From the NCBI RefSeq assembly GCF_964194155.1, contig NC_135897.1, positions 76,322,001 to 76,386,000 of the forward strand: a DNA stretch of 64,000 nt. Reading direction: 5' to 3'. A program made the position numbers and the translations under genes. How positions within the stretch are numbered: position 1 is the stretch's first letter; each line of letters begins with the position of its first letter. This document shows positions 1 through 64,000 of the stretch, in pieces. The DNA is from Cetorhinus maximus (taxonomy: Eukaryota). Under the pieces are notes generated by a model. The model saw nothing but the letters and a program-made list of their open reading frames with translations, did no database searches and was not told the DNA's origin.

Positions 1-119
1 TTAATTGGCGAGCCGGCGTGAAATCGTAGTCGGGGCCCGATTGCAGGCAGGGCAGCCTGTTTCGTAGCCGTTCCCGGGCCTACCCACCACACCCTCCCAA
101 CGAAGGGAAAATCCTGCCC
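1..119. mobile_element. Right end of a Harbinger MITE in a DNER intron
   Basis: ttaattggc...cgtgaaatc subterminal motif and GGAAAATCCTGCCC terminus shared with other MITEs in the window. Confidence 0.7.
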
Positions 120-912
120 ATTGGCTTCATCCTGTGCAGGCGTCTGTGAATGGTTATACAACCTTAATAGCTATGCCTTATTCTCGTATATTCAGTCCTT
201 ACAGTAAAAGAGTATACTGTCATGAAGATGCGTTCGTCAGGAAGCCCCACCTAGGCACATTGCATGTCCCAACGAGGGGAGAAATGCAATATCAGATCAG
301 GCTTACGCCTGACATCTTATTCTATCTTCCTCATTCAGAGGCCGAGCAACCTTACTGCACAATTTCCATCATGTCCCAGTTCTATATTTCAGATGGGGTT
401 TCTAATCATTTACGCAGGCAAAGCACTTCAGTTCCAGTTGTGTAGCAGTGATTTTCAGTCGTTTTATTTCTGATTGACCATCATATTTTAATGCCAGCAG
501 AAAAAAGTGTGAAATCAGTGAAACTAAAATATTGCAGGTTATACAATGGACAGGCATTCTGCTCCACCCGGTAACTAGCCTGGAGACAAGTTCAAAACTT
601 ACTCCTTTACTATATCACCATGGTGATTAATTCAGCAGAGAATCCTGGACCGTGGTTTTTGCTTGCAACCAATCAAAACTCTGCCCAAAATACCACCACA
701 CCTACAGTCTGTGCGATTGCCCATAGCACAGGATGTTACGGTCCCGCCGAACTGAATGGAGATTTAAATGCCTCGCTGCATCCACCGGGGGGCAGACGCA
801 CCGCACGGGGCCATAAATTCCTGGCCATAGTACCTGAGGAGGGGGACATTTTACTTTCCAAAATGTTCTTCCAAATTTAACCATGGCTTCTGTCATTCTT
901 CTGTTTGTGCAG

Positions 913-1044
913 GTGAAATATGTGAGGCTGATTTAAATGAATGCAACAGTGATCCTTGCCATCATGGAGGGACATGCCTGAACCAAGAAAATGGCTACAC
1001 CTGCCACTGCCCACATGGCTGGGTTGGAATTCACTGCGATGTCC
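913..1044 (+). CDS. DNER: DNER internal coding exon (last EGF-like repeat)
   Basis: ttgtgcag acceptor (AG 911-912) and GTAAGC donor (1045); 132 nt, phase 1-1; translates (G)[43 protein letters not shown](H), an EGF repeat matching the recalled DNER juxtamembrane EGF. Not in the ORF track. Confidence 0.95.
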
Positions 1045-1707
1045 GTAAGCACTTCAGGCTTCTTCAACCTGCCACTTGTGATGCTGTTTAGCCCTTATCA
1101 GGAACTACACTGATGGTCCTCTCACTTGCCTGGGGACACATTCATTCCAAATGTCTTTAAAAGCGTTCCATACCAATTATTTAATGGAGGAGGACACTGA
1201 CTATTAGCATAAGAGTACGGGCTGCACTCTTACCTCAATTAACACAGCAGCAAGGAACGGATGCTGCCTGTGTCTGAGAGCTAGTTTTTTTTCCTGCTGG
1301 AAAGAATCACAAGTTCCAGATAGTGTTGAATAGTATTGATTTTTCTAAATCTATAATTCTGACTTTTTTGGCCCCACTTTGAGAAATTTGTCCTCCTGTG
1401 ATCCACCCAATGAATCCCGAACTACAGGCTACATTGATTTTGAGCTCCAAGAGATTTGGCCAGAGTGGATAATAAGTTATCAAGAAAAGGCAGAATGTGT
1501 TGGGGCATTCATAATGTTCTCTTAATTCAAAATCACTAAAGCCTGATAATTCTATTTTTTAGCACTAACATTTCATCTCGCTGTGATATTTTCATTACTG
1601 TTCAAATTATTGGATAATTCAAATGTTTTTAATATAATAAACAGTTATTAGGGAACGTCTTGAGGACTGTAGCTTTGCCTTGAATATCTCCATCTGTTTG
1701 TGTGTAG

Positions 1708-1954
1708 ACCTGGAATGGAAGTCTGATCGGATGGCAGAGAGTCTCAATAACATGCCCCGTCACTCCCTCTACATTATCATTGGAGCCCTCTGTGTGGCCT
1801 TTGTTCTGATGCTGATCATTTTGATTGTGGGGATCTGCCGCATTAGCCGCATCGAGTACCAGGGCTCTTCCAGACCATCTTACGAAGAATTCTACAACTG
1901 TAGGAGCATTGACAGTGAATTCAGCAGTGCGATAGCTTCGATCCGACATGCCAG
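1708..1954 (+). CDS. DNER: DNER exon encoding juxtamembrane region, transmembrane helix and proximal cytoplasmic tail
   Basis: tgtgtag acceptor, AG|GTATGG donor; in frame with the previous exon: (H)LEWKSDRMAESLNNMPRHSLYIIIGALCVAFVLMLIILIVGICRISRIEYQGSSRPSYEEFYNCRSIDSEFSSAIASIRHA(R), near-identical to the recalled vertebrate DNER sequence including the YEEF sorting motif. Confidence 0.97.
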
Positions 1955-2024
1955 GTATGGGTGTACAACATTATTCATCATTTTGGTAACTTAAAAATAT
2001 TTTCCAGCGCAAAGAAGCAAAGGA

Positions 2025-3235
2025 ACATAAAAACATAGAAAATGTACGGCACAGAAGGAAGCCGTTTGGCCCATCATGTTTGTGTTGGCCAGTTTCAAGG
2101 TATCCAGCCTAATCCCGCTTTCCAGCTCTTGCACTTCTCAGGATCCTAGAATTTATTGTGTATTCTCATTTCTTGTTTGCCTTCCCAAATGTGTTATCTC
2201 ACACTTCTCCAGATTGGATTCCATTTGCCACTTTTCTGTCCATCTGGCCAATCCATTCATAACTTCTTGCAATCTACAGCTTTCTTCCTCATTATCTGCC
2301 ACACAACACATTTTTGTATCTCATAGACTCGTAGAGCCACAAACTCATAGACTCATAGACATTTACAGCACGGAAGGAGGCCAATTGGCCCATCGTTTCA
2401 GCACTGGTCAACAAAGATCTGACTATACTAATCCTATTTTCCAGCACTTGGCCCATAGCCCTGAAGGCTATGGCAATGCAAGTAAAGATCTAAATACTTC
2501 TTAAATGTAACAAGAATTTCTGACCACCCTTTCAGGCAGTGAGTTCCAGACTCCCACCACCCTCTGGGTGAAAAAAATGTCTCCTCAACTCCCCTCTTAG
2601 CCTTCTACCCCTTACTTTAAAGCTATGCCCCTTGGTTATTGACCCCTCTACTAATGGAAAAAGTGCCTTCCTATCCACTCTATCTATATCCCTCATAATC
2701 TTATACATCTCTATCAAGTCCCCTCTCAGCCTTTGCTGCACCAAGGAAAACATCCCCAGCCTACCCAATCTTTCCTCATAGCTCAGACCCTCCAGCCCAG
2801 GCACATCCTTGTAAATCTCCTCTCCACCCTCTCAAGTGCAATCACATCTTTCCTATAATGTGGTGACCAGAACTGCAAGCAGTACCTCCAGTTGTGGCCT
2901 AACCAGCATCTGCAAACTTCTTTAACCACACCCCCAACATTTAAGTCTAAATAGACAATGAAAAGTATGGCACCTTATTCTGATGTTGGTGGATCTCCAC
3001 TGGAAGCAACCTTCCAGTTATAAAAATATTGGTCAATCAATACCCTTTGCTTCCTATCAATGAACCAATTTTGGTTTCAGTTTGATACTTCCCCTTAGAT
3101 TTCACGGACTCTTATTTTTCTGACCAGTCAACCACGTGGGACCTTGTTAAAAGCCTTGCTAAAATCTATGTAGATTACATCAAATGGGCTACCTTCATCA
3201 GCCCTCTTTGTTACCTCCTCAAAAAATGCAATGTT
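2025..3235 (-). mobile_element. Nested CR1 LINE 3' fragments in the last DNER intron
   Basis: MPGLEGLSYEERLGRLGMFSLVQQRLRGDLIEMYKIM (CR1 ORF2 C-terminus) and two CR1-type tails; RT sequence resumes after 2905. Confidence 0.88.
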
Positions 3236-3543
3236 ACCAATGATTGCACCACTGTTTGGGGAAATCATAATTGTGGTTCTAGTCTGTCCCAGTGCTATCA
3301 ATCTCAATATAATGTGCGTAAATTATAGTAAAAACAAATATTTTTCATTTTTACTATAATTTACTTAAATTATGTTGAGATTGATAGCACTGGGACTTTG
3401 AATATTTTTCATTTTTAGTGTGGAGTGTTATGACGGCCTTAAGATTTAGCCCTTGAACTCGCAACGATTTCTCTTCTGTACTTGTTCTTATTACAGTATG
3501 TGTCCTCACATTCTCTCTCTCTGGCCTCTTTAATTTTTTTAAG

Positions 3544-3655
3544 GTTTGGCAAGAAGGCCAGGCCAGCAATGTACGATGCAACCCCTGTGGCCTATGAAGA
3601 TTACAGTCCTGATGATAAACCGCTGGTCACTCTCATTAAAACAAAAGATTTGTAA
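3544..3655 (+). CDS. DNER: DNER terminal coding exon
   Basis: Polypyrimidine tract and AAG acceptor (3541-3543); phase 2 continues (R)FGKKARPAMYDATPVAYEDYSPDDKPLVTLIKTKDL, stop TAA 3653-3655; matches the DNER C-terminus. Confidence 0.97.
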
Positions 3656-5850
3656 AGCATAGCTCATCTCTTATGGGTACAAAAAAGGGAAGTATAAGTA
3701 CAAACACAAACACACACACAAAACACAAACACACACGCTAAATATTTTGAAGACAATGTATTGCTAGAAGATCTAAGAGATTTGCTTTTTGAGCTAAATT
3801 GTCATTTTCCAGTAGTTAATCATACGGACCAATTTTATGCAGTATATTTCAATTGAAAAATGTTTGTGTTTCTAAACTACTCGCTATGTTAATGAAATAT
3901 ATTTTCAATGTTGCTGTTGACCTTAAAAGATATCTATCTTATTAGGTTGTGAACTATTTACAGAAACTATAAGAGCTCTAAGCTATAGAACCTGGGTGTT
4001 ATATTTATGTTTCCTTGTCTCTGTGAAATAATAATGCACCATGGCTTGTAGGAAATTAGACTTGTTTTTGATAGCTCATGTCTTTAGCTCATTTTATTGG
4101 GAAAGTGGGTGGCACGGAGACATGCAACACTGTCCTTTCACCTCTGTCACTTGAGAATGAGATCTGCCCAAAATACTGGGATTAATTTCTCCCCTGTGTG
4201 AACACTCAAATTGTCCAATTGTTGAAAATACAAGGACTGCCTGCAATTTGTCACAAGGTTGGCAGTCTCATTAGAAAGGCCAGAAGAATGGCCAATTGGG
4301 AAACGAAGGTGTTGCAGTGCTCCACCCGATACCAAACAGAAACTGCACCAGATCCAAAAATCGATCCACAAATAGTGGAAAAATGTTCTGTTTCCCGTTT
4401 AATCAGCTTTTTGATGGGCACAGCACCTCTTGCTTAACAGTTCCCTACTGATGTAATCAACACCCACTGTAAAGTTATTTTTGAAAAGAAAAGCAAGAAA
4501 ACAAATATCAGTTCAAATTAATACCATTCTTTGAAACTATTTTATTGTCAAAAGGAGTCGTGATACTGAAATACCCCTTTAAATTATAATTCTCAAAATG
4601 AACTAGGATGTGTTGTGCTCAATATTTAAATGTAAAAGTAATTTCTACATGCTATGGTACTTGTTTTAGTGAATATACCTTAAAGAGGGAGCCTCATCAT
4701 TAATACCTTTTTCAAAAAATCAGTTATGAATATTCGTTATCATTAAATGTTTATTACTGTGGAGATTTTCAAAAAAAGATCTCCCTTAAACAATGGTTCA
4801 TTAAAGGAAGAATTAACTCATACAAGTTAGAAGACCCTAATGATAATAAAGGAGCTGATTACCTTGCACACTAGTGAAACGGAAGTAATCTGAGTTAATG
4901 GCTACCACACTACCGGTATTAATTCAGCTCCTACCATTTTATCAACATCAGCATCTTTTCCCAGACACTTGTCCCGCCCATTAACCAATATGTCGTGGTT
5001 GAGCAAAAATAGTCCCCCAAAGATCAACATACACAGACTAGGATAAACAGAAGGATATTAAATGGGCACATTGTGTTACTGGGGAGCTTTTAGTTGGAGT
5101 AACTGACAAAGCCATGATCAACCTGCTGCTAACCTGCCAGGAAAGCAGATGTTATCTTTTTCCAAAGTAAACCTTTGTGATATGCGTTACACATTATTTC
5201 CATAAATTAGATCTAATTCCATGAATCAGAATTCAAAAGCCCAGAGCACCAGGTACCACAACAACCTAAACGTCTAACTTCCACATTTTGCTCCCTTATT
5301 ACAAATCAGGTAAATTGCCTGCAGAATAATTTTAATGTTAATGGAAGCTATTATAACTTATTTTTAAAAAAAATACAGGCAAGAATGTTGAGAGACTCGC
5401 TCTTTAGATGCCTAGTTTTTAGTAATGCATATTGTAATGACACTTGAAGAGGTCTATGAAATGTGATACTGCTGCGCATTCCTATTAAAGGTGCAATGAA
5501 GTTTAAGGAATGATATTGCACTCCTCAAGCAAAATTTTGTTGTTATGTGCAAGTTGAACATTTTAGTATTTGCTTCAGTTGTTACTGCTAGGAACATGAT
5601 CTTGTACTATCCGTGTGTTTTTTGTCATTTTTTGCTCTTCTGTAACTGGTATCTTTTTTTGTGTGGGGTGGTGGGGAAGGGTTGTCCATCAAAGTTTTGA
5701 AATGTAATGTGTGTCTTGGATTTCCAAAGTGCTCATTGGTCAGCCCCTATTTGTGACAGAAGTAGACGATTCAATTTGCTCCATTAAATTCTTGCATTGA
5801 AGCTGTGTGTTTAATTAAACAATAAAACTCTTACACAAAACAAAGCATCC
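3656..5850 (+). other. DNER: Probable DNER 3' UTR (~2.2 kb)
   Basis: AT-rich, largely free of young repeats, runs from the stop codon to an AATAAA followed by a GU/U-rich tract; 3' end is inferred. Confidence 0.55.
5821..5826 (+). terminator. Candidate polyadenylation signal of DNER
   Basis: AATAAA with downstream ggtctttgtggtctc...ttgtgttttt GU-rich element; an alternative AATAAA lies at 4845-4850. Confidence 0.55.
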
Positions 5851-6444
5851 TAGTAGCAATGCAAAGGTCTTTGTGGTCTCAGTTCATTGTGTTTTTAATT
5901 AATTGGACTGGATGATAAATCTTGCACACTTCCAGCACAAAACCTTATGCAGCTGAAAGCACGTTCTGAGGAATTACACTCACACTCAGCCCATGATTTT
6001 TCATCCATCAATTTTAATAGGCAGGGAAATCTGGTCCACGTGGGCATGATGTTCCAATATCCCAGTGGATGCATCTCCATGCAATCAGGGAAATTTATCA
6101 TCAGATGTTAATTTTTACAGTTTCACTTCTAGAATTAGGCCATATCGATTAGCCTTCTTGATGCTTACAAGGATTCTAATTGAAATTGTGGTTGATCTTA
6201 ATTGATCCGAACAGGGAGACTGAAACCACTTTAGCTGCAAATCTTGCTCCTGTCAGGGGTCATTTGTACACCCAGCATAAAGTAGCAATTTAAATGGCAG
6301 CTGAACCCTTTATGAAATCCTAATTAAAGAGTTTTAAGAACGTACCCAGTTTGTTTGAGGTTGGAGAAAGTGACAGAGATAAATGGCCTAAGTTTAATTT
6401 TATGACAGTGTTCCCTTTGAGTGGAATCTTCTGCCCTTAGAATT

Positions 6445-7062
6445 CTGTGGAATTTTTAGCTGAGCGAGCGGGCGTGCGCTTGACCTGTTCGAGCAAAAAA
6501 ATGAAGTGCGATATTTTGGTCGGCGGGCGCGCAGGGGAAGTCGGCAGCACGCCTGCCGAGAATGAACAAGCCCATTAAGGACATTAAAGTCCCAACTGAA
6601 TTAAAAATTTCCGCTGCCCGTCCAACCTTACGGTTGGCAGACAGGCGAATCAGCCAGGCGGCCTTTGGATTTTTTATGAAACCTCATCCACAGGCGGGAT
6701 GAGGTTTCTAACAGGAATTAAAAATACAATTAAAATGATCAGATCTCATTTATAACATGTCCCTGCTCATGGGACAGAGTCACAAGAGGGGACATGTTTT
6801 GAACATTTTTAAATTCTTTATTTGTGTTTTTGAAAATCTTCAGCTCCCTGAGGCAGCTCTGTGCCTTCAGGCAGCTTTCAGTACGCTCGCCCTCCTCCCG
6901 CCCCCACCCAGGCAGCGCTCAGCATTGCAGCGCCCGATTCACGCTGGCTGGCCGTTAATTGGCCAGCCAGCGTGAAATCGAGGTCGGGGCCCGATCGCGG
7001 GCAGTGGTCGGCTTTGTAACCATCCCCGGGCCCGCCCGCCCAACGAGGTAAAAATCCTGCAC
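6445..7062 (+). mobile_element. Harbinger-type MITE (~620-710 bp family)
   Basis: Similar along its length to 15586-16293 and, in reverse, to 13189-13870; AAAATCCTGC terminus; CpG-rich. Confidence 0.75.
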
Positions 7063-7544
7063 TGTAAGTGTGAGTGGGGACCAGTTTCAGCTACTGGGAA
7101 GTTCTCAGTGGGCATCCCCAATAATCGTACAAATGAGCACTTAATTATTTAGATTGGCTACCTGTCATTGCAGGGCAGGTATCCTCTGCAGGTGCTGACC
7201 CACTCCTGGAGAGATCCTCCGGAGGCGGCAAGATATTGGGTCATATATCCAACACTTCATTCTCAGAAATTCCTGCCCGGTCCCACCTTGGAGCCCACCC
7301 CATGGGACCAGGAAGACTCCGTCCTTTTTTCCTGGATTTCTCCCACCAGAGGAAATTGTTCCTTTCTATCCATCCTACAGAATCCTTCTGGCATTTTAAA
7401 CACCTTGAGCAGATCACATCTCAACCTTATAATCTCAGGGGAACACAGACCAACTTACACTCTGTCCGTCCTTTAAGCCCCAGTACAATTCTGCTAAATC
7501 TGTACTGGACCTCTTCTGGGCCAATATATCCTTTCCAAAGGATA

Positions 7545-8075
7545 TATGACACAGAACGAGGCCATTCAGCCCAACCAGTCCATGTTGGCATTTATGCTGC
7601 ACTCGATCCTTCTCCCATCTTACCACATCTAAACCTAGCTGCTTAACTTCTATTCCCTTCTCCCTTATATGCTTGCCTAACCTCCCTTTCGAGGCATTTA
7701 CTGTATATTATTCGCTTTAACCACTCCCTTTGATAGCGAATCCTTCCTGATGTTTGGTTCCCATTCTTCCATGTCAATTGTCTGTGAGAACAACTCATCT
7801 TGTTCCACTCCTTCGCCTTTTCCCATAGCCCTGCTATTTTCTCTTTTCAGATAATTATTGAATTCCCTTTTGAAAGCCACCATTGTACCTGCTTCTGCCC
7901 CATTCTGAGGTAATGCATTCCAAATCTGAATCTTTCACTCGGTAAAAAGTTTTTCTTCATGTAGCCTTTGTTTCTTTTGCCAATCGCCTTAAATTAGTGT
8001 CCTCTGGTTCTTGCCCCTTCCAGCGGCTGGTTACAATTTCTCCCGATCTACTCTGTCCAAACCCTTCATGGATTA
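7545..8075 (-). mobile_element. CR1 LINE 3' fragments
   Basis: CR1-type tail (ggccattcagccc) and degenerate ORF2 C-terminal sequence. Confidence 0.65.
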
Positions 8076-8368
8076 TAAATGCAGCAAAAGACATGGTTAC
8101 ATCAATAAGCTGCTTCCTTCATTGAATTCATGAGCTGGGCACAATGCTCCTGCTTCTAAGCTCAACTACTGCCAACTATGCCATCTTGGTAAGAGCAGCA
8201 GGCTTCTTTCTCCCATTGCTGAAGAAATGTCTGTCCCTCCTCTTCCTCCTGACTGTACACGGCAGTAAGTCCAGCGAGATGTCATTAAATCTGAGTGCTT
8301 CCCTTGCTCTATGGCCCACCATCCATCTTCCAATGACGGCAGAGCAAGGATTGGGTGGTACGACTGCC

Positions 8369-8980
8369 ACTTCCATTTTAACCCTGCTATCACCCCTTCT
8401 GCCAAGCGATGGGAGATAAACTCTCTCCCAGTTAGCCTTTCATAGAGTAGAAATACCAGGTCAGCAATTTCAATTATAACCCTACAGAGCAGCCTTCTGT
8501 TATGTAGACAATGAAGATATCATGGGTTGCAGAACAGCTGACTGTTACGGACAGAAGAGAGAGTGAAACTCTACCTGTGTGTATGTAAGCAGAGGTGTTT
8601 TTGAATTATTTTTAAACTAGGCTATGGCGTGCTTTCCCAAAGCCTTGGATCATATGATCTAATTTAAAAATAACTTCCATTTTAACCCTGCTATCACCCC
8701 TTCTGCCAAGCGATGGGAGATAAACTCTCTCCCAGTTAGCCTTTCATAGAGTAGAAATACCAGGTCAGCAATTTCAATTATAACCCTACAGAGCAGCCTT
8801 CTGTTATGTAGACAATGAAGATATCATGGGTTGCAGAACAGCTGACTGTTACGGACAGAAGAGAGAGTGAAACTCTACCTGTGTGTATGTAAGCAGAGGT
8901 GTTTTTGAATTATTTTTAAACTAGGCTATGGCGTGCTTTCCCAAAGCCTTGGATCATATGATCTAATTTAAAAATAACTT
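8369..8980. repeat. 304-bp tandem duplication, apparently exact
   Basis: 8369-8672 repeats at 8673-8976, with ACTT microhomology at 8369, 8673 and 8977. Confidence 0.95.
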
Positions 8981-10369
8981 GAGGCAAACTCATGTTATGA
9001 TTAACTCAGCAGAAGGTTAGTTTATTCACATTCAAACCCAGGAGTGGGGGGGTGGGTCGGAGTGGGGGGTGGGGGGGGGGTGCGGTGGAATGGGTACAGC
9101 GGGGGGTAGTGTTTACAACCTCACACACACACAGACACACACACATATATACGGAAAGGGGGAATAGAAAAGAGGAAGAGTTACAACTATGGGCAACAAC
9201 AGTAAAAGAACTACAGAAATGAATATTAGTTCCCGTGATTTCCAATGTCCAAGAAGTCAAAGTCCAGTGGGTGTTTCCTTCATGGTTGAGTTCAGTCCGG
9301 GTGAGCTCTGAGTTAGAGGCAGCAACATGAAAATCCTTGAAACGAATGACGATGCAGCACGATGGGGTTTCTGTGCTTTGATTGCTTGGCAGGTGACAAT
9401 CAGAGACTTTTAAAATCAACCAGGCTTCGAGGAGCTGAGAGCAGTGGACAGCTACTTGGTCAGGCCGGGAACTGCTGGAGTTCTTTCCAGTTGGTGTTAA
9501 AGCAGCAGTCTGAGCTGTGAGGTGAGGAATGTAATATTAAAATGATCCAACAGGCTAGAAGCATGGGGGTCACATGACGTGGCCCATTAATGAGTTCATT
9601 GCAGCCTCGCACACAGTTTCTGTGCTCCTGGCTAAAATCCGTTGTTTCCTTTAGGAGCAAAATGGTGGCTATTAACGCTTCTTCAGGTATAAAGTTTCGA
9701 TGTCCTGGCTGTGGGAGTCAGTACGTCTGTTAGTCGTCTAGTTTCATGATAATAATGTGGCCTTACAATGGGGTGTGAGATTCAACAAGGATGGAAGTGG
9801 AAATCCTTTGTTCTTGTAATCTCTGTTGGCACCTTCCAGAACAAATAAAAACATACAAACGTAGGAATTAGGAGCAGGAGTAGGTCAATCGGCCCCTCGA
9901 GCCTACACTGCCATTCAATAAGATCATGGCTGATCTGATTGTAACCTCACCTCCACAAACCTGCCTATCTCCAATAACCTTTCGCCCCCTTGTTTATCAA
10001 GAATCTATCTAGCTCTACCCTAAAAACGTTCAAAGAATCTGCTTCCACTGCCTTTTGAGCGAGAGTTCCAAAGACTTACAACCCTCTGAGAGAAAAAGTT
10101 TCTCATCTTTGTCTAAATGAACGACCCTGTATTTTTAAACAGTGACCCCTAGTTGTAGATTCTCCCACAAGAGGAAACATCCTCTCCACATCCACCCTGT
10201 GTAGACCCCTCAGGATCTTAAAGGTTTCAATCAACGGCCACTCTTGTGAATCATGTGACCAGTAGCAGCCATTTTGTGGCTCAGCAGAAGTTCATTTTAA
10301 AATAGCAAAAAAAAATAAAGTTTTGATACTTACAGTTTTGATTTCTTTTCATGTCTCATTGACATAACA
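8847..10369. mobile_element. Probable solo LTR interrupted by a CR1 fragment
   Basis: TGTTA...TAACA termini; flanks tgac/tcac (imperfect 4-bp TSD); no coding capacity. Confidence 0.45.
9850..10233 (-). mobile_element. CR1 LINE 3' fragment
   Basis: aggagcaggagtaggtcaatcggcccctcgagcct tail, same subfamily as 12830 ff. Confidence 0.8.
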
Positions 10370-11034
10370 TCACATACAGCACATTATAACCATAGATAGC
10401 ATGGAAATAACCCTACCTCACATGGAAATATGTTGTTCACCTAAAATAGTTTCGTGGTTACAAGGAATACTTGTATTCTTATATACTTGTATTGTATTGA
10501 ATGCGTGGTTATACTCAACTATAATTTTTCCTAATTGTACTGAGACCATGGCTTATTCTGAAATTCCTACAAGAGCCTTCTGCAGCAATTTTAGAATGTG
10601 CACAATTTGAAGCAATGGCCTCAGTGATATTTTCCAGAACTACCATATACAGCGCGCCTTCCAGTGTGATTTTAAGAAACTGCACATCTGCCTGTTCCTG
10701 TATGGTGTGAGATCATGTATGCACCATATACCCCCCCCTCCACTCCATCCCTCCCTCTACCAGTGATGGTAAACAGTCACGTTCATTTACTTGACCTCAA
10801 GGTGTGCAGAGCATGGCCCAATCCACCATTTAAAGCAGCATAAGCATCTCACACTAAAAGTACGAATTCAAATATAATAGACATTGATTTATTTTATAAA
10901 TATCATCTGACTTACATGAGTGGCCCGTGGTATTTCTAATTTTTCCAACCCTCCACTACAAGACTAAGAAGAAAGTGGCCCACATGCCTGTGTACTATCT
11001 GAGATTATTTCATCCTCCCAGTGCAACATTTAAT

Positions 11035-11800
11035 GATAGCATCGTGGTTATGTTACTGGGCTTGTAATCTATGTTCCCTTTAAGCCGCGCACCCATGCAG
11101 CAACCAAAATGTTCCCACGCAGGCCATGCATAAGTCAGCCCTTTCAAGTTGCTGTGCAAAAAACTTTAAAGGGCCCACGCAATTAAACAACTTGCCCACA
11201 AACTACAAGAAAAATGAGGCACATTGTTAGAGTTCCAGAAGCTTGGGCTAATAATCCAGAGGGTGTGAGTTCAAATGTTCAAGTTGAGAAATTTAAGTTC
11301 AATTAAATAAACCTGAACTTAAAACTAGCATTTGTAATGGCGACGATCAAACTACTGGATTGTCATAAAAACCCAACTGGTTTACTAGAATACTTTAAGG
11401 GAGGAAGCCTTCTGTGCTTACTTGGCCTGGCCTATATGTGACTCCAGACCCACAGCAATGTGGTTGACTCTTAACAGCCCTTTCAAATGGCCTAGTAAGT
11501 CACTCAGTTCTATCAAAAAAGTACCTTCACCATGCAAACTGCATCACCACCACCTTCTAATCTAAAGGACAAGTAGAGATGGACTATAATGCTGGCCATG
11601 CCAATGCTGCCTCCATCCCATGAAGGAATAAATAAAATAAAAATAACTTTTATTAGTATTCAAGCTTAGTATCATTAGTATCATGGGCTGCAGCAGTTCA
11701 AGAAGGCACCTCACCACCACCTTCTCAAGGGCAACTAGGGATGGGCAGTAAATGCTGGCCCAGCCAGCGAAGCCCACATCCCGTGAATGAATTTTTTTAA
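11035..11800 (+). mobile_element. tRNA-head SINE (with ~160-bp internal insertion) plus an extra LINE tail
   Basis: Head similar to 60198-60500, B-box gagttcaaat at 11267, tails at 11540-11630 and 11685-11795. Confidence 0.7.
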
Positions 11801-12416
11801 AGTGCTGTCGTTGTATTTTAATAAGAAGATGAATGATGATTTGACAGCACAAAGAACCGACCCTGTGGCAGCCAACATTTGATCAAAAATATTAAACTAT
11901 GTTAATATTTGTAATTCTTAAAAATAAACGTTTCAAATAAAAACAAGCTCTCCACAGTCTATCGTGCTGGGGGTAATTGTGGGTTGTGAAATCAAGTGAG
12001 CAATGCCCAGCTCACAGCAGGTTTCATAATAGGAAAATTCCTGCTGTGCTGCCAAATGTATTACTTGACCTAAACAACCCTTTTACTGTCCACTGGCAGC
12101 ATTCAAGATTACATTGAACAAAGATTTGTGCAACAACCAGCGATTGTACGTTACATCTGCACTGCTACCTGTGTACATTTAGCATTAATATTCATCTCAG
12201 AATTCATTGCAATACTTATTTGTTTTGCTTACAAAATTTTCTGGATAATGCAGGCATAGGTCTGAAATTATCTGTTCAAATGGAAATCTGTAGCAATGGT
12301 ATTTTTCTTTTTAAAAAGATCCAGTTGCCTTTTTGTTCTGTTCCTTTATCTCACGGTCATTGCCCCACTCGATTTTAACAACACTGTTAGCAACAACTAG
12401 AAACTTTAGAGTCATA

Positions 12417-12612
12417 GGGCGGAATTTTCTCTTCAGCCTGCTGGGGCGGGCCCCGCACGCCGACGTGTAAAATGCGTGAAAGAGCCAGGCCCCGACTGTC
12501 CCTCCTCTCCCTGCCCGCACGGTAGCGCTGAGCACTACCGGGCACACGTCACGCTGGGTGGGCCTTAATTGGCCCACCCACGTAAAATGGCAGCGCGCAG
12601 CTGATAGCGGGC
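12417..12612 (+). mobile_element. Internally deleted, truncated Harbinger MITE
   Basis: GGGCGGAATTTTC start, left-end sequence fused directly to the right-end palindrome of the 15586 family. Confidence 0.65.
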
Positions 12613-12614
12613 GG

Positions 12615-14575
12615 TAGTAAAAGGCCTTTCGGCCCATCATGTCCGTGCTAGCCATCTATTCTAATTCTATTCTAATCTCATTTTCCAGAACTTGGCCCGG
12701 AGCCCTGTATGCTATGTTTGTTATGTTTCACTAATTTAGTTGGTCATCTTCTGATATATTTTGGCTGGGTGTGCTGATTTCACGTTTAGACAGCAGTATC
12801 TCAAAATTCTGCTCATTTCGTTGCTGAGGAACAAAGGACTTAGGAGCAAGGATAGGCCATTCGGCCCTTCGAGCCTGCTCCACCATTCAATAAGATCATG
12901 GCTGATCTGGTTGTGGTCTGAACTCCACTTCCTTGCCTGCCTCCCATAACTCTTGACTCCCATGCCTATTAAAAATCTACCTAACTCTGCCTTAAATAAA
13001 TTCAGCCTCCACTGCTCTCTGGGGATGACAGACTAACGGCCCTCTATGAGAAAAGACTTCTCCTCATATCAGTCTTAAAAGGGAGACCTCTTATCCTTAA
13101 ACCATGTTCCCTAGATCTAGTTTCCCCCCCACCCCCTCAAGTGGTAACATCCTCCTGGTATCTACCCCATCAGGTCCCCCCAGGATCTTGGGCAGGATTT
13201 TTACCCTGTCGGGCGGGCATGGCGGGCAGACCCGGGAGCGGTCGCAAAACTGACCGCTGCCCGCAAATCGGGCCCTGACCACGATTTCACGCTGGCTGGC
13301 CAATTAACAGCCAGCTGGCATGAATCGTGCGCTAAACGCTGAGTGCCACCAGAATGGGGGCACGAGGAGGGTGAACATGGACGTTTGTGGATGCACGCGG
13401 GTACGCGCACTGAAAGCTCCACTGAAAGCCTCAGGGTGCTAAAGATTTTTAAAAACATAAATAAAGAACTTAAAATGTTAAAAACATGTCCCTTTATGTG
13501 ACTCTGTCACATGAGCAGGGACATGTTGTAAATAAGATTTCAACATTTTTATTTTATTTTTAATATTGTTAGAAACCTCATCCCGCCTGTGGATGAGGTT
13601 TTATAAAAAATCCAAAGGCCGCTTGGCCTTTTTGCTCGTCCTTCAACCGAACAGTTGGACAGGCAGCGAAAAGCCAGATTTGATTAATTGAGGCCTTAAT
13701 AGCCCTCTTAATTGTCGGCAGGCGCGTTACCACCTCTCGCGTGAGTCCGCCGAGCGAAATATTGCAAGAGTGCACAATGAGGTCGGGATGCTCGCCTGAC
13801 ATCATCACGGACTTTTTTACTCTCGTTCAGGTCGGGTGCACGCCCGCCCGACGAGAGACAAATTCTATCATTTATATATTTCAATAAGATCACCTGTCAT
13901 TCTCCTAATCTCCAATGGGTAGAGGCCCAACCTAATCAACTTTGCTTCAAAGGATGAGCACTTCATCCCAGGAATGAGTCAAGTGAACCTTCTCTAAACT
14001 CCTTCGAATGCAATTATATCTTTCTTTCAAATAAGAAGGACCAAAACTGTACACAGTACTCCAGATGCAGTCTCACCAAGGCCCTGTACAGCTGCAGTAA
14101 ATCTTCCCTACTTTTATATTCCATTCCCCTTGCAATAAACACCAACATTCCATTTGTATTCCTAATCACTTGCTATACCTGTGTACTAACTTTTTGTGAT
14201 TCATGTACCAGAACACCCAGATCCCTTTTTACCAGAGTCCTGCAATCTCTTTCCATTTAAATACTATGTTGCTTTTCCATTCTTCCTGCCAAAAGTGGAT
14301 AAGTAAACATTTTCCCATCTCCATCTGCCATTTTTGTCCATCCCATTAACCTGTCCATATCTCTTTGCAGACTCTATACCTCCTCTTGACAACTTACTTT
14401 CCTACCTATCTTGGTGTCATCGGCAAATTTAGCTACCATGCAATTGGTCCCTTCATCAAAATCATTGATGTAGATTATAAATAGTTGAGGCCCAGCACTG
14501 ATCCCTGTGGCACTCCACTAGTTACAGCCTGAAAAATATCTGCTTATCCCTACTCTCTGCTTCCTGTTAGCTTGA
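12615..14575 (-). mobile_element. CR1 LINE fragments interrupted by a MITE
   Basis: CR1 tail at 12830; RT region to ggtgtcatcggcaaattt (KFADDTK on minus strand) near 14410-14430. Confidence 0.82.
13189..13870 (-). mobile_element. Harbinger-type MITE inserted into a CR1 fragment
   Basis: TGGGCAGGATTTT start; reverse-complement similarity to 6445-7062; CR1 sequence continues on both sides. Confidence 0.78.
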
Positions 14576-15177
14576 ATAGAGGCATTAATTATGGAGCATT
14601 TGACTTCTCTGAAAATATTGACTATCTGTCTTATTGAAGAAAATCCAATTTCATGTCTTATAAAAAGATTAATTTCTCATTAAACCTAAACCTAAAGCTG
14701 TCTCAAATTATTATAATGCCCTTTTCCTTTAATCAGTACTGCAGCATTGATGAGGAACACTTTGCTTCTTGCCCATGTGGATTCTAAATGATTCACATGT
14801 GTCAACAGTATGACTAGGAAATGTGAAAATAAACATATGGGCTCTCTCTAGTCCATACACAACAGCCTAAGGGCAGATATGGGGGCGAGACAACATCCGC
14901 AAATCATTTTGGCATCATGTGCATATTCTTCCCCTCTCCTCTCCACATCCCTAATACTCCTTCAGCACTTTAGATAATATTATATCTCTGGAAATGAACC
15001 AGCTTCAACTACTGATTTATGGCCAGCCAGAGTTGTAATGAGCTGCCTCTTGATCATTATGTACTGACCTTTGCTCAGAAGAATGCAGGTGCGTACATCA
15101 GGTGAGGATAGGGTTGGATTTGACTGTTGCCTGTTGGACTTGGCTCACCTGCTGAGACTTTCTTTTCAGGATCAGTA

Positions 15178-15540
15178 ACATACGGGGCATGGGCATCGCT
15201 GGCTAGGTTAGCATTTATTGCCAATCCCTAATTGCCCTTGAGAAGGTGGTGGTGCCATTTCAGATGGCAATTTTAAGAGTCAACCACAATGCTATGGGTC
15301 AGGAGTCATAGAGCAGGTAAGGACACCAGACTTCCTTCCTTAAAGGGAATTAGTGAACCAGGTGGGTTTTTATGACATTCGACAATAGTTTCATTGTCAT
15401 CATTAGACTTTTAATTCCAGATTTTCTTTTTGAATTCCCACCATCTGCTGTGGTGAGATTCAAACACAGGTGCCCAGAGCATTGTCATGGGTCTCTGGAT
15501 TACTAGTCCAGTGACGATACCAGTACGCCACCACCTACCC
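15178..15540 (-). mobile_element. tRNA-head SINE made of the 5' head and 3' tail of the 60198-62945 LINE family
   Basis: Minus strand reads ggtggcgtactggtatcgtcactggactagtaatccagag...ctgaaatgg joined to caccaccaccttctcaagggcaatt. Confidence 0.8.
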
Positions 15541-15585
15541 TAGTGATTTACCAGAGCCTGCCAGCTCCACCATATGCCAACTCAT

Positions 15586-16293
15586 GGGCCTGAATCTTCC
15601 GTTCAGCATGCGGGGGTGGGGCCCGCTCGCCGACACGTAAAATGACGGATGGTGACGTCAGGCGTGCGTCCCAACATCACCACGCGTCATTCAGATCTTG
15701 AGTTCGGCAGGCACGCACTGGAGTCGGCTGCGTGCCCACCGAACTGTCAAAGGCCCATTAAGGCCATTTAAATAGCAATTAAAATAACTAACAGGGCTGC
15801 CCATCCGACCTTAAGGTTGGTGGGGCAGGCAAAGAGCCCAGGCGGCCTTCACATTTTTCATGGAACCTCATCCACAGGCGGGATGAGGTTTCAAGAAGGA
15901 TTTTTAAACGTGATAAAAAATGTTATTAAAATTCATTGACATGTCCCAGCTCATGTGACACTGTCACATGAGGGGACATGTCTGAATGTTTTTTCCTTCT
16001 TGATTTCAATTTTTCATTACCAGCTTAATCTTCCTAAGGCAGCTTCGTGCCTCAGGGAGATTTCTGCGCTCTTTCACGCATGCGTGCAAAAGAACTCAGG
16101 CCCCAATTCTCCTACCTCCCCCTGCCCGCATAGGGAGCGCTCAGCACCTCCGGGTGCGCATCATGCTGGGTGGGCCTTAACTGGCCTGACCACGTAAAAT
16201 AGAGGCGCGCAGCCAATTGCAGGCGACGATCGGCTGCGCGCCCACCCCTGCCCGGTCCTACTCAGCCCCCCTGACGGGGAGAAAATTCTCCCC
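15586..16293 (+). mobile_element. Harbinger-type MITE
   Basis: GGGCCTGAATCTTC / GAAAATTCTCCCC termini; same internal blocks as 6445-7062. Confidence 0.78.
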
Positions 16294-16389
16294 ATATTTT
16301 CTTACCCTATTTTCTTATTATATGAATTTAAGGCATAAAATGTTGTATTCTTCAGGCGTCTTCAGTTTTCCCAATGGGAGAATTTCAGG

Positions 16390-16630
16390 TTACAGAATCA
16401 CAGAATCTGTGCAGTGCAGAAGGAAGCTATTCGGCCCATCGAGTCTGCACTGACTCTCTGGAAGAGCATTCTAACTAGTCCCACTCCCCTGCCTTATCCC
16501 TGTAACCCTGCATATTCTCTCTTTTCAGATAGCAATCCAATTCCCTTTTGAATACCTCTATTGAACCTTCCTCCACCACCCTTTCAGGGAGTTCATTCCA
16601 GACGCCAACCATCCTCTGGGAGAAAAATTA
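16390..16630 (-). mobile_element. CR1 (HER1-type) LINE 3' tail
   Basis: cagaatcacagaatc microsatellite-like tail and ttcggcccatcgagtctgcac. Confidence 0.75.
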
Positions 16631-16746
16631 AAGGTTAACCAAAATACAACTCAATACCTGTAACAGTACAGGCAAATATTCCTTCTCAAGCAAGATTCTG
16701 TTGAATCCGGGGCACCAGAATTACACTACCCATTTTAGAGACACTT

Positions 16747-17417
16747 GGGGCAGGATTTTCAATCTGGAGTCAGGAACCCAGTGCCTAGATCATTTCTGAG
16801 TCCCAACCCCACTCTGTGGTTTTGATGTCCAAAGGCTCTAATTGGGCTGGAGGTGAATTCAGTGCCCCATTGTCTCCAGAGAGTGAGTCTCAAAGGCAGA
16901 CCACAGCCATCACTAGGCTTGCTTTTGCCTTGTGGAATGGAGCAGGCAGGAGAGCAGGGGATCAGCAGCCTCATGGTTTGAACAAATGCCCAAACTCTTA
17001 ATCATCAGCTATTTAATCTGCACTGCTCAAGCGTTGGCAACTGTGCCACTGCATGAGCGCCTCAGTTTGACTTTCCTTTTTTTAGCAAGTTTTTAAATCA
17101 GCTGCCACGATCAATAATGGCTCTCCGTTATGTTCCCAACCATACACTAACATGTCCCCGATCATTCGCTCTTCCCGTTCTTACCTTTGAAAATTTGATT
17201 CTGCCCCTCTCCAGCCCGTTAACAAGATCCTCAATGAGCCTAACGACTAGTTAATTGGAGGTGTGCGGGTTTCCGGCTCCAGCCCCCACTTTGAACACTG
17301 CAGCACATCACTGAGATATCAGAAGACTGACATGCCATCAGGGAGCACTATTTTCAAAACATGCCCACACCCAACCTTGCCCCCCGCCCACCACCATGCA
17401 ATTGAAAATCAAGCCCC
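16747..17417. mobile_element. Older Harbinger-like MITE
   Basis: GGGGCAGGATTTTCAAT / ATTGAAAATCAAGCCCC imperfect TIRs. Confidence 0.6.
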
Positions 17418-17949
17418 TGTTTTTACTAAGCACGATCATCATTAACAATTTTGTACTCACTAGGGGCATTTGCTGCATATTATACCTTGAAGTATGGTAG
17501 CAAAGATTTCAAAGTATCAGCTGGGGCACTTTTTATTGCCTTCACAATCAACAATCAACTGTGCCACAAATATCGCTACTGATGTTCAAAGATTTCAAAA
17601 TCAGTTTTGGAACTTTTGAACCAGTGTACATTTCACTGATACAGTTTATGTCCAAAAGAATTCTCCAACTAATGGGGCTGTCTTTGAGCTCTACAAAACA
17701 GTTGGAATTGTACAGATGATTGCCATATCACAGATATCAGCAGACTCCATGGAATAACATCCTCCAATGAATATCAGTAAGACTCTTCAATCCCTGGCCA
17801 AGCTCTCATTTTTTGCTATCATCAGGTGAATGTCAAGTTTGTATGTGTGACAAGCAAGTTAGAAAGAGTTTTGAGAAGCCTTTCAACTGGCATCAATGAA
17901 AATATCCAAGGGAAAGTTTTCCTTTGCCTGCCTCAATATTAGAAACCTG

Positions 17950-18878
17950 AGGCTGAATTTAATCAGTGCGGAAATGGCCCCATTCACAGGGCAGAATTTA
18001 TTTCCCCCCATTCTCCAGCAGCAGGCTGGGAGGTGAAGAGGGGTGGCGTATAATCAGGTGGGAAGGTGTGCAGAGGCCATCGGCTGCCCAACTCCCTTTG
18101 ATTAAGTTAGAGGCAGTGAAGGTCAAGGTTGGCCTTCACACTCCCAATTAATGGCCACTTAAGAGCTGCATCCCACCACCCCTGGTATTCTACCAATGGC
18201 AGGGGGAGCCATGGTGGGCCCTCCCACTGGCAGGGGCCACACCCACTGGAGAAGCACTCCTGCCGTCCATCTTGACATCCTCCCCTCCCCCACCCACCAG
18301 GGCCTACCTGACTGGGCCTGGTGAGCCAGCCCCACTCACCTCTCTTCTGGGCCTCCATCAGTGGTAGTTGTTTTGGAGCCTCCTGCAGTCCCTGCAGTGA
18401 CCACTGCACAAAGTGGCAGTGCTGGGGCTAAAGAGCTGCTGCCCATCTGATTGGCAGGCAGCTCTTGGAGGCAGGCCCTTCACCTTTTAAAGGAATGGGA
18501 ACCTTCAGTAGACTGCCTGATTGACTTTTAATCCTGTCAGGGTTCCTGAAAATAGTCATGGAGGGGTTACTACCAGCTGTTCCAGTAGGGGTGGCCCTTG
18601 CATCTGGGGTGTCTCGCTGTGAGACACATGGCTGCCTGACCAGGAGGCCCCCTCCCCCATTGAAGCCCTTAATTGGCCACTTCAGGGCCTCAACAGGCCT
18701 AGGAGCAGAAAGGCCGAACACGACCTTGCCTGCCACTGGCTTAAATGGTGGTGGGGGGGGCGAAATCTGAAAGATGATGGGCTCTCCATCCCATACCTTC
18801 AAATTATATCATATATCAAATCGATCATAAGGTCGCCCCACCTCCCAGCCCGCCCCACGATGGAGAATTAATTCCACT
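17950..18878. mobile_element. Composite or nested Harbinger-like MITE remnants
   Basis: GGCTGAATTT and GGGCAGAATTT starts, repeated TTAATTGGCCACTT subterminal motif in both orientations. Confidence 0.45.
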
Positions 18879-18884
18879 TTTTAA

Positions 18885-19660
18885 AATTATTCATTCATGG
18901 GATGTGGGCGTTGCTGGCTAAGCCAGCATATGTTGCCCATCCCTAATTGTCCATGAGAAGGTGGTGGTGAGCTGCCTTCTTGAACTGCTGCCGTCCATGT
19001 GTTGTAGGAACACCCACACTGCTGTTACGAAGGGAGTTCCAGGATTCTGTCCCAGCAACAGTGAAGGAACAACAATATAGTTCCAAGTCAGGGTGATATG
19101 TGACTTGGAGGGGAGCTTGCAGGTAGTGGTGCTCCCATGCATCTACTGCCCTTGTCTTTCTAGGTAGTACATGTCGTGGGTTTGGAAGGTGTTGTCTAAG
19201 GAAACTTGGTGAGTTGCTGCAGTGCATCTTGTGGATGGTACACACTGCTGCTACTGTGCATTGGCGGTGGAGGAAGTGAGTGTTTAAGGTGGTAGATGGT
19301 GTATGAATCAAGTGGGCTGCTTTGTCCTGGATGGTGTCGAGCTTCTTGAGTGTTGTTGGAGCTGCACTAATCCAGGCAAGTGGAGAGCATTCCATCACAC
19401 TCCTGGCTTGAGCCTTGTAGATGGTGGATAGGCTTTGGGGAGGCAGGAAGTGAGTTAATCTCTGCAGAATACCCAGCCTCTAACCTGCTCTTGTAGCCAC
19501 AGTATTTATGTGGCTGGTCCAGTTAAGTTTCTGATCAATGGTAACCCCCAGGATGTTGTTAGTGGGGGGGTTCAGCCATTGAATGTCAAGGGGAGATGGT
19601 TAGATTCTCTCTTGTTGGAGATGCTCATTGCCTGGCACTTGTGTGGCACGAATGTTACTC
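18885..19660 (-). mobile_element. 3' fragment of the same LINE family as 60198-62945
   Basis: ECSPLAWISAAPTTLKKLDTIQDKAA...SWNSL...FKKAAHHHLL; shared tail. Confidence 0.82.
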
Positions 19661-20587
19661 CTGGAGTGTCTAGCCCAAGAATTGTCAGGATTTTATGTCC
19701 TGTTGCTATCCTTGGTCCAGGCCCTACAATGGCAAGTTTAGGACTGGCAAAAGGAGGAGGAAAATACATTTTGCTGCAAACATCTCAGGATGTAGCTGCA
19801 TGTCAGGCCTCAGTCACTGGGATCTTCAGAAGATCTGAATTCTATCTAAAGGTTCTGGAGAGTGGCGTAATTTTGAAAATTTACCCTGCTTGGCAGCCAT
19901 TGACTAATCCCTGGTCCCCCATGGATTCTCTGATTAGGTAGGCCCGAAATGAATGTGTTGTAGGGCATCTCTGCTGTGGTGTGCTGAAATCCAGGAAATG
20001 AGGAGGAAGACTCATGTAATTTACAGGATGTCAGTCAAGTTTTCCCTCTCGAGGAAAGCCTCGGAAATTCCAGGGCAACCTAAAAGGAATGGAATTAAAG
20101 CAGAAAATGCTGGAAAATCTCAGCAGGTCTGGCAGCATCTGTGGAGAGAGAAACAGAGTTAACGTTTCGAGTCCCTATGATTCTTCTAATTCTTCCAGCA
20201 TTTCCTGTTTTTATTTCAGATTTCCAGCATCTGCAGTATTTTGCTTTTATCTTGTAAAAGGAAACCTGAACTGCTGGGTTTTTTTCCCCTGACCTTTGCC
20301 AGTGTTTCTGGGGAGAAGGGTCACAAAAGAAATCAAACTTCCGCATTTCGGCTGGGCTATACTAGTTGTACCACGTCCTGCTGATTGACTCTTATTCGAA
20401 TGGTTGTGAATTGGCACTGGGTCACTGATCTGCATTGAGAACAAATGCTTCAAAAGGTACTAATGCTCAGAAAACCAAAATGACAGTAAAACCTATCTCA
20501 GCACTGTTCCAACATGTGACACGAGGAGACTCCCATATCAGCCTGGGACAAATACAAAGTTTATAAGATTGTTATGTTTTGAGACTA

Positions 20588-21790
20588 TGGCTAGAATCGT
20601 CCCAGACTTGCACTGAGTGCAGTAGCGGGCGGGAAAAACGGCACTTTACCCGCCGGCTGCAATGGCGGCTTTTCACACCGTATCGTCCCAAACCCACCAC
20701 ATTAATTATGCATTCCCGGGATACACGCTGTTTCCATGGCGGGCGGGCTCCGATGCGTCACCTCGCCACTTCATCACGCCAGGCACCACATTTAAACTTC
20801 AGCCGGGCTCAGTGCTTCCAGACCAGGACTGCAGCAAAGAAGGCATGGCCCCAAAAGGCAAGAAGACTGCAGCCCTCGAGTACCTTCTGGACACCATGGA
20901 GACCTGCTGTGATGTCCTCTACACCCGCTCTGGCTGCAGGAGGGGCAGCAACATTACCACCCCAGCTTGGTAGGCCATGGCAGTGGTGATCGGTGCCAGT
21001 GCTGCACAGAAAAGGTTAGCCATCCAATGCAGATAGAGGATGAATTATCTCATCCGTGCAGCCAGGGTTTGGCAGCCATCTCATCACTCTAAACTTACAA
21101 ACTCAAGTCCATTGCACATTCACTGGCATCTCACTCACTGCCAGCTCAAGGGACATCACCACCCATTCTCACACACACACCCTCACATGTCCATCTAGCC
21201 TCATCTCCTCTGGAGACTGCCTCCTCAGCCCTCACCATCTTGAGGGCTGCACAGACTTGCACAGATCAACATGCGCTCCCACACACACCCTGGGATACCC
21301 TCCTTCCCCAGTACAGCCCTCGCCCTGCAGCCTCTTCCCTTGCCTGAGGCCACTTCTCCCACTTCCCCAAGCAAGCCCTAGCCCTGCAGCCATTGAAGAG
21401 CCTACCAAATATGGCTGAACTGGTAGGTAGAGACCTGCCCGTAAGCTCCCCTAAAAATGATGTGGTGCTGTCTGTGAAGCCTGGCGCTGATGACAGTGAG
21501 TGCTGACTGAAACAAGGTAGGCAAACAAACCTTGAAGTCCCGAGCAAAGTACAGCCCACCAAGTGCACACCTTATATATGCTGTTGTGAAAGACATTGGC
21601 ATGTTTTCCTGCAGACGTGGGTGGATGATACAGCAGGGGTGACGATTCCAGAAGGCTGGCCTAATAATGAAAAGCAGATGTATTACAATCAGATTCCCGA
21701 GTCCGATGGTGGGAAACGTGGCCTGCCATCAGCAGGCTGAGTGGACGGTAGCAAACTGGTTTCATGCTGTCATGAAGAGCTGCTGCCTTC
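20588..21790 (+). mobile_element. Non-autonomous Harbinger deletion derivative related to the 38.2-43.3 kb element
   Basis: Left end resembles 38229 ff; degenerate Myb exon MAPKGKKTAA...LLDTME..DVLY...PAW*; 21555-21780 resembles 42985-43210; no transposase; right TIR missing. Confidence 0.8.
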
Positions 21791-23625
21791 ATCCGGAGGG
21801 GTCCTGAGAGGAGCCCACAGAGACAACAAGTAGATCATGCGCCAACGTAAGGTCGCTATGGACCTTCCTGTTCACCATTGATGGACGGGCACCTGGCTGG
21901 GATACTGGGTGCCTCATCCACCTCCCACAGTGGCACTGACCACCTGAGGTCATTCTTGCAGGTCTGAGCACGACCCCAGGAACCCCTGATTCTGTCCCTG
22001 GAGCTGCCTCTCCATGAGAGTCACCACTCTCTCAATGGAGGAGGCAGTGCGCTCGGTCGGCCATGAGGGTCAACATTGTGCTCATGCTCTGCATGGACTC
22101 CTCCATAACAGAGACCATGGCACACATACCCTCATGGATCCCCGCCAGATCCTCCCACACATCCCACTGGCCGCCTAATGGATGACTCCAGAGACTCATC
22201 CACTGCCTTCAGCCCAGCATCATCCTGGTCTCCAGCAGTCCTCCGACTGCTGGTGCCCTGGGCACTCTCTGCCTCCGCTTACTCTTCAAGGAGTGTGAAG
22301 TGCCCTCACAGCACCAACAATGTAGCTGACAATCTAACGCCCACCGAGGTGTTGGCATCTGCGCTGGTGCCTACTTCAAAGTGCAGCTGTGATACAGGTG
22401 CAAATGAAGCCCAGCAGTCCTCCGATGTCAGAGGTGGTCCTTCGGGGTCCTGCAATTGAGTGCCTGCTGGCGAATGTAAGGGAAAACAAGGACATGTCAT
22501 TAGTTAAAGTCATTACTCTGTCACTGTACATACAAGGCACCCTGCTGATACAATGGAGATCTGCATCACGGTACCAGCATCTTTCAATGATCAACGGGGA
22601 CTCCAGGTTTGAGGCTCCCATCAATGAAGAGACTACACAGAATGGTTGCACAAGCTGAAACACTCACCTCTGTGCACTGCGTTCTTATCTTCATCTGACA
22701 CCCCAGCCTCTCCATGTCCGGTTACACGGAGAACGTGCCAGCTCTCCAGCTCCAGGGGGTCCTGCTCGAGCCTGGTCAGCAGCAGCAGGTTGGGCGGGTC
22801 TCTGCCTGTCCATGCCCTCTCCAGTTGGTTATGGCTTGTCTTCTCCTGAAAGGACAGAGCAGCATTGATTAATCCACTCTCTACCTGCAGTGCCATTGCA
22901 GCCTGGCCAACCGCACCTGAGGAACACTTTGTAGGGCACATCCAAGGTACTCAGTCCAAGCAGCCAGGGCTCACCCCCTTGTCCAGCTCCAGCGTCATTG
23001 ACAGTTGGCACTCAGGCTCTAACACCATTGAGCTTCACAGCGGAACAGACAGCCCTTAATAATTCTGCACACTGATCCATGCCAACATGGTACTCATCCT
23101 TCCTGAGCGCAGCAGGTCATTGAATCTCTTGTGGCACTGCACCCATGTGTGCCACACCACGGCATGACTGCTGACTGCTGCCACCTCCTCCCAGGCTTTC
23201 TTTATCAGGTCCTCCTTCTGTCCTTTGGTACATTGGTGCCCCTCCTGGAAGCCATCTACTCCAGGAGGTCCGAAAAACGTGGGGCCAAGTGCCCACCTGC
23301 TTGCCGTCTCCAGCCGCTCCTGAGGCCATAGGTACCATCTCCGCAACGCTGACTGTCTGCTTCTTCATCGACAGCCTTCAAGGGGCTGCCTGTGCCGTTT
23401 TTAAACTGCCTGCCAGGTCGCCATTGGACCTGGCACACAACACATCCCCGTCCGTGCTAGGCCCTTCCCGACCATTGGGAAGCCACATTTCCCATTGGGT
23501 GGGCTTTAATTGGCCAGCCAGTGTGAAATTGCGGTCGTGGGCCAATCGCAAGCAGCAGCCCGTTTTCCGGCCGACCCTGGGCCCACCAATCACGCCCGCC
23601 TGCTGACCTGAAAATTCAGGCCCCC
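21790..23625 (-). mobile_element. Second Harbinger family fragment with Myb/SANT gene remnant
   Basis: KKAWEEVAAVSS...TWVQCHKRFNDLLRS and QEKTSHNQLERAWTG on minus strand; terminal GAAAATTCAGGCCC TIR at about 23610-23623. Confidence 0.8.
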
Positions 23626-24199
23626 AGTCTCAGAGAGGTTTGAAAGACTGGAGGAAAACAATGAAATCCATATCAAACATTTCGTTATATTTCTGATTAA
23701 TTTGATTTTGCAGCAAATTAGTCAACATGAAATATTCTCCAACTAATGGTTCAGGAAATGAATCTGACTTAAATGTCACAAAAATAAACATGTTTAGAAG
23801 ATCTCTCAAGCTGTTTTCAATCTCCGGAACAAAGTCATAGCAATAATCCACAGGGAATGATGTCCTAACCTCATTGCAAAACTGGTTTCATGTGACATTT
23901 CTGGTAAGCTATTGATTTTCATATATAACTTCCTTAGAGGAATCCACACACAAGTACACAACAAATGGATATTAATTTTCTTTAAAATAACAAAACTGTG
24001 CAAGAATCTCCAAGGAGGATTGTTTGCCCCTCTCTGTTAACCATTGATATTCTCGATTCCACAGAAGTTCATTTTTAAAAACTGACGATGCCACAAAATA
24101 GTTAACCCTTGATCAGAAAGACAAAATGCAACCAAATCACTGCAGGCAGAGGCACACAGACTGAGCAGTCAGAAAACTAGTGGTGCTTTCAATGATGAA

Positions 24200-25672
24200 G
24201 GCCTGAAGTTTCATGCAGGTGGAGAGGCTCTCAGCCTTAGTGAAAATGGTGGCAGAGGCACGAATCCATAAGTCCCGCTCCTGAACCTGGCCCCTGCCAT
24301 TTTCACGGGGCAGGGGTGGGGGCTGGGTGGGGAATAGGGACAGCTTCTAAACAGTACATTTGTGGTTCATGAAAGCAACTGCGCTTTTAAAGTGCAGCTG
24401 CCTCAGCCAGACCTGATTTTGGCTAGTGGGATATCCAAAACACAACTTGTGCACTTTAGCCCTGATAGGATATGGTCTAAAGCTGCCAGAGTTCTTTGGA
24501 GAAGTAGGTACCCTTTTGGAGAGGTAGGATGCCCTTTCGGTCATCACGCCAGGACGCCTTTGGGGGAGGCAAGGTTCCCTTTGGGATTGTTAAAATTAGA
24601 CACAAATGTGTGTAAAAAGTGCTTAAGCTCAGTGCAACTGTACACTCATTTGAACTGTCAAGAGAAATGTCAAGAGAACTGACTATCTGTCAAGGGATTT
24701 AAGTCTCCTGCCCTTTACATATTTGAAAGAGCTGTCTGCAGTGTTAAAAAAAACTGCCTGCTATTTCACTATGTCTATTAACTTAAGCCTGAGGGTTATC
24801 ATTACAGGATTAGTGCTGTATGACTGATTTCACAACCATTCATCATCAGACTAGGGTGTCTGTCAGTTCATAGTTTGATTGACAGCTCAAAGTTGCAATA
24901 AACTCTTTCAAGTGTACCAATGACTACAAATGCTTATTTTTGTAAGGAATTAAAGGAGGCTAAATGAAGTGAATAGATTTTTATCATTGAGATTGTTTTT
25001 TTGAATAATGAATTCATTGCTTAAGAACTTTATTTACTCTCAGCATGGCTCCTGAGGTCTGCCCCTGGTGGAAACTAGGTAAGTTAGCATGGTAGATGTA
25101 AGAGCAAAGGGTGGTGGTGGGGGCCATGGGTTGGCATGAGTTGAGACTAAGGTGGCATAGTGTCTGTAAAGGGCCATCAGGGTGGGTAGAGAAGCATAAG
25201 TTGGCATGGAGGGTAAGAGGAGCTGTGGGGGTAGCTGGGGACATTCATTGGCATGGAGGGTATGAGGGGCCATGGGGGATTTGTGGGTGGCATAGGTTGG
25301 CATGGATGTGGCGTGGGGGGTGTGTGTGAGTGGTGAGGGGGTGTGAATGGGGGGAGGGTTGGACGGATGTTTATCGTTTCATTCATTTTTCTATGTCTTC
25401 GACAAAATGCCAGAGCACCAAGGCTGGCCTTTCACCCAGCCCCATCTCCACACTCGACAGCCTCCGAACTCTTTCCTGAGTCGCCCGCCACAACTCCAAT
25501 TACACCCACCACCCTCACCATGCAACCCCCCCCAACCTCCCCCACCTCCCATCCCCCACTCTGCCCCAGGACTGAAAATCCAAACTTCTGGGGCACTTTT
25601 TCCTGGGCGGGGCCTATGGAGCCAGAAATTGTCCTGACTCTGTGCTCCTGAACTGGGAGCGAAAAATCAGGC
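24200..25672. mobile_element. Non-autonomous Harbinger-like element with internal GGCAT-rich low-complexity tract
   Basis: GGCCTGAAGTTTC / GAAAAATCAGGC imperfect termini; degenerate tggcat repeats at 25090-25320. Confidence 0.45.
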
Positions 25673-27797
25673 TAATAAGTCCAAAACAATACTGCATTTT
25701 TTTTTTAAATGATTATGACGTTTCTCATACACCCCTCTTCACAAGCTTTCAAGTTCAAAAATTTATCTCCTTGGGTAGTGATCACACTCAAGCGCTGTGG
25801 AGGAAAACAGATGGCAAAGTTAATTGGAAAAAGAACTCATTTGCATCAGATTACAGATTAAAACATTCAGGTGAATATAGGTTGCTGTTCTTAAATTTCC
25901 TTTATCAAATTTATGAATCTGAAACTTATATTTGTAATCCGTTCTGGTCGACTTGCTTGTGCACAGTAAACGCAAAGGACTATTGCCTGAATTGGACAGC
26001 AGATGGCATCTGAACTCCAATCCAGCCTAAACTGAATTAAGGTCGGGATAAATAAGGTCGAAAATCTGTCACAAACCAGAGGTGAATTGTCAACTTGCCA
26101 TCCATGTGTAAAACTGGGGTTATAGGGCAGCCTCCCAACCTTCTTTACTACTGTTGTCAGTGAAAATTGACTCATTTCTATAGTGGGAGGCCAATTTCCC
26201 TTCCATCAATTTTACACCCAAGCAGCAATTTGAGAATCTAACCCATTATGTTTGATTTTTTAAAAAGCAATCTGGTCCCCCCAGGTCTCCCCTAAGCATG
26301 TCACCATCAGGATATCCTTTTTTTTAAACAAAATATAAACAACAGAAACAAATAAGAATTATGATATTTTAAATATTGTCTGTGTTTTCTTCCATTTCTA
26401 ATGCTATTTCCCCCAATTATTTAAACAATGAGTCTCAATAACATAACTGGCAAGTACTGAACTGGTGAATTATCAAGGTCTACTGCTAGGAAACCACATT
26501 ATCATTAGAGATACAAGACAGGAAATGGCCCCCAGCAATGTTATCTTGGGTAGAGGCATTAAACTACATGTCTCACTATTTTAAATGAACTATCACTTCC
26601 ATTAAAATAGCATGAAGAGGAATTTAATTGGACTGTGCTAAGCATTCATAAGATAACATCACTGATTGTCATTGCTAGCCTTGTCCAATAGATCCAAGGT
26701 TTGTCTTACATCAGTTATGTGTGATAATTTAGCTGCTGCGTCTTGTTCAGTCCCAGTCATCATTACCAGAGTATTTCTATTGATGGCAGTCAATGTTTAA
26801 TTAAAACCTAAAATTTAATCAAAATAGAAAGACCAAGGCAAAAAGATGCCAAGACTAATTTCAAATCTTTTTCACTGCTTTAATTTTCTTTTAAGCCACC
26901 ATAATCTTTCTCCAGAAAGGCTGTTAGCAGCAGTACTCCTTTTTAAATCTAACAGCTGTACGGGAGTGCAATTTAATATTCATTATTTTTTCCTCAATGT
27001 TCCATAAAGGTGCGATATATAAACGCAAGCGAAAGCAAAGGTGCTTGAAGAACTTGGTTGTGAACTCCTATTTATTGATGACTCTGTTCTAATGGCTCAA
27101 TCCCAGTATGATTTGCAAATAATCATGAGCTACTCTGGAACAGCATGCCTGCAATTTGGTATGACAATGAGCCTTAAATAGATGATGGTACTCTTCCAAA
27201 CTGCCTGAGGTAAGGGATGCACTCCACCTACCATCACTATTGACAATCATACACTTCAGGCTTTGGACAGCTTCACCTTCCTGCCTAAAGAAGTTCATAT
27301 CGATAGAGAAGCTCCTTACAGGTTTGTTTTTTTGGCAAATTAATAAGTGCCTCTGAGGCAAGAGAGCCATCAAACTGCAGATCAAGCTCAAAATATATAG
27401 GGCTGTCGTTCTGACAATGTATTTACGCCACATTAAGAAACTGAATGACTTTCACATAAGCCGCCCGAGACAACTAATGAACAGCAGATGGCTAAACAAG
27501 ATTGCTGACAAAGAAATTCTTGAAATAAATTTGACATGCCAAGCATAGATGCTCTGAGCATGAAGGCACAGCCATGCTGTTCAGGTAATTTGGTGCAAAT
27601 GTCTGATAGCTGAATACTGAAGAAGATCTTTTGTGGCATATTGAGAACTGGGGCTCATGCTGGATTCTGAAAAAGCACAAAATAAATGACCATCTGTGGA
27701 GCCACTTACTTAAGATAAGTGTGGTGAAAAGCCACACGTGAATCCAGCTCTTCCTATCAGATTGGCGATGCTGAGGAAGTTTCACCTGAAAAATCAA

Positions 27798-28740
27798 GGG
27801 GCCAGATTTTGCTGTAGAAGTAATAGTGAAGCTAAGCTGTTGTTTATGTGGAAAGACCCAGGTCTTCCGGTCTCTGGATCATCAGAGACCGGACAAATGA
27901 CCCCAAATGAGCATCGGACCTGTGGAAATCCCGATGCGCTGGCATCCATGAGAATTACCCAGGAAGTTTGAACTTCCAGTGGGCAATTCCACTGCTCCCA
28001 GGAACCCTCCGACAAAGTCTCCACCTCTGAGTGGGACTTACCTGAATAGTTAGCTAGGAAATGTTAGACAGAAAAATCCAATCTAACTCCTGGGTAACTA
28101 CAGAACTGACACAACAATCACTCACACTGACCCTGCCCTGACTCCCGCCTTAACCCTGACAAACCCCTGACCCCAAAACAACCCCATGACCTCCCAACTA
28201 CCTCATGGCCCAAGCCGATATGACCATTTCCCCAATCACCCAGCTAGCGTCACGACAAGACCTGACTAGCCCCCGAACTGACAACCCATCCCGACCCATC
28301 CCGACTACCTCCTGACCCACCTACCACCTCACCCACCTGCCACCCTGCCCACCTGATATCTCACCCACCTGCCACCCTATCCACCCGTCACCCTACACAC
28401 CTGCCACCTCACTCATCTGCCACTTTACCTACTTACCTCACCCACCCTACCCACTTACCCCGCCCACCTACCCACCCTACCAAACTACCCCATTCACTCA
28501 CTCACCCATTCACGAACATTCATCCATTCACTCATTCACTTACATTCACGCTGGGCATTTAAACTTACCATACGGCAGTTGGTGCCGTTAAAAGAGGGCA
28601 TGTCTTGTCTTCCCCAACATTACAACATTGTGATGAAGCTCTGCAATGAATGCTGCACTCTGCATTTCTAGAGGAGCCGGGGTTGGAAGATCCAGCAAGA
28701 AATGCGGAGGAGTGTCTAGGCAAGGAAAAGTTCGAGCCAT
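27798..28740 (+). mobile_element. Non-autonomous DNA element with C-rich (ACCC/CCTA) internal tract
   Basis: GGGGCCAGATTTT start; 28560-28600 recurs in reverse complement at 30615-30655, a second copy at about 30435-30985. Confidence 0.55.
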
Positions 28741-29379
28741 ATGGCAACATCCAGCCACCACATCTTCACAGCTGAATGCTAAAAGCCAGAAATTGCTGTC
28801 CAATATGCAATGTTCTTCCAAATGTTTCTCTAAAATGTCATCTCGCCATATAGCCCTCTATTCAGGTACATTGGGTGGACTGTAGATTGTATACTTACCT
28901 CCGTAGGTATAATCTCAACTCACCAGAAAAGATTAAGGTTTGTCTATTCCAGATTCCACTCATTTTAACCAAGTACTAAGCCTTAATTACTGCCAACCAA
29001 CCTCTCTGGCACTGATAATTAATGATCACAAGTGTGAAATTTCATTCCTTCAGATTTTAAATTATGGTCAGAGATTTTAAATTTTTAAAATTTATTCTTT
29101 CTGTTTCTGTTATATCTTTTAATCTAACTTTTCTTTCCATCTCTGTTTTTGCATTCAACATCTGGTTTGAAATTGAACTCACAATTGTAACTGACTCTAC
29201 CTGGCTCAGACGCAGCACGGCTCATAAACAATTCTTCAATCTAATTGGTTAAGGAAATATAAGGGTGGGGTTTTAATGAAGCCTGCAAGTGCAGGAAACG
29301 TGACATGCAGGGTGACTGAATTAGGTGGGATGCAAAATTTCGGTTTCCTGACAGCAGGTGGAGATGAAAATGTATTTTT

Positions 29380-29620
29380 TCAGCAATAAACAGAGAGTTG
29401 TGGTTAATGGATGTTTCTCAGGCTGGACGAAGTTGTGTGTTGGAAGGTGGTTCAATCCAAGCATTCAAAAGGGAATTAGACTGTTATTTGAAAAGGAAGA
29501 ACATGCAGGGTTACGGGAAGAAGGCGGGAGAATGGAGCTAGGTGAATTGCTCACCCGGTGCAGACACGATGAGCCAAACGGCATCCTTCTGTGTTGTAAC
29601 AATTCTGTGATTCTGTGATT
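29380..29620 (+). mobile_element. CR1 LINE fragment with (ATTCTGTG)n tail
   Basis: KQRVVVNGCFSGW RT motif joined to CR1 3' end. Confidence 0.7.
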
Positions 29621-30783
29621 TGACACAAAGCAAATTCTAATCATTTCACCTAATGAACATTAAAATTTATTCATCCTCTTCCATCATGGTCACCTTCCAG
29701 CCTGATCACCTAGATTTAAAAGCTTATAAACTACACAGTACCAATCTATTTACTAATGATGTCGTGGATTTTGCTAATTCTGTGGAAACTCTGCCGATAC
29801 TGTTATGGGCCTTCCAGAAGGCCCACATAAATAGGCACAATCTGTCTGACCTGCAGCTGAGCCTCCAAAAGGAAACACATGGTGCGCATATGTACCAAAG
29901 TAATAATGACAGTATGGTCAACATAAATTGAGGAACTAAGAAAGCATAAGAGAGCAAACAACCTCAGATGAATTACCTCAGATTATATACTACATCCCAC
30001 CAAATGTGGCCTCCTAAGGTTTTGATTCATTTCTTGGTATCTTTATTATCCTGTTGTATGCAAATCAAATGTTCTTGCTAGGTAGATGTATGTAGATGGA
30101 TTGACTACGGACTCAGAGATGGGGAGCAGGAAGGGAATCAGATGGCTGAAGTAGACCATTGACTTTAGAGCTTCGGATTTATCAGTTTGTTTGCTGTTTC
30201 TTCTGGCCTTGCCTCCTGCCCTGTTTTGGCCTGTGTGAAGAGAACCAGAAGAGGGTCTTGGGGCCATATATACTACCAGGCAGTGTCCACGTGGTCAGTG
30301 GACAAGGCCACAGCTTCCTCTTGGCAACTACATTGGTTAATTATGTGGCCACTATTCATTGGTATTATCCATCAATGATAATCTTTAAACTGTCTACTTG
30401 TCCATTAAGCACTGGACCCTTGTGTAGATTTGGCTGGCCCAAATCTCCTGTGCAGCAGCAATGATCAGCAGATTGCCAGTGCACTCGAAGGTTCCTCCAA
30501 CTCGATACTACTGCACGTTTTTGGGATCTTCCGATCCCGGCTTTCACAGGAATGTGCAGCACAGAGTGCCTTGGGGAACTCCATTAGACCATTGTAGAGT
30601 CAGGGGAGGACAGGCCACGGCCCCTTTTTATGGCGCTAACTGCCATATGGTAAAGTCCAGTCTTTCAATGTGAGTGAATGGATGAGTGAATGGGTGAGTG
30701 GATGAATCAGTGATTAGGTGGGTGGGAAGGCAGGTGAGTGGGTAGGTGGGTGGATTGGGTAAGTGAATAGGGTGTGTAGGGTG

Positions 30784-30956
30784 GGTAGGTGGGTGAGTAG
30801 GAGGTGGGTAGGGTTGGTAGGTGGGTGAGTAGGAGGTGGGTAGGGTTGGTAGGTGGGTGAGTAGGAGGTGGGTAGGGTTGGTAGGTGGGTGAGTAGGAGG
30901 TGGGTAGGGTTGGTAGGTGGGTGAGTAGGAGGTGGGTAGGGTTGGTAGGTGGGTGA
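30784..30956 (+). repeat. 32-bp G-rich minisatellite (~5 units) inside a DNA-element copy
   Basis: Unit GTGGGTAGGGTTGGTAGGTGGGTGAGTAGGAG repeated almost perfectly. Confidence 0.85.
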
Positions 30957-31064
30957 GGTGGGTAGGTGGATGAGGTAGGTCAGGCAAGAAAGGTTAACTC
31001 TGTTTATCTCTCCACAGATGCTGCCAGACCTGCTGCGTTTTCCCAACACCTTCTGTTTTCACTA

Positions 31065-32420
31065 TTGCCACTGATTGGGTAATGACTATTGAATTTTGGA
31101 TTCAATTCCCCTGCTTGAAGATTGGCCTGGCCATCACCTGGTTCCCCATCTCATATCCATCAGAATCTACTGATGAGAGCCAAGGAGACCCTATTCTGGT
31201 CATCCCCAAGTTAAGGGCTCCAGGCAGATGTACCTGTTCCAAATGGTTTGGAATCAATTGCATTCTTCGATCCACATGAACTCCTAGCTGGGGGCTAGAC
31301 AGACAACCAACTATCCACACTTCTGACAGCTGCATTATCCTCCCAGTCAGAATTTCATAGGAACTAAACCCTTACTCTTGGAGGGAGTTCCGCTAATAGC
31401 CATTAGAAGGAGGAGTAGCAGACTGTTTCACTCCATCGCTGAGTTAGTGAGGATTTTCACTTACCAATTTTTCATGGTTTGGTTCATTTGTTCCACTATT
31501 CCTGCTGCTTTGGGATTATATGGGATGTGAAAGTGTGATGTAGTCCCCAATAATCTGAGAATTATTTCTTATCACCTGGCTTGCAAAATGGGAGCCTTGA
31601 TCAGATGTGATATTTTCTGGCAGACCTTGCCTGGGGAAAGCATACTCATTCAATCAGGTCACCTGCAATTTAATTTGTGGCAGCCTTGATGACAGGGAAA
31701 TTTCTACCCATTTTGAAAAACAATCTACTGCCACCAGATCAAACTCTTTGCCATGAGAAGTACGAGGCAGGGGGCCAATATGATCAGTCTGGAGGGATTT
31801 CAATGTTCCTTTTCCATGGGTTGATAGGATTCTGATTTTTGGGCCTGGATCGTAGTGGGCACAGATAAAACACTGATCCACCACTTGCCTCATGTTAAGC
31901 CATCACACATTTGGATAATTTCTGTGTTAGGCTCTCTCCCTCCTGATGTCCATTGAACATGTGTGCCGATTGGACAATTTTGACCCATAGACAGCTGGGG
32001 GTTATCATCCAATTTTGAAACAGTAATAGTTGATCTGGTTCCCATGTGATGTCCTCCCTGTTACTGGAACAACATGGCTTGCCTGATTGCTTGAATCAAA
32101 GGGTCCAGACTCTGCGCTTCCACCAATATTGGACTATTCTGATGGGTGGACTGCATCAGGGTCATAGCCACAGTTGGCGATGCCCATTCCTCCCCACTCT
32201 TCTGGAAGCTTCTGGACAATTCAACAGGCTTTCAGTTCCCATCCTTTTGCAGACCATTTTTAGGATGTGCTTTAACCTTCACTATAGCCATGGGATGTTG
32301 CCACTACTTTGCTTAGTTAAGGACATATTGTAATAATTCAGCCATAGGGAGTGGTTTGCTATCTGCAGAGGCAAAGCTTCTCTTTTCTGAAACATGCCAA
32401 GGTTCCTTTAAACAGAAATC
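31065..32420 (-). mobile_element. Endogenous retrovirus / LTR element pol remnant (RNase H and integrase)
   Basis: RSFASADSKPL and AIVKVKAH...GN (RNase H); VVDQCFICA, LQTDHIGPLP, VAVDCFSKWVE, DQGSHF, FHIPYNPKAAGIVEQMN, SYEILTGR (integrase); many stops and frameshifts. Confidence 0.85.
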
Positions 32421-33537
32421 CTCCTTCTATCCTGTTGGACCTCCCTAATTGGTTGAACAGCCTGGAGGCAGGCTTTTAATTGGTTTGCTCCGGTAAAGAG
32501 CAGCTGGAAGACCTGCATGTCTGGAGTACGGGTTCATGACCCAAAAGTGGTCCTGCCGCTGTGTCAGAGACTAAGGCAATTAAATTCCACCCAGCATCTC
32601 ATTTTCTGAAGTCTATTTTTAGATGACTGGTGGGAACAAATTTTGCTGGAAATGAGCTCCCGCTGACTCAATAGTGATCCTAGTTACACCAGGTTGGAGA
32701 TCTGGGCTGCAATTTGCTCTCATCAAAGGACGAATACACTTGCACTTACCCATGGACTTTCTATGGGGTTTTGCACAGGAATGCACTGTAAATAAAGGAG
32801 ACAAAAAAATGGGCAGAATTTCATCAGCTATGTACTTGCTTTTTCTCTCTTGCTCTCTTGCTTTTTCCCATTTTCCATGCAATTAAAATTAAAATTAAAA
32901 GTGCTGGTAGTGTGCAAGGGAGATTCTGCGATGGGGAAGCTTTTCAGTGGTGAAACCTACAATCAGCTGATAATAGAACAGCTGCAGACAGGCTATAAAA
33001 GTGCCTCCTGGTCAAGCAAGGAGGCTCAGCATCATAGCCAAAACTTTCCTACCCAACTCCATTGCCATTAACATTAGGCTTATTGAAAGTAAAAAGGTAA
33101 CATGGGTGTTTTTTCAAATTTAAATTTCACTTGTAAATATTTCACATTACATTGGTTTCACTTTATTCATGTGTGGATCAGCTCTATTTGTTGAGACCAA
33201 CTTCGTCAGAGTCTAAATGTACTGGCACACAGCATGGTTGGCGTACAATGATGATTACAGGGCAGTTAGGGACATTTCTTTATCATGCAAGAAACTATGT
33301 TATGTTTTTTTGTTCACTCTTTATTGAATATCCATGTTATTGTCCAGTTATGCTTGCCACTGCGGGACATGGCTGAACTTGCAAGCTTAGCATCCAAGTT
33401 TGGCAGTTAACTGTCAGTCACTATTAACTGGTGCACTCTCCATGGCAACCAATCAGAGTCCACTTGCCAACCAATTGGCACTCTCTTCTCATGCAGTATT
33501 TAGTTGTTGCTTCCCCTGACATGGGTATTCTGGTGAT

Positions 33538-33570
33538 TGTCCTGATGAGTGCAAGATGAAAAGTTTTGAC
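33538..33570 (+). ncRNA. Hammerhead motif (family B) in a single-arm element at about 33425-33615
   Basis: UGUC CUGAUGA GU gcaag AU GAAA AGUU UU GAC; downstream ttttttcagcaa.actcaagttctg shared with 48535 ff. Confidence 0.5.
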
Positions 33571-33619
33571 GTAATGTCTTTTTTCAGCAATACTCAAGTT
33601 CTGAACTACAAAATGACTA

Positions 33620-34760
33620 TTTGTACACTCTCTGCTTCCTGTCACTCATCCAATTTGTGTCCATGTTGTTATTGTCCCTTTTATTCCATGAGCTATAACT
33701 TTTCTCACAAGTCTGTTGTGCGGCACTACATCAAATGTTTTTTGGATGTCCATGTGCACTACATCAACAGTATTGCCCTCATCAATCCTCTTTGTTACCT
33801 CTTCAAAAAACTCCAGTAAGTTAGTTAAACACAATTTTCCCTTAAGAAATCCATGCTGGCTTTCCTTAACTAACCTACATTTGTCCATGTGACTATTAAT
33901 TTTGTCCCAAGTTATTGTTTCTAGAAGTTTCTCTACCACCGCAGCTAACTGACATGCCTGTGGTTGCTGGGCATATCTTTACACCCTTTTTTGAACAAGG
34001 GTGTAATGTTTGTAATTCTCCAGTCCTCCAGGACCATCCCTGAGCCTAAGGAAGACTGAAAAATTGTAGCCAATGCCTCTGTAATTTCCATTCTCACTTC
34101 CCTCAGTATCCTTGGATGTATTTCATCCAGTCCTGTTGCCTTATCAACTTTCAGTACAGACAGCCAACCAATATCTCCTCCTTATCCATTTTAAACCCAT
34201 CTAGCACCTGAATTACCTCCACTTTCACCGTGGTCTGGGTGACATCTTCTTCCTTGGCAAAGATAGATGCAAAGTATTCATTTTATTTCTCAGCTATGCC
34301 TTCCACTTCTGTGCGTAAATCCCCTTTTTGGTTCCTAATCAGCCCTACTCCTTATTTTACCACCCTTTTACTATTTATAGGACTTTGGGATTCCCTTTTA
34401 GGTTGGCTGCCAGTTTCTTTTCATACTCCCTCCCTCTTTGCTTCTGAACCTTCAATTCTCAGCCTGGTTTTAAATTATATTTTCTACCTTTGTCATAAGC
34501 ACATTTTTTTCTTCTTTATCTTAATTTCTACCTTTATTGTCAACCAGGGAGCTTTGGATTTGTTTGCCCTACCTTTCTCTTTCGAGATAAAATACTTGAT
34601 TTATGTGGTGAAGCTATCTCTTTCTTGAAGGTAGCCCATTGATCAGCTGTCATTTTTCCTGCCAACCTTTGACTCCAATTTATTTGGCCCAGACCCATTC
34701 TTACTCCCATTAAAGTTGGCTTTCCCCCAATTAATTATTCTTACTCTGGATTGTCCAGAT
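33620..34760 (-). mobile_element. CR1 LINE ORF2 fragment
   Basis: ESQHGFLKGKLCLTNLLEFFEEVTKRIDEGNTVDVVHMDIQKTFDVVPH RT motifs. Confidence 0.88.
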
Positions 34761-35283
34761 TGCCTGGAATGTCCCAAAGTTAATCATGTCTTGAGGTTAT
34801 TGTCAGATAAGGATATGTGTTAATATCAGAAGTTAGTTGGAACAATGGAGTGGCAGAAAACCGATGAATAGACTGGCCAGTAATCACATTAAATATCTGG
34901 AATGTCCAAGACACCTCCTCTTCCTTTGTAATATGAGGCGGATACATCAGGTTAAATTGATTAACAGTTAAATCATCAAGATGGCCATTATGTCGAGGTT
35001 TGGTGAGAAAGAATCTCATTTCAATATGCATCCTGGGCATGTGACTCACATCAAAGAGAAAAGTCCTTCAATGAGATCTAGAAATTCTTTTAGTGGCAGA
35101 TGGATAAAGAGGGATACATAAGAATGGGTAGCAGCCATCATCTAGTTAGAGCTCACAGGACAGCCAGGGATCCATCACTTAAAAAGATGAAAGCAAAATA
35201 CTACGGATGCTGGAAATCTGAAACAAAAACAAAAATAGCTGGAAAAACTCAGCAGGTCTGACAGCATCTGCGGAGAGGAATAC

Positions 35284-35323
35284 AGTTAACGTTTCAAGTT
35301 CGTATAACTCTTCATCAGAACTA
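35284..35323 (-). ncRNA. Minimal type I hammerhead ribozyme motif (family A), mirror copy
   Basis: AGUU CUGAUGA A GAGUU auacg AACUU GAAA C GUU AACU on the minus strand. Confidence 0.7.
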
Positions 35324-35382
35324 AGAAATATATAAATGAGGTGGAATATAAGCTTATATTCCACCTCATTTCTATATTTCTT

Positions 35383-35421
35383 AGTTCTGATGAAGAGTCA
35401 TACGGACTCGAAACGTTAACT
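35383..35421 (+). ncRNA. Minimal type I hammerhead ribozyme motif (family A)
   Basis: AGUU CUGAUGA A GAGUC auacg GACUC GAAA C GUU AACU: complete core, 5-bp stem II, stem I AGUU/AACU, palindromic ACGU stem III. Confidence 0.75.
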
Positions 35422-36342
35422 TCAAAAGATAAGATTGATCGATTTAGCTCTGCAAGAAACCAGGTTGTATGAGTCTAGTTATAAGAGTTACTGTGCTGTT
35501 GGTGCAGGAGTAAGAAACAATACCTTCGTACCTGAACCACAAGGAACCATTTAGCTGAGTTTAAAGAGATTTCTTTGCACATCAGTCATCTAACAATGAC
35601 TTTAGAAAGGGAATAATATTTTTGCATGATTTCTTCAAAGTCATAGGATAAATGAGTGAGCAAGCAACTGCACTAATAACAAAGGTGCAATTGTTAATGA
35701 ATCAATTGGCATCAGCCAATCTACCTTTTCCATAGATAAATTTGACAAGAACTCAGAGAATGAAAGAGTGTAACATTTACCAGAAATGGAAAAGTCTTCA
35801 CAGAATTGGGTGTGGGGAATGGACTAGCCTTCACAGAGCAACAATTTTTAGTTTTTTAATTAAAATACTGTCCATATACCTCAGAAATATAGCTACCAGA
35901 AGACAGTACGTTCTTATAAATATGTTGTTCTGTGCTACAGAAAGCTACAATTACATATTTCATTTTTTTCTAAATTTTTGTGGTTGATATTTATGCATAC
36001 AGATATATAAAATATTTCTGCAGGACACAAGGTGCCAGCAAATGTTTTAGCCACCTCCCTTGCAATGTTAAACTGTTGCCATTCTCTGAGTAAAACATTC
36101 CCATCCTAGGCTTTCCTTTTATACTTTTATAAAGGATCCATAGGTTTTCATTTGTATACACCACCATTTTAAGCTGATTTAACATTTCTCAACAGCAAAT
36201 GTTTAATTTTGGATTATCTACAGTCAGTTATTTGGTTGCTCTTTTATTAGAAGTTCAAAGACATCCTTTCTCTTTATGAAGATTTTGGACCAATAGATGT
36301 AGTTCTTTCATAATGAAGTGTGGTATTTGCTTTTGTAACTTC

Positions 36343-36685
36343 AGGGGTGAAATCCATCTTGCACAATATGGGCAACAGTGAATCGGCAATCTGTTTTACA
36401 CTCTGGTCGATATTCATTTGAAATGAAAATTGAACAACAATGGGCTACTGATTTACACTACAGCCCAAGACATGTTTCACACCTTTTTGAAGTTAGATGA
36501 AATGAATCATATATTTAGGGGTTGAAATTCATCTTGGGCTTTAGCATTAAGTGAGTGGTATATTGACTGCATGATATTCAGTTCCATTGTCTTCAATAGA
36601 ACTGAATGGGAAGTGGACCATAAATCTGACAGCTGATGTGTAACCATCCATTTCAAGCTACGGCCCAAGGCAAATTTCTGTCCCA
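36343..36685. mobile_element. Two adjacent short, old palindromic MITE-like elements
   Basis: GGGGTGAAATCCATCTTG...GCCCAAGACATGTTTCACACC and GGGGTTGAAATTCATCTTGGGC...GCCCAAGGCAAATTTCTGTCCC. Confidence 0.45.
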
Positions 36686-38005
36686 AAACTCCTGTTTATT
36701 ATAAGACACATTCATTCATTAATTCCTGGCGATTTGAACTGGTGAGTCATTGTACCATCACTAAATTCACATTGGATGGTTTTTGTTAGCAGTAAATTTT
36801 CGCAGAATAATAAGGGGAAGATTATATGATAGGTGTCCATTATTTGCAAATAAATCATGTAATGTGCGCTGAAACACATAAACCAACTCAAAGGAATATC
36901 TTTTGATTCAGCTTCTCCACACATTGATGCCTAACAGTTTCTTCAAGCCAATTTTGTTGAAGTGCAAATATTGATCTCCTAAAACATCAGCATCAAGTTA
37001 AAAATTTTACATTTAATTATAAATCGCCAGCTCATCAGATGAGGAAGACCTTTCAATGATCATCCATTCAGAAAGACTCTACTGTTCCCCATTACCTCCC
37101 CCAGTTGGCAATTCGAGGTGTATTTCAATCTTTACACGAAGAAGAGATTTCTAACAGAAGTCCCAAATTTTCCTTCTCTGAACATCCCATAAGGAATGGC
37201 TCTCCTTGCTTTTATCTCAGTGATCAGGACTGGGCACATTGTTCGACTTAAGCTCTGATCAACGCATTCTACAGCTAGAGGATGACTTTGTCTGAGTTGT
37301 CACATAGTGGGTAGCTGAGTATTTGTTGATGGATTACAATATGGCATTCATGCTTTGAAGGGATTGTGCCAAGAAAAGCTTGGGGAGGGTGCGAACAAAA
37401 GAGTGCCTGATTGGAGAAGATGGTGTTATTCAATACATATGCTAGCTGTTTTAATCAGAAGTGTCTGTTAGTGACTAAAATTATAAGCATATGACACTAA
37501 AAAAACAACCCCATACAAAATACACAGCGCCTTTCCTAGTTATACTCTTTGCACCTTTCTCTGATCTAATTATTGTTAGATTTATATTCAACCTCAGTTT
37601 GTTCATTTTAGGAAGCTTCTTAGAAAGAGAAACTTCTTCCTCTCAAAAAAATGTGCACCTTTACAATCTGTGCTCCAGTTAAAGAAACATTGAAACACAA
37701 AGATTCAAGAGGTAGTTTAAATGGAGAACTACAGAGCTGCAACCTAACATAATGAAGCTGAGACATGAAAACATGTGTTTAAATTTTGGGTTCTCAACCT
37801 GGAAAGACAGAGACTGAGAGATGATCTTAAAGCAATAAGTAACACGTTAAACAATGTGGAGAAAGTAGATTTAATATTCTACTTCAAGCTAAGCAATGAC
37901 AGAAGGACAAAGAGCCTCAAGGGAAGCCAATAAATGGGGATCATTCAGTCATTTAGGAAACAATTAGGTGACATGAAAGGGAGATTGTGTTGTGTTGCCT
38001 TTCTG

Positions 38006-38228
38006 GAGGTCCTGTGGCACAGTGGGTGGCATCCCTGCCTCTAAGCCTGAAGTTCTGAGTTCAAGCCCGACTCCATGACTTGACGACCATGAAAGATGCA
38101 TTCAAAAAATGGCCACACAGATTGATTATCAACTGGTAAATCCTTCCAATACACCTAAGGCAGATGGTAAGAGTAGGGGAGTCTACTGGTCAGCCATGCT
38201 TGATGTGGAGTGGCGCCCCTCAAGCTAG
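38006..38228 (+). mobile_element. tRNA-derived SINE-like element, apparent target of the Harbinger insertion
   Basis: A-box TGGCACAGTGG and B-box GAGTTCAAGCC with tRNA-like spacing. Confidence 0.6.
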
Positions 38229-38503
38229 TGGGCGGAATTTTCCCAGAATTGCACTAAGTGCGGTAGCTGGCAGGTAAAATGGAGTCCTACCTACCGACAA
38301 AAATGGTGGGTTTTCACGCCATATTGTCCCGAGCACGCCTCATTATTTATTCACTCCCACGAAACATGCCGTTTCCATGGTGACGGGCTCTCATTCGTCC
38401 ACCCGCCATCACTCGCTGTTGCATCACGCTGGCCATCATCTTTAAAAGGCAGCCGCCAGCAAAGCGTTCATCACCACCAGCTCACCAGCGCTGCCCGGGA
38501 GAC

Positions 38504-40205
38504 ATGTCCAGCAAAGGAAAAAAGACTGCAGCCCCCCACTTCAACGGCAGGTCCCTCGAGCGACTGCTGGATGCCGTGGAGGCCCACTGGGATGTGCTGT
38601 ACCCCTGCTCTGGCCACAGGATGGGCAACAAAGTCACCAACCCAGCTTGGGAGGCGGTGGCAGCGGTGGTCAGCGTGAATGCCCTGCAGAGGAGGACAGC
38701 CACCAGTGCTGCAAAAGGATGAATGATCTCCTCCGTTCCGCCGGGGTAAGTCACTCTTCTCATCACTCCCAACTCACACACTCACAAACCCATCACATAT
38801 CCAGAGGGCCCTCACTCACTGCCAGTGCAAGGAACATCATCATTCACTCCTTCACACACACCATCATTGTCCTCAACCCGTCCATGGGACCACTCACCAC
38901 CCACACAGGCCAGGCATACTTATCATCTGGCCTGGCAGGTATCCTGATACATTCTCCCCATCTCTATCCATGCAAACTGGCAAACAACAGGAGGGAAAGG
39001 TCACAGACAGGTGGAGGAATGTTGGAGATCAAAGTTCTGACAGAATTCGAAAACAGAGTCATCCAGCTGGCCAGCGATGACTAGGACCGGACCTGTGCAG
39101 ACGGTGAGGTCAGCGCTGCTTTACCAAGATCTAGTAGTGCAACATCCACCAGACAACGATGCCATGAGTGATGTGTCCTCTTTCACAGGCACTGCCATGC
39201 ACTAATTATCTCCCCTTGCTTTCGCAGGCACATCTGCCAAACTGTTGACAGAGTCCATGACCCAGGGCCTCCAATCAAGCTCCGAAGAAACCTCTGAAGA
39301 GGAATCTGAAGGCACCCTCCCTGAAGACCTTTCACAGCGCTCACCCACACCCTCCACCAGTGCAGAGACATGCACCTCGGTGGGACCTAGCTTTAGAATA
39401 GCCCGGGATCACAACCTGGTGAGCACATTGCACTGTCTGATCCACAGCAGGTGGAGACAGGGACATCCCAGGTCCCCGGCACTCGGAGGAATACTGGAGG
39501 CCAGAACGTTGCTGAGTCCGAGTCAAATGATGAGCCTCTGGACTCGGTCATGTCACAGTTGCTGGAGCTGCAAAGACAAACTCGGGAACGTCAGGAAGGG
39601 ATGTCCGCTGCACTCCTCAGATTGCAAGGCACGATACGATGGAGGAGTCCATCCGTCTTCAAGCTGAGGTGATAGCGCCGGCATTGCAATGCACTGAGGT
39701 CAACAATGTCAGGATTGCAGCTGCCATGGAGACCTAGGTCCAGGATGTCACTCCTACACTGTTGCATGGGCTTAACTCCATCACTGATGCCATAGTTGGC
39801 CTCCAACAGTGTGTACGCGACAGGGGTGCTGAGCAACTCGATCTCACTCCAGCTACCCCTTCCACTCACAGAGTCAACCAGGGGTTCTTGGGCACCCAGA
39901 GGGAGGAGGATCAGCAGGTGCATGCTCCAGGGCCATCCACCCAGGTGACTCTGGGAGTTACTGGCCCATCCGAGTCCCCTCTTCCTGTGACCTCCACAGC
40001 TCCAGCTTCACAGGCCGAGGAGGGTGATACTGCCACACAGCAGGACCCCGAAGGCAGGCCGGGGCCCACCAAGTCTCAGCCCTCCAGAGGACGCCCACCA
40101 AAGTCATCACAGACAGGGCATCACAGTCAGCAGGCTGCCTCCACCTCTGCTGTGCATGTCCGGGGAGCACCAAGACATAGCAGCAGGGTTAGGAAAGTTA
40201 GGTAA
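38504..40205 (+). pseudogene. Harbinger Myb/SANT-like DNA-binding protein gene, spliced and frameshifted
   Basis: MSSKGKKTAAPHF...LERLLDAVE..WDVLYP...AWEAVAAVVS...QCCKRMNDLLRS trihelix pattern; GTAAGT donor at 38746; next exon NNRRERSQTGGG; downstream acidic and coiled-coil-like segments. Confidence 0.85.
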
Positions 40206-40933
40206 AAGTAGTTTCACAGCCTGGCCACGGGTGTTGATCACACACTGTTCACTATTGGCAATAAACTCCTAAGAATGTCTCCCTGCCTGTGTCTCCTTGT
40301 TCTGATGTGCAGTGTTCTTGTCACTTAGATGTGAAACCTTTCTGCACAAGATAAAAGGCAGGTATCTCAGTCCAGGGCCTCTTCCCTGTGCTCTGTGCAG
40401 CCTTCAGACCACAGTGATGGTCCAGCCTCACACTCTCTGGAAACATTACTGATGCCTGCATCTTGACAGCGCTGGTCATTGCTGCCAGAATGTAGTGGGC
40501 AGGTGCCACAGAGTTCTCTTATACTCTCTGTGTGCTCTCAGCACCTTTAAGGTGGGGCTGGCCCCCCTCACACCCACCAGCATCTGCGGCCAGTGATGCT
40601 GTGCACCAGCTACTGAAGGGCTGAGGTGCTGAAGGTAGGCACAGCATCAGATGTATCTAAAGTTTCATGGCTGTGTCTCTGAGACAGCCCTGGTCATGGA
40701 GCACAAGTGAGCTGTCCTCGGCCAGACAGGAGTCAGACATTCTCAGAGGCCATGCGAAGATCTATGGAGTGTCCTCACTGCATGTTGTCATCATCCTCCT
40801 GTGATTGAGCGACTATTAGGGCCTCCACTGCACCTCCATGACAGGAGCATTCTCACAGAGGGTATTGGCACTGCAGTAAGCCAGACCGGAGTCAAACATT
40901 CACAACTGTGATGTGAGGATCTATGGGGACACC

Positions 40934-42184
40934 TCACTGCATGTCGTCATCATCCTCCATAAATCTGGCAGCTATGAGGGCCTCCCGAGTGCACCTGCCT
41001 CATCTAGCCAGTGCGAAATCCTCATCCCCATCATCGCCACCACCAAGAACCCTCTCACCCTCATCCCCATCAGCATCCTCCTCATCGGAGGAGACGTGCA
41101 GCTCATCCATCTCCTCCTCAGCCAGCTCCTCTCCCCATTGCAGTGCCAGGTTGTAAAGGGAGCAGCAAACGACGATAATGCTTGACACCCTCTGTGGACT
41201 GTATTGCAGGGCTCCACCAGACCGGTCCAGGCACTGGAACTGTATCTTCAGCATCCCAATGGTCTGCTCTACCAAGTTGTGAGCTGCTGCATGAGGCTCA
41301 TTATAGCATCGTTCTGCTGCAGTCTGAGGCTGCCGCACGAGTGTCATCAGCCACAGTCTCTGCGGGGAGCCCTTGCCCCCAAGGAGCCAACCCTGCAGCC
41401 TCTGTGGACCCTGGAAGACTGCAGGGATCTGCGAGTGACTCAGGGTGTAGGTGTCATGCACACTCCCTGGAAACCATGCACATACCTGCAGGATGTGTTT
41501 CTGGTGGTTGCATACCAGCTGCACGTTCAGTGAGTTGAAGCCCTTGCAGTTGGCGAATTCCATCGAGTGTAGCAACAGAGGCCTGAGCACCACACGAGTG
41601 CAGTCAATCGCACCCTGAACCTGTGGGAATCCCAAGATCAGGGTGAATACAATGGCCCTTGCATCCTGGCTGCCCTGGTCCTGGGTGAAATGCACAAAGT
41701 TGTGTGCCAGGGAGAAGATGGCATCCGTGACCTCATGGATGCATTTGTGGGTGGCGGATTGTGAAATCCCACAGAGGTCACCTGTGGAGCCCTGAAAGGA
41801 GCCACTGACATAGAAATTGAGCGTCATGGTCACTTTCACAGCCACTGGCAGTGGATGCCCTCCATGACCCCTTGGCACCAACTACTGCAGTAAGTGGCAG
41901 ATGTGAGCCACCAGGTCTATAGACATGCACAGCTGTCAGCGACACTGGTTCTCAGTCATCTGCAGGAATGGCAGGCGGCGTTTATAGACCCTGGGTGTCG
42001 CTAGGCACTGACCAGCCACGGCTCACTGTCACTCCTGGGCAGCGTGTGCAGGAGCCCCTGCTGCCCCTTCTTCATGAGGTTGCTGCTCCTGCCTTTGCAC
42101 GGCCAGGTGCCTCAGACACTCTCTCCTCCATCTTCTACAGTCTCTGTAGGCCATCAGGCATACAGCTAGGTCACCAGGATTCAT
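40934..42184 (-). pseudogene. Harbinger (HARBI1-like, DDE_Tnp_4) transposase, inactivated
   Basis: ORF 41000-41881 has GAIDCT, SLNVQLVC, FPGSVHD, LLGGKGSP (catalytic LGDxGY Asp lost) and VEQTIGMLK motifs; N-terminal part MNPGDLAV... from 42184 is interrupted by stops; acidic tail ends EDDDDMQ* at 40934. Confidence 0.92.
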
Positions 42185-45100
42185 GATCCTGATGTGGTCC
42201 TCCTGCAGCATCAAAGAGAGAGCGATGTGGTTATCATGGCTGTACTTAGCACCTTTCCTGGCCCTGTGTGACTGCCCCTTAACGCTTCCCGGAGAGTGCT
42301 GGTCACCCCTCGGATGGCCAGAGATGAGTGCGCTGCATGGCTGCCCTGTCAACCTGCGACATGGGGGACACTGGTCCAAACCAGGATGCTGAGATTGCGA
42401 GGGGCTGTGAGCACCTCCAGCAGTGACTGCTACATGGCCAGCAGTGGTGAGGAGGTTATACAACGTGTGCAGTCCAATTGCTCCATGGTCCAATGAAGTG
42501 GTGGCGGACACGAAGTCTGTGCTGGTGGGGGTGGAGGGGGGGGTAAGGTATGGAGTGCTTGGTGGCCCTTTGGTGCCACCACATTGCTTGCATGGGCGGG
42601 CAGGCTAGGAGTCCAGCCCCAATCATATCACTGTGGCTGTGCATGACCTGTCTCAGTTGTGGAGGCACGGTCAGTTTATACAGGTGTCCCAAATGTGTGG
42701 CCACTTCCCTCACTTACACTGCCCCCACCTCGATTGCCTGTGTGCGGGATGCAGCGCCAGGGCAGCACTTGACCCGGACCCTACCCAACCAACAACAGTC
42801 ACCTCCGAGGCTAGCCAGCACTTGCCCTTGGACACACCCTGCCTCCCCACCCTCAGCAGTTGACTCCAAGGCTGGCCAGCACTTGCACCCGCCCCCCACC
42901 CCCAACGCCCCTGAGGCCGGTAGACAACAGGCGAGCTGTGGAGAACGCTGCTCCTCACTCACCTCAGTTCCCCCAAAGTGAAGGCCGCCAAGTGCACGTC
43001 GCCTGGGTGTTGTTATGAAACATGTTGGCGGGAAAGCACACCAACATGGACGGACAATACCGGGGGGGTCCAAGAGCCTGGTGGGATGGCCTTTTAATTA
43101 CATGCTAATACATTACAATTAGCTCTCCACTGACCAATGGTGGGAAATGCAGCCCACCGTCGACAGGCTAAGCGGACGATCGCGACCTGCCTTCGTGCCG
43201 TCTTGAAGCAGGTTGCGCCATATTTTCTACGTGCGCCACTTATCACGCCCGCCACCAGCAAGCTCGGAAAATTCCACCCATAGTCTCTGGTAACAGGCTA
43301 GTCCAGGAAACAACGAGCTCTGGAAACAGACATAAGCATGTGCTTCATGTGCCTCTAGGCGTGGGAAGAAAATGAAGAAGTGTCTTTCTAGATGGATGGC
43401 TTAGGAAGAGCCAAATAGCATCAAAACTTAACTTGCGGCTGCAGTCGCTATAACCACAAAAACCTTCACATTCAGCATCCATCAATGTGCATCAAGCTCG
43501 TTTATTTTTTAGAAGTTAGTGACCAGTGCCACTGCATTAAGTGCTTGTATCTGCAATTACCCATGTGTGCAAATTTCTGGCCTGAGGGAAACTGGCACGA
43601 AGAAGCGAGGGAGGGAGTAAAAATCAGCAAGCAAGTCACATATCTTTCAGTGACAGGCTGAAGAGTACGGCAGCGAAAGCCACGAAACAATGCGATCCGG
43701 ACATGCCAAAAGACTGAGAAAGCAATTAGGTCTCATAGACGAGAGGTGAAAAAAAAAACTTCCGAGTTTTATTAAAGATAATAAAAACTAAATATAAATT
43801 CTGTATGTGCGAAATGGATTAGGGAATGCTACCGTACACTGGAATAAACTATCCTGCACTTCAAGCTGATTAAGCACAAGATATCCATCTGTGGTTTATT
43901 TCCTGCGCAATATGCACTTTCCAACTAGCAATTATACATTCCTGACAGGTATGCTGACAACTGTCAGTGAGGTGAGCAATAGAATTCTGTGATATGTGTG
44001 ATCCCAGTGTCACTGCCAATAAATTTTACTCACAGATTTTCTCGACCCTGCTTTCTGAATATGACAGTCTGATAGTTGATTTTTCTAGGTAGCAATGTTG
44101 CCAGGCTTTGCTGATTTGAATAAAAGCAATTGTATTAGCCATACCTACCTATGAGACATGCATCTGTTCACTGTGTACATAACAATAACAAAAACCATAA
44201 AAAACACAAAGCAGAAAAACCATTGGAAGATCAAGAGGTTCATTTTAACTCCTGGTGAGAATGGGGCAATTCTAATGGCTGGGCCTTGTTAGCAAACCAT
44301 TTGTTGAATTCCCAACCAAGACTGGCTAGAAAGTCAGCGGGAAGCAGCAGCTCCTCCTGCTAGAATCAGGAGGCTCCAAGTCACTGCTAGGAAGCCAGTG
44401 GGATGATCCCCAGAAATAAGCTAAGTGCTCCAAAAGAGAAATTCCAGTCAGTGCATGAGGGAGGAAATCCAATGCAGGGGGTATCCAAGGTTTCATTGTG
44501 GGGCTTAGAAGAGAACTCCTATTCCTCTTGGTGTGCAAAGAAAACTAAAGAACAAAAATATGTCCCTGGCCGCTGTTCTTGGCAGATTTTGTCAAATTGG
44601 GACGTCACCATTGCTTTTCCCCTACTCAGGTCTCAGGTTAAAATGGCAGGACAGGTCTCAGTGATAGCAAGACAGATCCATCTCCGTGTTTAAAGAGGAC
44701 CCCACCGGCTTGGGACATTTAAGAATCAATGTGCATATTGAGCACATCAAGCATTCAAAAAGCAGGGACAGCTTTCTGCAGCGTGTGAAAACGAATGAAG
44801 AAGCAAAGAGATCAGAGTAGGAAAGGCATGACTAAGTTCCCCCACTGCACCTGCTCCATTTTAACTGTCCCCCCACACCTAGTCATAAATGATGCAAAAG
44901 TGTCTAGTTGCAGTAGGAAGCTGCCTTTCCCCAGTATAAACAACAAGATAAATATTGAGGTCAGCACATTAGATTTACCCTGAAAGCCTAAATTAATTCA
45001 CAGTACAGAAAGAAAATAAGTTAAACATTGAAAATGTTCTAATAGCACTCAATAAACTCTCCAAATAATGGAACACATAATTCATGCAATTTCAGTAATT

Positions 45101-47445
45101 GGCTTCCATAATGGGTAAAGAGACCTATAGGACACTGTTTCAGTACCAGCTTCATTCTGAACCAGTTTATTACCCCATGCTCATACTACTGATGTGTATC
45201 ATGATAGCCTTCAAAGCAAGGCAGATCTTATTCATTTTAAAGTTACATGTGCAGAAATTTGGATTTAACTTTCAAGATGATTGCGAGACACTGGAGCAGA
45301 TTCCAATATCCAAAACATCTTTAAGTTCAGATGAACTACAAGAACTTTACATTGAATCATAAAAATTAATCATGTCAACCTGGGCATTAGTGATCGAGCG
45401 TCAACCCCAGCAGAACAGCCTTGTTATTGAAATAGTTCCTGTAGTTATTAAACAGTCGCAGTAAAGGAGACATAACATTGATATTCTCCCTCATTGTTCT
45501 AGTTTTAGCAAATGAACACTGCAAGCCACAGATTAGAAACCTCTTAAAAAGCTACAGTTGATCTCTGAAACAATGAGCATTGGGTCATTAAAACATTAAT
45601 TATGGTCTCATGTTTTCTGAATTATCACGTAATATTTAATGCTATACAGAGATCTGTTCACTTTTTAGTGTTTCATAAGTATCCCTTTTTCAGCATTTAT
45701 GATTTAAATCTGTTCAAGAGAGAGGAAGCATTAAATTCCCAAAACAACAAATTGCCTTCAAATCACTCCCACTGTATTGAATTTCAATGGACTAAACTGC
45801 TTTGCATTGTTCATCCCAATAATCCAAAACATTTCCCTTCATATATTTTATTGGATATCCTAGACATCATTTGCTGGGGATTGTTGGATTTTATTATAGC
45901 AATTCTAGTGTACTTGGACGCTTAAAAGTGACAGTTTTGATGGGATCATTCTGGTGCTCTGAAATTGTCTCGCGTACTTTCTGAGGATAAATAGATGCAA
46001 TATTCTGTAATCCCACTGATATATTATGGGGACATAATAAAGGATCCATGGATTTGGACTCCACAGCTGTATCCATGAACTTTGGTAGTCTATCTTGGAA
46101 TTGTTTCATACTGCAGAAATAACTTTAAGAAACAATAAACCTTCTTCTGTATCATTTTTATCAAGGTACGGCTGTTTATTGTGTAACTGGAATGATAGGA
46201 ACCGTTCCTCCCTATGTCCTCCCTAGGCGATGTGCAAAACCACATGCAGTCAGAGTACAAATGTTAGACCAAACTTGTCCATGAACAACTCTCCAGTTCT
46301 GATAAAGGTCCCACTGGAATATTAACTAGTCTTCCATCTTTCAGAAGCCAGCCTGCTCCACATTTCCATCATTTCCTGTATTTACTTCAGATTTATAGAG
46401 CATGCGAGAATAAAACTTGAATAGATTAAAACTATCATGGGAAGTGAGGACTCACAGTTTTTACCTTAGCTACATTTGAATGGAATCTCAATTAACCACC
46501 ACTCACTGATGTCAGAGAAACCAGCAGTAAACATGATACCAAAATTGCTGGGCAAGGGGGCCACATAAAATTGATCCTTTTATATCATCGTAGTGCACCA
46601 GTGCACCGTAGATCCCTGTGACTCGCCAGAGGCATTGTGTTGAAACTGGAGAGAATTAACATTGGCTGTTGAGGATTTCAGGGCAGGGAGATAGGAAAGG
46701 GGTTAGTGGTGACTGGCAAGAACAAACAGCTAGAATGTGGAGCTAGAGGTAGCTCGCCTGCTTCTTGTTGGCAAGCATAAGCTTCGGTCGGGTGTCAACC
46801 AATTTCAGGAAGTGGCCTGAAATAGGCATTAGCCTCTGATTTGCATGAGCAATGGGTCTAATGCCTGTTTCAAATGGGTGCCCTGGTGAGCTATAGGTTG
46901 TCCTCAAAAAAATGGGGCATGTCCAGCATAACATGAGTGTGTTGTATTGGAACCATCAGTGCCTGCTTTCCACCCATTTTGCCCAATCCAATTTCTGGGT
47001 CCTGGTGCGATGGGTCTTCACCCCATTTCCTTCAATAATCATCCTGATTCTCAATCCCTGGTCACAAATTCCAAAGGAAAACCAGCCTTGAAATCTCTTG
47101 CACCTAAGAGCCAGGTGGAATTTCCAATTATGCTCCTGAAGCAGGACTAGAGCCTCAAACTCCGTGGGAAAGGGCACTCCCTTCCAAGAAAGCTTCTCGC
47201 TGACTTTTCAAAAATCAAATGCCCAATTTTATAGGGAAGTTAGTTTTTGTTTTAAAAATACTTTTATGTTACAAATCTAAATATTTCCTGTACATACTGA
47301 AATTGAATGAGGAAGCAAAATAGCAAATAAAGAAGTTTGAAAATGTCATCCAATCGGTTCTCTTTATTAGAAATGTCGGCTCCAAAAATGTGGAATTTAA
47401 GAGTTGAGTGATTTGGTTTGAAGGTTTCTGATTACTTAGTCAATC

Positions 47446-48220
47446 ACAACAACTTATATTGATTCAGTGTCTTTAACATTATAAAGCATCACAAAGTGTC
47501 AGAAAACAAAATTTAACACTGAGCCAAATAAGGAGCTATTAAGGAAAATGGCCAAAACCTTGGTCTAAGAGATAGGTGTGAAGGATTTTTTTAAAGGAGG
47601 GAAGTGAGGTAGAGAGGCAAAGAGGCGTAGGAAGAGTATTCCGGAGCTCGGGACCAAAGCAAATGACGGCACGGCCACCAATGGTGAAGCAATTAAAGTC
47701 AGAGGTGACCAGGAGGCCAGAATTAGAGGAGCGCAGATATCTTGAGGGGTGTGGGGTTGAAGGAGATTACAGAGATAAGTGGGGGGGTGTGGTGAGGCCA
47801 TGGAGGGATTTGAAAACAAGAACGATAATTTTAAAATCAAGATGGTGCTTGACTGGGAGCCAATGTATGTCAGCAAGCAGAGGGGTGAGTTAAGGCACAA
47901 GAAGCAGGGTTTTAGATAACATCAAGTTTACAGAGGGTAGAATATGGGAGACCTGTATGATGTGCATTGGAATGGTTAAGTCTAGAGGTAAAAAAGGCAT
48001 GAATGAGGGTTTCAGCAACAGATGAGCTGAGGCGAGGCAAAGCCAGGCAATGTTATGGAAGTGAAAATAGGCATTCTTAGTAATGGTACGAATGTGTGGT
48101 CAGAAGCACATCTTGGGGTCAAATGTGACTGCTGCCAGGGAGAGGGATGGAGTCAGTAGCTGGAGAAGGAGTTTGGAATGGTAACCAAAGATAATGGCTT
48201 CAGTCTTCCCAATATTTAAT
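47446..48220 (-). mobile_element. L2-clade LINE 3' fragment
   Basis: Reverse-complement similarity to 56360-57190 with the same acaacaactt tail. Confidence 0.82.
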
Positions 48221-48381
48221 TACAGTACATACTCAACCAGTGAATGGAAATAGTTTTTAATTGATTTCTGTTTAATCAATGTAATATTTCACCCAATCAA
48301 TAACATTGACAGACCAGTTCTTTCATCTAATTATGATTTTTATCCCATCTAAAACTCTTGAGCATTGATGAAAAAAGAGAC

Positions 48382-48417
48382 ATGTCAAAGCTTTTCACCT
48401 TGCAATCATCAGGACAC
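48382..48417 (-). ncRNA. Hammerhead motif (family B), mirror copy
   Basis: GUGUC CUGAUGA UU gcaag GU GAAA AGCU UU GACAU on minus strand; stem II degenerate. Confidence 0.5.
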
Positions 48418-48493
48418 CTGTAAGAATATCAATATAAGGGGCAAGACAACAATTGTAAATTGTTGTCTTACCCTTATATAGGTAATCTTATGA

Positions 48494-48529
48494 GTGTCCT
48501 GATGAGTGCAAGATGAAAAGCTTTGACAT
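48494..48529 (+). ncRNA. Minimal type I hammerhead ribozyme motif (family B)
   Basis: GUGUC CUGAUGA GU gcaag AU GAAA AGCU UU GACAU: stem I GUGUC/GACAU, palindromic AAGCUU stem III, very short stem II. Confidence 0.6.
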
Positions 48530-48786
48530 GTGGCTTTTTTCAGCAACACTCAAGTTCTGTACCACCAAAAAACTACTCCTGAGTTTGCTACCCCACGGAG
48601 TGATGGCGAGTTTTGAGGTTTGACAATCACTTTTGAGATATAAGGTATTACAGACTTGTGAAAATGTTGTATTGAAATGATCATTTTATTGCAATACTAA
48701 TTTTTCCTCCTATTAAATATAAATGCAATTCTGCTATGTTGGAAATACTCAGCAGGTCTGGCAGCATCTGTGGAGAGAGAAACAAG

Positions 48787-48823
48787 AGCTAATGTTTCAG
48801 GTCAACGACCTTTCATCAGAACT
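48787..48823 (-). ncRNA. Hammerhead ribozyme motif (family A variant)
   Basis: AGUU CUGAUGA A AGGUC guu GACCU GAAA CAUU AGCU; different stem II sequence that still pairs fully. Confidence 0.6.
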
Positions 48824-49599
48824 TGCTTTTGTATGCGAATCCCATTCTGCTATCCTGCGGGGAAAGATTGTCTCTTCCAATATCGGTGGACAGAACGTCC
48901 GGACCTTGAACATTCTCTTAACCCCATCCATATTCTGAATACCACTTCCAGACAGTATTTTGTATACAGCTAAGCAGTGCCAGGGCCACATTTGACAGAT
49001 TCGCTATCATGCCTCCTTCTAGTGCTTGTCGAGAGAGGGCGGAGGTAAATCTCTAAGTCTCATTGTGTCACCACAGTGATTACATGAAAGATGTGCAAGT
49101 CGATGTATCTGGCTGGTAATAAGGCTCAGCACACCCCCTACCATCACAGGCACGTTTAGGTGCAGGGGGCACAGTTTAAAGTGGAGTGCGGATCAACGGG
49201 GGGGGGCGGGAACTGCCTTTCCAAAACGCTAAGTACAGAGGAATGGTCCACATTCTTGATATCACTGAAATGCATTGATCAAATCCATTCCCCTTCCCCC
49301 TTTTCCCAAGGTCTGCTTTAGATTCAGATTTAGACACAGGCTTTAAGGTAACATTTCTATACCTCAATTGACCTAACAGTGGTCGAAGTTAATGGAATCG
49401 AGTCAACTTCAACAAGCTGACTTCAAAATCAGAGTTGGCTTCATTTTTTTTTTACACTAAAGGGTTCAATGTAGCCTGCAGATTTATTATCACACTACAA
49501 ATATACTTTAGTGACATGTGCGATAGAAAGTGCGAAGTGTAACGCAAGGTACTGGTGGGTGTTTACAATTAAAACGAGAGGCTGTGAACTGAGAGCAGA

Positions 49600-49957
49600 G
49601 GCCACAAGCCGTGACTGTTCATATATATATATATATATATCTGTGTGTGTGTGTCTGCCCCCGGCTCCGTCAGCGACCTCCCACTTCCCGGCGCCGCTAC
49701 AAATGGGAATGAGGGTCTGGCTGGCTTTTTCCGCCTCTGGATATCTGCCTGCAGCAGCAGCAGCAGAGTAAAGCGGCCAGAAGAGGAGGTGAAAAGGGAG
49801 GGAGAGAGAGAGAGAGAGGCGAGAAGATTCAGCGAGACGCCGCCGATCCCATCAGACAGTGGCAGCAGCAGCTACTGCTATACCGAGCCCAGCAAGCGGG
49901 AGAGCAGCATCACACCTCCAGCCCACCCACTGCCACTGGCCCGCAGGCAGGACCAAC
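49600..49957 (+). promoter_or_regulatory. PID1: PID1 promoter / 5' UTR, CpG-enriched
   Basis: Locally CpG/GC-rich unique sequence immediately upstream of the PID1 ATG, with (TA)n(TG)n, (CAG)n and (GA)n microsatellites; TSS not determinable from sequence. Confidence 0.6.
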
Positions 49958-49987
49958 ATGTGGCAGCCAGCAAGCGAGAGGTTGCAG
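49958..49987 (+). CDS. PID1: PID1 (phosphotyrosine interaction domain containing 1) first coding exon
   Basis: aacATG TGG CAG CCA GCA AGC GAG AGG TTG CAG|GTAAGA = MWQPASERLQ with a strong phase-0 donor; matches recalled PID1 N-terminus MWQPATERLQ and the known DNER-PID1 gene order. Confidence 0.9.
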
Positions 49988-50863
49988 GTAAGAGCGGATC
50001 CGCTCTGTGGGCTGCTCAGTGTCAGCCCCCTCATTCCACAGACTGTCTACCGGCACGTACGCTTTTGGCATTATTCTCTCCCTCTCTCTCTGAGTAGCAC
50101 TGGATTCAGACACTTTACAATCCCCTTTACTAAATGAAAGGGAGATAGAGAGGGGCGGACACATCCAACCTGTAAAACCATTAGAACCGCTTTGTGTCCA
50201 TTTCCAGATGCCAGTGTCTAAAACAAATCGTCGATTCCGCAGCTCCGCTGTCCCGTGTGATAGTAAATCGCAGTTGTCCGTGTTTTATGTAAAATGTTAT
50301 GTTCTGCTGATGTAGTGCGGAGTCCCAGCAATCTGTCGTATTGGTGACAGTCACGCAGTCTGAAGATCACTGTATAGCATGGGCTTGTTAAAATGGGCTT
50401 GGGGACAGAAATGTCAACAGATTCTTATGTGCAGCCAAGAGATACTTTCAATGTTTAGCAAGGATGGGGCGAGGAGGATATCAGTCTCCTTGTTATAGTT
50501 GTGGCCAGATGAAAGTGTCTTCTCTTCAGTGAGTGATAGATCAGCGTGGACGGGCAACCCTGGTGTGGCGGAATTTGCATTGAGAGCTCAAGGAACTGAG
50601 GGTTATCAAGGCTATTCCAGACTTGCTCCTTCTCGCCGTCTTCCAGCCTCCTCCCCCTCCCATTTTGTGATAAATTTGACCCAGATGGTTAGCAACACTT
50701 GTGTCAGTCACGCTGAAATAAAATTCACAGTCGCAAAGACTGGGAAATCACCAAGGTAACCGCGCAATGCCCTTAAAGCGGCTCCTTATATCTGTCTCAA
50801 TTTTGCTATACTGTAGTCTCTTGACTTGAAGCCAACAGTCAAGAGGTCACTGTGTTCTTCGGC

Positions 50864-53800
50864 CAACTAAACAGCAATACCACCACTAGTCTGATTACAA
50901 ATGAACAGCAATACCACTCTGTTAGTCTGGTTACAAATAAACAGCAATACCACTCTGTTAGTCTCGTTACAAATAAACAGCAATACCACTCCACTAGTCT
51001 GGTTACAAATAAACAGCAATTCCACTCCACTAGTCTGATTACAAATAAACAGCAATACCACTCCACTAGTCTGGTTACAAACAAACAGCAATACCACTCC
51101 ATTAATCTGGTTACAAATAAACAGCAATTCCACTCCACTAGTCCGATTACAAATAAACAGCAATACCACTCCACTAGTCTGGTTACAAATAAACAGCAAT
51201 ACCACTCCACTAGTCTGGTTACAAATAAACAGCGATACCACACCACTAGTCTGATTACAAATAAACAGCAATTCCATTCTGTTAGTCTGATTACAAATGA
51301 ACAGCAATACCACTCCACTAGTCTGATTACAAAGAAATATCAATACTACTACACTCATCTGATTACTAATGAACCGCAATACCATTCTGTTAGTCTGATT
51401 ACAAATGAATAGCAATACCACTCCATTAGTCTGATTACAAATAAACAGCAATACCACTCCACTAGTCTGATTACAAATAAACAGTAATACCACTCTGTTA
51501 GTCTGATTACAAATAAACAGCAATACCACTCCACTAGTCTGATTACAAATAAACAGCAATACCACTCCACTAGTCTGATTACAAATAAACAGCAATACCA
51601 CTCCACTAGTCTGATTACAAATAAACAGCAATACCACTCCATTGGTCTGATCACAAACAAACAGCAATACCACTCCACTGGTCTGATTACAAATTAACAG
51701 CAATACCACTCCACTAGTCTGATTACAAATAAACAACAATACTACGCCACTGGTCTGATTACAAAATAAACAGAAATACCACTCCACTAGCCTGATTACA
51801 AAAAAACCAACAATACCACTCCATTAGGCTGATTACAAATAAACCGAAATACCACTCCACTAGTCTGATTACAAATTAACAGCAATACCACTCTGTTAGT
51901 CTGATTACAAATAAACAGAAATACCACTCCACTAGTCTGGTTACAAATAAACAGCAATACCACTCCACTAGTCTGGTTACAAATAAACAGCAATACCACT
52001 CCACTAGTCTGGTTACAAATAAACAGCGATACCACACCACTAGACTGATTACAAATAAACAGCGATACCACTCCACTAGTCTGGTTACAAATAAACAGCA
52101 ATACCACTCCACTAGTCTGATTACAAATAAACAGCAATACCATTCTGTTAGTCTGATTACAAATGCACAGCAATACCACTCCTCTAGTCTGATTACAAAG
52201 AAACATCAATACTACTACACTCATCTGATTACTAATGAACCGCAATACCATTCTGTTAGTCTGATTACAAATGAATAGCAATACCACTCCGTTAGTCTGA
52301 TTGCAAATAAACAGCAATACCACTCCACTAGTCTGGTTACAAATAAACAGTAATACCATTCTGTTAGTCTGATTACAAATAAACGGTAATACCACTCTGT
52401 TAGTCTGATTACAAATAAACAGCAATACCACTCCACTAGTCTGGTTACAAATAAACAGAAATACCACTCCACTAGTCTGGTTACAAATAAACAGCAATAC
52501 CACTCCACTAGTCTGGTTACAAATAAACAGCAGTACCACTCCACTAGTCTGGTTACAAATAAACAGCGATACCACACCACTAGACTGATTGCAAATAAAC
52601 AGCGATACCACTCCACTAGTCTGGTTACAAATAAACAGCAATACCACTCCACTAGTCTGATTACAAATAAACAGCAATACCATTCTGTTAGTCTGATTAC
52701 AAATGCACAGCAATACCACTCCACTAGTCTGATTACAAAGAAACATCAATACTACTACACTCATCTGATTACTAATGAACCGCAATACCATTCTGTTAGT
52801 CTGATTACAAATGAATAGCAATACCACTCCGTTAGTCTGATTACAAATAAACAGCAATACCACTCCACTAGTCTGATTACAAATAAACAGTAATACCATT
52901 CTGTTAGTCTGATTACAAATAAACGGTAATACCACTCTGTTAGTCTGATTACAAATAAACAGCAATACCACTCCACTAGTCTGATTACAAATAAACAGCA
53001 ATACCACTCCATTGGTATGATCACAAACAAACAGCAATACCACTCCACTGGTCTGATTACAAATTAACAGCAATACCACTCCACTAGTCTTATTACAAAT
53101 AAACAACAATACCATGCCACTGGTCTGATTACAAATAAACAGAAATACCACTCCACTAGCCTGATTACAAAAAACCAACAATACCACTCCGTTAGGCTGA
53201 TTACAAATAAACCGAAATACCACTCCACTAGTCTGGTTACAAATTAACAGCAATACCACTCTTGTTAGTCTGATTACAAATAAACAGAAATACCACGCCA
53301 CTAGTCTGATTACAAATAAACAAAAATACCACTCCACTAGTCTGATTACAAATAAACAGCAATACCACTCCGTTAGTCTGATTACAAATAAACAGCAATA
53401 CCACTCCACTAGCCTGGTTACAAATTAACAGCAATACCATTCTGTTAGTCTGATTACAAATAAACAGAAATACCATGCCACTAGTCTGATTACAAATAAA
53501 CAGCAATACCACTCCATTAGTTTGATAACAAATAAACCAACAATACCACTTCGTACAAATAAACAGAAATACCACGCCACTGGTCTGATTACAAATAAAC
53601 AGAAATACCACTCCACTAGTCTGATTACAAAAAAACCAACAATACCACTTCGTTAGGCTGGTTACAAATAAACCGAAATACCACTCCACTAGTCTGATTA
53701 CAAATAAACAGCAATACCACTCCGTTAGTCTGATTACAAATAAACAGCAATTCCACTCCACTAGCCTGATTACAAATAAACAGCAATACCACTCCACTAG

Positions 53801-54087
53801 TCTGATTACAAATAAACAGCAATACCACTCCACTAGCCTGATTACAAATAAACAGCAATACCACTCCACTAGCCTGATTACAAATAAACAGCAATACCAC
53901 TCCACTAGCCTGATTACAAATAAACAGCAATACCACTCCGTTAGTCTGATTACAAATAAACAGCAATACCACTCCACTAGTCTGATTACAAATAAACAGC
54001 AATACCGCTCCACTAGTTTGATTACAAATAAACAGAAATACCACTCCACTAGTCTGATTACAAATAAACAGCAATACTACTCCATTA
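50864..54087. repeat. 36-bp minisatellite, about 89 units, in PID1 intron 1
   Basis: Consensus ACAAATAAACAGCAATACCACTCCACTAGTCTGATT; 540-bp (15-unit) higher-order repeat visible at 51901 versus 52441. Confidence 0.97.
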
Positions 54088-54607
54088 CATCAAAATATAG
54101 AAAATTTATGGCACAGAAGGATGCCAATCAGCCCATCATGCCTATGCCAGCCAAAGAAAATTGCAATTCCTCCTAATGCCACTTTCCAGGTCTTGGTCTG
54201 TAGCCCTTTAGCTTCAAGTGCGTATCCAAGTTGTTTTTCACATGCACTGAGGCTTTCTGCCACCAGCACACCCTTAGGCAGTGAGTTCCAGATCCCCACC
54301 ACCCTCTGGGTGAAGACAAATTCTCCTCAACTTCCCTTTAATTCTTCAGCCCATTACTTTAAATCTATGTACCTGGTTATTGACCTCTCTGCTAAGGAAA
54401 TAGATGCTTCCTGCCCACTCTATCTGGGCCCCTCAGAATTTTATACACCTCAATTAAATCCCTCCTCAGCCTCCTCTGTTCCAAAGAAAACAACTCCAGC
54501 TTATCCAATCTTTTTGTATAGGTGAAATTCTCCGTTCCTGGCAAAATCCTCATAGATCTCCTCTCTACCCTCTCTAGTGTGGTCATATCCTTCCTGTAAT
54601 GTGGTGG
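54088..54607 (-). mobile_element. CR1 LINE 3' fragment inserted in the end of the minisatellite
   Basis: LERVERR...LFSLEQRRLRRDLIEVYKIL; flanked by CCATTA at 54082-54087 and 54608-54613, after which the minisatellite unit resumes. Confidence 0.88.
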
Positions 54608-54964
54608 CCATTAGTCTGATTACTGCAATGATTTTATGAATTTATTTCGGTAAATTGTTTTTCTGAATGGGGAATGGCGAGGGTTCACTTCACAGGCTTG
54701 GTCTAGTAAGGCAAGATCATTTAATGCCGACTCTGAGGATTCTTTGTGAGGGAGGAGATATTAGTCTGGGGCGGGGTTGGGTGGCATGGGTGGGAGGAGC
54801 AAGAAGAGAAAGCAAAGCTTGTCTGCCGTCGGTGAAGAAGGGAAATAGAATGAGGGGAACGATGACTTGGACATTCTACAGCACCTAAACAGATTAATTA
54901 TAATGTTCAAATGATAGAATCACACTGTCTTTAATGACACATTATTGTAATATTTAATAATGCT

Positions 54965-55420
54965 GTGCATAGCACAATCAAGCATTGGTACTAAGCCCCT
55001 TCCTCTTCCTGCTTGTCATGGCTGTTCTAATTGAGAAAGCGGGATGGCAAGTACCATGGTCAATGATGTTTGCAGATGACATTGAGCTATCTGGCGGGGA
55101 TGACAAGAACCTGACTGAGTATCTGGAGAACAGGAGAAGAGCAGTGGAAGACGGTATGAAGGTCAGTAGATCAAAGACCCAATTCAAGCACTGTCAGTTT
55201 GAGCCTAGGGAAGAGGATCATAATGAAGGTATAAAGATTATGGGTGAAGACTTGGAGGATGTGAGTAGCTTCAAGTACCTGGTGTCAGTGGTGGCAGAAG
55301 ATAGAAGTATGGAACTGGAAGTTAAGCAGCAGGTTATCTCTGGTTGGAGTAATTAGAAGAAGTGCAGCGAGTGTTATGCAATAGAAAGCTATCACTAAAA
55401 CTGAAAGAAGGATCACAAAC
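54965..55420 (+). mobile_element. RTE-clade (Rex3/Expander-like) LINE RT fragment
   Basis: LSPFLFLLVM...PWSMMFADDI...GMKVSRSKTQ...FKYL motifs typical of RTE RT. Confidence 0.8.
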
Positions 55421-55484
55421 TTTGAAATTGTGCTCTCTACACCAAGGCCTAGGTCCTTAATCAGGAAATGCAAGGGACACTGAC

Positions 55485-55775
55485 CCTTGGAAACCTTGCT
55501 CTTCCTGATATATATTAATGACCTGGACCTTGGTGTACATGGCACAGTTTCAAAGTTTGCAGATGATACAAAACTTGGAAGCATTGTGAACTGCGAGGAG
55601 GACAGTATAGAACTTCAAAAGGACATAGACAAGTTGGTGGAATAGGCAGACAGGTGGCAGATGAAGTTCAATGCAGAGAAATGTGAAGGGATCCATTTTG
55701 GTAGGAAGAACATGGAGAGATAATATAAAATAAAGGGTACAATTCTTTCGGGGGTGAAGGAGCAGAGAAACAGAG
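55485..55775 (+). mobile_element. CR1 LINE RT fragment
   Basis: LFLIYINDLD...SKFADDTKLG...WQMKFNAEKCE. Confidence 0.85.
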
Positions 55776-55788
55776 GCAAGAGAAATAG

Positions 55789-55824
55789 AGTTAATGTTTC
55801 AGGTCGATAATCTTTCATCAGAAC
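55789..55824 (-). ncRNA. Degenerate hammerhead motif (family A variant)
   Basis: GUU CUGAUGA A AGAUU auc GACCU GAAA CAUU AAC; stem II has a mismatch. Confidence 0.45.
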
Positions 55825-55877
55825 AGGGAAAAGTTAGAAATGTTACAGATTTTTAGCAAGTGAAAGGGGAGAAGAAC

Positions 55878-57192
55878 AATCAGGTTTCCACCCCACGACA
55901 TACTGAAACAGCTCTTATCAAAGTCACAGAAGATATCCTATGTGACTGTGACAAAGGTAAACTATCCTTCCTCACCCTTCTTGACCTGTCTGCAGCCTTT
56001 GATGTGGTTGACCACACCAACCTTCTCCAATGCCCCTCCATTGTTGTCCCATTGGGGTGAGACTGCACTCGATTGCTCCATTCTTATCTATAATAATTGT
56101 AACCAGTGTATCACTTGCAATAGTTTCTCTTCCCACTCCCACATCCTTACCTCTGGTGCCCCCAAGGATCTATCCTCGGCTCCCTCCTATTCCTCATCAA
56201 TATGCTTCCCCTCAATGCCATCAGGAAAAATATAGCGTCGGTTTTCACATGTACGCTGACCACATCCAGCACTACTCACCACGACCTCACTCAACTTCTC
56301 TACTGTTGCTAAATTATCAGACTGCTTATCCGACAACTAGTATTGGATGAGCCAAAATTTTCTCCAATTAAATATTGGGAAAACTGAAGCCATTGGCTTT
56401 GGTCCCTGCTACAAACTCTGTTGCCTAGCCAGTGACTTCATCCCCCTCCCCTGCAACTGGCTGAGACTAAACCAGATTGTTTGCAACTTTGGTGTCATTT
56501 TGACCTCAAGAGGAGCTTCTAAACATATTTCTGCATGATTACTAAGACTGCCTATTTACACCTTCATAGCATCACCAGACTTCACCCCTACCTCAGCTCA
56601 TATGGTGCTGAAACCTTCCTTCATGCCTTAGTTTACATTTCGACTCCACCATTCCAAAGCACTTATGGCTGATGTCCCACATTCCATAACTTGAAGTCAT
56701 CCAAAACTCTTCTATCGATATCCTTACTCACACCAAATTTTGTTCACCTATCTCCCCTGTGCTCGCTTACCTACATTGGCTCCTGGTCAAATAACGTCTC
56801 GATTTTAAAATTCTCATCTTGTTTTCAAATGCTTCCATGGCCTCACTCCTCTTTATCATCTGTAATCTCCTCCAACCCCACAACCATCTTGGCTAATTGA
56901 ATTCTGTCCTCTTGAACATCCCTTATTTTAATTGCTCCATCACTGGTGGCCACGCCTTCAATTGCTTAGGTCCTATGCTCTGGAATACCTTCCCTTCTCC
57001 TCTCCGCCCCTCTACCTCACTTTCCTCCTGAAGACACTCCTTAAAACCTTTCTCTTTGACCAAGCTTTTGGACATCAGCCTTAATATCACCTTACATGGC
57101 TCAGTGTCTAATTTTGCTTTATAATGCTTCTTTGAACCACCTTGTGATGCTTTATTATGTTAGGGAGGCTATATAAATATAAGTTGTTGTTA
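55878..57192 (+). mobile_element. L2-clade LINE 3' fragment
   Basis: [14 protein letters not shown]...[32 protein letters not shown]; tail gctatataaatataagttgttgtt. Confidence 0.88.
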
Positions 57193-57404
57193 CCAATTTT
57201 CTTGAGTGATTTGATAATGTGTTGTGTCAATGTAAGTCTTTTTATTCCCTGTGCAGGGAGTATTTGAGCATAGTGGAGCTATTTGGCATGGACCATCTGA
57301 GACCGGTTCCTGTGCTGTACATTCTATATGATGCTATCTAAAAGAGACTCTGAGACTTCCCTAATCTACTAAAAATGAGGATAAATTAGAGGACAAGATG
57401 ACCT

Positions 57405-58546
57405 AAACATTCCTAGTTCTCCTCTCAGAGAGAAAAATGATGTTTTTTGTGAGACCTTTCTTCATTGGCAAAAATTGGGAAATATAAATTATCCTCATGT
57501 GGAGGATTGGAATCTACGGATTAATGGTTGACGTGATAGCTGCCATTGATGTAAATCTTGATTTAAAAAATTTGTAAAATTGAGTCCAACACATGTTTAC
57601 AATCTGCTTGGACTGCGCTATTGAAAAACATGGGAGGTGACCCAGGGAAGATGGTTCAAAATTTGACTTTGCATTTTGGCTGTCCTTTGTGTATGCTTTT
57701 AGTCATTGGTTAGTAAAATTCAAAATGCTACAAGATTGCACAATACCAAATGCTACAGGTCATTCTGGACAGCCATGTTTCACGTACAAAGGGTCATATT
57801 AACAAATTAAGCGCAACAAAAGAAAATAGGAAAATGCAAGAGAAACTTTGTTCTGCCCACCCACAGAACTGAATTAGCCCGGAGCAGGCTGCTATGTGTC
57901 CTCTAAATTTGGGGAGTATCCCTAAAAGCAGGAGAGAAAAATATCTTTCAACAAGGATGAGAATAATTGGCATCTTTCATATATTCTTTCCTCTTTCTGG
58001 CCCCCAGACTACATATGCAGAACTGGAATGTAAGTATGAAGGGTCGTGCAGGCCATATAATGATTCAAACAGGAGATGCTCAAATGACAAATTTACCTTC
58101 CACCCATCTGAAAATTTAGCATCCCTAGCTTTCCCCTTTAAGTTAAAATAAATTGATCTTTCTTTCTGAGACCTTTCTTCATTAATACATTGGGAAATGT
58201 AAATTATTGCTATGTAGACAATTGGAATTTCGTGGATTAATGGTTAGCGTGTATGTGCCCTAGATGTAAATTTTGATAAAAGAAAAGTAAAATGAATCAA
58301 TCACATGTTTGCAATTTGCTTGGACGGCACTATTGAATAACATGAGAGATGACCTCGAGAGCTTGATTCGAAAATTGGCTTAGCTGTCATTGTTGCAATG
58401 GTTGTGGTCATCAGTTACTGATGTTCTAGACACTGTAGGATTATATACCAAATATCACAGGTCATTTTAGACAGTCATGTTTCAATTACAAGGTGTTGTA
58501 TTTACAAATTAAAAACAATAAAAGAAAACAGGATTGCAAGAGAAAT
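57405..58546. repeat. Diverged tandem duplication of an unidentified ~400-bp unit
   Basis: gagacctttcttcatt at 57451 and 58168; colinear blocks through gcaagagaaa at 57836 and 58536. Confidence 0.9.
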
Positions 58547-59877
58547 TCAAAGGCTTACTTAAATGGTGGTAAGTATTTGGAACTGAATGGGTGGTAGAAC
58601 AAAAAAACTTAATGTATTTCCAGAAAGAGTTAGACAGGTTCTTGTCAACAAATGGAATCCAGGGTCATTACCAGGGGATGCTGCAGATGGCTGGGCTGGA
58701 TGGATTGAAGCTATGTTCCTGTCTGAAACTGGCCCAAATTTTCCTTCCTCAATAGCGGCAAACACTGAGAAGTCCACCGCTAATTAGGGACACAATGGCA
58801 CCGCAACTTGCGGCGAGCTCACTTAGGCTGAAATCCGGAAGTTGCAATGCGCCCGTATGTAGCAACATAAGAGAAAATGACAAGAAAGCATTCAGAACTG
58901 CCATGAGCCAGGCACATTCATGCTCCAAAAGTGTTTGGTTAAACCCCCTAATGAAGTTGTTTTTGGGAGACATAACAAAAGTATGTTGCAAGAAGTTATA
59001 GAAAGGCTCAAGTCATAGTGAGGAACATATCATTTTGATTTTGGTCAGCTGATTGTCCTAATACTTGCAGAAACTCATTAGCATGCTTACACGTCTCCAA
59101 ATCAAGCCCCTGAGAATTGTGGAATTCCTGTTTGTCTGATTTGGAGTCCCGCACTCACAACAGTACAAGAGGCTCTGCAGCAATTCTCCTTCTTCCCTCC
59201 AATCCACCCTAGATGGATAAGGCAGGATTCATGTCAGAGTGAAAATCTAGGTCATAAGTATCTGTTAATAGAAACGTCAAACCGGACATTAAATGGCAGG
59301 AATGTGTCAGTGCTTATTGTTTATCCTGCACACTGGTTAAAAAAAAATAAAGGAACACACATTCCAGACTTCCATGTAATTTCAGTCAATACCAGTCAAG
59401 TGAACTAATCATGACCTGATGACAAAAAGGCTGGAAGAAATCTCTCCAAAGTATCTAAACGTTGGAGATGGGAAGAATATTAATAGCTATTTGACTCATG
59501 GAGTTCTCCCTGTGTTCTGAGCTACCGTTCTAAGTTAATTCTTCCTTTGGGTTTGGTAAAGTTTTTTTTTACCTTTAGGTATTCCTTTACCTACTCTGGT
59601 CCCAAATTTCTTTGTCTTTTCTGGCAATGTATCTTCAGGAAGCAGTGGAAGGGTGCCCCATCTTCTAGTCTTATAGCGTCAGAAGCTTTTTTGGTCGTAA
59701 AATACTTTGGGATGTCCTGAAGGAGTGAAAACAACTTCTTTCTACAGCAAGCTAAGGGGAAAGGCCAGTTTGTAATCAAAGTTTCAATCAGATTATGAAA
59801 TTCATATTTGAATACAGGGAAGTGTAACTTTTGACCAGAAGTGTTTCAATGATTCATTCTTACATCTCCAAAGAGCA

Positions 59878-60118
59878 AAATAACTTGCACCTTAATATAA
59901 ACTGTTCTATCCTCAGAATGCCACAAACAACTCTGCAGCCAATGAGACACATTGGATCACTCATATCCATTTCAGAGAATGGCCAGGGCCTCAGTTTAAC
60001 ATCTCACCTGAAAGACTTCCTCAGTATGCATTGGAGTCTCGCCCAAATTTGCTTAGTCCTGGAGTGGGACCTATCACATTCTGACTCAGAGCTAAGTATA
60101 TCATTGAGCCATGGCTGA
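59878..60118 (-). mobile_element. Old SINE, DeuSINE/SacSINE1-like
   Basis: Minus strand gtctttcaggtgagatgttaaactgaggccc block, tggctcaatg head and L2-like tgcaagtta tail; family name from recall. Confidence 0.5.
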
Positions 60119-60151
60119 CAGGCAACCATATTGTTCCTCTATAAACAGTAA

Positions 60152-63100
60152 GGGCAGAATTTTAACTTTCAAGGGGAGATGGAACCCAACATGATCAGGG
60201 GAGGTGGTGGTGCATTGGTAGTGTCACTGGACTAGTACTCTAGAGGCTGAGGCTCATGTTCTGGGAGGACAGGTTCAAATCCCACCATGTTAGCTTGTGG
60301 AATTTAAATTCAATTAATGAATTTTTTAAAATTGAGAATTGAAAGCTAGTCACAGTGATACTGCCATGAAACTATCATCAATTGTTGTAAAAACCCATCT
60401 AATTCACAAAAGGAAGGAATCTGCTGTCCTTATCTTGTCTGGCCTACATGTGGCTCTAAACCCACAGCGATGTGGTTTACTCTTAACTGCTCTCTGAAAT
60501 GGCCTAGCTAACCACTTGGAGTTTTAACAAACTGGGACAGAAAAGTCAGAAGGAATAAAACAACCTGGCAGTGACTTAGGCACCAGAAACAACAACAGCA
60601 CACTCAGCCCTGTCGACCCTGCGACGTCCTCCTTACTAACATATGGGGGCTTTGCCAAAATTGGGGAGCTGTCCCACAGATTAATCAAGCAACAGCCTGA
60701 CATAGTCATACTCACCAAATCATAAAAGGGCATATCTGCCAAACTAGGCCTACAGCAGGTGGTAAGGGAACCAACAAGGCGGAAAAGCCTAATGGACCTT
60801 GTCTCTTGAATCTACATGTCACAGATGCAGTTGTCCATGACAGTTTAGGTAGGAGTGACCACCGTACAGTCCTTATGAAGACGAAGTCCTGTCTTCACAC
60901 TGACCATCCCACCATCATGTGTGGCACTACCACTGGGCTATATGGGATAGATTCAGAATAGATCTAGCAGCTCAAAACTGGGTATCCATGGGGCACTGTG
61001 GGCCATCAGCAGCAGCAACATAATTGTATTCAACCACTTCATGGCCCAAGCAGAGCCCCTACTCTACTTTTACCATCAAGCTAAGGGATTAACCCTAGTT
61101 CAATGAAGAGTGCAGGAAAGCATGCCAAGAGCAGCACCAGGCATGCCTAAAAATGAAGTGTCACCCCGATGAAGCTACAACACACGACTATTTGCATGGA
61201 AAACAGCAGAAGCAGCATGCAATAGACAGAGCTAAGTGACCCTACAACCAACAGATCAGATCAAAGCTCTGCAGTCCTGCCACATCCAATCATGAGCAAT
61301 AAAACAGCTATCAGGAGGAGGAGGCTCTACTAATATCCCCATACTCAATGATGGGGGAGTCCAGAACCTCAGTGCAAAAAACAAGGCTGAAGCATTTGCA
61401 ACCACCTTCAGCCAGAAGTGCCGAGTGGATGATCCATCTCAGCCTACTTCTGAGGTCCCCAGCATCACAGATGCCGGTCTTCAGCCAATTCAATTCACTC
61501 CACCTGATATCAAGAAATGGCTGAAGGCAGTAGACAGTGCAAAGACTATGGGCCCTGACAGCATCCCAGCAATAGTACTGAAGACTTTTGCTCCAGAACT
61601 AACCCTGCCCCTGGCCAAGCTGTTCCAGTACAGCTACAACTGGCAATGCAGAAAACTGCCCAAGTATGTCTTGTCCACAAAACACAGGATAATCCAACCC
61701 AGCCAATTACCACCTCATCTACCTCTACTCAATCATCAACAGTGTGATGGAAAGTGTCACCAACAGTGCTGTCAAGTGGCACTTACTCTGCAATAACCTG
61801 CTCACTAATGCTTAGTTTGAGTTCCGCCAGGGCCACTTGGATCCTGACCTCATTACAGCCTTGGTCCAAATATGGACAAAAAAACTGAATTCCAGAGGTG
61901 AGGTGAGAGTGACTGCCCTCGATATCAAGGCAGCATTTGACCGAGTGTGGCATCATGGACCACTGGCAAAATTGAAGTCAATGGGAATCAGGGGGAAAGC
62001 TCTCCACTGGTTGGAGTCATACCTAACACAAAAGAAGATGGTTGTGGTTCTTGATGGTCAATCATCTCAATTCCAGGTCATCACTGCAGGAGTTCCTCCT
62101 GATAGTATCCTAGGCCCAACCATCTTCAGCTGCTTCATCAATGACCTTCCCTCCATCGTTAGGCCAGAAATTCGGATGTTCGCTGGTGATTGTACAATGT
62201 TCAGTACCATTTGCAACTCCTCGATAATGAAGCAGTCCGTGTCCACATGCAGCAAGGCCTAGACAACATTCAGGATTGGGCTGATAAGTGACAAGTGACA
62301 TTCACGACACACTAGTGTTTGGCAATGGCCATCTGCAACAAGAGACAATCTCACCATCACCCCTTGACATTCAGTGGCATTATCATCGCTAAATCGCCCA
62401 CTATCAATATCCTGGGGGTTGCCATTGACTAGAAACTGAACTGGCCTAGCCATATAAATACAAGAGCAGGGCAGAGGCTGGGAATTCTGAAGCGAGTAAC
62501 TCACTTCCTGACTCCCTAAAGCCTGTCCACCACCATCCAAGTCAAAGTGGCCTCCTTGATCAATACCCCATCCACCAACCTAAACATTCACTCCCTCCAC
62601 ATCCACACACACTGGCAACAGTGTGTACCATCTACAAGATGCACTGTAGCAACTCACAAAGTTTCCTTCAACAACACCTTCCAAACCTGCAACCTCAACC
62701 AATCTAGAAGGACAAAGGCAGCAGATGCATGGGAACACCATTACCATCAAGTTCCCTCCAAGCCAAACACCACCTTGACTTGAAAATATATCTCTGTTCC
62801 TTCATTGTTGCTGGCTCAAAATCCTGGAACTCCCTTCCGAACAGCACTGTGGGTGTACCTACACCATTGCGACTGTAGCAGTTCAAGAAGGCGGCTCACC
62901 ACCACCTTCTCAAGGGCAATTAGAGGTGGGCAATAAATGTTGACATTGCATCATCTAATGGTATTACCATCTTTCTGGGCAGGCCACATGTCTCGATCTA
63001 GTGTGTGTACCATCCTAGCAATCTCCAAGACTTCATCTTCCGAGGCAGTCAAATTGATACCTTGACCAATCAAAGAGCCACCTCCAGTTCTGGGCCTCTC

Positions 63101-63926
63101 CCTGGAGTTCTGTGCTGCCTTCTCCTGCAATGAGAGAATGCAGAGAGTTCTGAGTGTATTGTGTAGGTGGGTTGTGTGCTGAGGATGGAATGAGAACCCT
63201 TGAGCTGGGTGACCTTGAGAGATCAGTGCAAGAGGACAATAAGACAAGGATGAGTGTGAGTGTTCTCTGTTGAGATGGATATTTGAGACGGTGGCTGGAG
63301 AGAAAGGAATGTGTGGAACCGCAAAGTGTGTCGGCCAGAGGAGCGCTGAGCAGGAGGACGCTGGGGAGGTCAGAGAATGATGGACATCACCTGAAACTGG
63401 TATAACAGTCACCTTTCCAGACTTAATGAAATCATTACATCTTTTCCAACAGTGAATCCTGGTCCTGGGCACCCACTCCTGCTGCTACACCCTTTGCTAC
63501 TTCCAGCCATGCCTGCTTCTTTTGGCTGACTGGCCTGTTCCTCCCAGCCACAGGGAACTTCTATCCAGCCCCTTCGGCCTGACCTCCAGCGAGGGTTCAG
63601 AGAACCAGGCGGGGGGAGGGGGGGGGGGGGGGGGGGATGGGCAGCCATCCCACATCTTCCTTTCATTCTCTTGCTTTCTGATTGCTTCAGCAGCAACCTT
63701 TCCAGCAGCCATTCAGACCCCTGCTGCGGTGCCTTTAAATAGAGAGCCTTCATTCAGAGAGTGTAGGTTGGAGTTTTTGATTGGCTGGGAAACTTCGAAG
63801 CAGCTTGATAATCCCGTGGCTGAGTTAAGCAGTCATGGTAAAGTCTGCTTCAATTAGCAAAGGGGTCCTGATTGACTACCAGCCTTCCCCCCCTCCACCC
63901 AGGTCAGTTCCGTTAAGATTCTGCCC
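60152..63926 (-). mobile_element. Harbinger element (Myb/SANT remnant) containing a nested LINE
   Basis: TIRs GGGCAGAATTTTAAC (60152) / GTTAAGATTCTGCCC (63926), 14 of 15 match; TSD TAA on both sides; RTRIHCWKRCNDFIKS and QEKAAQNSRERPRTGGG on minus strand. Confidence 0.85.
60198..62945 (+). mobile_element. Non-LTR retrotransposon (EN-RT, clade unassigned) with tRNA-like 5' head, decayed
   Basis: A-box-like TGGTGCATTGG (60208) and B-box GGTTCAAATCC (60272); APE endonuclease remnants (ELSHRLIKQQPDIVILT, GRSDH); RT TALDIKAAFDRVWH...GVPPDSILGP...MFAGD; tail caccaccaccttctcaagggcaatt. Confidence 0.85.
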
Positions 63927-64000
63927 TAAGTTGCTAGCAACAGAAAGTTGTTAATGTACAGAAAGTCCTTTGAATGAAAAACTTTCACCCCACGATATGC

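Follow-up and report, generated by a model that had tools for sequence, protein, structure and literature searches.

In L1 twin priming, both ends of the target site serve as primers on the element RNA, and microhomology joining takes place inside the TSD, the two arms being derived from separate parts of the RNA. For Penelope-like elements (PLEs), insertions with an inverted pLTR, a junction palindrome, a one-sided tail and a TSD are already known (PMC3846280, PMC8557442, PMC2377424), and self-priming has been proposed as the source of their head-to-head palindromic junctions (PMC3846280). Pairs of minimal hammerheads lying on opposite strands, 100-700 bp apart, have also been noted (PMC4209133). 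In the in vitro system established for an anole PLE (Poseidon PAc), both target strands are cut and extended, with synthesis starting at two sites on either side of the tail, and hammerhead mutants leave the insertion unaffected (PMC11167929). The palindrome examined here is a further instance of this already described insertion layout.

The window analysed, i.e., the whole stretch of 64,000 nucleotides, carries this palindrome at 35284-35421. As the first-pass annotation had claimed, the palindrome is real and each of its arms contains a hammerhead motif. The arms (35284-35352 and 35353-35421, 69 nt each) are 94% complementary, have no spacer and meet between AAG and CTT; together they form the top short-loop palindrome of the window, with a score of 53 compared to 30 for the runner-up. 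Each arm reads CUGAUGA-A-stem II (5 bp)-GAAA-C-GUU, closed by a 4-bp stem I (AGUU/AACU), on the strand directed away from the palindrome centre. Both arms conform to the minimal type I (PLE type) pattern, namely CUGANGA, GAAA and NUH with helix II, a short helix I and a palindromic helix III; the latter, which had been expected on general grounds, was found to be ACGU. The arms differ at four position pairs (35296/35409, 35300/35405, 35306/35399 and 35333/35372). Three of these fall within stem II and retain pairing, as had been stated before, and all four turned out to be deviations of the left arm from the family norm, the right arm being 100% identical to the full-length genomic copy L202.

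This palindrome is almost certainly the core of one 5'-truncated PLE insertion, consisting of the 3' end of the element and an inverted, shorter copy of it. The whole insertion measures about 235 bp and is ORF-less. It reaches about 100 bp to the left of the reported palindrome, to about 35184-35189, an extension that the first-pass annotation missed. Its layout is that of an element 3' end with its tail, placed head-to-head with an inverted tail-less copy within a probable 12-bp TSD. With the predicted cut after GUU taken as the origin of the arm coordinates (+/-), the long arm (35184-35354, minus strand) corresponds to about -68 to +104 of the PLE 3' pLTR and shows 94% identity to L202 and up to 96% identity to the monomer copies L010-L030. 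It includes the tail, present on this side only and about 35 bp long (+67 to +104; 35184-35221, minus strand), which is marked by pile-ups of loose ends at 35190 and 35221/35222. Motif parsing placed the minimal type I hammerhead of this arm at 35284-35322 (minus strand), with three private transitions in stem II and a predicted cut between 35288 and 35287. The short arm (35351-35421, plus strand; about -68 to +4) is the inverted tail-less copy, whose 71 nt are those fully identical to L202. Its minimal type I hammerhead was parsed at 35383-35421 (plus strand), with stem I at 35383-86/35418-21, the core at 35387-93, stem II at 35395-99/35405-09, GAAA at 35410-13 and GUU at 35415-17. The two arms have in common a 4-bp self-complementary overlap, AGCT, at the head-to-head junction (35351-35354), beyond which monomers run into other sequence.

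The left copy of the probable TSD (35177-35188, plus strand) matches the right copy (35419-35430, plus strand) with one mismatch. The first three bases of the right copy overlap the arm end, and through this microhomology the end of the short arm is ambiguous between +1 and +4; the last five bases of the left copy also fit the end of the element tail. The TSD score at this site is 9.5, and 5 of 400 control pairs scored at least 9. Within 35190-35221 (minus strand), a pyrimidine run with CAG behind it, an arrangement resembling a splice acceptor, coincides with the +67 end, and the tail begins directly after it.

The Penelope origin suggested for the palindrome was borne out by a coding parent linked to the hammerhead terminus. 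The repeat, which presumably resembles one of cartilaginous fishes, is abundant: a 17-nt tag from the hammerhead region has at least 14,605 copies in the 4.0-Gb genome, and a search with 35180-35430 returned 4,051 candidates, 40 of which were scored. Most of the top copies match up to the palindrome centre and then continue into a common sequence, which is followed by ORF fragments encoding a C-x4-C-x2-C linker and a domain of GIY-YIG type. Linkage to RT and GIY-YIG reading frames had been recommended as a check, and L202 holds both motif sets in one 831-aa stop-free frame (DKG, YIDD, a C-x4-C-x2-C-like linker and GIY-YIG motifs), with Pfam matches to RVT_1 (E 4e-4) and GIY-YIG (E 6e-3) that are both below the curated cut-offs. 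This frame stops 432 nt before the predicted cut, and its first 50 or so amino acids derive from the inverted arm. The C-x4-C-x2-C signature also occurs in the translations of L010, L024, L025 and L029. Judged by these motifs, the parent is an endonuclease-bearing (EN+) PLE, and its linker would make it Neptune-like, as Neptune elements are described as having a CX2-5CxxC zinc finger that links RT to EN, a feature shared with Nematis (PMC8557442). Two side observations concern individual loci. The near full-length parent in L202 (1420-4747) has a tail on each arm and no TSD was seen there, which makes it an exception to the one-tail pattern described below. In L199, broken LTR-retrotransposon frames (gag, protease, RT and integrase-like; about 2985-6815) lie beside a truncated PLE copy.

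The insertion in the window is old and shared, since both of its junctions are crossed by contigs of a second species with flanks that have diverged by about 3% (16/486 and 17/604 letters). An empty site was sought in a related species and none was found, the insertion being shared. The window copy has been decaying since before the split of the two species; it is likely without function, and its two hammerheads are likely passengers. The first-pass annotation had envisaged a transcript with the ribozyme and its own antisense, whose hairpin would compete with the ribozyme fold. A functional switch of this kind is not supported, as nothing indicating selection or transcription was found at 35284-35421; contigs of two runs that may be RNA matched repeat portions and left the unique flanks uncovered, which speaks neither for nor against transcription. 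The competition between hairpin and ribozyme does hold as a prediction: on both strands, the read-through RNA is predicted to fold into one long hairpin with a stem II pair probability of 0.000, and the short arm alone is predicted to form stems I and II. The Rfam search that had been put forward as a check gave zero hammerhead matches at E<=1; its matches were miRNA hairpins only, all below the gathering score, which is due to the long hairpin of the palindrome.

The covariation claimed for stem II likewise did not stand. The C-G to U-A double change was present in only 1 of the 81 copies having its first half, and that single copy is the window itself; the seemingly compensatory change is private decay. 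Between subfamilies, stem II has one common one-sided change (80 of 241 copies) and few two-sided types (3, 2 and 1 copies, n=241), a pattern that would support the fold at the level of the family and not selection on the window copy. Across the copies compared, conservation is high at the core nucleotides C3, U4, G5, G8, A9 and A13-A14 but not at core position 6, whose variants are given below. As a separate observation, stem II of a PLE end at 48819 (minus strand) reads AGGTC/GACCT, differing from the main family on both sides of the stem.

How the inverted end was made can be addressed with the many related insertions in the genome. We compiled 133 unique inverted pairs, with cuts at most 600 nt apart, both arms extending at least 20 nt past the cut, and three duplicates dropped; the pairs were chosen by patterns that fix the junction range, and the window copy lies outside the set, its +4 short arm being below the 20-nt anchor. 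Exactly one arm with a tail (at least +90) was found in 131 of the 133 pairs and two tails in 0/133. The short arm ended at +55 to +82 in 117 pairs, and arm ends peaked at +100 and at +65-70. A TSD was detected in 116 pairs, with a median length of 14 bp, compared with 5/400 in the control. The complete lack of two-tail pairs argues against an independent choice of start sites, because such a choice predicts many of them. Some tail-less arms are long, that of L203 extending up to 2.7 kb into the ORF, and this indicates that both arms copy the 3' region. At the junctions, an overlap of at least 2 nt was present in 63% of the 49 insert-free cases vs 30% of simulated blunt joins. Templated junction inserts were significant in 6 of 20 rows, one of which was duplicated, so this signal is weak.

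Taken together, the observations are probably best explained by a truncated PLE stub that was made by two-ended priming and the joining of same-sense cDNAs; the mechanism taken by itself, namely two-ended priming followed by end joining of two same-sense cDNAs, is held with less assurance, as somewhat favoured. According to this mechanism, the GIY-YIG endonuclease would make staggered nicks about 14 bp apart, and both nicked target ends would prime reverse transcription on the element RNA. The first primer would begin at the tail end (+100) and the second internally, usually at +67 and, in the window copy, at +4 with 3 nt of microhomology. The 3' ends of the cDNAs would then be joined by 4-bp annealing at the self-complementary AGCT, followed by fill-in. 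If true, coupled two-ended priming would account at once for three features, namely the inversion, the tail on one side and the TSD. Several points count against this reading. The symmetric junction and the atypical +4 end of the window copy cannot decide, and for this copy the mechanism is taken over from the family; the TSD in the window is short and mismatched, and no empty site came to light; the 133 pairs were selected by pattern; the Pfam matches of the parent lie below the cut-offs; and L202 has tails on both arms with no visible TSD. Later deletions at palindrome centres could reshape junctions, and one RNA template and two are indistinguishable here. No proposal of twin priming for PLE inversions was found in the accessible part of the literature, and the idea may already have been published.

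The main alternative accepts the same insertion and ascribes the mirror arm to self-priming (fold-back) of a cDNA or an antisense RNA, with later deletions reshaping the centres. This is a published proposal for such junctions (PMC3846280), and it explains the identical arms and the single tail per insertion without a second primer. We nevertheless regard it as unlikely. In 46 pairs it is the tail-less arm that extends further 5', compared with 24 for the tail arm and 61 symmetric pairs (p=0.012). The 24 of 70 asymmetric pairs run in the direction that fold-back predicts, whereas the other 46 run opposite and argue against it, because no such pair should arise if the tail strand had folded back on itself; among insert-free junctions, the opposite direction prevails in 26 of 36. 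In addition, judging from the sequence, fold-back to an AGCT centre with no loop would have to rely on a stem of 1 bp and a loop of 2 nt, and the sharp +67 end fits a second RT start site.

A second possibility is that the short arm was copied from hammerhead-cleaved RNA, its end being 1-4 nt from the predicted cut. The ambiguous arm end (+1 to +4), the end at +4 of about 9-10 of 38 pattern matches and the end of L066 at +3 are compatible with it. An excess at the ribozyme cut site was looked for among arm ends and junctions, and none was found. An exact break at the cut was seen in 4 of 14 matches, two of which precede an apparent other repeat, compared with one of 8 matches at the -2 control; the background comprises at least 14,605 copies. 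The cut was the centre of 3 of the 50 junctions listed, and the neighbouring palindromes contributed 4 and 3 (counted by eye). Moreover, RNA that had been cleaved could not template bases beyond the cut. Together, these results leave copying from cleaved RNA very improbable. Three copies (L116, L118 and G000:C1:8091904) are interrupted precisely at the predicted cut, where similar GC-containing sequence follows; this is probably another repeat inserted later at TTAA. With regard to the other end of the arms, 17 of 45 unselected arms (L081-L110 and L204-L217), some of which may come from sister families with different upstream sequence, start at -38 to -29, a position at stem I of the hammerhead that follows a TATA-like stretch by about 30 nt. 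This clustering suggests a putative transcription start at stem I. The window copy begins upstream of this cluster.

The first-pass annotation had instead proposed a non-autonomous Penelope-derived family; a related reading is that of a MITE- or retrozyme-like palindromic element that spreads as a unit and whose hairpin regulates the ribozyme. A 24-nt pattern of the centre indeed occurs at 45 genomic sites (reversed control, 0), most of which have similar ends and TSDs, and the predicted hairpin would prevent the ribozyme from folding. However, 44 of these 45 same-centre palindromes carry the letters of other subfamilies, so that the window is the only one of the 45 in its own subfamily; it is also nearer to monomers (up to 96%) than to the other palindromes (82-93%). 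The same-centre palindromes are spread over several subfamilies with both arms matching, and a tandem array is absent at the site. Inverted arms 30-60 nt apart were found at 266 sites and junctions inside the hammerhead at 104 sites; among the 50 listed of each, junctions are highly varied, and only about 4 of the first 50 of the 266 are centred on AGCT (by eye). In a set of 75 pairs, drawn before the final removal of three duplicates, the arms disagreed at subfamily-diagnostic sites in 7% within pairs vs 46% in random pairs, and 69 minor alleles were common to both arms vs 10 expected. Since arms match their own monomer subfamily and junctions vary by site, each palindrome arose independently from a single source element, AGCT being a preferred joint. 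These data contradict a palindromic family, and spread of the palindrome as a unit is accordingly a highly doubtful explanation. An assembly artefact, or a palindrome formed by DNA repair after insertion, can be practically dismissed: although none of the listed contigs covers the entire palindrome, both junctions are present in same-species runs and in the second species, the arms differ at four positions, and the TSD encloses both arms in a layout common to hundreds of sites.

The family also bears on the role of the ribozyme, through position 6 of the core. Of 267 parsed copies, a non-random set, 161 have U at this position, about 65 have A and about 24 have C. Exact copies of the A6U core outnumber those of the A6 core by about 5:1 (3,134 vs 602), and U is the base found in the most amplified subfamily; CC or AA at core positions 6-7 mark other subfamilies. 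A natural A6C hammerhead variant is described as weakly active, and A6U is absent from the part of that text covered here (PMC3088659). If the element spread best with the A6U core, PLE transposition in vivo might not require cleavage by the ribozyme. The combined proposal, that coupled priming at the tail end and about 35 nt inside it, with end joining of the cDNAs, builds the inverted ends of PLEs, and that the element spread best with A6U, cleavage being perhaps dispensable, stands in our judgement at an even balance.

Other features were observed in the window. A second, different inverted repeat at 48357-48554, with 84-nt arms, a 30-nt spacer and outward CTGATGA/GAAA hammerhead-like cores, probably represents a stub from a different PLE family. 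Related PLE ends, in decayed form, lie at 20097-20253, 30988-31059, 48740-48823 and about 55790-55821. The window also contains an AT-rich, MITE-like hairpin of about 110 bp with 50-bp arms and sub-threshold miRNA matches (3286-3396), a perfect 304-bp tandem duplication (8369-8980), and a minisatellite with about 90 copies of a 36-bp unit (50864-54084). A DDE_Tnp_4 (Harbinger-type) transposase frame is present at 41000-41881 (minus strand), in a GC-rich block located at about 38-44 kb. A scan of 13 of the window's 22 long ORFs matched only the DDE transposase and thus identified no host gene.

The locus itself, an old and decaying stub of a kind that occurs hundreds of times, is of little weight. 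The counts across the family bear on how PLEs make inverted ends and on the role of their hammerhead. The one-tail rule, the direction of the junctions and the success of A6U yield predictions that can be tested in the existing in vitro PLE system. For annotation, the locus is a warning that palindromes of this kind mimic miRNA hairpins and apparently covarying ribozymes.

Compared with L1 twin priming, the PLE arms here cover the same part of the RNA, and the outcome is a duplication. Non-LTR retrozymes were considered as an identity for the locus and rejected, as the site is without a tandem array and its arms are inverted. The type I hammerhead and an origin from PLE pLTRs are common to both; retrozymes, as described (bioRxiv 10.64898/2026.07.22.740005), are direct tandem repeats, whereas the window holds an inverted pair from a family still attached to coding parents. 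With the hammerheads of metazoan PLE pLTRs (PMC4209133), those studied here have in common the extra nucleotide after A9, the short helix I, the palindromic 15.2-16.2 and the loop-less helix III; they differ from that description in a stem II of 5 bp, GUU as the cut triplet (a sister subfamily has GUC) and A6U as the commonest core of the genome. The insertions of Pen2a_Av in Adineta (PMC3846280; scheme in PMC8557442, Fig. 2) share the head-to-head inverted 5'-truncated copy, the palindromic junction overlap and the TSD, and Pen2a_Av-type insertions have, as here, a tail of 30-40 bp at one end only (PMC3846280). In contrast to Pen2a_Av, the arms in the window are very short and the whole insertion, at about 235 bp, is ORF-less; the TSDs here are about 14 bp, compared with 8-10 bp in the rotifer (PMC3846280). 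Finally, Poseidon PAc of the anole (PMC11167929), although of a different clade and described, in the text covered, with no explanation of inverted copies, shares the two RT start sites bracketing the tail and the cutting and extension of both strands, to which the genomic counts presented here would add one start site per arm.
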